In this document: piece by piece, positions 1 to 49,147 of the stretch
Layout: the number at the start of each line of letters is the position of its first letter
How positions within the stretch are numbered: the first letter of the stretch is position 1
DNA from: Candidatus Adlerbacteria bacterium
GTDB taxonomy: Bacteria; Patescibacteriota; Minisyncoccia; Phycocordibacterales; SBAW01
NCBI GenBank assembly: GCA_903900775.1
Contig: CAIUOD010000001.1
Coordinates: forward strand, 1 to 49,147
Direction of reading: 5' to 3'
DNA length: 49,147 nucleotides
Notes under the pieces: model-generated
Told to the model about the DNA's origin: nothing
Seen by the model: the letters and a program-made list of their open reading frames with translations, nothing else
The model's database searches: none
Translations under genes and position numbers: made by a program

Positions 1-204
1 GAGTCGTCGGCAACGCGGCTCCGCCCCATTGTGCTCACCACCGTCACCACCGTCATCGGCATGATCCCGCTCGCCGCCTCAAACGCCACCTGGGGCCCAC
101 TCGCATTCTCGGTGATGTTCGGCCTCGCCTTCGCCATCTGCCTCACCCTCGTGCTCATCCCGGTGCTCTTCTTCCGCGCGCCACATCCAAAAAAGACTTT
201 GTAA
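1..204 (+). CDS. RND/AcrB-family efflux transporter, C-terminal fragment (5' end outside window)
   Basis: Frame 1 reads ESSATRLRPIVLTTVTTVIGMIPLA...WGPLAFSVMFGL...LTLVLIPVLF to TAA at 202-204. RLRPIxxT...GMIPLA is the AcrB TM11-12 signature. Confidence 0.9.
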   Translation, partial: ESSATRLRPIVLTTVTTVIGMIPLAASNATWGPLAFSVMFGLAFAICLTLVLIPVLFFRAPHPKKTL

Positions 205-222
205 GATAAGGACTTTTTGTCC

Positions 223-255
223 TTCATGAAAAGTTCAGACAATACTTCATATACT
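223..255 (+). promoter_or_regulatory. Putative OmpR-family tandem binding site plus -10 box
   Basis: TTCA-N7-TTCA-N12-TATACT; the same spacing recurs at 2012-2044 (+) and 14507-14539 (-). Confidence 0.5.
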
Positions 256-322
256 TACTTGTTCGTCATTGCCGAAACTTATTGTCAATGAGATTATTAG
301 TATAGTTAGCACCTCACATACT

Positions 323-1030
323 ATGCATCTACTTATTGTCGAGGATGAAGAGAAATTAGCCAAGGCGCTCAAAAAGGGGCTCGAGACCAAAGGGTATGCG
401 GTTGATTGGCTCGCCGATGGCGAGAAGGCACGTAATCGCATTCTTTTATATCGCAACGAGTACGATCTCATTATTCTTGACCTCATGCTCCCCGGCGGCA
501 TGGATGGTGCGGCCATAACCGAGAACGTGCGCAAAGAAGGAGTGACGACGCCGATCGTCATCCTCACTGCGCGCAACGAGACCGAGCACAAGATTGATCT
601 GTTGAATAAGGGGGCAGACGATTATATCGTCAAGCCGTTTTCATTCGAGGAATTACTCGCCCGTATGAATTCGGTATTACGCCGCCCCACCGTTGCCCAG
701 CCGATGGTGCTCAAAGTCGGGCCACTCGAGATGGACACGGCGACCCGAGTAGTGCGCCAGGGTGGTAATGAGGTGCCACTGACACTGAAGGAGTTTGCCC
801 TGCTCGAGTGCTTTATGCGCGAGCCCAACAAAGTGCTCTCGCGGGAACATTTGTTTGACCACGTGTGGGATTTTAATTCGCTCTCCTGGAGCAATGTGCT
901 CGATGTGCACATGAAGAATCTTCGTAAAAAATTAGAATATGAAACAGAAACCAACGAAAGAAGCACCGAGCGACTTTTTGAGACGGTGCGTGGAGTTGGG
1001 TATCGCTTGGCGGGAGAAGTACAAGAGTGA
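323..1030 (+). CDS. OmpR/PhoB-family DNA-binding response regulator
   Basis: Receiver domain (LLIVEDE, IILDLMLP, GADDYIVKPF) and winged helix (ETVRGVGYRL). ATG 323 is preferred over the ORF-track start at 269. Confidence 0.95.
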   Translation: MHLLIVEDEEKLAKALKKGLETKGYAVDWLADGEKARNRILLYRNEYDLIILDLMLPGGMDGAAITENVRKEGVTTPIVILTARNETEHKIDLLNKGADDYIVKPFSFEELLARMNSVLRRPTVAQPMVLKVGPLEMDTATRVVRQGGNEVPLTLKEFALLECFMREPNKVLSREHLFDHVWDFNSLSWSNVLDVHMKNLRKKLEYETETNERSTERLFETVRGVGYRLAGEVQE

Positions 1031-2000
1031 TCTCTTCTTTCGCACGATAGTCAATATTGGCGCGCTTTCGGCGGCCTTTGTACTCGCGTGCCTCATCGCC
1101 TTCGCGCTCTCGTTTTTAATACAGGCGGTGGCGTGGTATATCTTTGTCGGCATTTTGCTCCTGGCGCTGGCCTTTGTGGTACTTTTGGCCTGGGTGGTGC
1201 TCCGGCCGGTGCGCGATACGCTCCACTATCAAAAATTATTTATCAGCAACATTGCGCACGAGTTGCGCACGCCGCTCTCGATCATTAAAACCTCGACCGA
1301 GGTCGCCCTGCTCGACCATAAGCTCACGCCTTCCTCAAAACAAACGCACGCTGATGTGCTCATTGAACTCGATCGTATTTCTGAAATCATCAACAACCTC
1401 CTCTCTCTCAATCGGCTCACCCGCCCGGAGCGCATCGAATTTAAAAACGTGGATCTGGGGCCACTGCTCGACGAAGTCACTCGCGGACTCTCCTCACTCG
1501 CTCGCGAGCGGGGCATCGAGATGATTGTAAAAAAAGATAGCTATCGAGTCGTGTGGGGTAATGCCACGGCGCTCGAGCAGGTGATGATGAACCTCATCAA
1601 AAACGCCATCAGCTACAATCCCAAGGGCGTGGGTGGAACGGTCACCATCTCTCTGAAACCCGACTATCGCGGATCGATTGTTCTTTCGGTTACCGACACG
1701 GGCATCGGTATCGCGCAGAACGACCTCTTCCACATTTTTGAACCGTTCTATCGTGCCGACACTTCGCGCTCGCGCGATATCAAGAAAAACGGTAGTGGTC
1801 TCGGGCTTACCATCGTCAACGAGTTGGTGAAAGTGCATAACGGCCGGATTCACATACAAAGCATCCCGCGCAAGAGCACCACGGTCTCGGTCTTTTTGCC
1901 ATCGGGTGGCGAGCCGGACCCCACGCATACCCAGACGGTCGATGAACACCAGCAAGGAGGAAGTGAGATTTCCGTAGATTTTTCAAAGCGGGCACAGTAA
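939..2000 (+). CDS. Membrane sensor histidine kinase
   Basis: Two TM helices, H-box AHELRTPL, N-box NLIKNA, DTGIG, GSGLGL. Overlaps the response regulator by 92 nt. Confidence 0.95.
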   Translation: MKQKPTKEAPSDFLRRCVELGIAWREKYKSDLFFRTIVNIGALSAAFVLACLIAFALSFLIQAVAWYIFVGILLLALAFVVLLAWVVLRPVRDTLHYQKLFISNIAHELRTPLSIIKTSTEVALLDHKLTPSSKQTHADVLIELDRISEIINNLLSLNRLTRPERIEFKNVDLGPLLDEVTRGLSSLARERGIEMIVKKDSYRVVWGNATALEQVMMNLIKNAISYNPKGVGGTVTISLKPDYRGSIVLSVTDTGIGIAQNDLFHIFEPFYRADTSRSRDIKKNGSGLGLTIVNELVKVHNGRIHIQSIPRKSTTVSVFLPSGGEPDPTHTQTVDEHQQGGSEISVDFSKRAQ

Positions 2001-2011
2001 TCGATGTGTTT

Positions 2012-2044
2012 GTCACAGAGTCTTCAGGGCAGGGTCGCTATGAT
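2012..2044 (+). promoter_or_regulatory. Putative OmpR-family tandem site plus -10 box
   Basis: GTCA-N7-TTCA-N12-TATGAT upstream of ORF 2077. Confidence 0.45.
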
Positions 2045-2076
2045 GGCCTGCATTAGTAGTAAGCCGTAAAAATCTT

Positions 2077-2292
2077 ATGGAAAAGTATGAAATGACTTGC
2101 ACGTGTGGGCACGTTACGAGATTGGAGGCCGCCAATGAGGACGAAGCCATCGCGAAGATGAAGGATGCGATGGATAAGAAGGCTATAAAAGAGCATTGGC
2201 GCGAAATGCACCCAGGCAACATTGCTCCTAGCGTCGAAGAGGTCCATCAAATGATTGAACAGGAGCTTATGTTCTCGCCTGCAACTGCCTAG
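2077..2292 (+). CDS. Small putative metal-binding protein (DUF1059-like)
   Basis: 71 aa; CTCGH...EAANEDEAI...EHWREMH pattern. Confidence 0.6.
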   Translation: MEKYEMTCTCGHVTRLEAANEDEAIAKMKDAMDKKAIKEHWREMHPGNIAPSVEEVHQMIEQELMFSPATA

Positions 2293-2416
2293 TAGTAACT
2301 TTATAGTGTAGAAATCGCTCTGAAAATAATGTAAAACAGGGCGATTTCTATTACATACATATCGCAAAAAGGAAGTGGCGCGCTACAACACAACGGGCTA
2401 TGCTGTCTATCACGGT

Positions 2417-4441
2417 ATGGGGTATCTTCACGAACTTACCTCCACTTTTTCTCTTCGATACGCGGGGCGTTTTGTAGCGCTCGCTGGCGCTTATTTTGTA
2501 ACCGCAGAGTTTGGGTTGCATTTTTACGGTGTAGATTTCACGGCGCTTATCTGGCCGCCCGTAGGCATTGCTTTGGCGGCGCTTTTTTTGTGGGGATATG
2601 CGTTGTGGCCGGCGGCGGCTTTAGGGGCATTCGTGTTTGCCCTGTCAGTAGGCGCCTCCCCGGTGGCCGCTCTCGGCATAGTGGCAGGCGGTACGCTCGA
2701 GGTGCTGTTCGGCGCTTATTTTTTACGCGAGATAGTGAAACTGAACCCCACCTTCGGACGAGTGCGGGATGCACTAAGTGTGATAGCTACCAGCGTGATT
2801 GCTCCGATCATCGGCGCTACGGTCGGGGTGGCTGGTTTTGTTTTGAACGGCACCTTGGCGCTTGAGGAGGTGCCCCAAACGTGGTTGTCGTGGTGGCTCG
2901 GTGACGCGCTCGCGATTCTGGTGTTCGTCCCTTTTCTTATCTTTTGGTTTGAAAAACCGTATTTTACGAGGACGCGAAAGCAATTAATTGAAGGGGTGGC
3001 CGCATTCGGGCTCCTATTTCTTGCAAGCGGTTTCGTTTTTTTTGGTCCGTTTATCGAACTGCGCGGGGTCCCGCTACGGCTCGTCTCTATCCCGCTCCTG
3101 TGGATAGCACTACGTATGGGCCTGCGCGGGCTCACTTTCGCGAGCGTATGCACGGCCCTGCTCGCGCTTCACGGAGATGGAAATCTTTTTTCTGCGCAGC
3201 TGTTTGTTGCGACCGCCACGATACTTTTTCTCATCGTCACCTCTGCCATCGAGGAGCGCAATGAAGCTAGGCGCTTGCTAGAAGCCCGCATGCGCGGGCT
3301 GGAGCAGTCGCTTAAAAAAATGAACGTCGAAGATCAGGCGAAGGTCGAATTTCTTGCTATCCTCGCGCACGAATTGCGCAACCCGCTCTCTCCAATCGTG
3401 AGCGCTATTGAGCTGATCCGCATAAACGGGATACGCCCAGAAAACAGCGCACTGTTTGAGACTATCGTGACGCACGTTAAAACGATTAGTCGGCTGCTCG
3501 ACGACTTGCTCGACATATCACGCATCTCGCGCAAGAAATTCCATCTTCAAAAAGAATCAGTCGAGTTGCAGTCGGTTATTAATCATTCTCTCGAGACAGT
3601 GCGCCCGTTCGTCAAAGAGCATCAGCTGACGCTCGAGACCTTCATCCCCGGGGAGCCGATATGGTTGAATGGCGACCCCACGCGGCTTACCCAAGCGTTT
3701 GTAAACATTTTGTACAATGCCGCGAAATATACCAACCAGGGAGGGAAAATCACCGTCATCTGTCGAAATGAGTCGGGTTTTGTGCAGGTCGCGATTCAAG
3801 ACACCGGGGTCGGTATCGAGCCGCACATGCTCGGGAAGATATTTGAGTTGTTTGTACAGGCTAAAGATGCCTCGCCGACTGTCGGGACCGGTCTCGGCAT
3901 CGGGCTCGCGCTCACCAAGCGGTTAGTGGAGTTGCACGACGGCACCATCTCGGTTATAAGCGAAGGCAAGGGGAAGGGGAGCACCTTCACGGTGGTTTTA
4001 CCGAAGCCCAGTCAACTAGTCTTGCCAAAACAGCCGCCGCAAGAGGAGGAGATACCCCTTGTCGCTAAAGAAAAATATACGATTCTTGTCGTCGATGATA
4101 ATGCGGTCGCCGCGCACAGCTTGCAGAAATTGCTCGAATACAGTGGTCACCACGTGGGAGCGGTGCACAATGGTAAGGAGACGTTTGAATACTTCCACCA
4201 ACACAATCCTAAAGTGGTCATCCTGGACATTGGTCTGCCCGACATTAGTGGCTATGAGATAGCAGAGCGTTTGCGCAAGGAGCAAGATCCCTCGCTCCTC
4301 CTCATTGCACTTAGTGGCTATGGACAAAAAGAAGATAAAGAAAAAGCGGCAGAAGCGGGTTTCGATTATCACCTCACCAAGCCCGTTGGTATCAAAGATA
4401 TTGAAGTACTATTTATTGAGCATCAAACGACTCACAAATAA
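2417..4441 (+). CDS. Hybrid sensor kinase (MASE1-like membrane domain, HisKA, HATPase, receiver)
   Basis: IWPPVGIALA and WWLGDA MASE1 motifs, LAHELRNPL, NAAKYT, GLGIGL, and a C-terminal receiver (VVDDN, ILDIGLP, HLTKPV). Alternative GTG start at 2375. Confidence 0.92.
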   Translation: MGYLHELTSTFSLRYAGRFVALAGAYFVTAEFGLHFYGVDFTALIWPPVGIALAALFLWGYALWPAAALGAFVFALSVGASPVAALGIVAGGTLEVLFGAYFLREIVKLNPTFGRVRDALSVIATSVIAPIIGATVGVAGFVLNGTLALEEVPQTWLSWWLGDALAILVFVPFLIFWFEKPYFTRTRKQLIEGVAAFGLLFLASGFVFFGPFIELRGVPLRLVSIPLLWIALRMGLRGLTFASVCTALLALHGDGNLFSAQLFVATATILFLIVTSAIEERNEARRLLEARMRGLEQSLKKMNVEDQAKVEFLAILAHELRNPLSPIVSAIELIRINGIRPENSALFETIVTHVKTISRLLDDLLDISRISRKKFHLQKESVELQSVINHSLETVRPFVKEHQLTLETFIPGEPIWLNGDPTRLTQAFVNILYNAAKYTNQGGKITVICRNESGFVQVAIQDTGVGIEPHMLGKIFELFVQAKDASPTVGTGLGIGLALTKRLVELHDGTISVISEGKGKGSTFTVVLPKPSQLVLPKQPPQEEEIPLVAKEKYTILVVDDNAVAAHSLQKLLEYSGHHVGAVHNGKETFEYFHQHNPKVVILDIGLPDISGYEIAERLRKEQDPSLLLIALSGYGQKEDKEKAAEAGFDYHLTKPVGIKDIEVLFIEHQTTHK

Positions 4442-4582
4442 TTTTGATGAGAGAAGTATGAAATCTTCAGCTGTCTTCATGAAAAAATCGTGGGGCTTAA
4501 CACGGCGCTCATTCAGGCGAACTTCATACGAGAATAAAATATATATTGCGGTCAACCGTGTCCGGGCGATACGCTGGGGCAC

Positions 4583-5947
4583 ATGGTTAAAAAAATAATT
4601 TCGCGTTCAGCAGTATCTCTCGCATTAACAAGTTTTATTCTCGCGGGCCTCTTGGGCCTCGCGCCGATTCCCGCCGCGGCCGCAACGGTATCGATTAGCT
4701 CGTGGTGGCCAACCAATGGGGCGCACATGCAGGGCGTACAGCCTTTCAAAGTGATGATCTCGGGGCTCGACGTGTCTCAATACGATATGTTTTGGCAAGT
4801 CGACGGTGGTCAATTGAATTCGATGAACAACAACTACACCGGCTATCAACATAAGGAGGCGTCTGTGGATGTGAGCGGGTGGAAATGGCACGGTAGCGGC
4901 CCGTACGTTATTAATTTTGTTGCGCGTCAAGGCGGCACGGTCATCGCGCAACAATCAGAGACTATCTATATTGATAATAATTTGCCAGTGGCCTCTGCAG
5001 TCCCTGCAAAAGTCACCACTGCCGCACCAGTTGTAACGACTGCATCAACTATACCAGCTACTACGCCGGCAGTAGCGGCGCTTGTCTCGAGCAATAGTAG
5101 CTTGTACGTCATTCCGAATTCCGAGGCAGCAGAACAGGCGGTCATCTGGGCGAGCAGTAATCCGACCGGTGCCATAGCGATGAAGGTGCTCGCTTCGCAG
5201 TCAACCGCCTCGTGGTTCGGTAATTGGAACAGCAACGTAGGGAGCGATGTACATGCCCTCGTTGTCGCCGCGGAGGCCGCAAACAGCATCCCAACGCTCG
5301 TCGCCTACAATATTCCTGAGCGCGATTGTGGTGGATTCTCTGCGGGGGGTGCGAACAATCCTGCTGGTTACACCTCGTGGATACAATCATTCGCGCAAGG
5401 TCTGGGTTCCTCCAAGGCGATTGTTATCTTAGAGCCCGATGCGATCGCGGATATAGGCTGCCTCTCGTCGGCCGACCAAGCGACCCGTTTGAGCCTGCTC
5501 GGGAATGCCGTTTCGACGATCAAAAAAGATCCAAACGCAAAAGTCTACATCGACGCCGGCCATTCAAACTGGATAGACGCGGCTACTATGGCGCGTGAAC
5601 TCTCACAAGCGAATGTCGCGCAGGCTGACGGCTTCTCTCTGAATGTTTCGAACTTCATGTCGAACAGTAGTGAGATTACCTATGGTCAACAAGTCAGTTC
5701 ACAAATTAGCGGTAAGCACTTTGTGGTGGACACCTCACGCAATGGCAACGGCTCAACTGGACAGTGGTGTAATCCCTCGGGGATGGCGATAGGCACGAAG
5801 CCCACGCTCCAGACGGGCAACGCGCTTGTCGACGCCTTCCTCTGGATTAAGACGCCGGGCGAGAGCGATGGCCCATGCAATGGTGGCCCGTCCGCAGGCA
5901 TGTGGTGGCCGAGCTATGCACAGCAGTTAGTACAAAACGCGCACTAA
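4583..5947 (+). CDS. Secreted glycoside hydrolase family 6 (cellulase-type) with uncharacterised N-terminal domain and Thr/Ala/Pro linker
   Basis: Signal peptide; GH6 motifs YNIPERDC, ILEPDA, YIDAGH, VDTSRNG, WCNP, WIKTPGESDG. Confidence 0.9.
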   Translation: MVKKIISRSAVSLALTSFILAGLLGLAPIPAAAATVSISSWWPTNGAHMQGVQPFKVMISGLDVSQYDMFWQVDGGQLNSMNNNYTGYQHKEASVDVSGWKWHGSGPYVINFVARQGGTVIAQQSETIYIDNNLPVASAVPAKVTTAAPVVTTASTIPATTPAVAALVSSNSSLYVIPNSEAAEQAVIWASSNPTGAIAMKVLASQSTASWFGNWNSNVGSDVHALVVAAEAANSIPTLVAYNIPERDCGGFSAGGANNPAGYTSWIQSFAQGLGSSKAIVILEPDAIADIGCLSSADQATRLSLLGNAVSTIKKDPNAKVYIDAGHSNWIDAATMARELSQANVAQADGFSLNVSNFMSNSSEITYGQQVSSQISGKHFVVDTSRNGNGSTGQWCNPSGMAIGTKPTLQTGNALVDAFLWIKTPGESDGPCNGGPSAGMWWPSYAQQLVQNAH

Positions 5948-5990
5948 TCTCTTCATCGAAAGTTCGGGTAGAGGGGGTGAAAATCGATAG

Positions 5991-7175
5991 ATGCAACCGG
6001 CGCAAAAGTCGCCCGAGGACCGATTCTATTGGCTGGGCGGATTTTTGCTTGCCCTCTCTCTGGCGGCGCGGGCGGTTTCTTTGCCTATCATCACCTCTGA
6101 CTACACGTATTTTCTTAGTAAATGGTTCGATATGCTCCAGAATCACCCGGGGTTCACCGCGTTTGCCATACCGTTTTCGGATTATGCTCCGATGTACTTA
6201 TATTTTATAAAACTTCTGACGTTCGTACCGATGCCAAGCCTTTATAGCATCAAACTGCTCTCGATGCTGTTTGACGTTGCCGTGGCAATGACGACATATT
6301 TCATCATTAAAAAAACGGCACCGCGCGCGTATACCGAAGGGCAATTATTTTTTGCATTTGCACTTGTGTTTTCTATCCCAACCTTTGTTCTCAATAGCTC
6401 GCTGTGGGGGCAATCCGACGCAGTGTATGCCGCGGGCGTGCTTGTATGTCTCTACTTTGTACTCACCGACCGACCACTACCAGCGATCGTGGCTTTTTCT
6501 TTTGCGTTTTCAATAAAACTGCAAGCAATATTTTTCTTGCCGGTTTTGGTGGGTTATTGCTTGCGTAAAGAAAAAAGCGCCGGCTACCTGCTTTTCATAC
6601 CACTCCTCTATTTTGTCTCGATTATTCCTGCGCGCCTCGGGGGCGGCTCGCTCGGGAGTTTGTTGCTTGTGTATGCGCACGAGACGGCCGAATATCCTTC
6701 GCTCAGTGTGTCGGCCCAAAGCATCTTCGCGCTACTCGGCAATTATCAGTTCACTCCGTTTGCCGAGCATTACCTCTTCTTGGCAGGGCTCGTGGCGGCG
6801 GGGCTCTGTGCTCTCGGTGTTGCCGCGCTTGTCTATCATTTTGAAAATCTTTCTGCCCGAGGAATGGTAATGCTCTCTCTGGTGTGTGTGGTGCTCCTGC
6901 CGTATTTGTTGCCGCGCATGCATGAGCGCTATTTTTATCTCGCCGATTTGTTCTCGGTTCTCTATGTCTTTTACAATCCGCGCCGCTGGTATGTCCCCCT
7001 ACTTATCGTCGGGACATCACTCGTGTCCTATATGGCGTTTCTTTCGCAAGTGTCGTGGTTTAGCCATCTGCGTGTCAGCTTGTTTTACCCGAGCCTCGTG
7101 CTCCTGCCGACCATAGCGATACTGCTGTTCGAGAGTTATCGCGCGGTGGCCGCCTCCGATACCGCCGTGTCATAG
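5991..7175 (+). CDS. GT-C-fold polytopic glycosyltransferase (GT87/DUF2029-like)
   Basis: Multi-TM protein; SDYxxF, DYAPMY, NSSLWGQSD, KLQA and MHERYFY motifs. Confidence 0.7.
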   Translation: MQPAQKSPEDRFYWLGGFLLALSLAARAVSLPIITSDYTYFLSKWFDMLQNHPGFTAFAIPFSDYAPMYLYFIKLLTFVPMPSLYSIKLLSMLFDVAVAMTTYFIIKKTAPRAYTEGQLFFAFALVFSIPTFVLNSSLWGQSDAVYAAGVLVCLYFVLTDRPLPAIVAFSFAFSIKLQAIFFLPVLVGYCLRKEKSAGYLLFIPLLYFVSIIPARLGGGSLGSLLLVYAHETAEYPSLSVSAQSIFALLGNYQFTPFAEHYLFLAGLVAAGLCALGVAALVYHFENLSARGMVMLSLVCVVLLPYLLPRMHERYFYLADLFSVLYVFYNPRRWYVPLLIVGTSLVSYMAFLSQVSWFSHLRVSLFYPSLVLLPTIAILLFESYRAVAASDTAVS

Positions 7176-8635
7176 CGGAGCCGATATACATACAGATTGA
7201 GGTCCGGTGAAAATGTTTCTTGATAGATGCGCTGGTAGTGCGTATCGAAATAATTTTTTATGCTGCCTTCGTAACCCTGATCGTAGCTCAACAGCAAGTA
7301 GACGTTTTGATCGCCGCTCGTCGTCTGCAAGATCTGGGAGCCGAGTGTGCCCTCCGAGAAGGCTGGTATGGGGCCGTAGGCGTACTGATTCCACACGGGG
7401 AGCGTCGAGATGGATGACGGCCCTCGATAATAATATTGCACCGGGTAGACGGTGAACGGCGCAGAAAGGATGATGGCGTCTTGCGCGGTGGTGTGCGCAT
7501 TGAGATACTCGGCCGCACCCTCATAATTTTCTTTAACCGGGGTCGTGGGGCTGGCTATCTCGATCCCGAGTGTCACGAGCATGAGCACAGCGAGGGAATA
7601 GCGAGCCACACTGGCAAAGCGCGGCTCATAATTACTGAATAGACTCGCGAGCAACAAATAGAGAGAAGGCACCGTGAAGATAAGATAGCGGCTCACGAAT
7701 ACGGGCGCGATGATAAAACTTCCAAAGAAGGCAATCGCGAAGGAAACAATAATCGTCGTTAAAAAATACGCGGTCTCTGGCATCATACGATAGCTGCGCC
7801 GTAGCGTAAAGAGTCCGAAGATAACGGCAATGGGCCAGAGCGACAAAACGAACGTATTGATGTTGTCGTTTTGGAACCCGAACAAGAATTGAGAAAACGC
7901 GCTAAAGAGGTTAACGCTGGTGGGTGCCACGAGTGCCGGCTCTTCAAAGCCGGCCTGCCCCAGATGGAATACATACCAGCCCCACGGCGCGACTGCTCCC
8001 ACTACCACGACCACAGCAAATGCGAAGCGCTTGAGTGAGCCTTTAGGGAAGAGGTCTTGGCGTAGAAAATAAAAAGTAGCTTGCGCAGCTAACGACAGGA
8101 AAAAGAAATAGTGTGAGAAGATGCCGGCCACCGCTGTTGCGATATAGCCGACCCACACCTGCTCGCTCGGCACGGTATCTTTAAAAATACGAATGAAGAA
8201 ATATTGGTTCAGGATAACGAAAAACGTGAAAAGTGTGTACATGCGAATTTCGTTGCCGTACCAATTCATAAACGGCGAAATAGAAAATAAAAAAGCGGTG
8301 AAGAGTCCGACGGTGCGACCATACGCAAGCTTGCCGACCATATAGAGGGCCGGAATACTCGCTAAATAAAAGAGGAGCGAGAGTATTCGCGCTAGGGGTA
8401 CGGTGTTGCCGAGATAGAGAATCCAAAAATGAAGCAGTAGGTGGTAGAGCGGCACGTGCACGTCGCCAGCCACGATGGTAAATATCTCAAGAACCTGGCG
8501 GCTCACTTGCCAGAGGCTCTGTGACTCGTCGAGTCGCAGGCTCTGCCCCATGAAGAAAAAATACGAGAGCGCCACGGGTATGCATGTCACGCAGGCAAGC
8601 AGAGAAAAAGTTTTAATTCTTTCTGATCGAGTCAT
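7136..8635 (-). CDS. GT-C glycosyltransferase (PMT/GT39/ArnT-like)
   Basis: SLRLDE, DVHVPLY, EIRMY and SHYFF motifs; multi-TM. Confidence 0.8.
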   Translation of the reverse strand: MTRSERIKTFSLLACVTCIPVALSYFFFMGQSLRLDESQSLWQVSRQVLEIFTIVAGDVHVPLYHLLLHFWILYLGNTVPLARILSLLFYLASIPALYMVGKLAYGRTVGLFTAFLFSISPFMNWYGNEIRMYTLFTFFVILNQYFFIRIFKDTVPSEQVWVGYIATAVAGIFSHYFFFLSLAAQATFYFLRQDLFPKGSLKRFAFAVVVVVGAVAPWGWYVFHLGQAGFEEPALVAPTSVNLFSAFSQFLFGFQNDNINTFVLSLWPIAVIFGLFTLRRSYRMMPETAYFLTTIIVSFAIAFFGSFIIAPVFVSRYLIFTVPSLYLLLASLFSNYEPRFASVARYSLAVLMLVTLGIEIASPTTPVKENYEGAAEYLNAHTTAQDAIILSAPFTVYPVQYYYRGPSSISTLPVWNQYAYGPIPAFSEGTLGSQILQTTSGDQNVYLLLSYDQGYEGSIKNYFDTHYQRIYQETFSPDLNLYVYRLRYDTAVSEAATAR

Positions 8636-10181
8636 ACGGATTTTTTTGTGAAATAGGTGCCGACGCAGAGCGTAATTCTCCCTGTGCCACTCGAGTTGGG
8701 AGCGCGGCGCGGATAAACGGCAAGAACACGACGATGTTGAGAAGCGCCCACGCCGTGTTGTTGATGAGCGAGGCAGAAAATCCTTCTCTTGTGAGTGCCA
8801 CTATAATGCCAATGGCGACCACGCCAACATAGGCGATATGCCATCTCACCAATGGCAAAAAATTTCCCTGCACCCAGTTTTTGTCTGTAATCGAGAACGC
8901 CGAACGTTGGAAGGTTGCCGCAGAGTAGAGAGCGCGCAGATGGATATTAAATCCGCCCATAGAAAATCCGAGGCTCGAAAAGGTGAAAGTAAAATTTGAT
9001 GATCGTTGAATAACGTACAAAGTAAAGAAGAAGTACGGCAAAAAGATTGCGGCAAGAAGCATGCCGTTTATGAGTACCGGTACCATCCCGGTGTAGAAGA
9101 AAACAATGGGCAGGAGGGCATCGATCACGACAAAAAGCCCCGACAAATAAAAACTTGCCGAAGAGAGATATTGGATGCGTTGCGCCCACGAAAGCCCGCG
9201 CATAAATAGCGGATTGTAACGGAAGATGACATCGAGCGCGCCACGTGCCCAACGAAATTGCTGTTTAGAATAGGAGAGCAGGTCTTCGGTTGCCAAACCC
9301 TCGGCTAAGACCTCACCCAGATAGATCGAGCGGTATCCTTTAGCGTGCATGAGGAGGCCGGTGATAAAATCCTCGGCGATTGATTCGGTGCACATGCCAC
9401 CGACCGAGAAGAGAGCTTCGCGGGAAATGAGCATGTTGGTGCCGCACATGGTGGCGCTGTTGAGACGATTTTTACCTTTACAAATCGGCCCAAAAAAAAG
9501 CTCCTGCTGCTCCCACGAACTTTTAGTCAGATAATTCTCGGCATAATTTTTATAGAACTGCGGCGTCTGAACAAAGCCAACTTTGGGGTCGACGAAATAC
9601 GATGCAGTCTTCGCCAAGAAATCGGAATGCGGCACATGGTCGGCGTCGAATATTGCCACGAGGGGATTGCTCGTGAGCCGGAGTGCGTTGTTGATGTTGC
9701 CCGCTTTGGCGCCACCAGGCACCGTGCGCGTGATGCAGTGCACACCCAAGCTCGAGGCGAGCGCTTCTATCTCGCGCCAATTGCTCTTGTCGGCCACATA
9801 GCCATCGTTAAGGATGTGGATGTTAAAATTGGGATAATCCATGGCGCGTGCGGCCACAACCGTCTTCCGTACCATCTCGGTCGGCTCTCCTGCGACCGTG
9901 ATAAAAACGTCTGCCGGTGGGTGGTGCTCAGCGTCTCTGGGTGCACTATATGACGTCTCCCATACCGTGTAGAGAAATGTTAGTACCTGCCAGATATGGA
10001 AAACCTCTCCCGCGATAAGGAGCGAGAAGAGCAGGCGATTGCCGATGGGAAAGAAGAACGCAAGTACAAAAAAGTAGGTTACCGCAAAGAGCATGTTGAG
10101 CGCGAGGAGCTCTTTGGGAGGATCCGTTTTGAGGAAATCCTTTCGCATCTCCACATAATCATTTTCGCTGTAGGGGCTCAT
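8613..10181 (-). CDS. Cellulose-synthase-like processive GT2 (BcsA-like, no PilZ domain)
   Basis: KAGNIN, DADH, QTPQ, AED and QQFRW (QxxRW) motifs, flanked by TM helices; ends shortly after the last TM. Confidence 0.85.
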   Translation of the reverse strand: MSPYSENDYVEMRKDFLKTDPPKELLALNMLFAVTYFFVLAFFFPIGNRLLFSLLIAGEVFHIWQVLTFLYTVWETSYSAPRDAEHHPPADVFITVAGEPTEMVRKTVVAARAMDYPNFNIHILNDGYVADKSNWREIEALASSLGVHCITRTVPGGAKAGNINNALRLTSNPLVAIFDADHVPHSDFLAKTASYFVDPKVGFVQTPQFYKNYAENYLTKSSWEQQELFFGPICKGKNRLNSATMCGTNMLISREALFSVGGMCTESIAEDFITGLLMHAKGYRSIYLGEVLAEGLATEDLLSYSKQQFRWARGALDVIFRYNPLFMRGLSWAQRIQYLSSASFYLSGLFVVIDALLPIVFFYTGMVPVLINGMLLAAIFLPYFFFTLYVIQRSSNFTFTFSSLGFSMGGFNIHLRALYSAATFQRSAFSITDKNWVQGNFLPLVRWHIAYVGVVAIGIIVALTREGFSASLINNTAWALLNIVVFLPFIRAALPTRVAQGELRSASAPISQKNPYDSIRKN

Positions 10182-10208
10182 AAAAATATAATGCTGGATT
10201 GTTGATGA

Positions 10209-11429
10209 TTATTGTTTGAAGGCGTTCATGGGAATGCTGGCGGCCAGATTGGGCAGAAGATTGTTATAGAGCGCGATGCCGAACCACGCCCAGTTGTCGT
10301 CGTAGTACGAGAGCGACTTCTTCCACTTATCGGCACCCGGGTCGTAAAGGAAAACAAGTTTTTGGCTATAGACGTCTTGCGCCAGGTTGGGTGCCGCGAG
10401 CATGAAATAACCCACAGTGCCCCCATACATGGCAGGGGCCTCAGAGGCGATTACCACCGTGCCGTCATGGGTGTACGTTGACCCGAGTGTGTGGTTCTCG
10501 CTCCATTGCGAAGAGAGGAACGAAAGCATGTTGAGTGTGGTGATGTCGCGCGGATCTTTGAACCATGCCCAATCAAGCGCGAGATGGTACGGCACCCGGA
10601 GCGCATCGAAGCCGAAGTTGGTCGTATCTGCGCCGCCCGGTATCGCGATGAGTGCGCCGGTTGCGCGGTTAATTTCTACCCAATCGGGCGGTAGATTCGC
10701 GCTCAGTTTTTTATCGAGCGTCGAGGAAATACTTTTCTGCAAGACGGTGTAGGAGCTGTCCGCTAGTTTGCTCCACGGATGCGCCGGGTCGACGAGTGCA
10801 AAAATGCGATACGCCGCCGGATTGAGATAGGAGGGATTGATTGCTGCGTAGGTATTCCCTGAAGTTGTCTCAATATTGTCGGCGGTGAGGTAGGGGGTGG
10901 GGCCAACCTCGACAACTTCTTTGTTCCAAATATCCCCGATAATGCCACGCGCAGAGTCGAGATATTTAGGATCTTGCCAGCGCGCGTACGCAAAAACGAG
11001 CGAGAGAGCGATATCGGTATCGGCATCGCTCGCGCTTGTTTCGCCACCCTGAGAGATGAGCACGCCGTAGGAGCCGTCTGGTTGCTTACCCCACAGCCAG
11101 GCAAAGAGATGGTCGCCGGTGTGGTAGATGTTGGTCTGGGTCCAGTGCCACGCGCCATCAAATGTCTGTTTGTCGCCCATCCACACGGCGCGCAACATGG
11201 TGTAACTCTGCCCCTCGGAGGTAGTGACGTTGCCGCGCTGTGGGTCTAGCGTGCGGTAGCTACCCGCTTCGACATATTCATTTTTATAGGAGTACCACGT
11301 GGCGTTGAGTAGTTGCACCGGGGAGAAGATAATCGGCACATTGCCTCGGCCGCTCTCTAAATACAACACTGCACCAGCGATGAGCAGGGCAAAGCAAAGA
11401 AACACCCAGCCGAGTAATCGGGTCACCAT
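10209..11429 (-). CDS. Glycoside hydrolase family 8 (BcsZ-like endoglucanase), N-terminal membrane anchor
   Basis: TTSEGQSY, SASDAD, NPSY, FDALR and YYD motifs. Confidence 0.88.
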   Translation of the reverse strand: MVTRLLGWVFLCFALLIAGAVLYLESGRGNVPIIFSPVQLLNATWYSYKNEYVEAGSYRTLDPQRGNVTTSEGQSYTMLRAVWMGDKQTFDGAWHWTQTNIYHTGDHLFAWLWGKQPDGSYGVLISQGGETSASDADTDIALSLVFAYARWQDPKYLDSARGIIGDIWNKEVVEVGPTPYLTADNIETTSGNTYAAINPSYLNPAAYRIFALVDPAHPWSKLADSSYTVLQKSISSTLDKKLSANLPPDWVEINRATGALIAIPGGADTTNFGFDALRVPYHLALDWAWFKDPRDITTLNMLSFLSSQWSENHTLGSTYTHDGTVVIASEAPAMYGGTVGYFMLAAPNLAQDVYSQKLVFLYDPGADKWKKSLSYYDDNWAWFGIALYNNLLPNLAASIPMNAFKQ

Positions 11430-11443
11430 TGTTGTTCTATAAT

Positions 11444-11626
11444 TTACCTATGTCGAGTAAACATTCTGGCGAGAAGTTGGCGCCCAACCAATAGGAAGCC
11501 GAACAGTCCCAGTACCACGGCCGCTGCTAATAGAGTTTGGATTTGCGCTGGCGCGAGATGCTCGCCCACCGCGTATATGTTGTCGGGGGCGACTTTAGTG
11601 GTGGTGAAAAAGAGTGATTCGCGCAT
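11444..11626 (-). CDS. Small single-TM hypothetical protein
   Basis: 60-aa ORF filling the gap in a co-oriented operon, with a hydrophobic stretch. Confidence 0.5.
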   Translation of the reverse strand: MRESLFFTTTKVAPDNIYAVGEHLAPAQIQTLLAAAVVLGLFGFLLVGRQLLARMFTRHR

Positions 11627-11636
11627 ATTTATTTTT

Positions 11637-12761
11637 TTATGATTGAGGTATAAAGGTCGTCCCCGTCTGGCGCTGTCTGAACACCCACACTTTCGAGAGG
11701 GTAAAGTTGGCTATGAAGGTGAACACGGTGGTGATGGCAAGTGCCACAAGATCGTACACGCCCACACCGACGAGGAAGTTCATCATCGCGACGTTAATCG
11801 TCAGCGAGACCGAGGTCATCGCATAGAAGCGCACCACTTCGCCCAGGGTTAGTCGCGTGCGCAGGCCGAAGGTCCAGTAGCGGTTAAGCAGGAGCGAGGA
11901 GACAGTGCCCACGAGGAACGAGAAGAGTTTGGCAATCGTCAAATGGTCGGCGAAGAGGGCGGTCGCGCGCGTGAGATAGAGATACGCGGTGACGTCGAGG
12001 AGTGTGTTGAGCACACCCACACTCATAAACTTGAGTGCCTCCTTGTGGGTCACCAGCCCGAGCTCGCCCCGATAGAGTTCGATCATCTCGGTAAAGGCGC
12101 GGAGGATGACAGTGAATTTTGCGCCGGTAGGAGAGCCGGCTTTGCGCGGCAAATGCGAAACAGGAACTTCTTTTACTGGAACCAATTTGCGGGTGAGGCG
12201 TATCAGTGTCTCGGCGCTTATCATCGCGCCTTTTGACTGCAGCGGTAGCGACTGCACCTCTTCGCGTTTAAATAGTTTAAAGGCGCAATCAATGTCGCGG
12301 ATCTTCAAACCGAAGAGTAGGCGATTGAGCCGATTCCAACCCCATGCATTGAGTAGGCGCATAAACGGGTCGCGGCGCGGCGCTCGATAACCAATAACCA
12401 CCGGGTACTCATCGAGATGTATCAAGAGATTTTGCAACTCGACGATATCAAACTGCAGATCCGCATCGGTGAAAAAGATGTACTCCATACGTGCTGCCGC
12501 AATGCCGGTCTTGAGTGCTGCGCCATAACCGCGATTGTGCGGATGATTTATGACGCGCACGACCGGATATTTGCGTGAGAAGTCTTCCGCTATTGACTGG
12601 GTATGGTCAGAGCTACCGTCGTTGACGACGATTATCTCGTACTCACCGACGTAGGGAGATTCTTCAACCGCGCGCATAGTATCGGTTATCGTTTGCCGAA
12701 TGTTTTCTTCTTCGTTGTAGGTAGGGAAGAATATGCTGAGCGATACTTTCTGTTGCTTCAT
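11637..12761 (-). CDS. Polyprenol-phosphate glycosyltransferase (DPM1-like GT2) fused to a GtrA-like domain
   Basis: PTYNEE, VNDGSSD, TDADLQ, DIDCAFKL; C-terminal 4-TM GtrA-like region (NRYWTF, SKVWVF). Confidence 0.88.
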   Translation of the reverse strand: MKQQKVSLSIFFPTYNEEENIRQTITDTMRAVEESPYVGEYEIIVVNDGSSDHTQSIAEDFSRKYPVVRVINHPHNRGYGAALKTGIAAARMEYIFFTDADLQFDIVELQNLLIHLDEYPVVIGYRAPRRDPFMRLLNAWGWNRLNRLLFGLKIRDIDCAFKLFKREEVQSLPLQSKGAMISAETLIRLTRKLVPVKEVPVSHLPRKAGSPTGAKFTVILRAFTEMIELYRGELGLVTHKEALKFMSVGVLNTLLDVTAYLYLTRATALFADHLTIAKLFSFLVGTVSSLLLNRYWTFGLRTRLTLGEVVRFYAMTSVSLTINVAMMNFLVGVGVYDLVALAITTVFTFIANFTLSKVWVFRQRQTGTTFIPQS

Positions 12762-12824
12762 ATTAAGCTTTATACGCGACAGAGATTAAAGTTGTCTGAA
12801 GCGGTAAGATTCTTGGAAACGAAA

Positions 12825-12851
12825 AGCGCCGCCCCAATATGGGGCGGCGCT
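12825..12851 (-). terminator. Intrinsic terminator after the FN3-repeat gene
   Basis: 12-bp stem AGCGCCGCCCCA/TGGGGCGGCGCT followed by a T-rich run on the minus strand. Confidence 0.75.
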
Positions 12852-12873
12852 CTCGATATGTAGCTGATAATTG

Positions 12874-14313
12874 TTAGTGAAGTGTTATCGTCGCATCGAC
12901 ACTATCACCATTTTGTCCGGCGAAGTGATAGGTGTAGGTCCCGGGCGCGGTCGGTAGCGAGAGCGAGCCGGTGGAGAAGTTCCCACCGTTATCAGCGTGC
13001 GCCATTGCGACGGTGGTGCCATTCATGGTCACCGTTACGTTCTCCTCGTGTTTGAAGTTTCTGCCGCCGAAGTCAATGGAGCCGCCTGCGCTGAACGTCT
13101 GCCCGTTCTGGTCGATTGAGGCTGGCCCTTGATTTTGCGGTGGCGTTGTGGTCCCGGTTCCGCCCCCACCAGTACCACCGCCACCTAACAGCGCCTGTAT
13201 CTCATGCTCGAGCGTTGTCACGCGATTCTGGAGGTCGGTGATCTCATTCTGTAGTGTAGTCAGATCGGGAGTGGTCGGTGGCGTAGTCGTGCTTGTCTGT
13301 GTAGTCATGAACATCTGATCCGTCGAGTGCATAGTGTTGCCCGAGCCATCCATCGACCACACCTGCAAGTGATATGTCGTGTTGGGTGTGAGGCCGGTCA
13401 GACCGACCGAGTGGCTCATCACCTGGTTCGTATCTTTCGTTGTTGAGGCAGTATAGTTGTTAGCTGATATACCCCATGCAACTTGTGAGTCCGCATTTTC
13501 ATCGGTCGTCCACATCACAGTCGCGCCCGTATCGGTCGGTGTTATAACGATGCCCGATATTACCGGCTCGGTCGAAGAAGCCGGAGTGCTCGTTGCGGTC
13601 GTAGTACCCATGGCAGAGAGAAACGTCTGGTCACTCGAGCTAGCTATCCCGGGGTTTGTGCCGGAGAGCACTTGGAAGTGGTAGTCGGTGTTGGGACTGA
13701 GATCGGTAACCGTCATCGAGTGGTTGGTTACCAGATTGCTATCAACCACCGTTGCGGCCCCATAGCTGGGTGTGGTACCCCAGAGAACCTGCGAGGTTGC
13801 GGGCTGGTCGGTCATCCATGTTATGAGCACATTCGTGCCGCTTGGATTTGCCAAGATATTGGATATGACCGGCATACTACTCGTTGCCGTAGTCGTCGTT
13901 GCGGTGCTCGCCGCCGCCCCCGTCGTTAGGAACGTCTGATCGCTCGAAGTAGCGAGCGAACTCGAAGCATTTTCAGACATAACCTGGAAGTGGTAGAGAG
14001 TGCCGGGGAGCAGGGCCGCCAATGATAGCGAGTGGCTGGTTACCTCGGAGGTGTCTAAACTTGAGAACGTGTTGTAGGGCGTTGTTGTACCGTAGGCGAC
14101 CTGCGAGTTTGAAGGTTGGTCGGTTGTCCAAGTGACGACCGCCCCCGTGTCGCTTGGGGAGGCAGCTATTGCCGAGATGGCCGGCGCGGTCGAGGTCTCT
14201 GTGTCTGCCTGTGCGGCGAGCGGCAAAACGATACCTCCGGCTAATGCCGCCACCGCAGAGACGAGCAAGCCCCCGATGCTCAACACGATTCCGTTAATTA
14301 TTTTTCGTTTCAT
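12874..14313 (-). CDS. Secreted/surface protein with three FN3-like repeats, Thr-rich linkers, coiled coil and C-terminal Ig-like domain
   Basis: Signal peptide; three copies of W(T/M)TD...SQVx(Y/W)G...HS...L.P.T.YH.QV.S...DQ.F; heptad segment LQNEITDLQNRVTTLEHEI. Confidence 0.8.
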   Translation of the reverse strand: MKRKIINGIVLSIGGLLVSAVAALAGGIVLPLAAQADTETSTAPAISAIAASPSDTGAVVTWTTDQPSNSQVAYGTTTPYNTFSSLDTSEVTSHSLSLAALLPGTLYHFQVMSENASSSLATSSDQTFLTTGAAASTATTTTATSSMPVISNILANPSGTNVLITWMTDQPATSQVLWGTTPSYGAATVVDSNLVTNHSMTVTDLSPNTDYHFQVLSGTNPGIASSSDQTFLSAMGTTTATSTPASSTEPVISGIVITPTDTGATVMWTTDENADSQVAWGISANNYTASTTKDTNQVMSHSVGLTGLTPNTTYHLQVWSMDGSGNTMHSTDQMFMTTQTSTTTPPTTPDLTTLQNEITDLQNRVTTLEHEIQALLGGGGTGGGGTGTTTPPQNQGPASIDQNGQTFSAGGSIDFGGRNFKHEENVTVTMNGTTVAMAHADNGGNFSTGSLSLPTAPGTYTYHFAGQNGDSVDATITLH

Positions 14314-14341
14314 AACTTTTTATTTTTTATTTGATAATAAC

Positions 14342-14389
14342 GCCGAGGGGGCTGTCCTAAATTTGTGTTTAGAGGACAGCCCCCTCGGC
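14342..14389. promoter_or_regulatory. 17-bp perfect inverted repeat in the leader of the FN3-repeat gene
   Basis: GCCGAGGGGGCTGTCCT (14342-14358) / AGGACAGCCCCCTCGGC (14373-14389). Confidence 0.7.
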
Positions 14390-14506
14390 TACACCATCAA
14401 TTCCTTCATTTGCATGTCCTCCCTTAACCTCGACCTCAATAATGCTGAAGGGCGGCGGCGCACGCGGTGCGCTCATCGACCGCTCGAGGCTTCAGTCATG
14501 CGGGCC

Positions 14507-14539
14507 ACTATAACGGGGTGTTGCTGAAAGGCAGGTGAA
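14507..14539 (-). promoter_or_regulatory. Putative OmpR-family tandem site plus -10 box
   Basis: On the minus strand: TTCA-N7-TTCA-N12-TATAGT. Confidence 0.5.
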
Positions 14540-14585
14540 GCACCTACGTTGATTTTTGAGAAAGTTAATGGTATAGTGCTCGTCT

Positions 14586-14939
14586 ATGAAGAATTTCAAG
14601 AAAGGCGGACATTTTGGGGCAGGGAATAAGTCGCATTCTTCTTTTGCAAAACCATTTAAACCATTCGCGCGGCATGGGGATGCTTCGCGCCCGGCAGAGA
14701 TGCACTCGGCCAAATGCGCGCATTGCGGCAAAATATGTGAAGTGCCATTTCGCCCCAACGGGAAGAAGCCGGTTTTCTGCAAAGATTGTTTTGTCCCCGA
14801 AAAAGGCGACGCTACCCCTCGCACGCCTTATCGGTCACAGCATATTGAGCCGCGCGGTGATGATCTAAAATCCCAGATCGAAATGCTCAATACTAAAATA
14901 GAAAAACTGATGCGTATGGTCGAAGCGCTCAATAAATAA
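14586..14939 (+). CDS. CxxC-x17-CxxC zinc-ribbon protein
   Basis: MHSAKCAHCGKICEVPFRPNGKKPVFCKDCF followed by a C-terminal coiled coil. Confidence 0.85.
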   Translation: MKNFKKGGHFGAGNKSHSSFAKPFKPFARHGDASRPAEMHSAKCAHCGKICEVPFRPNGKKPVFCKDCFVPEKGDATPRTPYRSQHIEPRGDDLKSQIEMLNTKIEKLMRMVEALNK

Positions 14940-14970
14940 ATTTCACGTCGCATTTAGTAGGAGATTATTT

Positions 14971-16206
14971 ATGTACGATCTGATTGTTATTGGTGGTGGC
15001 CCTTCGGGGATGATGGCGGCCGGGCGCGCGGCCGAGCTTGGTAAAAAAGTTTTACTGCTCGAAAAAAATAAGTCGCTGGGCAAAAAATTAAAAATCTCAG
15101 GTGGCGGGCGATGCAATATCACCAACGCTGAATTTGAACTGCATCAATTTTTGCATGCGTATGGGAGTGCCGAGCCGTTTTTGTATTCCGCGTTCGCTCA
15201 ATTTGGCGTACAAGACACGTTTACTTTTTTTGAATCTCACGGCCTGCCGCTCGTGGTTGAGGCGCGCAAGCGCGCCTTCCCCCAAACGCAGAAGGCCGCC
15301 GATGTGTGCAGCACGCTTGAGGCGTATATGAAAAAAGGGCGGGTCGAGGTGCGCACGAGCGCCCCGGTTACTCGGATTGAAACGAACAGCGAGGGTTTAA
15401 TTGCGGCGGTTGTGGTGGGTGGCGAGGTGCTCCGCGCCCACTCGTTTCTCTTGGCGGTGGGTGGCGTTTCGCACCCCGAGACCGGTTCAACCGGCGACGG
15501 CTTCGCCTGGCTCAAAAAAATGGGGCACACCATTCACACGCCGACCCCCTCGGTGGTCCCGCTCGCTGTTAAAGAAGAGTGGAGCAAAGAGCTCTCGGGG
15601 ACTTCGCTTTCGTTTATGAAAATCACTTTTTTTATGGATGGCAAAAAGCAATTCGCACAGACTGGTAAAATTTTGTTCACCCACTTCGGGCTCTCGGGCC
15701 CGCTCATCCTCAATAGCGCGCACAAAGTTGCTGACTTGCTCCATAGCGGCCTCGTGACCGCGACCATCGACGCCTATCCGCATACCGACCTCGGTGCGCT
15801 TGAGAAAAAAATCATTCACGTTTTCGACGCGAATAAAAATAAAGAACTCAAAAACATTATCAAAGAATTTGTCCCGGACGACACGCAGAAGGGGATTGCA
15901 CTTCTCCTCGCGCAAGAGATGGATATCACCAAGCAAGTCAACAGTATTACTAAAGAAGAACGTAAAAAGATAGTACATCTATTAAAAGCGCTCCCGCTTA
16001 CCATTGTGGGGCTCATGGGTTTTGACCGCGCGGTCGTGGCCGACGGTGGGGTTTCCTTAAAAGAAATAGACACGCGCACCATGCGCTCGCGCAAAATCCC
16101 AAATCTTCTAGTAACCGGTGATCTGCTCAATATTCATCGCCCGTCGGGCGGGTTTTCGCTCCAACTGTGTTGGACGACCGGCTATGTGGCCGGGACGCAC
16201 GCATAG
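14971..16206 (+). CDS. HI0933/YhiN/BaiN-family flavoprotein
   Basis: GGGPSG, GKKLKISGGGRCNITN, TGSTGDG, LFTHFGLSGP, GGFSLQ. Confidence 0.93.
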   Translation: MYDLIVIGGGPSGMMAAGRAAELGKKVLLLEKNKSLGKKLKISGGGRCNITNAEFELHQFLHAYGSAEPFLYSAFAQFGVQDTFTFFESHGLPLVVEARKRAFPQTQKAADVCSTLEAYMKKGRVEVRTSAPVTRIETNSEGLIAAVVVGGEVLRAHSFLLAVGGVSHPETGSTGDGFAWLKKMGHTIHTPTPSVVPLAVKEEWSKELSGTSLSFMKITFFMDGKKQFAQTGKILFTHFGLSGPLILNSAHKVADLLHSGLVTATIDAYPHTDLGALEKKIIHVFDANKNKELKNIIKEFVPDDTQKGIALLLAQEMDITKQVNSITKEERKKIVHLLKALPLTIVGLMGFDRAVVADGGVSLKEIDTRTMRSRKIPNLLVTGDLLNIHRPSGGFSLQLCWTTGYVAGTHA

Positions 16207-16279
16207 CTCCACGTCTGCGTGTTTGATAAGATAGGTGAAACGAACGGTCGATATCAGACGTATTATAGAGTATAAGACT

Positions 16280-16777
16280 ATGAAAAAATTCATCACCTCG
16301 CTGGTGTTTGTGCTCGTGTTCGCGATGTACGCTCTTTCGCAATATTTTAATAATTCGAGCACGCTCGCCTATACCGCTCCTGGTGCCACCCCGACCACGG
16401 CGGCAAATTCCCAGCCAGTTGCCCGAGTAGCAGCCCCTGTTTCCGTGCCAGTTTCAACTCCGGCGCCGACGACTGCGTCGAAGCCCGCAGGACAATATGT
16501 CGACGGCACCTACACGGGCTCGGTCGCGGATGCGTACTACGGCAAAGTGCAGGTTAAAGCAACTATCTCGGGCGGCAAATTGGCGGACGTTACTTTTCTT
16601 CAATATCCGAGCGATCGAAGCACCTCGCGCTTTATCAGTAGCCAGGCGATGCCAATGCTCACGAGTGAAGCGATACAGGCGCAGAGCGCCCAAGTAGACG
16701 CAGTCTCGGGAGCGAGCGACACCAGTGCGGCCTTCCGCGAGTCGCTCGGCGTGGCGCTTTCGCAAGCAAAAGGATAA
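16280..16777 (+). CDS. Membrane-anchored FMN-binding-domain protein (flavinylation substrate)
   Basis: N-terminal TM, Pro/Thr linker, YVDGTYTG...YGKVQV, and DAVSGAS matching the [S/T]GA[S/T] FMNylation motif. Confidence 0.88.
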   Translation: MKKFITSLVFVLVFAMYALSQYFNNSSTLAYTAPGATPTTAANSQPVARVAAPVSVPVSTPAPTTASKPAGQYVDGTYTGSVADAYYGKVQVKATISGGKLADVTFLQYPSDRSTSRFISSQAMPMLTSEAIQAQSAQVDAVSGASDTSAAFRESLGVALSQAKG

Positions 16778-16780
16778 AAT

Positions 16781-17527
16781 ATGAAAGAAACTCGCGACAT
16801 CATGGGTATGCCGGTGTCGATCGAGATAGCAGGCGTTCAGGCTGCACAAAAAAATTTCGATACGGCGTTCGATTATTTCGTGCACATTGACGAAACCTTT
16901 AGCACCTATAAGCCGGGGAGCGAAATATCCCGCATCAATCGCGGCGAAATCTCCGAGGCCGAGTATAGTGCCGAGATGAAGACAGTTTTTGCGCTTGCAG
17001 AAGAGACCAAGCAATTAACGCACGGCTACTTCGATATTCATACAGCCGATGGCATGATTGATCCCTTGGGTTTAGTCAAAGGTTGGGCTATTAATAACGC
17101 CGCTCATATGCTCGATGAGCTCGGCTGTAAAAATTTTCAGGTCGATGCGGGCGGCGATATTCAAACACGGGGCAAAAATGAAGAGGGCAATGAGTGGAGC
17201 GTCGGCATCCGCAACCCGTTCAATCGAGGAGAGATAATAAAAGTCATCTATCCGCGAGGCGCGGGTGTGGCGACTTCCGGCACGTACATTCGTGGCAAAC
17301 ATATCTACGACCCGCACTCGGGCGAGCCGGTTGTAACTCCTGTGCTCAGTCTTACTGTAGTGGGGCCCGATGTATACGAGGCGGATCGTTTTGCCACAGC
17401 GGCTTTTGCGATGGGCGAGCGCGGTGTCGAGTTTATCGAACAGCTAGATGGTTTTGAAGGGTATGCAGTAGACGAAAAAGGTGTCGCCACGATGACGAGC
17501 GGATTTACAAAATATACTTCGCAATAA
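16781..17527 (+). CDS. apbE: FAD:protein FMN transferase
   Basis: MGMPV, SEISRIN, DPLGLVKGWA, AGGDI, VATSG.Y, HIYDP and AD..ATA motifs. Confidence 0.92.
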   Translation: MKETRDIMGMPVSIEIAGVQAAQKNFDTAFDYFVHIDETFSTYKPGSEISRINRGEISEAEYSAEMKTVFALAEETKQLTHGYFDIHTADGMIDPLGLVKGWAINNAAHMLDELGCKNFQVDAGGDIQTRGKNEEGNEWSVGIRNPFNRGEIIKVIYPRGAGVATSGTYIRGKHIYDPHSGEPVVTPVLSLTVVGPDVYEADRFATAAFAMGERGVEFIEQLDGFEGYAVDEKGVATMTSGFTKYTSQ

Positions 17528-17530
17528 ACT

Positions 17531-19057
17531 ATGATACTGAAAAAAATTGACGATCTGTTGAACCGGGTGACCATGTACCGGCTGGCGGTCTACGAACTTG
17601 TTTTTTTGCTGGTCGTTGCGGGAATTCTCGGGCAGTTTGGCGTGATGCCCTATAGTCCCATTAACATCGCTTTTTCGGCTGTTTTTATTTTCGTCGTTTG
17701 TTGGATAACGAATACAATTTTTTCGTATTTTTTTGAAGTGCCGTCCAATCCCGAATCGACCTGGATTACCGCGCTTATCCTCGCGCTCATCATCACACCC
17801 ATCCACAATTGGCCGGATATGCAATTTTTACCACTGGCATTTTGGGCCTCGGCGTTGGCTATTGCCTCAAAATATATTTTAGCGGTGCGCGGCAAACACG
17901 TGTTCAATCCCGCGGCCGTAGGCGTCGCCATCACCGCCCTCGTGCTCGGGCTCTCGGCAAGTTGGTGGGTGGGGACGCCCAGCATGGTGCCGTTTGTACT
18001 CGTGGGAGGTCTCCTCTTGGTGCGCAAAATCCATCGCTTCGATCTCTTCTGGGCGTTTATCGGGATGTTTACGCTCGGGATGATCTACTTCGCGTTCGAT
18101 CAAAGCCTCGACCTCGTGCGTTCGCTCGAACAGTCGCTCCTCTATGCACCCGCATTTTTCTTCGCCACCGTGATGCTCACCGAGCCGGCAACGACGCCAC
18201 CCACGCGTAGGTGGCGGATGCTGTACGGTGCACTAGTCGGATTCCTTTTTCTGCCCAACGTGAGCGTCGGCTCTTTTTACTTCACGCCTGAACTCGCTCT
18301 TTTGGCAGGGAATGTCTTCGCATATTTCACGAGCCCCAAATATAAGCTCCAACTCAAGCTCAAAGATACCCGCCGTCTCTCTCCGGATGTATATGAATTT
18401 GCTTTTACTACCAACCGCCCCGTTCACTTTGAGCCCGGGCAATACATGGAGTGGACACTCGCACACGCTCACCCCGACAGCCGGAGCGTGCGGCGCTATT
18501 TCACCCTCGCATCTTCGCCGCGCGAGCGGGAGATGAAGCTCGGCGTCAAAATATATGAGCCCAAGAGCTCTTTCAAAAAAGCACTCCTCTCGATGCAGAG
18601 GGGGGATTTGCTCGTGGCCGCACAGCTAGCAGGCGACTTCACCCTGCCGCGCGATAAAAATAAAAAACTCGTCTTCATTGCGGGCGGTATCGGCATCACG
18701 CCCTTTCGGAGTATGCTTCAGCATTTGCTCGATGTGCGGCAAAAGCGTGATATTACGCTTTTTTATTCGAATAAAACGCCAGCCGACGCGGTCTATCGAG
18801 ACGTCTTTGATCGCGCGCGGCAAGAGCTTGGTATAAAAACCGTGTACGCATTCACGGCAAAAAATATGCCATTGCCGCCGGGCAGTATCCGGGCTATAGA
18901 CGCTGCCGCCATCGCGCACGAGGTCCCCGATTACCGCGACCGCACCTTCTACATCTCGGGCCCGCAGGCCATGGTTACAGCGTTTAGGAGTATATTACTG
19001 GAGATGGGGGTTGGGCGGGCGTACATCAAGACCGATTATTTCCCCGGTTTCGCATAA
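17531..19057 (+). CDS. RnfD/NqrB-like membrane domain fused to a ferredoxin-NADP(+)-reductase-type FAD/NAD-binding domain
   Basis: SKY...KHVFNPAA and MLTEPATTP in the membrane part; RYFTLASSP, AGGIGITPFRS and YISGP in the FNR part. Confidence 0.85.
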   Translation: MILKKIDDLLNRVTMYRLAVYELVFLLVVAGILGQFGVMPYSPINIAFSAVFIFVVCWITNTIFSYFFEVPSNPESTWITALILALIITPIHNWPDMQFLPLAFWASALAIASKYILAVRGKHVFNPAAVGVAITALVLGLSASWWVGTPSMVPFVLVGGLLLVRKIHRFDLFWAFIGMFTLGMIYFAFDQSLDLVRSLEQSLLYAPAFFFATVMLTEPATTPPTRRWRMLYGALVGFLFLPNVSVGSFYFTPELALLAGNVFAYFTSPKYKLQLKLKDTRRLSPDVYEFAFTTNRPVHFEPGQYMEWTLAHAHPDSRSVRRYFTLASSPREREMKLGVKIYEPKSSFKKALLSMQRGDLLVAAQLAGDFTLPRDKNKKLVFIAGGIGITPFRSMLQHLLDVRQKRDITLFYSNKTPADAVYRDVFDRARQELGIKTVYAFTAKNMPLPPGSIRAIDAAAIAHEVPDYRDRTFYISGPQAMVTAFRSILLEMGVGRAYIKTDYFPGFA

Positions 19058-19084
19058 AAGATTAATCGCTTTTACACCACCGAT

Positions 19085-20311
19085 ATGAATGCATTTGAGA
19101 ACGCACAAGAACAGCTTAAGCGCGCCGCGGCAGTCGCGCCCATAGACCCTACTCTCCTCAATTCGCTCACGGTTCCCGAACGCGAAGTCACCGTCTCGAT
19201 ACCGGTTGTTATGGACGATGGTTCGACTCGCTTTTTTGAAGGATATCGCGTGCAGTATTCGAGCGCACGCGGGCCGTACAAAGGCGGCATTCGCTACCAC
19301 CCGCAGGCGGATATCAACGAAGTGCGCGCGCTCGCGCTCTGGATGACGCTTAAATGTGCGGTCGCGGGGATGCCGATGGGCGGCGGCAAGGGTGGCGTTG
19401 TCGTTGATCCGAAAAAGCTCTCGCGCGGCGAGCTCGAGCGCCTCTCGCGCGGTTTTGTCGGGCGGCTCCATCTGATCCTTGGCCCCGAGATTGATGTGCC
19501 GGCGCCCGACATGAATACGACGCCCGAGATTATGGCGTGGATGAATGACGAGTATGCAAAAATAACCGGCGACAAACGCGGCGCAACTTTTACCGGCAAG
19601 CCTCTCGATAAAGGCGGCTCGGAAGGCCGCTCGCTGGCAACCGGCATGGGCGGATTTTTCGTCTTCGAGGCGCTCAAAAATAAACTGGGCTTGCCCGCGC
19701 AGATGTCCATCATTATCCAAGGGATGGGGAATGTTGGCGGCAATGCCGCTAAAATATTGCAGAGCGAAGGCCATCGCATCGTCGCCATCTCTGATTCGCA
19801 GGGCGGCATTATGGACGAAAGCGGGCTCGATATCCCGGCGGTTGAGGCGTATAAAAAAGCGCACGGCTCGCTTAAAGGGTTCTCCGCCGAGGCGGGCAGG
19901 CCCAGCGCCAGAGAAATTTCAAATGCGGAGTTGCTCGAGCTCTCCTGCGATGTACTCGTACCTTCGGCGCTTGAAAATCAAATTACCAAAGAAAACGCAC
20001 CGCGGATTAAAGCGAAGGTCGTGCTTGAGCTTGCCAACGGCCCAACCACTCCCGAGGCGGATGATATTTTGTTTGCACGAGGCATCCCGGTTATACCCGA
20101 CATCCTCGCGAACGCGGGCGGCGTTATCGTCTCGACCTTTGAGTGGGAACAGAATCTCAAAGGCGAACACTGGGCCGAGTCGGCTGTCTTTACCAAGCTC
20201 CGCAATATTCTCTCAAAAGAGGCGGGTGGAGTGTGGCAACGTGCACAGGCTCTCAAGACCGATCTGCGCCGCGCGGCGTTCGTCGTCGCGCTCGAGCGCC
20301 TGGTGAAATAA
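19085..20311 (+). CDS. gdhA: Glu/Leu/Phe/Val dehydrogenase (glutamate dehydrogenase)
   Basis: GPYKGGIRYHP, GGGKGG, DVPAPD, QGMGNVG, ELANGP, PDILANAGGV. Confidence 0.92.
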   Translation: MNAFENAQEQLKRAAAVAPIDPTLLNSLTVPEREVTVSIPVVMDDGSTRFFEGYRVQYSSARGPYKGGIRYHPQADINEVRALALWMTLKCAVAGMPMGGGKGGVVVDPKKLSRGELERLSRGFVGRLHLILGPEIDVPAPDMNTTPEIMAWMNDEYAKITGDKRGATFTGKPLDKGGSEGRSLATGMGGFFVFEALKNKLGLPAQMSIIIQGMGNVGGNAAKILQSEGHRIVAISDSQGGIMDESGLDIPAVEAYKKAHGSLKGFSAEAGRPSAREISNAELLELSCDVLVPSALENQITKENAPRIKAKVVLELANGPTTPEADDILFARGIPVIPDILANAGGVIVSTFEWEQNLKGEHWAESAVFTKLRNILSKEAGGVWQRAQALKTDLRRAAFVVALERLVK

Positions 20312-20312
20312 C

Positions 20313-20864
20313 ATGCGTACTAAGCTCATCAGCATCTACCTCATCGGCTTCGGGGCCTTGTGCGTTATACTCTACTTCGCTTGGGTGATGCCCTCGTGGT
20401 CATCTTTGCCCGGGCCTTTGGCTGGCCCTGCGAACTCCGTTCAGCAACCATCCTCAACTGCCTCATCTACAATTTCTGCAAACCAATATCAGGGCGGCCA
20501 GGCGCAACTCCCTATGAAAATAATCACCGTCGGCGGAATTAAAATACAAGTCGAAGTTGCCTCGACCGAGGCTGAAAGGCAAGCAGGCCTCTCGGGCCGC
20601 GCGGGGCTCGCCGCGGGGCAGGGGATGCTGTTTGAATTTTCTCAACCGGGCGATTACGGTTTTTGGATGAAAGACATGAACTTTCCTATAGACATACTCT
20701 GGGCTGATCAAAGCGGCACAGTCGTCACTATTTGGCCCAACCTCTCGCCCGCCACTTATCCGCAGTCCTTCCATCCGGCATCTCCGGCTCAATATGTTCT
20801 TGAACTCCCCGCCAACTTCGCCGCGCAGAATGGCATTGCCGTCGGGTCTAAAATATCGATTTGA
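20313..20864 (+). CDS. DUF192-family membrane-anchored protein
   Basis: VEVAST..ER..GLSGR, GMLFEF, FWMKDMNFPIDI, YVLEL. Confidence 0.88.
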   Translation: MRTKLISIYLIGFGALCVILYFAWVMPSWSSLPGPLAGPANSVQQPSSTASSTISANQYQGGQAQLPMKIITVGGIKIQVEVASTEAERQAGLSGRAGLAAGQGMLFEFSQPGDYGFWMKDMNFPIDILWADQSGTVVTIWPNLSPATYPQSFHPASPAQYVLELPANFAAQNGIAVGSKISI

Positions 20865-20888
20865 CAAAATGACCAAATGGTGTATGTT
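20861..20888 (+). promoter_or_regulatory. Sigma70-type promoter for the DGR target gene
   Basis: TTGACA (20861-20866), 16 nt, TATGTT (20883-20888); SD AGGAG at 20954-20958. Confidence 0.55.
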
Positions 20889-20958
20889 TTTGGCTAGCTG
20901 ATGGGTCCAGAATTCTCTGTTTATCTGGCCTCAGGACAGCTCATCCGACAATTAGGAG

Positions 20959-21639
20959 ATGATGTCGATGCAACCCGCATTGAACACGTCTGCGATCGTG
21001 ACCTCCGATAGCCCCAAAGGGCAACAGGCCGTCGCGCTATTCCGTGCCCAATACAACAAAGTCGGGCTCGACGATGAAAGCGCCCAGTTGCTCAACGAGC
21101 ACCCCGGCTTCGCCGCCTACCTCGCGGCGGGCATCCGGCAGTTCTCGACCAAGGGGCCGGTCTTTCCCGTCTATCTCAAAATCGAAGTCGGCGGCAAGTC
21201 CAAAGAGGAACTCCTCGCGGAATTGCAGTCCGGCGGTTTTTTCGTCTCGGACTGGGCGAAAGACATTATGTCCAGGCCCGCGTGGAAGCCGGGCGAGAAG
21301 GAGAGGGTGAAGTTCGCCCGCGTTAAAGTGCGCGAGCTCGGATTCACGGATCCGAAGAATCTTCCGACGACTGCGCAGATCTGGGCTCGCATCCAGGAAT
21401 TCGGCCACGCGCTCTGCGAGCCCGGCGACGGCCCGGCCATCCGGCGGGTGCTCACGGACCAGTCGCGCGACGACTACTTATGGGCCGCGATGGAACAAAT
21501 CACGGACTCCGCTGGCGGCCGGCGCGTCTTCTGCGTCAAGCGGGGCGGCGGCGGTGAGCGGTGGCTCGACGCGCGTTGGGCCAATCCGAGCCGCGGATGG
21601 GATCTCGACAGCGAGGTCGTGTTCCGTCTCCGCAAGTAA
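20959..21639 (+). CDS. DGR target (variable) protein, probable C-type-lectin-like C-terminal fold
   Basis: The last 45 codons are the VR matching the downstream TR. SD spacing favours ATG 20968 as the start. No signal peptide or TM is evident. Confidence 0.92.
   Translation: MMSMQPALNTSAIVTSDSPKGQQAVALFRAQYNKVGLDDESAQLLNEHPGFAAYLAAGIRQFSTKGPVFPVYLKIEVGGKSKEELLAELQSGGFFVSDWAKDIMSRPAWKPGEKERVKFARVKVRELGFTDPKNLPTTAQIWARIQEFGHALCEPGDGPAIRRVLTDQSRDDYLWAAMEQITDSAGGRRVFCVKRGGGGERWLDARWANPSRGWDLDSEVVFRLRK
21502..21635 (+). repeat. DGR variable repeat (VR)
   Basis: 134-bp ungapped match to 21950-22083 with 21 mismatches, 20 of them opposite TR adenines. Confidence 0.97.
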
Positions 21640-21686
21640 CTTCGAACTTTGGGCGCTTAGTTCTAACCCTGAGCCCCTTAACCCTC

Positions 21687-21710
21687 GGCCCTGCACTTCG
21701 GTGCAGGGCC
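21687..21710 (+). terminator. GC hairpin downstream of VR (terminator and/or DGR homing hairpin)
   Basis: GGCCCTGCAC-TTCG-GTGCAGGGCC (10-bp perfect stem) followed by TCTTTTTGTT. Confidence 0.8.
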
Positions 21711-21949
21711 TCTTTTTGTTACACTACAGAGCGGTAATAGGTGCATACGTGGGCGGCAAGGATTGCCTGCGGCCGAATCCGACGAACTTACATTGAGCGT
21801 TTCTTCGATTGCGGTTGGAGAAAGAGTAATGTGAGCAAGTCTAAAAAAAGAAGATACTTGGTGCGCGATACTGGGGCATTATCATGCCGAATGAGATACA
21901 GTCCCGAGAGTATTCAAAGGGTGGTGGAACAGAAGGTGCCGCGCACAGG

Positions 21950-22083
21950 ACGGACTCCGATGGCAACCTGAACGTCTTCTACGTCAAGCGGAACGACGAC
22001 GGTAAGCGGTGGCTCAACACGAATTGGGCCAATCCGAGCAACAAATGGGATCTCGACAACGAGGTCGTGTTCCGTCTCCGCAA
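21950..22083 (+). repeat. DGR template repeat (TR)
   Basis: AAC/AAT/GAC-rich copy of the VR with 36 adenines; diverges from VR after ...CGTCTCCGCAA. Confidence 0.97.
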
Positions 22084-22095
22084 CTCTCTTCATTT

Positions 22096-22135
22096 CTCCT
22101 CCGTCAGCGTCGCTGTTCGGGGGAGTTTTGTTTTG
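22096..22135 (+). terminator. Hairpin plus T-tract immediately 3' of TR (possible 3' end or spacer structure of the TR RNA)
   Basis: CTCCTCCG-T-CAGCG-T-CGCTG-TT-CGGGGGAG followed by TTTTGTTTTG; overlaps the avd stop codon. Confidence 0.5.
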
Positions 22136-22451
22136 CGAGTTGTCCCGACCAGCCGCCGAGCATCTTACCTATCTCGTCCATTTTTGACGAAATTTCGATA
22201 TATTTTTTATCCCGCAATGATCTGCTTTCCCACAAGACCATAAGCAATAAAGAAGAGGTATTGAGTTTCCGTATTGCAAGGCGTATGTAGGGTAATTTCT
22301 GATCCCTTGGCAAAAAAGCTGCGGCTGATACTTGCTCCATTATCTCAATAAATAAGGTGTCTATCCTCTCGCCAACGGTATAGCGATGAATTTTAGGGAG
22401 CGTAGAATATATCTCATGCCACAGCAAATAAGCTTGTTTGATTCGCTCCAA
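22104..22451 (-). CDS. avd: DGR accessory variability determinant (Avd/bAvd-like four-helix bundle)
   Basis: 115 aa with LPK.HRYT.GERID...EIGKMLGGW, typical of the Avd family; lies between TR and RT on the opposite strand. Start codon uncertain. Confidence 0.85.
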   Translation of the reverse strand: MERIKQAYLLWHEIYSTLPKIHRYTVGERIDTLFIEIMEQVSAAAFLPRDQKLPYIRLAIRKLNTSSLLLMVLWESRSLRDKKYIEISSKMDEIGKMLGGWSGQLAKQNSPEQRR

Positions 22452-22485
22452 AACGGGCAGGAGATTCCTGCGGGGGGGGGTCCAC

Positions 22486-23463
22486 TTGAAGCGGCTCGCT
22501 CATGCCTACCAAGATATCATTTCTATCGAGAATTTACTTCTTGCCTGGCGGGAGTTTCTTAACGGTAAAAGAAACAAGGAAGATGTGCAGGAGTTTGAAT
22601 ATAGGCTCTTCGACAACATACTCGCGCTCCACCAGGAACTGAAAAACAAGGTTTATGTCCATGGTCCGTATTATCACTTCCGCATCAGCGACCCAAAACC
22701 GCGTGATATCCACAAAGCCACCGTGCGCGATCGGCTTCTACATCATGCTATCTATCGAATTCTGTACCCATTCTTCGACTCGAAGTTCGTAACCGATTCG
22801 TATTCCTGCCGCATAAACAAAGGGACGCATCGAGCCATGAATCGCTTTCGCGATTTCGCACGCCAAGAATCTCGTAATCATACTCGCACCTGCTGGGTGC
22901 TCAAATGCGATATCAGAAAATTTTTCGCCAGTATCGACCAGGAAATTCTGATTAGGATTTTACGGAAGCATACCCAAGATGAAGAAACTCTCTGGCTTCT
23001 CGGCCAAGTGGTACGCAGTTTTAATTCCAGCAAAGAGGGGAAGGGCCTACCACTCGGTAATCTCACCAGCCAGCTTCTAGCCAATGTTTATTTGAATGAG
23101 CTTGATCAATTTGTGAAGCACAAACTCAAGGCGAAATATTACATCCGTTACGCCGATGATTTCGTGTTTCTTTCGCATGATAAAAGGTGGCTTGAAAGTA
23201 TTTTACCCAAAATCAGCGTTTTTCTTAAAGACGAGTTACGGCTTACACTGCATCCGAACAAAGTCTCTATAACCACCTTCGCCTCTGGAATCGACTTCCT
23301 CGGCTGGGTGCATTTTCCCGGCCACCGCGTGTTGCGAACCGCAACCAAGCGCAGGATGTTGAAACGGACAAGAGGACTTGAGCAAGATAGTCCAACAGTA
23401 CAATCGTATGTGGGGATGCTAAAGCATGGGGATGGCAAAAAACTTGCCAAAATGTTAAAGTGA
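22486..23463 (+). CDS. DGR reverse transcriptase
   Basis: KPRDI, RDRLLHHA, SYSCR..KGTH, LKCDIRKFF, GLPLGNLTSQ, YIRYADD, GIDFLG. TTG 22486 (MKRLAHAY) is preferred over 22438. Confidence 0.95.
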   Translation: MKRLAHAYQDIISIENLLLAWREFLNGKRNKEDVQEFEYRLFDNILALHQELKNKVYVHGPYYHFRISDPKPRDIHKATVRDRLLHHAIYRILYPFFDSKFVTDSYSCRINKGTHRAMNRFRDFARQESRNHTRTCWVLKCDIRKFFASIDQEILIRILRKHTQDEETLWLLGQVVRSFNSSKEGKGLPLGNLTSQLLANVYLNELDQFVKHKLKAKYYIRYADDFVFLSHDKRWLESILPKISVFLKDELRLTLHPNKVSITTFASGIDFLGWVHFPGHRVLRTATKRRMLKRTRGLEQDSPTVQSYVGMLKHGDGKKLAKMLK

Positions 23464-23468
23464 TATTA

Positions 23469-23820
23469 GCGCGTTGGGCAGCTACTGTTGGGTTTGTCCG
23501 CCCTAGGCGGATGAGGCCGGCAGAGGAAAGTCCGAACACCACCAGGCGAAAGCTTGGAGAAGGGTAGCAGGTAACCCCTGTCGTGCGCTCATGGCGGGCG
23601 CAAGGGGTGCGAACAGAGACGAGTCCCTTCAGTGGGAGTGAAACGGCAAAATCCCTGCTCGGGTGCAAGGCCGTACTCAACGCAACGCTGCGGAAGTTTA
23701 CCCTTCCGTAGCTTTAGCGAAGGAGGGTGCCGCTTGAGCTCTGGGGCGACCCAGGGCCCAGATAAATGGTTGCCTCGCCCGCCCAAGGCGGGCCAGACAG
23801 AATTCGGCTTACAGACGCGC
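23469..23820 (+). ncRNA. rnpB: RNase P RNA
   Basis: GAGGAAAGTCCG, GTGAAACGG, AGATAAATG and ACAGAATTCGGCTTA conserved blocks; P1 GCGCGTT/GACGCGC closes the ends. Confidence 0.92.
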
Positions 23821-23833
23821 GCGCCATTGTGTG

Positions 23834-24434
23834 AACGCCCCGCTTAACGCGGGGCGTTTGCCTTTCTACCCAAGAACCACCGGCTTTAGCCGGTGTGGGC
23901 GTTTCAAGGCGTAGCCCATGAGAAAATCACCGTGGTCGATATTACCAACCAACGGTGATTTTCCATGGCGAACAGACGTCTGTATCAGCAAACCCATGCT
24001 ACCTGGGTCTGCGACTATCACATTGTATGGTGTCCCAAGTACCGCGGGAAGGTACTCAAAGACCCCTACGTCAAACAAGAACTCAAGCGCATGTTCAAAC
24101 TCATAGCGCGGTGGAAGGATCTCAAAATCCACGCCTGGCACATTGGTGACGAACACATACACCTGTACGTTTCCATCCCACCCAAATATTCAGCCGCATA
24201 CATTATTCAAATCCTGAAAGGGAAGACTTCCAGCTGGCTGAAGAAGAAAACCAAGCAGTTTCCCCAGGGTACGCTTTGGGCACGCGGGTACTTCGTTTCC
24301 ACCATCGGCGGCAACGAGCATCAAATCAAGAGCTACATTAACAACCAGAGTCATCACCAAAAGGATATGCCGCAGTTGTTCTAGCCCCGCTACTGCGGGG
24401 CAGGTTAGAAACCGCCGGCTTTGTGCCGGCGGTT
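23834..24434 (+). mobile_element. IS200-like element (tnpA only) with hairpin ends
   Basis: Hairpins at 23834-23858, 23876-23898, 24384-24401 and 24410-24434 flank tnpA. Exact ends are uncertain. Confidence 0.75.
23965..24384 (+). CDS. tnpA: IS200/IS605-family Y1 HUH transposase
   Basis: YHIVWCPKYR, HUH motif EHIHL, KGKTS, LWARGYFVST, catalytic Tyr in YINNQ. Confidence 0.95.
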   Translation: MANRRLYQQTHATWVCDYHIVWCPKYRGKVLKDPYVKQELKRMFKLIARWKDLKIHAWHIGDEHIHLYVSIPPKYSAAYIIQILKGKTSSWLKKKTKQFPQGTLWARGYFVSTIGGNEHQIKSYINNQSHHQKDMPQLF

Positions 24435-24492
24435 GTCATTGGCGGGCCTTTCTGTGGATTTTACATATCTTTTACCGTAGTATACTAAACTC

Positions 24493-26841
24493 ATGTCACC
24501 ACAAATTGTTTCGTTTTTTCGAAATATACAACCAAAGTTTTTCTTATCTTGGTCCCGCCGGTTCTTCCTCGTGGGGGTTGCGCTTTCTATATTATTTGTC
24601 ATTCCTCTCCCGTGGTTCCCGCTCCAGCTTGGTAAACTCGCTATCTTCTCCTTATCTCTTTTCGTCTCACTGCTCCTTTTTGTACTTGGCGGGGGCATGC
24701 GTACTATCTCAAAAACTTCCGGTTCGCTGTTGGCGCTCGCCGTGTGGTCTTTGCCGCTCGCGTATCTCGTCTCATGGCTTTTGTCGGCCGATCGATTTGT
24801 GGGAGTGCTCGGATCATCAATCGAACAAGACACGTTGCTTTTTGTAATACTGTGCTCGCTGGCGTTTATGCTCGGTTTTGCGCTCCTGCGGAGCACTCAC
24901 GGTGCGCGGATGCTCATGAAGACCGCGGCCGCCGCTGTCGGCGTGGCGGCACTCTTCCAAATCATCGTCATTGTTTTCGGCACTCATCTCGTGCCGTTCT
25001 CGGTTTTTAGCGACCACTCGGTCAATGTGGTAGGCAAGTGGAACGATCTCGGTCTCTTAGCCGGGCTCCTGCTCCTTCTTTTGATCGGCTGGCTAGAATG
25101 GGCCTCAGGCTCGCTTATACAGCGGGTCTTGGCCGGGGTCGGCGCCTTTTTGTTACTGTGTCTGCTAGCGGTGATCCAATTTCCGCTCGTGTGGGCGCTG
25201 GTGCTCGCGGGCGCGGCTCTCTGTGGAACCCTTTTCTTCTTACTGCATCGCCCTGAAGGGCTACGGGCGTCTTTCCCTCGAGTGTCCATGGCAGGGGTGG
25301 TGCTTGCGGCGATCTTGCTGGTGTGGGGAGCGGCGGTCAACACCGGCCTCACTTCGCTTTTCCCGGTCTCGGCGCTTGAAGTCCGCCCCTCGTTCTCCTC
25401 AACGCTTGAGGTCGATCGCGCTACGCACGGCGCCTCGGCGCGGCAGCTTTTCTTTGGGGCGGGCCCCAACACCTTCGGCGATGCGTGGCTCTTGCATAAA
25501 CCAGCAGGCGTCAATCAAACACTTTTTTGGAATTTGAATTTCAACCTCGGTTTCAGCACTTTTCTCACCGCGCTCCAGAGCGTCGGGCTCCTCGGGGCGC
25601 TCGCCTGGCTCGCCCCGCTCCTCTTGCTCCTCTATGGGCTTGTGCGTTATCTGCGTGCCCCGCCGCGGCGCGAGTGGGCGACCGTCGCGGCGCTTTCACT
25701 CGTGGTCGGCTACTTCTGGTGCGCCCTGCTTTTGTATATCCCGAGCGAAAATCTGCTCCTCCTGGCGTTTGTCTTCGCTGGCGCCGCGTTTGGTTTGATG
25801 ATGTCTCTCACTTCTACATCGAGCGTGGCGCCTCCCACATCATCGGCGCGGCGGATAATCGCAGAGCGGGTTTTGATAGTGGCGGCGAGCGTGGCGCTCC
25901 TCATGCTCTCTCTGTGGGGAGCGGTGGGGGTCGGTCGGCGTTTCGTGAGTGAAATCTTTGTTAATCAGGGCTCCTTGCTTTCGGCTCAACCGCAAAACGC
26001 GCTTGCTTTAGCTGTACGTGCGCAGAGAGTCGAAAAAACATCCGACAATCTGCGCCTCGGCCTTACGGCCGGCTACGCGCTTCTCCAGCAATTGGCGAAC
26101 AATTCCAAGCCCTCTCCAGAAGAACAGCAACAGTTCGTGGTGCAAGCTCAACAGACGCTGGCCGTGGGCCAGCAGGCAGTGCTCCTCAATCCGCATGATT
26201 ATCAGGCGTTCTTAACACTCGGGAATCTATACGCGCTCTTGAGTTCGGTGGGTATCTCGGGCGCCGGCCAGAGCGCGGTGGATGCGTACCAAAGCGCCGC
26301 CGAGATTAATCCAACCGATCCTGAAATCCCGCTCCAGCTCGCGCGGCTTGCTCAGGCGAGCGGCAACGATTCGGCCGCAGAGAATTTTCTCTCCCAAGCG
26401 CTTACGCTAAAACCAAATTACACCGACGCCATCCTTTTCGTTGTCCAGTACGCGGTCGCTCACAATGACATCCCCACGGCTATCGCGGCGGCGGGGCAGG
26501 CGGTACAAAGTGCCCCCGGCATCCCGTCCTCGTGGTTTGAGCTTGGGCTTCTCTACTACAGCAAAAATGATTTTGCGAACGCGATTCCCGCGCTTGAGCA
26601 AGCAGTGAAGCTCGAGAACGATTATGCGAACGCGCGGTACTTCCTCGGGCTTTCCTATGCCGCCCAGGGCCGCGCCACGGATGCCGTCGCACAGTTCGAA
26701 AATCTGGCGACGACAAACCCCAACAACGCCGAAGTCGCGCTCATTCTCAACAACCTCAAGCAAGGCAAAGAGCCCTTCGCTGGGGCTAAGCCGCCAATCA
26801 CTCCCACCCCGCAGGAGCGCGCCACTGCTCCGCTCCCTTAA
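24493..26841 (+). CDS. Polytopic membrane protein (O-antigen-ligase-like) with C-terminal TPR repeats
   Basis: Many TM helices, FGAGPNTF and GLLG motifs, TPR repeats (ALTLKPNY, ELGLLYY, YANARYFLGLSY). Confidence 0.75.
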   Translation: MSPQIVSFFRNIQPKFFLSWSRRFFLVGVALSILFVIPLPWFPLQLGKLAIFSLSLFVSLLLFVLGGGMRTISKTSGSLLALAVWSLPLAYLVSWLLSADRFVGVLGSSIEQDTLLFVILCSLAFMLGFALLRSTHGARMLMKTAAAAVGVAALFQIIVIVFGTHLVPFSVFSDHSVNVVGKWNDLGLLAGLLLLLLIGWLEWASGSLIQRVLAGVGAFLLLCLLAVIQFPLVWALVLAGAALCGTLFFLLHRPEGLRASFPRVSMAGVVLAAILLVWGAAVNTGLTSLFPVSALEVRPSFSSTLEVDRATHGASARQLFFGAGPNTFGDAWLLHKPAGVNQTLFWNLNFNLGFSTFLTALQSVGLLGALAWLAPLLLLLYGLVRYLRAPPRREWATVAALSLVVGYFWCALLLYIPSENLLLLAFVFAGAAFGLMMSLTSTSSVAPPTSSARRIIAERVLIVAASVALLMLSLWGAVGVGRRFVSEIFVNQGSLLSAQPQNALALAVRAQRVEKTSDNLRLGLTAGYALLQQLANNSKPSPEEQQQFVVQAQQTLAVGQQAVLLNPHDYQAFLTLGNLYALLSSVGISGAGQSAVDAYQSAAEINPTDPEIPLQLARLAQASGNDSAAENFLSQALTLKPNYTDAILFVVQYAVAHNDIPTAIAAAGQAVQSAPGIPSSWFELGLLYYSKNDFANAIPALEQAVKLENDYANARYFLGLSYAAQGRATDAVAQFENLATTNPNNAEVALILNNLKQGKEPFAGAKPPITPTPQERATAPLP

Positions 26842-26847
26842 TAAACT

Positions 26848-28518
26848 ATGCCCCGCTCATTCTTATCCGTCGTTGGCCGCGAAGTGAGGGGCGTCCATCA
26901 GGCGGCATACGTCTTAGCGGGTTTTGCATTGTGTTCCCAATTGCTCGCGCTCTTGCGCGATAGGTTGCTCGCGGCCTCCTTTGGCGCCTCGCATACGCTC
27001 GATGTGTATTACGCGGCGTTCCGCGTCCCGGACCTGCTCTTTGCAACCGTTGCTTCGCTCCTCTCGCTCTACGCGCTCTTGCCGGTTCTCTCGCGCCTCG
27101 AGCGCGGGCATGAAGGGCAGATGGTCTCGTTCCTCGAACAGATCCTCCTTTTCTTTTTTGTGGGCATGGGTATGGTCGCCGCAGTAGCATGGATTTTTGC
27201 ACCCTGGCTCGCCACATTGATAGCGCCGGGGGTCTCTGGTTCTGGACTTGTCTTGCTCATGCGCATTCTCTTACTCCAACCAATCTTTTTGGGTGCCTCC
27301 AATATTCTTGCCTCGCTCACCCAGTTGCGCCACCGTTTCTTTCTCTACTCGCTCTCACCGGTGCTCTACAACCTCGGCATTATATTCGGCGTCGTCGTGC
27401 TCTATCCGCACCTGGGGCTCGCGGGCTTAGGCTGGGGCGTCGTGTTGGGCGCACTCCTGCATGCGGGGATACAAGTGCCGGCGTTCTTGGTAGAGAAATC
27501 CGAGCGCCTGCCCGCCTCGGCGGTGTGGAAGGATTTGCGTTTCGTTTTGGGGCTCTCGGTGCCGCGCACGCTGGCTTTGGCGGCCAACCAAATATCGCTC
27601 ATCGCGCTTACCTTTTTTGCCTCACTTCTCTCGACTGGTTCTATTGCCGTTTTAACTTTTGCCTACAATTTACAAGCCGTGCCACTCACCATCATTGGCG
27701 TCTCGTATTCGGTCGCGGCCTTCCCAACACTCTCGCGGCTCCATGCGGCAGGGGAGCGCATACAATTTGGGGAATATTTGGAGACGGCGCTCCGGCACAT
27801 CTTTTTTTGGTGTATACCGGCGACTATCTTCACCATCGTACTGCGCGCGCAATTGGTGCGGGTTATTTTGGGCGCAGGCGCGTTTAGTTGGGCGGCCACA
27901 CGGCTCACGGCCGCGGCACTCGCGCTCATGGTGATTTCTTTAGCGGCGCAGTCGGCGGCCTTCCTTATTGCGCGGGCCTACTATGCGGCAGGCGATAGCC
28001 GCAAACCGCTCTACTGGGGTGTTATTACTGTCGTTGTCTCTATCGCTTCTGCTCTTCTCTTTATTTTCCTCTTTCACGAAAACACTTTTGCGCGTAATTT
28101 TTTGGAGTCGCTCTTGCGCGTGAGCGATATCCCCGGCACGACGGTGCTCATGCTTGCTGCGGCGTATGCACTCGGCGCTATGGTGGGGTTTATGGTCGCG
28201 ATGACTGTTTTCGTGCGCGACTTTGCACTGCCAACTGAGCGAATAAAAAAACTATGCTTCCAAAGTTTTGCGGCCTCGGTTATTGGTGCGGGCGGCAGTT
28301 ATTTGGTGCTCGCGGCAACTGGCACCGCCGGCTCGGTCGACACAACACTCGGGCTGATACTGCAAGGGCTTTTGGCGGGAAGCCTGGGGCTCGCTATCAC
28401 CGGCTTCGTATTGGTCTTGCTTAAAAATCAGGAAATTACCGAGGCCGGTGAGGCATTCCGAAAGCGCTTTACGGCCAAATCTGCCGTGCCCGTCGAGGCC
28501 ACCGATGTGTCGTCATAA
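26848..28518 (+). CDS. murJ: Lipid II flippase MurJ (MviN)
   Basis: SQLLALLRDRLLA..FGA...DVYYAAFRVPD, PVLYNLGII, AAFPTLS. Confidence 0.9.
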   Translation: MPRSFLSVVGREVRGVHQAAYVLAGFALCSQLLALLRDRLLAASFGASHTLDVYYAAFRVPDLLFATVASLLSLYALLPVLSRLERGHEGQMVSFLEQILLFFFVGMGMVAAVAWIFAPWLATLIAPGVSGSGLVLLMRILLLQPIFLGASNILASLTQLRHRFFLYSLSPVLYNLGIIFGVVVLYPHLGLAGLGWGVVLGALLHAGIQVPAFLVEKSERLPASAVWKDLRFVLGLSVPRTLALAANQISLIALTFFASLLSTGSIAVLTFAYNLQAVPLTIIGVSYSVAAFPTLSRLHAAGERIQFGEYLETALRHIFFWCIPATIFTIVLRAQLVRVILGAGAFSWAATRLTAAALALMVISLAAQSAAFLIARAYYAAGDSRKPLYWGVITVVVSIASALLFIFLFHENTFARNFLESLLRVSDIPGTTVLMLAAAYALGAMVGFMVAMTVFVRDFALPTERIKKLCFQSFAASVIGAGGSYLVLAATGTAGSVDTTLGLILQGLLAGSLGLAITGFVLVLLKNQEITEAGEAFRKRFTAKSAVPVEATDVSS

Positions 28519-28544
28519 CGAGCCAGAAATGCTAAAGTGGGTCG

Positions 28545-30392
28545 GTGCAGATACGTAATTTCTCCATAATCGCCCATATAGACCACGGCAAGTCGACTTT
28601 GGCCGACCGCTTTTTGGAACTGACTGGCACGATAGAAAAACGGAAGATGCGCGAGCAAGTGCTCGACTCGATGGAGCTTGAGCGCGAGCGCGGCATCACG
28701 ATAAAAATGCAGCCCGTCAGGATGATATATCATCCTGACAATAAAGAAGGGGATGCTTCTTTTCTACTCAACTTGATAGACACACCGGGGCATATCGACT
28801 TTGCCTACGAAGTCTCGCGCGCGCTCACGGCCGTCGAGGGTGCGATTCTCTTGGTAGATGCGACCCAGGGTGTACAGGCGCAGACGCTCTCGGTTTTGCG
28901 CGCGGCACAAGAGCTCGGGCTCGTGGTGGTGCCGGCGCTCTCGAAGGTCGACTCGCCTCTGGCGCGTGTCGAGGAGGTGCGCGAACAGGTCGCCAAACTG
29001 TTGAGTATTGCTCCCGAGGACATTCTTTTGTGCTCGGGCCGAACAGGGGAGGGCGTCGAAGCGCTTCTTGAGGCGGTCATCGAAAAAATTCCACCTCCGA
29101 CAAATCTCCTTCCACAAAAGTCCTCGGGCCGCCCTTCGGGCTTCCAGACTTTTGCTACAGGAGATTCGTCTCCGCGTGGTCTAATTTTCGACTTTCAATA
29201 TTCTGATCACCAAGGCGTGATCATTTATTTACGTGTTTTCGAAGGGCATCTTAAAAAAGGCGACGCGCTCGAGTTTGCTGCCGGTGGGCGCGGCTTTAAT
29301 GCGCTCGAGGTGGGGACCTTTGCGCCGGCGCCTACGGCGCTCCCAGCTGGGCTCGGGGCAGGCGAGATCGGCTATGTGGTCACGGGTGTTAAAGAGCCAG
29401 GTTTGGCGCGCATCGGCGACACGGTGCGTGCTCGCGGTTCAAAAACACTACCTTTACCGGGCTTTGCACAGCCGAGCCCGGTGGTGTGGGCGAGCGTCTA
29501 CCCCGAGAGTCAGGACGGGTTCGTGGCGCTCCGCCAAGCGCTCTCGCGCCTACGCCTCTCGGACTCCTCGCTTTCGTTTGAGGAGGAGTCCTCGGGCATG
29601 CTCGGGCGGGGATTCCGCTGCGGATTCCTCGGTATGCTCCATCTCGAGATTGTCACCGAGCGCCTGCGCCGCGAATTTAGCCTCGGGCTAGTCGTCACCA
29701 CGCCGACCGTTACCTACGAAGTTGAATTAAAAAATGGCGAACGCAAAACGGTCTACAGCCCGGTGCAGTTCCCCGACTACGGCGACATTGCGCACGTCTG
29801 GGAGCCGTATGTCGAAGCCGAAATTCTTTTGCCGTCGCAGTATCTTGGCGCGCTTTCAAACCTCCTCTTCGCCCACGAGGCGGCAACCGAGTCGACCGAA
29901 AATTTCTCGACCGATCGCGTAAAAGTGCGCGCGGTGATGCCGCTGCGTGAGCTGATGCGCAACTTTTTCGATAAATTAAAAAGCGTCTCTCAAGGTTACG
30001 CCTCGGTTTCGTGGAGTCTGCGCGAGCTTCGCTCGGCCGAAGTCGCGCGGCTCGATGTGTTGGTTGCCGAGGAGCCGGTGCCGGCCTTTTGTCGCATCAT
30101 CGCGGTGCATCGTGCCGAAGAGGAGGCAAAAGCGGCGGTCGAGAAACTCTACACCATTTTACCGCGGCAAATGTTCACCACCAAAATCCAAGGCTTTGCT
30201 CTGGGCCGCATCATCTCGTCACGCACGCTCTCGGCTTTGAGCAAAGATGTTACCCAGCACATGTATGGCGGCGACATAACCCGCAAGATGAAACTGCGCG
30301 AGAAGCAAAAGAAGGGCAAGAAGAAAATGCGCGAGCGCGGCCGCGTCAACATCCCCGAGGAGGTCTTCCTCAAGATGGTGAAAAGCGACTAG
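28545..30392 (+). CDS. lepA: Elongation factor 4
   Basis: [48 protein letters not shown]; GTG start. Confidence 0.98.
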
Positions 30393-30393
30393 C

Positions 30394-30498
30394 TTAAAAA
30401 AGCAACGAGAAGTAGGCCGCGAGCATGCTCACAATAACGGCGATTGCCAACACCCAGGTGAGGATCCGCAGGTATCGTTGATGATTTTTCCCAAACAT
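30394..30498 (-). CDS. 34-aa single-TM protein (below the ORF-track cut-off)
   Basis: MFGKNHQRYLRILTWVLAIAVIVSMLAAYFSLLF* fills the gap between lepA and the septum-initiator-like gene. Confidence 0.55.
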   Translation of the reverse strand: MFGKNHQRYLRILTWVLAIAVIVSMLAAYFSLLF

Positions 30499-30517
30499 AT
30501 GTTGTACACTAGCATAT

Positions 30518-30910
30518 ATGCGCGAGTTTAAAAAGCGCCGCAGTCGTCACGGAGAGTACCTCTATGTAGGGGCGCGCACCCTGGGTGTTGTGGCCCTTTT
30601 TATCATCACCATAGCCGCCGCGCGGGCGGCGTGGGGGATGTATGGCAAGCTCGCCGAGGCAACTCAAGGCCAAGAAGAAGCCCAAGGACAACTCGCGACT
30701 CTGGAGGGCCAAAAAGCCTCGGTGACCACCTCAATACACGATCTTTCATCTGATCGTGGGCTCGAGTCCCAGGTCCGGGAGCGCTACGACCTCGCGCGCC
30801 CCGGGGAGGGCGAGATAGATATTGTCGAAGATTCATCCAGCAGTGCCGTGAGCTCTACACCTCCACCGAGCCCTTGGCACCGCCTCATAAGCGCGCTCTT
30901 CGGGTGGTAG
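30518..30910 (+). CDS. Septum formation initiator family (FtsB/DivIC-like)
   Basis: Basic N-terminus, one TM, coiled coil, then E..VRERYDLARPGE. Confidence 0.75.
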   Translation: MREFKKRRSRHGEYLYVGARTLGVVALFIITIAAARAAWGMYGKLAEATQGQEEAQGQLATLEGQKASVTTSIHDLSSDRGLESQVRERYDLARPGEGEIDIVEDSSSSAVSSTPPPSPWHRLISALFGW

Positions 30911-30950
30911 TGCCGTGCACTGCGAAGCTCCCGACTAGGGAGCGAAGTAG

Positions 30951-31021
30951 TGCGGATAGGGAGAATCGAACTCCCGCCCGGTGCTTGGGAAGCACCTGTT
31001 CTGCCACTAAACTATATCCGC
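30951..31021 (-). tRNA. tRNA-Gly(CCC)
   Basis: GCGGATA acceptor, GGTGC-TTCCCAA-GCACC anticodon arm, GTTCGATTC; CCA not encoded. Confidence 0.95.
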
Positions 31022-31081
31022 GTTTGCTCACGCATTATGCTATACTATTGTGCACCTACTAACAACTAATCATCCTGCGGT

Positions 31082-31324
31082 ATGGCAAAAAACGTCACCA
31101 TTTATTCGACCCCGACCTGTCACTTTTGCCACATGGCAAAAGAGTTCTTCGCGGAGAAAAATATCACCTACACAGCCTATGATGTCGCGGCCGACGCCGA
31201 TAAACGCGCCGAAATGATGAAATTGACGGGCCAAATGGGCGTGCCGGTCATCGTCATCGACAATCAAGTTTTGGTCGGCTTCGACCGCGAAAAAGTCGCC
31301 GCCCAATTGGGGGTTGAGGCGTAG
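31082..31324 (+). CDS. Glutaredoxin-like protein (NrdH/YruB type)
   Basis: YSTPTCHFC, GQMGVPVI, VGFD. Confidence 0.92.
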   Translation: MAKNVTIYSTPTCHFCHMAKEFFAEKNITYTAYDVAADADKRAEMMKLTGQMGVPVIVIDNQVLVGFDREKVAAQLGVEA

Positions 31325-31349
31325 ATTCGGCTCTTTTACTTAGATAAAG

Positions 31350-31379
31350 AAAGCCGCCTGCTACGTAGCAGGCGGCTTT
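31350..31379. terminator. 30-bp perfect palindrome; probable terminator between convergent genes
   Basis: AAAGCCGCCTGCTAC/GTAGCAGGCGGCTTT. Confidence 0.75.
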
Positions 31380-32182
31380 GAGGTGATCTCCTTGTCGGCA
31401 ATGTCGAGCATTGCCGCGAGACCTGAGATGAGACAGAGCTGTTGAGCCGGGGCGTCGAGATTGTGGCATCCGAGGTCGTGTCCTTCACCTTTACCCCGAG
31501 TCCACCAATCCATAGTGTCCAGGCTGCAGGCGTTGCCGACGCAATTAAGGAAGAACGCGCCGTTCTCGCGGAAGTGCGCGCGGAAGTCACCGTAAGGGTT
31601 CGGCCCCTTCTGCTTCCTTACCTTAAAGACACCCATGGTGTTCCAGGCTAAGAACATCGCTTCCTCAACTTCTTCGAGTCGGTCGCGGTTTGTGTAGACG
31701 CCCTCGACCCAGTCGGCGAGTGCGGGCGATGCGGTACCCCCAAGTGGGGCGGCATGGAATCCACCTTTAATGTCCACAAAGCCTTGGAGCTCTACGAGTT
31801 GGAAGCGATTGGGATCCGACGGAGATTCTTCCTTGAGAAAGTCCTTTACGAATTCAGAACAGGAATAGAGGATCCCGAGCAGGATTTCGAAGCTTACCGC
31901 GGTAATATCCTGCCTACGGAGCAGCGGCGCCCGGAGTATCAGATATCCGTTTTCGATTCCGGCGGCACTCATTGCCCCGTTGAAACCGAAACCTTGGCGC
32001 AGATTTGGTTCCCAGCTCTTAAATCTCCATTGTGCTTGGATATCAGGTATGCCTCGGTGCATAGCTAAGATTCTCGAAAGTTGGTCGACGCATGGCTCCC
32101 AGATTGCCACGCGGATAGCGGGCGGATCGCTCCTCTCGAACGAGAAGGAGAACCGCCGCCGTTCGTTCTCGTATTTAAGCAC
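31361..32182 (-). CDS. Hypothetical protein (273 aa), stand-alone gene
   Basis: Long ORF; GTG 32182 lies 8 nt after SD AGGAG and downstream of a consensus promoter. Confidence 0.7.
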   Translation of the reverse strand: MLKYENERRRFSFSFERSDPPAIRVAIWEPCVDQLSRILAMHRGIPDIQAQWRFKSWEPNLRQGFGFNGAMSAAGIENGYLILRAPLLRRQDITAVSFEILLGILYSCSEFVKDFLKEESPSDPNRFQLVELQGFVDIKGGFHAAPLGGTASPALADWVEGVYTNRDRLEEVEEAMFLAWNTMGVFKVRKQKGPNPYGDFRAHFRENGAFFLNCVGNACSLDTMDWWTRGKGEGHDLGCHNLDAPAQQLCLISGLAAMLDIADKEITSKPPAT

Positions 32183-32216
32183 GGTACCGTCTCCTCTTGA
32201 GGTTGATCTGCCTGGG

Positions 32217-32245
32217 ATAGTAGGTGAGAAGTATATAAAAGTCAA
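32217..32245 (-). promoter_or_regulatory. Sigma70-type promoter
   Basis: TTGACT-N17-TACTAT on the minus strand. Confidence 0.65.
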
Positions 32246-32258
32246 AAAAATAAACCAG

Positions 32259-32330
32259 TGCCCTCGGCAGGAATCGAACCCACATCAACCCCTTAGGACG
32301 GGGCTGTTCTATCCATTGAACTACGAGGGC
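32259..32330 (-). tRNA. tRNA-Arg(CCT)
   Basis: GCCCTCG acceptor, GCCCC-GTCCTAA-GGGGT anticodon arm, GGTTCGATTCC. Confidence 0.93.
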
Positions 32331-32407
32331 TTGCCCGCCTTGGGCCGGGCCTGCGCGCCAGGGCGGCAGTGGATAAACGCTAACACTATTCTGCTAGAAT
32401 AAAAAGC

Positions 32408-32731
32408 ATGGACGACGACATAGTAGAATTAAAAGCGCAGATGAAGCAGGTGCTCGCGATGACCGAAGACACCAATCACATCGTGCGCGGCATGCGCCGC
32501 TCGCAACGCTGGGGCAGATTTCTCCAGGTGCTATGGTGGCTTTTGGTCATAGCCATCTCGGGCGCCGCCTATTATTACTATCTCGCGCCCTATGTCGGTA
32601 AATTAGAAGGGCTCTATTCTCAAATCGAAGGTACAACTGGACAAGTCCCCACCTGGAACACCAATCTGCAGCAATTTTTAGACCGGCTCGCGCCGCCGGG
32701 GACGGCGGCACCCCATACGCCCTCGGTATAG
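32408..32731 (+). CDS. Single-TM hypothetical protein
   Basis: 107-aa ORF with an N-terminal helix and one TM segment. Confidence 0.75.
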   Translation: MDDDIVELKAQMKQVLAMTEDTNHIVRGMRRSQRWGRFLQVLWWLLVIAISGAAYYYYLAPYVGKLEGLYSQIEGTTGQVPTWNTNLQQFLDRLAPPGTAAPHTPSV

Positions 32732-32786
32732 AAAAACCGATGTCGCCGTGCTAGTATGGGCGAGCGCTTTGATAAAATAGCGCACT

Positions 32787-32859
32787 GCTCGGGTAGCTCA
32801 GTTGGTAGAGCATTTCCCTGAAGAGGAAGGGGTCGCCGGTTCGAGCCCGGCCCCGAGCA
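32787..32859 (+). tRNA. tRNA-Phe(GAA)
   Basis: GCTCGGG acceptor, TAGCTCAGTTGGTAGAGC D-arm, CTGAAGA loop, GGTTCGAGCCC. Confidence 0.95.
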
Positions 32860-32867
32860 CACAGAAA

Positions 32868-33371
32868 CTAATTTGATTTGACCTTGAGTTTAGCTTGGCG
32901 GCCTTTGTCGAGCTTGGGGAGCCGGATGATGAGCAAGCCGTGCTTCTCGGTCGCTTCGGCCTCTTCAATCTCAACCTCTTGCGGCAAAACGATCGTGCGC
33001 GAGAAAGCGCCCCAATATAATTCTTGGAAGAAAAAGTCGCCGCTCGTGCCTTCGGTGTGTTTCTCGCGCTTGCCGCGCAGGGTCACCAAATCGCGGGTGA
33101 TGGAGACATCGAGATCCTCGGGCTTTACGCCCGCTATCATGGCCTTGATGACGATGTGGGTCGGGGTTTGATAGACATCAACGGCCAATTCGCCTTCGGG
33201 TTCGCGCTCTTCTTCGACCGTGTCGCGTCGCTCGCGGGGGAGGGTCGTGGGGAGTGTGGCTTTGGCGCCGTAGGCCGAGCCGCCGGTCTCGAGATCGTCA
33301 AAAGCAAAATCGTCCCCGGCGCTTGAGCCGCCAGTGAGCCATTCAAAAAGTGATCGTTTTTCTTTTGCCAT
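32868..33371 (-). CDS. Hsp20/alpha-crystallin small heat-shock protein
   Basis: LAVDVYQT, ELYWGAFSRTIVLP, GLLIIRLPK. Confidence 0.92.
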   Translation of the reverse strand: MAKEKRSLFEWLTGGSSAGDDFAFDDLETGGSAYGAKATLPTTLPRERRDTVEEEREPEGELAVDVYQTPTHIVIKAMIAGVKPEDLDVSITRDLVTLRGKREKHTEGTSGDFFFQELYWGAFSRTIVLPQEVEIEEAEATEKHGLLIIRLPKLDKGRQAKLKVKSN

Positions 33372-33379
33372 GATCTATA

Positions 33380-34060
33380 TTAGCGATAATCTTTACCGGG
33401 CTCTTTAATTCTCTCTGCCAAGAGCAGGGTGACGATGATAAAAAGCCACAGTGCGACGAATGTTGCGAACATCACGCCGCCTCCACCCAGTATAAAAAAA
33501 TTAAAACAAGCATGCAATGTTGCCGCGAGGATAACTCCCCAAAATGCGGCCCAACGTCTCGCGCGCGCAGGCTTATAAAAGGCGAAACCCATGGCAAAAC
33601 CGACGGTCGCTGAAGCCAAGATGTGCAGAAGCATTGCGCCCATAAAGCGCAGATCGCCGACCAGTACGCTATGGAGCGCGTCGCCCTGATAGAGCGGGGT
33701 GAAGAGAAAAAGCGCGTTCTCAAGCGCCGAGAAGCCCAGGGCCGCCGTGACCATATAGATGACGGCGTCCAGTGGCTCGTCGAAGACCTTGGCGCGCAGA
33801 GCAACTATGTACGCGGCGCCGAATTTAAAAAGCTCTTCAAGCAATGCCCATACGACAATGAGCCCAAAACCGGCTACATATTGCGCCGCGAACTCTTCGA
33901 CCGGTAAAACCAATGGCACCGCGAGCATGCCCGCCAGAAAGGTAAAGAAGATATAGCGCTTCGGCTCGGGCTGATATTTGTCCTCCATCAGCCAGAAAAA
34001 GAGCCAAACGAAAGCTGGCAACATGCCGCCCAAAAACGCGATTAAAATGACCAGCGCCAC
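33380..34060 (-). CDS. PrsW-family intramembrane metalloprotease
   Basis: EELFK, FDEPLD, GFSALEN, H...LHACFN. Confidence 0.9.
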   Translation of the reverse strand: MALVILIAFLGGMLPAFVWLFFWLMEDKYQPEPKRYIFFTFLAGMLAVPLVLPVEEFAAQYVAGFGLIVVWALLEELFKFGAAYIVALRAKVFDEPLDAVIYMVTAALGFSALENALFLFTPLYQGDALHSVLVGDLRFMGAMLLHILASATVGFAMGFAFYKPARARRWAAFWGVILAATLHACFNFFILGGGGVMFATFVALWLFIIVTLLLAERIKEPGKDYR

Positions 34061-34087
34061 GCATTTAGTATACCGCCTCTTTCTCTT

Positions 34088-36322
34088 TTACACCGGCCAG
34101 CGCTCGACCATGAGGAAATCGGTTCGAGCCGGCATGGCATCCCAGATTTCTTCGGTCACGAACGGCATAAAGGGGTGGAGCACTTTTAATGAGTCGGTGA
34201 GTATCGAGATGAGCAATTTTTTGCGAGAGGCAACTTCCTCTAGCGTGCCCGTTTTTACTATCGGCTTGCTGTCCTCGAGCAGTGAGCTTGCAAACACATC
34301 CCATATGTAGTGATAGATTTTTTCGGCCGCCAGGTAGATGCGATATTCTTCGAGATCGTTGGTGATATCAAATGCAATCGCATCAAACTGTTCGCGATAC
34401 TCCGCATCGCGCGCGGTATACAGGATGTTCATGTCGGCATCTCCTGCATTCTCCAGCACAAAACGCGCGATGTTCCAGAGTTTGTTGGCAAAGAGTTTAT
34501 ATCCTTTTATTTTCTGCTCATCGAATTTAACATCGCTCCCAATAGCCGAACCCACGACGAGCCCCATGCGCAGGGCGTCGGCGCCGTATTTCTCAATCAT
34601 GTCGAGCGGGTCGACGCCATTGTTCAGTGATTTGCTGAATTTGCGCCCATCTTTGGCGCGCACGAGCCCGTGTATCATCACTTTTTTAAACGGCACCTGC
34701 CCCAGATGGAAGGCGCTCATCAGTATCATGCGCGAGACCCACAGCTGGAGGATTTCGTAGGCCGGCGACATAAACGAGGTGGGGTGGAATTGTTTAAGGT
34801 CGGGGGTCTCCTCCGGCCAGCCGAGGGTCGAGAAGGTCCACAATGCGGAAGAGAACCACGTGTCCAACACGTCCGGGTCTTGTTGCCAGTGTTCGCCTTG
34901 AGGCGACTCGACGTCGCAATAAGCTTCAGTTTCTTGCGGCCTGCCTTGATCATCAACCGAGCGATACCACACCGGGATGCGATGTCCGAACCATATCTGC
35001 CGGCTGATGCACCAGTCGTGCAGATTTTCGATCCAGTGGAAGTACGTCTTGCGGAATCCTTCTTGCGGCATATCAACCGCGCCGCTTTCGACCGCCGCCA
35101 TCATTAATTTTTTGAGTGTCGTTGTGCTCCCACTTTCGATGCCGGGGATTTCAGAGTGGGGGATGGTGAAGGGCGTGTCCACCGCGATGAACCACTGCTC
35201 CATAATTTGCGGCTCGACGATGGCACCCGTGCGCTCCGAGGTGGCGACATTGTGCAGATACTCCTCATCAATTTTTTCTACCAGGCCTTTGCTCGCCAAT
35301 TTTTCGACAATTTTTTCGCGCGCGTCTGCAATCTTCATGCCCACAAATTCGCCCGCGATGGGTAGGAGCTTGCCGTAGCGGTCGATAATCTGCTCACGGT
35401 CGAGTTCGCGGCGGTTGGCGATCTCGAAATCGATTTGCGAATGCCAGGGCGTGATCGTCATAACGCCGGTGCCGAACTCGCGGTCCACACTTTCGTCTTT
35501 GATAATCGTCGCGGTGATGGGGCCGTTGATCCACTCGAGCTCGATGGTCTGGCCGTCGGTATATTGTGCGTAGCGGCCATCGTCGGGATGCATCACGACA
35601 TACTTGTCGCCAAACTTTGTCTCGGGCCGCGAAGTGCCGATAATGAATGGCCCGTATTTGAAGTAATAAAATTTACCTTTCTCTTCCTGGTAGACAATCT
35701 CATCGTCCGAGATGGTGGTCTGGCCCTTCGGATCCCAATTGACGATACGGTGGCCGCGATAAATGAGCCCGGCATCATACATCCGCTTAAAGGCCGTCAT
35801 GACTGCGCGGTTGCGCTTCAGGTCGAGCGTGTAGGCATAGCGCGACCAATCGAGTGAGGCGCCCATCCGGCGCACCTGGCCCAAAATAGTCTCTTCGCTA
35901 TTTTTGGCAAAGGCATAGACGCGCTTAACTAATTCTTCGCGGCCAAGATCGTGCCGCGTCTTGCCCTCTTCCTTTTGAATATTTTTTTCAACGCGCGCCT
36001 GGGTGGAGATGGCGGCCGAGTCGGTGCCGGGGATCCACAGTGCCGCTTTGCCGCGCATGCGCTGAAAGCGCACCACGATGTCTTGGAGCGAATCTTCGTA
36101 GGCGTGGCCGGCGTGCAATATGCCGGTCACGTTCGGCGGCGGCAGTACTATCGAAAAATACTCCTTCCGTTCACCGGCTTGCCCCTCGGAGCCTTGGCGC
36201 AGTGGGGGTAATTTGTCGGGATTAAAATAGCCGCTCTCCTCCCACCGCTTATAGAGCGCGCTTTCGCAGGCGCCGGGGTTGTAGGGCTTCTTAAATTTCT
36301 CCACATCGGCCATAGCGCCCAT
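34088..36322 (-). CDS. valS: Valine--tRNA ligase (short form lacking the C-terminal coiled-coil arm)
   Basis: PPPNVTG.LHAGH, DWCISRQIWFGH, DVLDTWFSS, KFSKS, LHPFMPFVTEEIW. Confidence 0.97.
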   Translation of the reverse strand: MGAMADVEKFKKPYNPGACESALYKRWEESGYFNPDKLPPLRQGSEGQAGERKEYFSIVLPPPNVTGILHAGHAYEDSLQDIVVRFQRMRGKAALWIPGTDSAAISTQARVEKNIQKEEGKTRHDLGREELVKRVYAFAKNSEETILGQVRRMGASLDWSRYAYTLDLKRNRAVMTAFKRMYDAGLIYRGHRIVNWDPKGQTTISDDEIVYQEEKGKFYYFKYGPFIIGTSRPETKFGDKYVVMHPDDGRYAQYTDGQTIELEWINGPITATIIKDESVDREFGTGVMTITPWHSQIDFEIANRRELDREQIIDRYGKLLPIAGEFVGMKIADAREKIVEKLASKGLVEKIDEEYLHNVATSERTGAIVEPQIMEQWFIAVDTPFTIPHSEIPGIESGSTTTLKKLMMAAVESGAVDMPQEGFRKTYFHWIENLHDWCISRQIWFGHRIPVWYRSVDDQGRPQETEAYCDVESPQGEHWQQDPDVLDTWFSSALWTFSTLGWPEETPDLKQFHPTSFMSPAYEILQLWVSRMILMSAFHLGQVPFKKVMIHGLVRAKDGRKFSKSLNNGVDPLDMIEKYGADALRMGLVVGSAIGSDVKFDEQKIKGYKLFANKLWNIARFVLENAGDADMNILYTARDAEYREQFDAIAFDITNDLEEYRIYLAAEKIYHYIWDVFASSLLEDSKPIVKTGTLEEVASRKKLLISILTDSLKVLHPFMPFVTEEIWDAMPARTDFLMVERWPV

Positions 36323-36328
36323 AATATG

Positions 36329-37495
36329 TTATTTTACCGCCGAAATCGAGAGCCGGCCGTGCGCACGGATACCTTCCGGGTCGGGGGTGACGGGGGCGAG
36401 CGAAAGCTCACGCACGAGCGCGGCAATGGCAATCATCACCGCATTGTCGCCGGTTATAGAGAGTATGGGTAAGCGGATTGCTACATCGGGAAATTCTTTT
36501 TCGATGAGCGCCTGGAGCGACTGCCGAATGTGCGTGTTGGCGGCTACGCCGCCGCCGATGACGAAGGTTTGCGCGCCAGTTTGTTCAATCGCGCGGCGCG
36601 TTTTGGCGACGAGAACATCGGTCACGGCGTCTTCGAATTCACGGGCAAAGGCCGCACGTTCATCATCAGATAATTTCTCGAGGCCTCCCAAGTCGCGCAG
36701 GGCGTAGAGCGCCGCGGTCTTGAGGCCCGAGAACGACATGTCGCAGTCTTTAGTTTGAATCATTGGGCGCGGTAATTTCGCGGCGGGAATAGCTTTTTCT
36801 CGCTGCAGGTCATCAAGGGGATGCTCGAAACCGCTATTCCCGCCGCTCGCCCTCGGCGAGTTTTCTGTTTCGCTCGCACGAGCTAGATTTGCTAGCTTCG
36901 AAATCTCTGGCCCGCCGGGGTAGGGGAGGCCGAGCATACGCGCGACTTTATCGAAGCATTCGCCCACCGCGTCGTCTAGCGTCTGGCCGACGAGTTCATA
37001 TTCAAGCCAATCTTTCATCACCACAAACTCGCTGTGGCCGCCCGAGATAAGCAGGGCCAAGACCGGCAGGGAGACATTTTCTAAAGTGCCATGCCTGCCT
37101 GCGTTGGCGGGCGGCCCATCAAAAGAAACTAAAGAAGAAAGTAGGTGGCCCTCAAGATGGTTGGTGGGGATGAGTGGCAACTTTTGCTCGCGGGCGACCC
37201 GCTTGGCAAACTCGATGCCCGTCCACAGCGCGGGCTCGAGCCCGGGGCCGTGGGTGACCGCGATAGCATTTACTTTTTCATTGGCAAACTGCCGGTAGAG
37301 TATGGGTAGATTTTTTTCATGTTCGCGCTTGGCTAGGTTGGGATACACGCCGCCATATTCGGCATGGAGCGCGGCCTGCGAGTGGAGCGCCGCGTCGAGC
37401 ACCTCAAATTCAAACGCTTGCGCCCCTATTTTTTCTGCCTCGACGAGCGCAATGCCCGTCTCGTCGCAGGAGGTCTCAATGGCTAAAATTTTCAT
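36329..37495 (-). CDS. tsaD: tRNA N6-threonylcarbamoyltransferase
   Basis: MKILAIETSCDET, GPGL, HLEGH, SGGHS, DDAVGE.FDK, SFSGLKT, GGVAAN, DNAVMIA. Confidence 0.97.
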   Translation of the reverse strand: MKILAIETSCDETGIALVEAEKIGAQAFEFEVLDAALHSQAALHAEYGGVYPNLAKREHEKNLPILYRQFANEKVNAIAVTHGPGLEPALWTGIEFAKRVAREQKLPLIPTNHLEGHLLSSLVSFDGPPANAGRHGTLENVSLPVLALLISGGHSEFVVMKDWLEYELVGQTLDDAVGECFDKVARMLGLPYPGGPEISKLANLARASETENSPRASGGNSGFEHPLDDLQREKAIPAAKLPRPMIQTKDCDMSFSGLKTAALYALRDLGGLEKLSDDERAAFAREFEDAVTDVLVAKTRRAIEQTGAQTFVIGGGVAANTHIRQSLQALIEKEFPDVAIRLPILSITGDNAVMIAIAALVRELSLAPVTPDPEGIRAHGRLSISAVK

Positions 37496-37546
37496 AATAA
37501 GAAGTATCCCAACCCTACAATAAATTGGCACATATTAAAAGCAGAA

Positions 37547-37572
37547 AGGGCGACGTCTTGCGACGTCGCCCT
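37547..37572 (-). terminator. Intrinsic terminator
   Basis: 11-bp stem AGGGCGACGTC/GACGTCGCCCT with a 4-nt loop, then TTCTGCTTTT on the minus strand. Confidence 0.8.
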
Positions 37573-37681
37573 ATTTTCGACGACTCTTTCTGACCAGCCA
37601 GGAAAAAATCGCGATGGCGACGACTGCCACCGCGAAGATTTTTATGGCCGTCCAGTCTGCATCAGGCCAATTCGCACTCAT
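37571..37681 (-). CDS. 36-aa single-TM peptide with polybasic tail
   Basis: MSANWPDADWTAIKIFAVAVVAIAIFSWLVRKSRRK*, with SD GAGGTG, its own promoter and a terminator. Confidence 0.65.
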   Translation of the reverse strand: MSANWPDADWTAIKIFAVAVVAIAIFSWLVRKSRRK

Positions 37682-37735
37682 TTTCGTACACCTCGTGTTA
37701 TGGGTTGGGGAATCCCAGCCCTGCATTCAAAAACT

Positions 37736-37763
37736 ATTGTACACCCTATATCAAGTTTGTCAA
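37736..37763 (-). promoter_or_regulatory. Sigma70-type promoter
   Basis: TTGACA-N16-TACAAT on the minus strand. Confidence 0.65.
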
Positions 37764-37836
37764 GTGTTTATGTCAACTCCCCAAAAAAACAGCTCAACGG
37801 AGCCGTGTAGCGAAAAACGAGTGGCTTACCAAACGG

Positions 37837-37909
37837 TGCGCGGTGCAGGATTCGGACCTGCGACCCTTCCCACGTCAAGGGAATGCTCTACCAACTGAGC
37901 TAACCGCGC
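37837..37909 (-). tRNA. tRNA-Val(GAC)
   Basis: GCGCGGT acceptor, TTCCC-TTGACGT-GGGAA anticodon arm; T-loop reads TCCGAAT. Confidence 0.9.
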
Positions 37910-37921
37910 GGCAAATAAACC

Positions 37922-38563
37922 TTACACCCGCTCGTGACGAAATTCAACGTACGAGTAGATGACCGTCGTGAGAATTGTTATGCCCAAAGGGAAGATAATC
38001 AGCGCGAAGAGGAGGCTCGGCGCGAAGGCGGCCGCGAGGCAGCACAGCGCGCAGAAGTAGATGAGCCACGAACCCAGAATGTGCGTCTTGCGCCAGACCT
38101 CGTCGCTCGCGAGCGTCCATGGCGTACGAATGCCGACAAAGAAGTTACGCTCCGAATTTTTCGTCACCGCGGCAATGGCGGCCAAAAGCACGGCGAGCGC
38201 CGGGGCCAAAGCCTGTGCCAGATTAAAGTGATGCCCGAGCGCTGTCAGCATAATGAGCACGAATTCGTAGAGAAAGAACGCCTGCAGGGTGAGAAAGAGC
38301 GCGTTGTAGCCCGAGCGGAATTTCTCCAGGTTGTCTTGGAGAGGCTCCATGAAGGGGATCGCTGCCCACAGGAGGAAGAGCATTGCCATCACGAACGGCG
38401 AGAGAAAGAGAGCCCAGAATTTTGGTAGCATACCGTCGACCACGCCCTCGGCGTTCCAATGCGAAGGCAATTGTGCGGGGAGGGTGGGATAAAAATGGGC
38501 GCTCGCGACAAACGCAACGGCCAAGCACAGGATCATCGTTATGCCGGTCGTTCGCGTACTCAT
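37922..38563 (-). CDS. SdpI/DUF1648-family membrane protein
   Basis: LP.QLPSHWNAEG.VDG and NFFVGIRTPWTLASDEVWRKTH. Confidence 0.9.
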   Translation of the reverse strand: MSTRTTGITMILCLAVAFVASAHFYPTLPAQLPSHWNAEGVVDGMLPKFWALFLSPFVMAMLFLLWAAIPFMEPLQDNLEKFRSGYNALFLTLQAFFLYEFVLIMLTALGHHFNLAQALAPALAVLLAAIAAVTKNSERNFFVGIRTPWTLASDEVWRKTHILGSWLIYFCALCCLAAAFAPSLLFALIIFPLGITILTTVIYSYVEFRHERV

Positions 38564-38667
38564 GTTGTGGGTAAGTATTTCATACTCTGTTAATTTTTGC
38601 GAATTCGGCCAAAAGATGATATTTTAGCCTCCTGGAGAGGTGGCTTCTTGAAGTATGCTCGCCAGAT

Positions 38668-38754
38668 GGAGAGGTGGCTGAGTGGTCGAAGGCACCGGTT
38701 TCGAAAACCGGCATCCGGGAAACTGGATCGAGAGTTCGAATCTCTCCCTCTCCG
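38668..38754 (+). tRNA. tRNA-Ser(CGA)
   Basis: GGAGAGG acceptor, CCGGT-TTCGAAA-ACCGG anticodon arm, long variable arm, GTTCGAATC. Confidence 0.95.
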
Positions 38755-38886
38755 CCCGTAGTCTTTTTTATCGGTAGTATGCCGAGCCCTTATTCCCCAA
38801 CGTTTTTACAGAACGTATTTTTATTATGTCCAGTTTTTTCGGTTCGAATCCCTGAGCTATTTTCGAGGGTGCAGAGATTCGAACCG

Positions 38887-40182
38887 TCAACGATCTTCCA
38901 TCAGGATATCTTCCCAATCTCCGTTAGCATTTTTTCGCCTATTTATTACCTCCGGCGGGAAGCGGGTCCATTTGCCTCTCGTAGTGCTGACCATTCGTTT
39001 GATAACCATTTGATCTGATTCCCCCGATTGAGTGGGCTGAGAACTACCCTCGCTTTTTGCCATTCTTTCCATTTCCTTTATTTTATCCGAGAATTCTTTT
39101 CCAATAGGGCTCTGCGGCTGCGGCGAGGGAGTTTTCCGTTCTCGCCATTTTGGGGACATATACTTATCCCAAAGCCGCGTAACCAAAAAGGAAGTGTCAT
39201 GCGGCGGTGAGTGGGCAAAGACGTATACCCCTCTGGCTTTGGTCTCTTGCGAAAGAGTGGAGTAGTGAGCATCGAGCCTGGCAAAGTCCGCTTTCAGCTC
39301 TTCTCCTGAAATAAAGCTCTGATCATCACGCAGGAACAATGGCGCAAGCAGTTTATGCAATCGGTCATTCGACGTGAACACCATGCAAAAAGGCAAGTAG
39401 TATAGATACGCGACGTCTATCTTATGGCTCGGTCTCCCTCGGCCTATCAAGTCCGCGCCGATACCGAACATGAAGACGAGATCGACGCTTAGTACGTGCG
39501 TTAAGTAGGGCGCAAATTTTCTCAGGGGAGGGCGGCCTGCTGCGTGCCATCGCGCAAGTATTTCTTCTTGATACTTTGGAGTAACGCCGATGGACCCGAG
39601 TCCCGCGATGAGAATCTGTTCCTGGTCTGGATTATCTATAAATCTATCCACCATCGCCTTTACTTCCTCCATCGTTTTTGGTTTCGGATGACCCGCGAAT
39701 CGTATTTGGTAGTGGGTGTATATTTCCTCAAGATCTAGGTGGCTCAATGCTTCTCGCCAACGTTTTGCATGGGACCGCTCCAATTCTAAAAATTGATGAT
39801 CCCGCCACCGCATCAGTGCTTGTTCTTCCGGAGAATCTTCAAAGAAAGCACCTGTCTGTCCGCCTAATTCGACAAACCTCCCGCCACCAATGTGCGGCCG
39901 CCCATATTTCATATCGATTTTCCCTTTCCCCGATAACTCTCCTTCCAACAACGCGTGGTGGTGTACATTTGCTTTCGAATTTAGATCCGGCGTCCTGTAC
40001 GCGAGACTGCCTACAATGTTTTCAGGAGTGCGTCCTGACCGCGCCTTCTTCTCCAAATCGGCGAGCGTCTCAACGAAAAAGAGGGGAGTAATATTTGTGA
40101 GAAAAAACTGGTCAAGCCAGACCGATTCGTCTGGGTTCAGGCTCTCGAGTACCGATTTATCAAAGATAATGACTGGTCCCAC
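38887..40182 (-). CDS. Hypothetical protein with PIN-like nuclease residue pattern
   Basis: IIFDKS...ETLADL...KIDVAYLYY...FTSNDRL. GTG 40182 avoids overlap with the recombinase (ORF-track start 40269). Confidence 0.55.
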   Translation of the reverse strand: MGPVIIFDKSVLESLNPDESVWLDQFFLTNITPLFFVETLADLEKKARSGRTPENIVGSLAYRTPDLNSKANVHHHALLEGELSGKGKIDMKYGRPHIGGGRFVELGGQTGAFFEDSPEEQALMRWRDHQFLELERSHAKRWREALSHLDLEEIYTHYQIRFAGHPKPKTMEEVKAMVDRFIDNPDQEQILIAGLGSIGVTPKYQEEILARWHAAGRPPLRKFAPYLTHVLSVDLVFMFGIGADLIGRGRPSHKIDVAYLYYLPFCMVFTSNDRLHKLLAPLFLRDDQSFISGEELKADFARLDAHYSTLSQETKARGVYVFAHSPPHDTSFLVTRLWDKYMSPKWRERKTPSPQPQSPIGKEFSDKIKEMERMAKSEGSSQPTQSGESDQMVIKRMVSTTRGKWTRFPPEVINRRKNANGDWEDILMEDR

Positions 40183-40217
40183 ATACGGCAGTTTACGTGC
40201 CCGTGCGCTTTCGGCAA

Positions 40218-41549
40218 CTACTCCACCGTCACCACCCCACCCATAACCTTTAACTTCGATCTGAAACATCCCATCAACTCACGCTTCTCCTGGTTAGTAC
40301 CCTCCTTGAGGATATATTTGGCGTAGGTTTTGATATCCACCTCGTCGTGCTTAGCGCTCGGGTCAGAAAGACCGAGCACCGTACGTTGGAACTTATTGTG
40401 GCGTTTTAACTCGTCCTCAAATTTCATCTCCACTCGCAACTGATTGAGGTCTATCTGGTCAATTATTTTAAGCAGTTGCTCAACCAAATCATCCTCGCGC
40501 AGATAGGTATTGCCTTTGCATTGTCGGTCTCGTGTGCGGCCGCAGCCGTAGTAGACGTATCGCGCTGTAGTGCCGTCTTTACGCTCCTTGTACTTCTCCT
40601 CGGCACTGATACATGAGCCGCATTTACCGCAGAGCATAAGCTTGGTGAAGGCGAACTCATGGCTCTCGCGTTGTATATTGCCGCGCTTCAACTGCGCCTG
40701 TACTTTATCGAACATCTCTTTAGTCACGAGCGTCTCGTGCTTGCCTTGATACCAGTTGCCGCTCTTCTTGGGATATTCAAATACTCCATAGTAGAAAGGG
40801 TTTGAGAGGATGCGGTACATATTACCGAGTGCTAGCGGCTTGTTACCCGCCGTCTGGAAATTAATCTCAAATCGAAGCCAGTGATACAGCTTTGGTCCCG
40901 ACCATTGTTCATACGCGACTTTTTCGTACATTTTGCGGATAACCGGGCCGCGCAGGGGATCGACAATTACTTGGCACCTCCTGTCCAACCGCCGCTCGTT
41001 GATGTATCCGGTCAGCGTACTTCCGGGGCGGTAGCCCATTTCGCAACGGGTACGCATGCCACGCCGCACGTTCACACCACGATTGTCGTTTTCAAGCTTT
41101 GCCTGCGAGCCGAGAATCATCAGCAAGAATTTTTCATTCGGATTGTTCCGGAAGGTTTGGCTATACGTGCGGATTTCCTGTAACGCGCCGTTGTCCATAA
41201 GGTCGACGATTCTACCAAGGTCGCCGGCGTTCCTGCTAATGCGATCCGGTGCCCAGGTGAGTATCGCGTTGTACTTGCCACCCCGTATCTCCTCGACAAT
41301 TTCATTAAAGACAGGTCGTTGCCCGGTTTCCTTCGCCGAGTGCGATTCACGCTTCATGGATACGATCTCCAGCCCTTCGCGCTCGGCTAATTGGAGCATC
41401 TCCTTGATCTGCGAGTCGATAGAGAGGATCTGCCGCTCCTCCGACTCGGTACTTTTGCGGGCATAAAGGCAGAAGCGCAAGGGGATTACCTTCTTCTCCG
41501 CGCGCCCTATTTGGCCTCCGGGCAGGCCTGTTTGGGTTGCTATTTCCAT
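40218..41549 (-). CDS. Large serine recombinase (resolvase, recombinase and Zn-ribbon domains)
   Basis: YARKS catalytic Ser, RPVF, DRISRN, NPFYYG, CGKCG...YYGC...C. Confidence 0.93.
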   Translation of the reverse strand: MEIATQTGLPGGQIGRAEKKVIPLRFCLYARKSTESEERQILSIDSQIKEMLQLAEREGLEIVSMKRESHSAKETGQRPVFNEIVEEIRGGKYNAILTWAPDRISRNAGDLGRIVDLMDNGALQEIRTYSQTFRNNPNEKFLLMILGSQAKLENDNRGVNVRRGMRTRCEMGYRPGSTLTGYINERRLDRRCQVIVDPLRGPVIRKMYEKVAYEQWSGPKLYHWLRFEINFQTAGNKPLALGNMYRILSNPFYYGVFEYPKKSGNWYQGKHETLVTKEMFDKVQAQLKRGNIQRESHEFAFTKLMLCGKCGSCISAEEKYKERKDGTTARYVYYGCGRTRDRQCKGNTYLREDDLVEQLLKIIDQIDLNQLRVEMKFEDELKRHNKFQRTVLGLSDPSAKHDEVDIKTYAKYILKEGTNQEKRELMGCFRSKLKVMGGVVTVE

Positions 41550-41661
41550 ACCCTAATCAATGACGCCAAGCCCCTAAGGAGTCCAGCACTTCGCTGAGGT
41601 CTTGGAGTTGGTAACTGTGGCTTCAAAAAGCCGAAAAAAGTGCTACAGTAAGGCCACAATT

Positions 41662-44217
41662 ATGCAACAAAAGGAGGCGAGAGCGAGGATTAAAATCAAT
41701 AAACTCCTTGAAGCTTCAGGGTGGCGATTTGAAGCGGACAAAGAAGGCCCAATAAATATTCAACTTGAGCCGGGGGTAATAATGTCTGAACTTGGTGAAG
41801 ACTTCGAGCATACTTCAAAAGGCTATATTGATTTTTTACTATTAGACAAAGACGGCCGCGCTCTTGTAGTAGTAGAGGCAAAAAAAGAATCCATAGATCC
41901 GCTTTCAGCCAAAGAACAGGCCCGGAACTATGCGAGGAACGTAGGGGCTCGTTTTGTGATTCTTTCAAACGGCAATATCCACTATCTTTGGGATACCAAA
42001 CACGGCAATCCGGATATCATTTCGCGCTTTCCCACACAGAATTCAATTACTCAATACGAAAAATATGCTCCGAATCCCGCCGAGCTTGCACAAACCGTTG
42101 TCGATGAAAACTATATTGTCTCTACACAAATCCCAACGTTTGCGACAGATCCATTATTTCAAAATGCGGCAACAAGAGGCGAATTCTTAAAAAATAATAA
42201 ACTAAAACAGCTTCGACCTTACCAAATACAAGCAATCAAAGCACTCCAGGAATCAGCGAAAGAAGGGAGGCAAAGATTTTTGTTTGAGATGGCGACGGGA
42301 ACAGGCAAAACTCTTATTTCCGCTGCAGTTATAAAATTATTTCTTAAATCTGGTAATGCGCGCCGAGTCCTCTTCCTTGTTGACCGTCTTGAGCTTGAAG
42401 ACCAAGCGCAAAAGGCGTTCATTCAGTATCTAGGCCATGATTTCCGAAGTGTTATATACAAAGACAGTCGTGATTCGTGGGCAAATGCCAGTATCGTCGT
42501 TTCCACGATTCAAACTTTTCTCGCCGGTGATCGCTATAAAAAAGAATTTTCGCCAACAGATTTTGAACTAGTTATTTCAGATGAAGCTCACCGTTCTATC
42601 GGGGGTAATAGCCGTGCCGTTTTTGAATACTTTGTCGGCTACAAACTCGGACTTACAGCCACACCAAAAAATTATTTGAGAGGATTTGACGCCGAGGGAG
42701 CAGACTCTCAGAGAGAATATGAGCGGCGACTTTTGATTGACACTTACAAAACATTTGGATGCGAACCCGGGAACCCTACTTTCTCCTATGACTTAGAGCA
42801 AGGTGCGAAAGAAGGTTATCTTATTAAACCCACTCTCGTTGATGCGCGAACCGAAATCACCACGGAACTTTTGTCGGAAAAAGGGTATGCGGTCCATACG
42901 CTAACGGAAAGTGGCGAAACTATCGACGAAACCTTTAATGAGCGTCACTTCGAGCACAAAATCTTCAATGAAGAGACCAACGTCGCCATGTGTAAGGCGC
43001 TTATAGATAACGGCCTCTATGATCCTGTGGCCAAACAGCTCGGTGTGGATCTTTTCGGAAAGACCATTGTATTCGCTGTATCCCAAAAACATGCCGCTCG
43101 ACTGACAAATATTCTCAACAAGATCGCTTTTCAAAAATGGCCTCAACAATACAGCGAATCAAATTTCTCTATGCAAGTCTCTTCGCAAGTGGCAAGCGCT
43201 CAGCAGATGACCATTAACTTCGCTAACAACCGTCTTGGCGGCCAAACGAGCAATCCGGAAGGGTATGATTCAAGCAAAACTCGCGTTGCTGTCACGGTTG
43301 GCATGATGACTACCGGCTACGACTGCCAAGACTTGCTTAACATAGCGCTTATGCGTCCAGTTTTTTCTCCAACTGATTTTGTCCAGATAAAAGGGCGTGG
43401 AACCAGAAAGTGGCAGTTTGAATTTAACGATTATAAAAATGATCCTATCGTTGAACCGAAAGAAAAGTTCAAGTTTTTCGACTTCTTTGCTACTTGTGAA
43501 TATTTTGAGAAAGATTTTGATTATGACGAAAAAATAAAACTCCCACCAATTGGTGGGGGTGTAACTACGGATCCACCCGGCCCTGGAGGTGGTGGTCCAG
43601 GTACCGGCGGTCCTGGTGATCCGCCGCCAGTCGGATTAAAAGGTCCGATTGACCTCGCCACTTCAGATGAAATAGCCACTATTTCCGAGACGCCCGATGG
43701 TGTAATTATGCGTATTGATCGCGAGGGCTTCAAGCGGGCAGTGGAGGAAGACGTGCTCGGCAATGAGACTCTCAAAAACATGTGGAATAATGGTGATACC
43801 GAAGAAGCCGAAGATTTTGCGAAGAAGAATATTTTTGATAAGCCAAAATACTTCCTCAACCTCGATAAGATCAAAAAGATTTTCGGCGTGGACCGCAGGA
43901 TTACCGTAAAAGAATTTCTAGAAGTGGCCTTTGGTGAAAAGGAGACTTTTGAAATGAAAGATAACCTTCTGGAATCGGAATGGGAAAAGTTTATGGAGGT
44001 AAATCCGGTCGATCAGGCACACTATCAGCCCGCGAAAAATTATTTTAAGGCTTATATTGTAGACGAAGAAGTGCGGGATATAGTTAAGCGCAACCAGCCA
44101 GCAGACTTCTATCATTGCGCTTCCTTTGATTTTGAGGATTACCAGAAACTTAACGGCTATAAGACCATAGTCCCGCAATACATTCGCGACTATGCCTACC
44201 ACCTAACTAATCTATAG
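41662..44217 (+). CDS. hsdR: Type I restriction enzyme R subunit (EcoAI/EcoEI-like)
   Basis: Nuclease ID...VEAKK, Walker A MATGTGKT, DEAH, GLTATP, QIKGRGTR. ATG 41662 preferred. Confidence 0.88.
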   Translation: MQQKEARARIKINKLLEASGWRFEADKEGPINIQLEPGVIMSELGEDFEHTSKGYIDFLLLDKDGRALVVVEAKKESIDPLSAKEQARNYARNVGARFVILSNGNIHYLWDTKHGNPDIISRFPTQNSITQYEKYAPNPAELAQTVVDENYIVSTQIPTFATDPLFQNAATRGEFLKNNKLKQLRPYQIQAIKALQESAKEGRQRFLFEMATGTGKTLISAAVIKLFLKSGNARRVLFLVDRLELEDQAQKAFIQYLGHDFRSVIYKDSRDSWANASIVVSTIQTFLAGDRYKKEFSPTDFELVISDEAHRSIGGNSRAVFEYFVGYKLGLTATPKNYLRGFDAEGADSQREYERRLLIDTYKTFGCEPGNPTFSYDLEQGAKEGYLIKPTLVDARTEITTELLSEKGYAVHTLTESGETIDETFNERHFEHKIFNEETNVAMCKALIDNGLYDPVAKQLGVDLFGKTIVFAVSQKHAARLTNILNKIAFQKWPQQYSESNFSMQVSSQVASAQQMTINFANNRLGGQTSNPEGYDSSKTRVAVTVGMMTTGYDCQDLLNIALMRPVFSPTDFVQIKGRGTRKWQFEFNDYKNDPIVEPKEKFKFFDFFATCEYFEKDFDYDEKIKLPPIGGGVTTDPPGPGGGGPGTGGPGDPPPVGLKGPIDLATSDEIATISETPDGVIMRIDREGFKRAVEEDVLGNETLKNMWNNGDTEEAEDFAKKNIFDKPKYFLNLDKIKKIFGVDRRITVKEFLEVAFGEKETFEMKDNLLESEWEKFMEVNPVDQAHYQPAKNYFKAYIVDEEVRDIVKRNQPADFYHCASFDFEDYQKLNGYKTIVPQYIRDYAYHLTNL

Positions 44218-44221
44218 AACC

Positions 44222-46678
44222 ATGAATGCAGATACAAAAAGACATATAGATTCCGCACGCCAGGTGCTTGTTGGAGTGGTACCAAACCCCACTTCGCAAA
44301 TCGACCAGATTACCAACGCGCTTATCTATAAATTCATGGACGATATGGATCAGGCGGCTATCAGAGCCGGGGGATCCCCATCTTTTTTTGTAGACGATTT
44401 AGAACCATATGCATGGACGCGCCTCATGGACCCGCGTATGGGTAATCAAGAGCGCATGAACCTCTACGGGGAGGCGTTGATTAAGTTCTCGCAAGCCAAG
44501 CAGCTCCCAGAGCTTTTTCGAGGTATTTTCAAATCCGCTTTTTTACCTTATCGCTCGCCCGAGACTCTTGGCCTCTTTCTTAAAGAAATTGACTATTTTG
44601 ATTACTCTCATCCGGAAGAGCTCGGCAATGCCTATGAGTATCTGCTTTCCATAATGTCATCCCAGGGCGACGCCGGGCAATTCCGTACCCCGCGCCATAT
44701 TATCGACTTCATTGTTGATGTAGTTAATCCAACTAAGGACGACAAAGTGCTCGATCCTGCTTGTGGGACGGGTGGTTTCTTGGCGAGCTCATACAAGCAC
44801 ATTCTTGAACAACACGATGGTAAGGACGATCCTAAAAAGAAAGAAAAGCCGCTTACACCTGATGAGCGCAAGAAATTGATGGCCAACTTTGAGGGCTATG
44901 ACATTGACCCAACCATGGTGCGCATCGCGCAGGTCAATATGTATTTGCATCAATTCAAAAATCCAAAGATATTCCAATATGACTCGCTTTCGAACGAAGA
45001 GCGCTGGAATGATAAGTTCGATGTCGTGCTCGCTAATCCGCCGTTTATGTCTCCAAAGGGGGGAATCAGGCCGCACAATAAATTCAGCATTCCTTCCAGT
45101 CGCAGTGAAGTATTGTTCGTGGACTATATTATGAACCACCTGCGCCCAAAAGGACGCGCCGGTGTTATCGTTCCCGAAGGGATTATTTTTCAGTCGGGCA
45201 CCGCTCATAAACAACTTCGCAAGAATCTCGTAGAGGACGGACTTTATGCAGTAGTCAGCTTACCGTCTGGAGTATTTGCACCATATAGCGGAGTAAAAAC
45301 GAGCATTTTGCTTTTTAATAATGAACTGGCAAAACAGAACCAAGAAATTTTGTTTGTAAAAGTGGAACAAGACGGTTTTGACCTTGGGGCAACCAAGAGA
45401 CCGATCAGCAAGAACGATTTGCCAATAGCTCTGGAGATTTTGAACAAATGGAACACGGGCGAAAAGCTCGAAAACAAGCTGGCGACGTATGTGGAGAAAA
45501 CCAAAATTGCTGAGAGCGGCGACTACAATCTTTCCGGTGATCGCTATCGCGTAGCGACCGATTATTCCAATGCCAAATGGCCGATGGTTAAGTTGGGTGA
45601 AGTCTCACAATTTATTCGCGGGATAACTTTTTCTGCAAAAGATCACGCGACAGATGAAGAAAATTTCGTACTAGTTGCTACGACAAAAGCGGCACAGGCT
45701 GACGGTATTCATTTTGACGATTTGGTAAAAATAAAGCCAAGTATGGTCAGAAAAGAGGAAGCCTATTTAAGATCGGAAGACATTCTTATTTCAGTAGCTA
45801 ATAGTGCGAATTTGTTAGGCAGAAAGACATTTGTAAAAGAACTTCCAAATGCTCAAAAATATTCTTTTGGTGCTTTTATGGGATTACTACGACCCAATAG
45901 AGAAAAAATACTACCGAGATATTTAGATACATTTCTTGATTCTGATGAATACAAAGAATTTTGTTTATCACGAGCAAACACCACAACGAATATATCTAAT
46001 TTGAACTGGTCTGATTTACAAACTTTCAAAATTCCTCTCCCGCCTCTTGAAGTCCAAGAGCAAATCGTAGCGGAATTAAATGGATACGCAGGAATCATCG
46101 CCGGAGCCGAACAAATCACCCAGAACTGGAAACCTAAAATCGACATCGACCCCGAGTGGGAGAAGTTGAAGTTGCCAGAAATTTCAGAAAACCAAGATAA
46201 CAAGAGAAAGCCGGTAACAAAATCCGACCGTTCCGCAGGAAAATATCCTTATTATGGTGCATCTGGAATTGTCGATTATGTTGAAGATTATATTTTTGAT
46301 GGTGACTTCTTGCTAATATCCGAAGATGGTGCGAATTTATTGGCACGAAGTACTGACATTGCTTTTTCTATATCTGGCAAAAATTGGGTCAATAATCATG
46401 CTCATATTTTGAAATTCAGAAATCCAAAGACGCAAAAATTTGTCGAAACATACATCAATCAAATCGATATCAGCGAATTTGTTACAGGAATGGCACAGCC
46501 GAAGCTTAATCAACAAGCACTGAATACAATTGAAATTCCTCTTCCGCCTCTCGTCATCCAAAAGCAAATCGTAGATAGAATCGAAGCCGAGCGCTCCCTC
46601 GTCGAATCCGCCAAAAAACTGATTGAAATCTACGAACAAAAAACCAAAGAGACGATCGCCAAACTTTGGGAGGAATAG
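44222..46678 (+). CDS. Fused type I N6-adenine methyltransferase and specificity subunit (HsdM-HsdS)
   Basis: GQFRTPR, DPACGTGGF and NPPF, then two TRD units each ending in IPLPPL..Q.QIV, all in one ORF. Confidence 0.9.
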   Translation: MNADTKRHIDSARQVLVGVVPNPTSQIDQITNALIYKFMDDMDQAAIRAGGSPSFFVDDLEPYAWTRLMDPRMGNQERMNLYGEALIKFSQAKQLPELFRGIFKSAFLPYRSPETLGLFLKEIDYFDYSHPEELGNAYEYLLSIMSSQGDAGQFRTPRHIIDFIVDVVNPTKDDKVLDPACGTGGFLASSYKHILEQHDGKDDPKKKEKPLTPDERKKLMANFEGYDIDPTMVRIAQVNMYLHQFKNPKIFQYDSLSNEERWNDKFDVVLANPPFMSPKGGIRPHNKFSIPSSRSEVLFVDYIMNHLRPKGRAGVIVPEGIIFQSGTAHKQLRKNLVEDGLYAVVSLPSGVFAPYSGVKTSILLFNNELAKQNQEILFVKVEQDGFDLGATKRPISKNDLPIALEILNKWNTGEKLENKLATYVEKTKIAESGDYNLSGDRYRVATDYSNAKWPMVKLGEVSQFIRGITFSAKDHATDEENFVLVATTKAAQADGIHFDDLVKIKPSMVRKEEAYLRSEDILISVANSANLLGRKTFVKELPNAQKYSFGAFMGLLRPNREKILPRYLDTFLDSDEYKEFCLSRANTTTNISNLNWSDLQTFKIPLPPLEVQEQIVAELNGYAGIIAGAEQITQNWKPKIDIDPEWEKLKLPEISENQDNKRKPVTKSDRSAGKYPYYGASGIVDYVEDYIFDGDFLLISEDGANLLARSTDIAFSISGKNWVNNHAHILKFRNPKTQKFVETYINQIDISEFVTGMAQPKLNQQALNTIEIPLPPLVIQKQIVDRIEAERSLVESAKKLIEIYEQKTKETIAKLWEE

Positions 46679-46680
46679 AT

Positions 46681-47520
46681 ATGCATGAAGATGATCAAGA
46701 AATTTTCAACTATTTGCCTATTCGCCGAGACACTTCTGAAAACGATTATATAAATCATCTCAGGCAAGCTTTTTCTACTTTGGGCGGAGGCGAAGCTGAA
46801 GCGCGCCCGTTTGCTGTGATGCCATTTCATTTGCTTTTTATGTTGTCTGCGCAATATAAAATGTTGCAAATAGCATCGGCATATAAACAAGCAACAGACC
46901 TATTTTTTACCGGAGTCGGTGGACGAAATAAAGAGCAATTGCTATCAGAGCAAAGATCGGTATTTGATATGGCTTTAATAAACGAGAGAACCATCCCGGA
47001 TATTTTTCAGCTTGTGGAAGTAGATCCTAAAGTCATAAAGAAATTCAAAGAATTAGTGAATGAAAGAAATGAAACTCTGGCCCATGCTAAGGGAGGGATA
47101 GAACAGAATTTGGAGAAGAAACTCTCTGGATACGTCTCTGTATTGGAATCAATCCAAAAAAGTTGCGTCCAAATATGTCAAAATCTAGCTGAAGAATGGA
47201 TAGCAGAAGTTAAGAATGGTGACGATGTCGGAGAATCTATCGAGTCATATCTCCTCGATTCTCGATTCAGTCCGCGTGATTTTGGCGATGTTATGGAAAC
47301 CTTTCTCCATACTAAGCAGCTCGATTTTGAACAATGGGAGCAAATTGTAAATAAGGGTTTAGTATTGGCATACGATCAAACAATTTTTGAATTAAAATAT
47401 ATTGAAACAATTGATGGTTTTGATCGAAAGAAAAAGGCAAAAGCAACAAATATTTTGCAAGACATAGGTGAGAGTTCTGTTCTGTCGATTGAAGAAGCTC
47501 GAGATTTGGGATTAATATAA
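46681..47520 (+). CDS. Hypothetical protein with HEPN-like Rx5H motif
   Basis: Helical protein containing RNETLAH; SD GGAGG before ATG 46681. Confidence 0.5.
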   Translation: MHEDDQEIFNYLPIRRDTSENDYINHLRQAFSTLGGGEAEARPFAVMPFHLLFMLSAQYKMLQIASAYKQATDLFFTGVGGRNKEQLLSEQRSVFDMALINERTIPDIFQLVEVDPKVIKKFKELVNERNETLAHAKGGIEQNLEKKLSGYVSVLESIQKSCVQICQNLAEEWIAEVKNGDDVGESIESYLLDSRFSPRDFGDVMETFLHTKQLDFEQWEQIVNKGLVLAYDQTIFELKYIETIDGFDRKKKAKATNILQDIGESSVLSIEEARDLGLI

Positions 47521-47525
47521 TAATT

Positions 47526-47579
47526 ATGGACGAGGAGCTTTTTGAGCTAGCAAAGGAGGACGATTTCACACTTTGCTAA
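47526..47579 (+). pseudogene. Truncated copy of the small acidic-protein gene
   Basis: MDEELFELAKEDDFTLC* matches the N-terminus of 48442-48573. Confidence 0.75.
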
Positions 47580-47600
47580 ATCATAGTAAGATGTCGTCAT

Positions 47601-48437
47601 ATGTCTTCGGGTATCTCCATATTCTTGCCCAACGGCGACCCCAACGGCGTTAAGGTTGTTGGGATCAATGGTTGGAACGGGAAAGCTCTCATAATCCCTC
47701 GCGCAAATCTCAAAGAAGTTGGTGATCGCCCTGAAGTAAATGCCCCTGCCATATATTTTCTTTTTGGCGAAGGAGAGGACCCGTCTCGCCATCATGTGTA
47801 CATTGGAGAATCTGAGAATGGATTTAAAAGACTTCTTAACCACGCGGATAATAAAGATTTTTGGAACATCGCTTTGGTCTTTACCGGTATTGATCTTGAT
47901 CGAGCAGATGTGAAGTTCTTGGAGAATCAGTCGATACGTCTCGCGAAGGAGATTGACCGATATGAGATTGAGAATCAGGTCGAACCACTCGAGAATCGCC
48001 TGACCGAAATAAAACGTGCCGCAAACGATGAATATTTCGAAAAAATACAATTTATTATGGCGCTCTTTGGTCTCTCATTATTCGAGAAGATTCCGGAACA
48101 GCACGATGCTATCGAACTGTATTATTTTAAAACCCGCAGCGGGGCGGAGGGTAGGGGTACGCTTCTGCCAAGCGGGGAATTTATTGTGTATGCGGGCTCG
48201 ACTGCGGTTGTACATGAAGCCCCGCATTTTATCGGAAGCGGACTTGCCCTGCGCAATAGACTGGTGGCTGCCGGTGTGTTGGTCCACAAAGGAGACGATG
48301 AGTATGTCTTTACAAAGGATTATATTTTTACCACCCCAACGGCTGCGGCAGGGGCAATACGCGGTAGCTCACTGAATGGGTGGGACGCATGGAAAGATGC
48401 ACAAGGACGAACGCTCGATGAGAACAAGAGGAAATAA
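47601..48437 (+). CDS. GIY-YIG nuclease with C-terminal DUF4357/RAMA-like domain
   Basis: AIYFLFG...VYIGESE...RL..H; C-terminal DYIFTTPTAAA...GSSLNGWDAWKD..GRTL. Confidence 0.85.
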   Translation: MSSGISIFLPNGDPNGVKVVGINGWNGKALIIPRANLKEVGDRPEVNAPAIYFLFGEGEDPSRHHVYIGESENGFKRLLNHADNKDFWNIALVFTGIDLDRADVKFLENQSIRLAKEIDRYEIENQVEPLENRLTEIKRAANDEYFEKIQFIMALFGLSLFEKIPEQHDAIELYYFKTRSGAEGRGTLLPSGEFIVYAGSTAVVHEAPHFIGSGLALRNRLVAAGVLVHKGDDEYVFTKDYIFTTPTAAAGAIRGSSLNGWDAWKDAQGRTLDENKRK

Positions 48438-48441
48438 TTTT

Positions 48442-48573
48442 ATGGACGAGGAACTTTTTGAACTGGCGAAAGAAAACGACCTAACACTCGATGAGGCCCA
48501 GGAGGTGCAGGATTTAGCTGATGAATGGGGTGTCGATTTAGAAGACGCTCTGGAGCTTTGGCAGAACATATAA
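48442..48573 (+). CDS. 43-aa highly acidic protein
   Basis: MDEELFELAKENDLTLDEAQEVQDLADEWGVDLEDALELWQNI*; the differences from the truncated copy at 47526 are mostly synonymous, supporting coding. Confidence 0.7.
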   Translation: MDEELFELAKENDLTLDEAQEVQDLADEWGVDLEDALELWQNI

Positions 48574-48598
48574 CGAACCCATACATCATTCTTTAACC

Positions 48599-49147
48599 CT
48601 ATCCATCTCCATCCCGGTAATCACATTCAAGCAGTAGTCCGTCCAGATATTTCTTTAGGCGTGGATCGTCTTTGGTGGGGTAGAAGAGCAGGGAGCGTAT
48701 GCTCGGAGCCATAATCTCGTATCCTGCCATCTGTGGTATGAGCGGCTTCTGTGGGGAAGTCCCGTTCTCTCCGTCATAAACTATGATATCTTTTTTTTCG
48801 AACACCTCAAGAAAGTGATGCGCCATAGACCAGTGTTCTTCTCCGTAAAACATCGGGCTCACCAAATCTGTATCTTGCTGCCCCCACACCTTAAGTAGGT
48901 ACTCCCGCTGCCAGAGGCCCCGGCCCACTTTTTCTCGCAGTGCTTTGAGGGATTTTCGTGTCGGGTACTTGCCCGGCCAGAGACACTTGCCGCTGTTGTC
49001 GATGAGCGGATAAGCGCGAAACAGGCCTACCTGTTTGCGACTCATAATCTCGTGCCGGAGACGCATAACGAGAAAGTCCGGCTTCTTGTAATCGGATGAC
49101 ATCGACAACAGGTTCCCAAGAACGACGGTGCGCGTTTTTTCAGTACC
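48599..49147 (-). CDS. Terminase-large-subunit-like protein, C-terminal part (5' end outside window)
   Basis: Frame is open to the window edge: TRTVVLGNLL...DFLVMRL...YPLID..GKCLWPGKY...LREKVG..LWQREY, resembling the end of a TerL ATPase domain. Confidence 0.55.
   Translation of the reverse strand, partial: GTEKTRTVVLGNLLSMSSDYKKPDFLVMRLRHEIMSRKQVGLFRAYPLIDNSGKCLWPGKYPTRKSLKALREKVGRGLWQREYLLKVWGQQDTDLVSPMFYGEEHWSMAHHFLEVFEKKDIIVYDGENGTSPQKPLIPQMAGYEIMAPSIRSLLFYPTKDDPRLKKYLDGLLLECDYRDGDG

Follow-up and report, generated by a model that had tools for sequence, protein, structure and literature searches.

Our analysis of the 49,147-nucleotide stretch of Candidatus Adlerbacteria DNA studied here (hereafter the window) shows that avd lies inverted between the template repeat (TR) and the reverse transcriptase gene (RT) of a DGR. 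This inversion is real, yet ordinary: the cassette is a member of the known B3 class, the layout of which is already in print. Given the comparative data presented below, we consider it probable that this is an unexceptional CPR-type B3 DGR in which the TR is produced as its own structured non-coding RNA ending at a U-run, with avd and RT being expressed divergently. The adenine signature of the TR and its variable repeat (VR), the identities of Avd and RT and the conservation of the layout in relatives were observed directly, while the transcripts that we propose are inferred from comparative sequence.

The cassette begins with a target gene of 226 aa (20959-21639, + strand, from the ORF list), for which a Pfam profile search returned no match at E≤1 and which carries the VR (21502-21635, +) at its 3' end. 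The VR aligns with the TR (21950-22083, +) over 134 nt, and the 21 mismatches between them comprise 20 at TR adenines and one at a T. An adenine-biased TR/VR pair, an RT adjoining the TR and a VR at the 3' end of a coding target, the features by which a DGR is recognized, are all found here. The order target(+), TR(+), avd(−), RT(+), which had been claimed in an earlier note on this DNA, is borne out by the ORFs and the TR/VR alignment. VR variants were absent from contigs of the four runs covering the VR, contigs being sequences from which rare variants are dropped.

The avd gene (22104-22451, − strand) encodes 115 aa when read from the TTG at 22451. In an HMM search this ORF matched NF033474 DivGenRetAVD (E 5.1e-15, 55.7 bits, which is below the curated cut-off of 80) and PF22296 bAvd (E 1.8e-9, 38.5 bits, below the cut-off of 40), and NF033474 was matched by all 38 of 38 sampled orthologous ORFs (best E 2.3e-22), so the suggestion that the minus-strand ORF is Avd proved correct. 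The corresponding Avd alignment (A7) holds 38 of 41 chosen ORFs, L154 having been left out for a stop codon and L141 and L033 for their longer aligned spans; a profile made from the 38 sequences found no Avd among solved structures, the only matches being designed helical proteins at E of about 0.2. The RT (22438-23463, +) matched RVT_1 (E 3e-25) and may start at TTG 22438 or TTG 22486. Its translation contains LGNLTSQ and YADD, and the SQ motif within LGNLTSQ is presumably a mark of DGR RTs. The avd TTG (22451) and the RT TTG at 22486 are separated by 34 bp, in agreement with the earlier note's description of divergent genes with roughly 35 bp between candidate starts, and the two ORFs would overlap by 14 nt if RT starts at TTG 22438. 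On the far side of the cassette, a bacterial RNase P RNA of class A (23466-23827; 102.6 bits, gathering score 100) begins 3 nt past the RT stop and is followed just downstream by an IS200-like Y1 transposase gene (23965-24384; PF01797, E 1.5e-33).

The layout was surveyed in two sets of relatives. The genome set consisted of the best 80 RT relatives from species-representative genomes (60-70% identical), the named members of which are Patescibacteria/CPR MAGs with the exception of L003 and L046. An avd gene inverted and head-to-head with RT was detected by tblastn with the window's Avd at 73 of these 80 loci; of the seven without a match, six have RT at a contig edge and L045 is the sole true miss with upstream DNA. 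A TR with adenine-biased mismatches, located on the RT strand and ending just before the avd stop, was found at 57 of the 80 genome loci, and at none of the 80 was a TR detected on the strand opposite to RT. At one locus (L040, 5009-5933) there is a second adenine-biased repeat pair downstream of RT (5791-5933 versus 5009-5151) that may be a second TR/VR pair. In the second, independent set of 80 metagenome loci, from which 22 with less than 400 nt of upstream sequence were excluded, avd was inverted and head-to-head with RT in 58 of 58. The genome from which the window comes also has a second DGR, on contig C6 (about 9575-12050, locus L083), with the same B3 layout (in locus coordinates, target 524-1147, avd 1603-2019 on the − strand and RT 1900-2991).

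There is precedent for this arrangement in the catalog of Wu et al. 2018 (Nucleic Acids Res 46:11, PMC5758913), main-text passages of which describe architecture B3 as TR-(avd)-RT, accounting for 90% of their CPR set and nearly absent elsewhere. A TR, a reverse-strand avd and an RT are what we find in the window, in the same order and orientation and with no layout difference from B3 as described in those passages, and an association with CPR/Patescibacteria is common to that set and to the relatives of the window. The earlier note had called the layout non-canonical and had proposed a survey of avd orientation in related CPR DGRs. In light of the survey, the description stands only against the Bordetella phage model and fails for CPR, where B3 is the cataloged norm (73/80 and 58/58 loci, and the passages of PMC5758913); the note had itself allowed that novelty would drop if the layout were already cataloged as common, which, going by the same passages, it is.

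Directly 3' of the TR, a short linker, TCTTCATTT (22087-22095, +), leads into a stem-loop and U-run (22096-22134, +) with arms at 22096-22103 and 22118-22125 and the U-run, TTTTGTTTT, at 22126-22134. The loop contains the stop codon of avd (22104-22106), and it was rightly claimed that avd is convergent with the TR and ends inside the hairpin. Directly after the TR, 51 of 57 relatives carry on the TR strand a stem of 6 bp or more with a T-rich run behind it, against a background of 13 in 285 random 110-nt windows drawn from the same loci. In the window the hairpin is GC-rich and the U-run follows at once, as in an intrinsic terminator; a title and abstract search found no relevant paper on a TR terminator in DGRs.

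A covariance model of this element (alignment A2) was built from the window and 44 relatives out of the 51 hairpin-positive loci, leaving out L008, L011, L029, L030, L031, L042 and L069, in which the scan had chosen a doubtful stem, and was used to align 67 matches from the genome set and 58 from the metagenome set. Compensatory changes were evident in nine of nine stem pairs, and 92% of cells pair compared with 63-64% in shuffles (0/500) and 39-62% in slid controls, figures that lean towards the model because alignments A4 and A5 were fitted to its structure. The covariation holds also in the metagenome set, which was not used for model building. According to passages of a preprint by Handa et al. 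(bioRxiv 10.1101/2023.10.23.563531), 207 of 278 Avd-containing DGRs, among them CPR elements, have a putative Avd-binding stem-loop immediately downstream of the TR, and the hairpin in the window is most likely a stem-loop of this kind. Together with the U-run, it is probably an Avd-binding element that doubles as an intrinsic terminator.

The region between VR and TR is also conserved. This non-coding spacer of approximately 300 nt was conserved in 63 loci by nhmmer, and contig depth spikes at 21867-21963, indicating that the spacer is common to many organisms. Our spacer alignment (A3) used 68 of 98 nhmmer hits, after a coverage filter and removal of two duplicates, and has 69 rows. Approximately 50 nt after the VR, a terminator-like hairpin that would serve the target gene (21687-21720, +) combines a perfect 10-bp stem and a TTCG loop with a T-run, and directly behind it is a putative extended −10 promoter of the TR RNA, TGTTACACT (21717-21725, +). 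The family consensus of this box in the 69-sequence alignment is TGnTAnAAT, with columns T12, A13 and T17 at least 90% conserved; the window's own −10 (TACACT) is weaker than this consensus. We know of no characterization of CPR promoters. We infer that the TGnTAnAAT box is the TR RNA promoter. A candidate promoter further along (TTGGTG...TATCAT, 21858-21884) was rejected, as this stretch corresponds to a helix (H4, below) with compensatory changes.

RNAalifold and pair counts on A3 predict two local leader helices, H1 (21750-21758 with 21761-21769) and H2 (21790-21810 with 21813-21832), and a three-way junction just 5' of the TR (21861-21946), all on the + strand. In the junction, a long-range helix, H3 (21861-21872 with 21935-21946; compensatory changes in 10 of 12 pairs), ends 4 nt before the TR and encloses H4 (21875-21879 with 21884-21888) and H5 (21901-21908 with 21915-21922), each with compensatory changes in five of five pairs; one further isolated pair in the junction also shows a compensatory change. 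Over the whole leader, 40 of the 46 pairs predicted by RNAalifold have compensatory changes, 94.1% of cells pair (compared with 74.4% in shuffles, 0/500, and 35-53% in slid controls) and double-change cells number 668 versus 196. In addition, a leader strand, AAAAGAAGA (21846-21854, +), is predicted to pair with the post-TR linker at 22087-22095 in a long-range duplex of 9 bp, eight of which can form in the window. In an alignment of 67 sequences (A6, the 69 rows of A3 less L015 and L029, which gave no model hit), 87.1% of the cells of this duplex pair compared with 79.3% in shuffles (0/500), with 41 double-change cells versus 9.5 and compensatory changes in seven of nine pairs. A 3-bp primer pairing candidate, leader UUG (21858-21860) with the TR-end CAA (22081-22083), was invariant and showed no compensatory change. 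No Rfam 15 family matched 21600-22500 at E≤5 beyond chance-level hits.

The scenario that we favor for these data is as follows. A separate non-coding RNA of some 400 nt would carry the TR, starting from the extended −10 promoter just behind the target gene's terminator and comprising a structured leader of some 220 nt ahead of the TR. After the TR, the 9-nt linker would pair back to the leader, to be followed by a stem-loop of the reported Avd-binding kind, and the RNA would end at the U-run, antisense within the 3' end of avd. The avd and RT genes would be expressed divergently from a control region of no more than 60 bp that includes a slippage-prone G9 tract. A structured leader located 5' of the TR would explain why avd can sit backwards directly after the TR. 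Two transcript alternatives had been offered previously, a TR RNA ending at the hairpin with separate divergent expression of avd and RT, or a TR-RT transcript reading antisense through avd; comparative sequence evidence favors the first and disfavors the second. Among the sequencing runs listed as containing this locus, none was of RNA.

Compatible with this scenario is the idea that avd is inverted for the purpose of antisense regulation, wherein transcripts converging from avd and the TR overlap and pair into duplex RNA, or hinder one another, and thereby tune mutagenesis. The stem-loop and U-run do lie inside the coding end of avd, with an overlap of 31 nt in the window and a longer one in relatives, whose avd stop is usually found 7 nt past the TR end. 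Furthermore, a hairpin and T-run on the minus strand after avd was found in none of the 57 relatives, and with no terminator-like site behind avd, its mRNA may run antisense into the TR. The overlap is, however, explained equally well by genome compaction in a genome of 756 kb, and we regard a regulatory purpose for the inversion as unlikely.

We view as distinctly improbable a Bordetella-like arrangement, in which a TR-RT co-transcript runs antisense through avd and the priming RNA, the equivalent of the phage spacer, lies on the strand opposite avd. Its appeal comes from the phage model, where, according to passages of the Handa et al. preprint, approximately 140 nt located 3' of the TR are essential for cis-priming. 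The window also has no strong sigma-70-like promoter for RT, and as intrinsic terminators are often leaky, read-through of the U-run into antisense avd is conceivable. Against such a co-transcript we note that: (i) the hairpin and U-run directly follow the TR in 51 of 57 relatives; (ii) the conserved U-run has no three-base periodicity, while beyond it conservation dips at every third base, matching the third codon positions of the avd motif GKMLGGW, and as only codon-like conservation is seen past the U-run that stretch gives no hint of a functional RNA on the strand opposite avd; (iii) pairing of the TR 3' end (GCAAC or GAAAC) with post-stem sequence was rejected, cognate combinations being no better than swapped ones (mean longest helix 5.29 versus 5.34, 112 sequences); and (iv) upstream of the TR there is a conserved, covarying leader with its own −10 box. 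That the layout stems from a local misassembly or inversion, or that avd is a chance non-Avd ORF, is hardly credible given that the TR/avd junction is spanned by Logan contigs X3 record 18 (21747-22425) and X4 record 25 (21710-22489) and the avd/RT junction by X3 record 19 (22415-23019), all with 0 differences, that the same layout occurs at 131 other loci and that NF033474 matches 38 of 38 orthologs. The Logan contigs are from four lake-water runs of one study and the source sample may be among these, making the comparative evidence the stronger argument against an artefact.

We also identified a feature of the avd/RT control region that may bear on how the cassette is expressed. The 34-bp interval separating the two TTG codons contains a G9/C9 homopolymer (22472-22480), and a simple repeat is present at this site in 135 of 137 distinct related junctions. 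A tract of G6 to G14, most often G9 or G10, accounts for 129 of these and other repeats for six, namely (GT)n in L027, L134 and L137, (GA)n in L036 and L152 and (CTGG)n in L068; the tract has decayed in the remaining two junctions, L065 and L124. In the window's own genome (755,718 bases in 41 contigs) there are only four G/C runs of at least 8, two of which are at its two DGRs. The other two (C7:47-54 and C21:532-541) are near contig ends, and neither adjoins an RT or avd homolog. Two metagenome contigs, L102 (G10) and L103 (G8), differ in tract length while their 350-nt flanks on both sides are 100% identical; among pairs that are at least 99% identical, the length differs in one of four and is equal in the other three. 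No tract-length variants were present in the contigs covering the region, a type of sequence that cannot show rare variants. At L032 (about 640-800) a run of N flanked by a long C-run comes right after a G12 tract, and this gap at the tract suggests that assemblers break there.

How the tract might act can be considered at two levels. A TAnnnT hexamer begins within 2 nt after the tract in 52 of 129 junctions compared with a background of 4.7%, a placement that fits with the tract lying in a promoter spacer. Alternatively, the tract may lie inside overlapping 5' coding ends of avd and RT. An ATG at 22386 is out of frame with RT at G9, and in the window G9 opens neither of the ATG-initiated ORFs (avd or RT) while G8 would open both; the copy on C6 also has G9, and there both ATG-initiated ORFs are open. 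With regard to a translational switch, the 129 junctions showed no in-frame enrichment, the frame being open at the observed length in 41 for avd and 18 for RT, compared with 52 and 56 for avd and 36 and 37 for RT at plus or minus 1 tract length.

We tentatively put forward a two-part proposal, namely that the CPR template RNA is circularly permuted relative to that of the phage and that the cassette is gated by the slippage-prone repeat between avd and RT; taken together, we judge these somewhat more apt to fail than to hold. Title and abstract searches found no relevant paper on a permuted DGR RNA or on a link between DGRs and homopolymers or phase variation, and main-text passages of Wu et al. 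(PMC5758913) make no mention of a homopolymer, promoter, intergenic or upstream RNA. If the gating part is true, one cell line could hold one mutator off and one on, and the repeat tract hints that random on-off switching may extend to targeted hypermutation itself. All known DGR priming biochemistry concerns the phage element, in which the essential RNA is 3' of the TR, and this cannot hold for the window if its RNA ends as we propose. A CPR DGR could be reconstituted around a concrete and testable RNA, defined by its leader, long-range duplex and terminator-like end.

Simple sequence repeats are found between divergent promoters or in 5' coding ends at the SSR contingency loci of Haemophilus, Neisseria and Campylobacter. 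A slippage-prone tract that holds its place within a short control region and a repeat unit that can be exchanged (G, GT, GA or CTGG) are likenesses to those loci, and the length difference in one otherwise identical pair would be a further one. The DGR tract differs from them in that in-frame states are not enriched, in being known here from sequence alone, in having an uncultured CPR bacterium as host and in that the gated function would itself be a mutator.

The comparison with the DGR of Bordetella phage BPP-1 bears on the other part of the proposal. Passages of Handa et al. (bioRxiv 10.1101/2023.10.23.563531) give the BPP-1 gene order as mtd-avd-TR-brt, with avd upstream and co-oriented, and the order of elements in the phage RNA as upstream strand, TR, Avd stem-loop, primer strand, stop-duplex strand, small stem-loop, single-stranded ring and RT-binding stem-loop. 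Two likenesses to this RNA, as it is described in those passages, are apparent in the window: the covarying stem-loop just downstream of the TR, a position at which the phage stem-loop binds Avd, and the duplex of 21846-21854 with 22087-22095, for which the window's upstream strand lies approximately 100 nt before the TR. By the same account, the primer strand, stop duplex, thumb ring and RT-binding stem-loop of BPP-1 are all 3' of the TR, whereas the structured domain of the window is 5' of the TR and its RNA appears to end after a single stem-loop, leaving no counterpart 3' of the TR to the functional spacer RNA of approximately 140 nt that holds the phage primer, thumb ring and RT-binding stem-loop. 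Read from its 5' side, the order in the window is primer-like strand, H3 5' strand, the small H4 stem-loop, conserved single strand, the H5 stem-loop, H3 3' strand, TR and Avd stem-loop, which by analogy resembles a circularly permuted phage RNA. In that case, the junction H3-H5 and the strand before it would be the module responsible for holding RT and priming cDNA, moved from 3' to 5' of the TR and tied to the TR 3' end by the 9-bp duplex, and a permutation of this kind, if true, is what would allow an inverted avd right behind the TR, in place of the upstream, co-oriented avd of the phage element.
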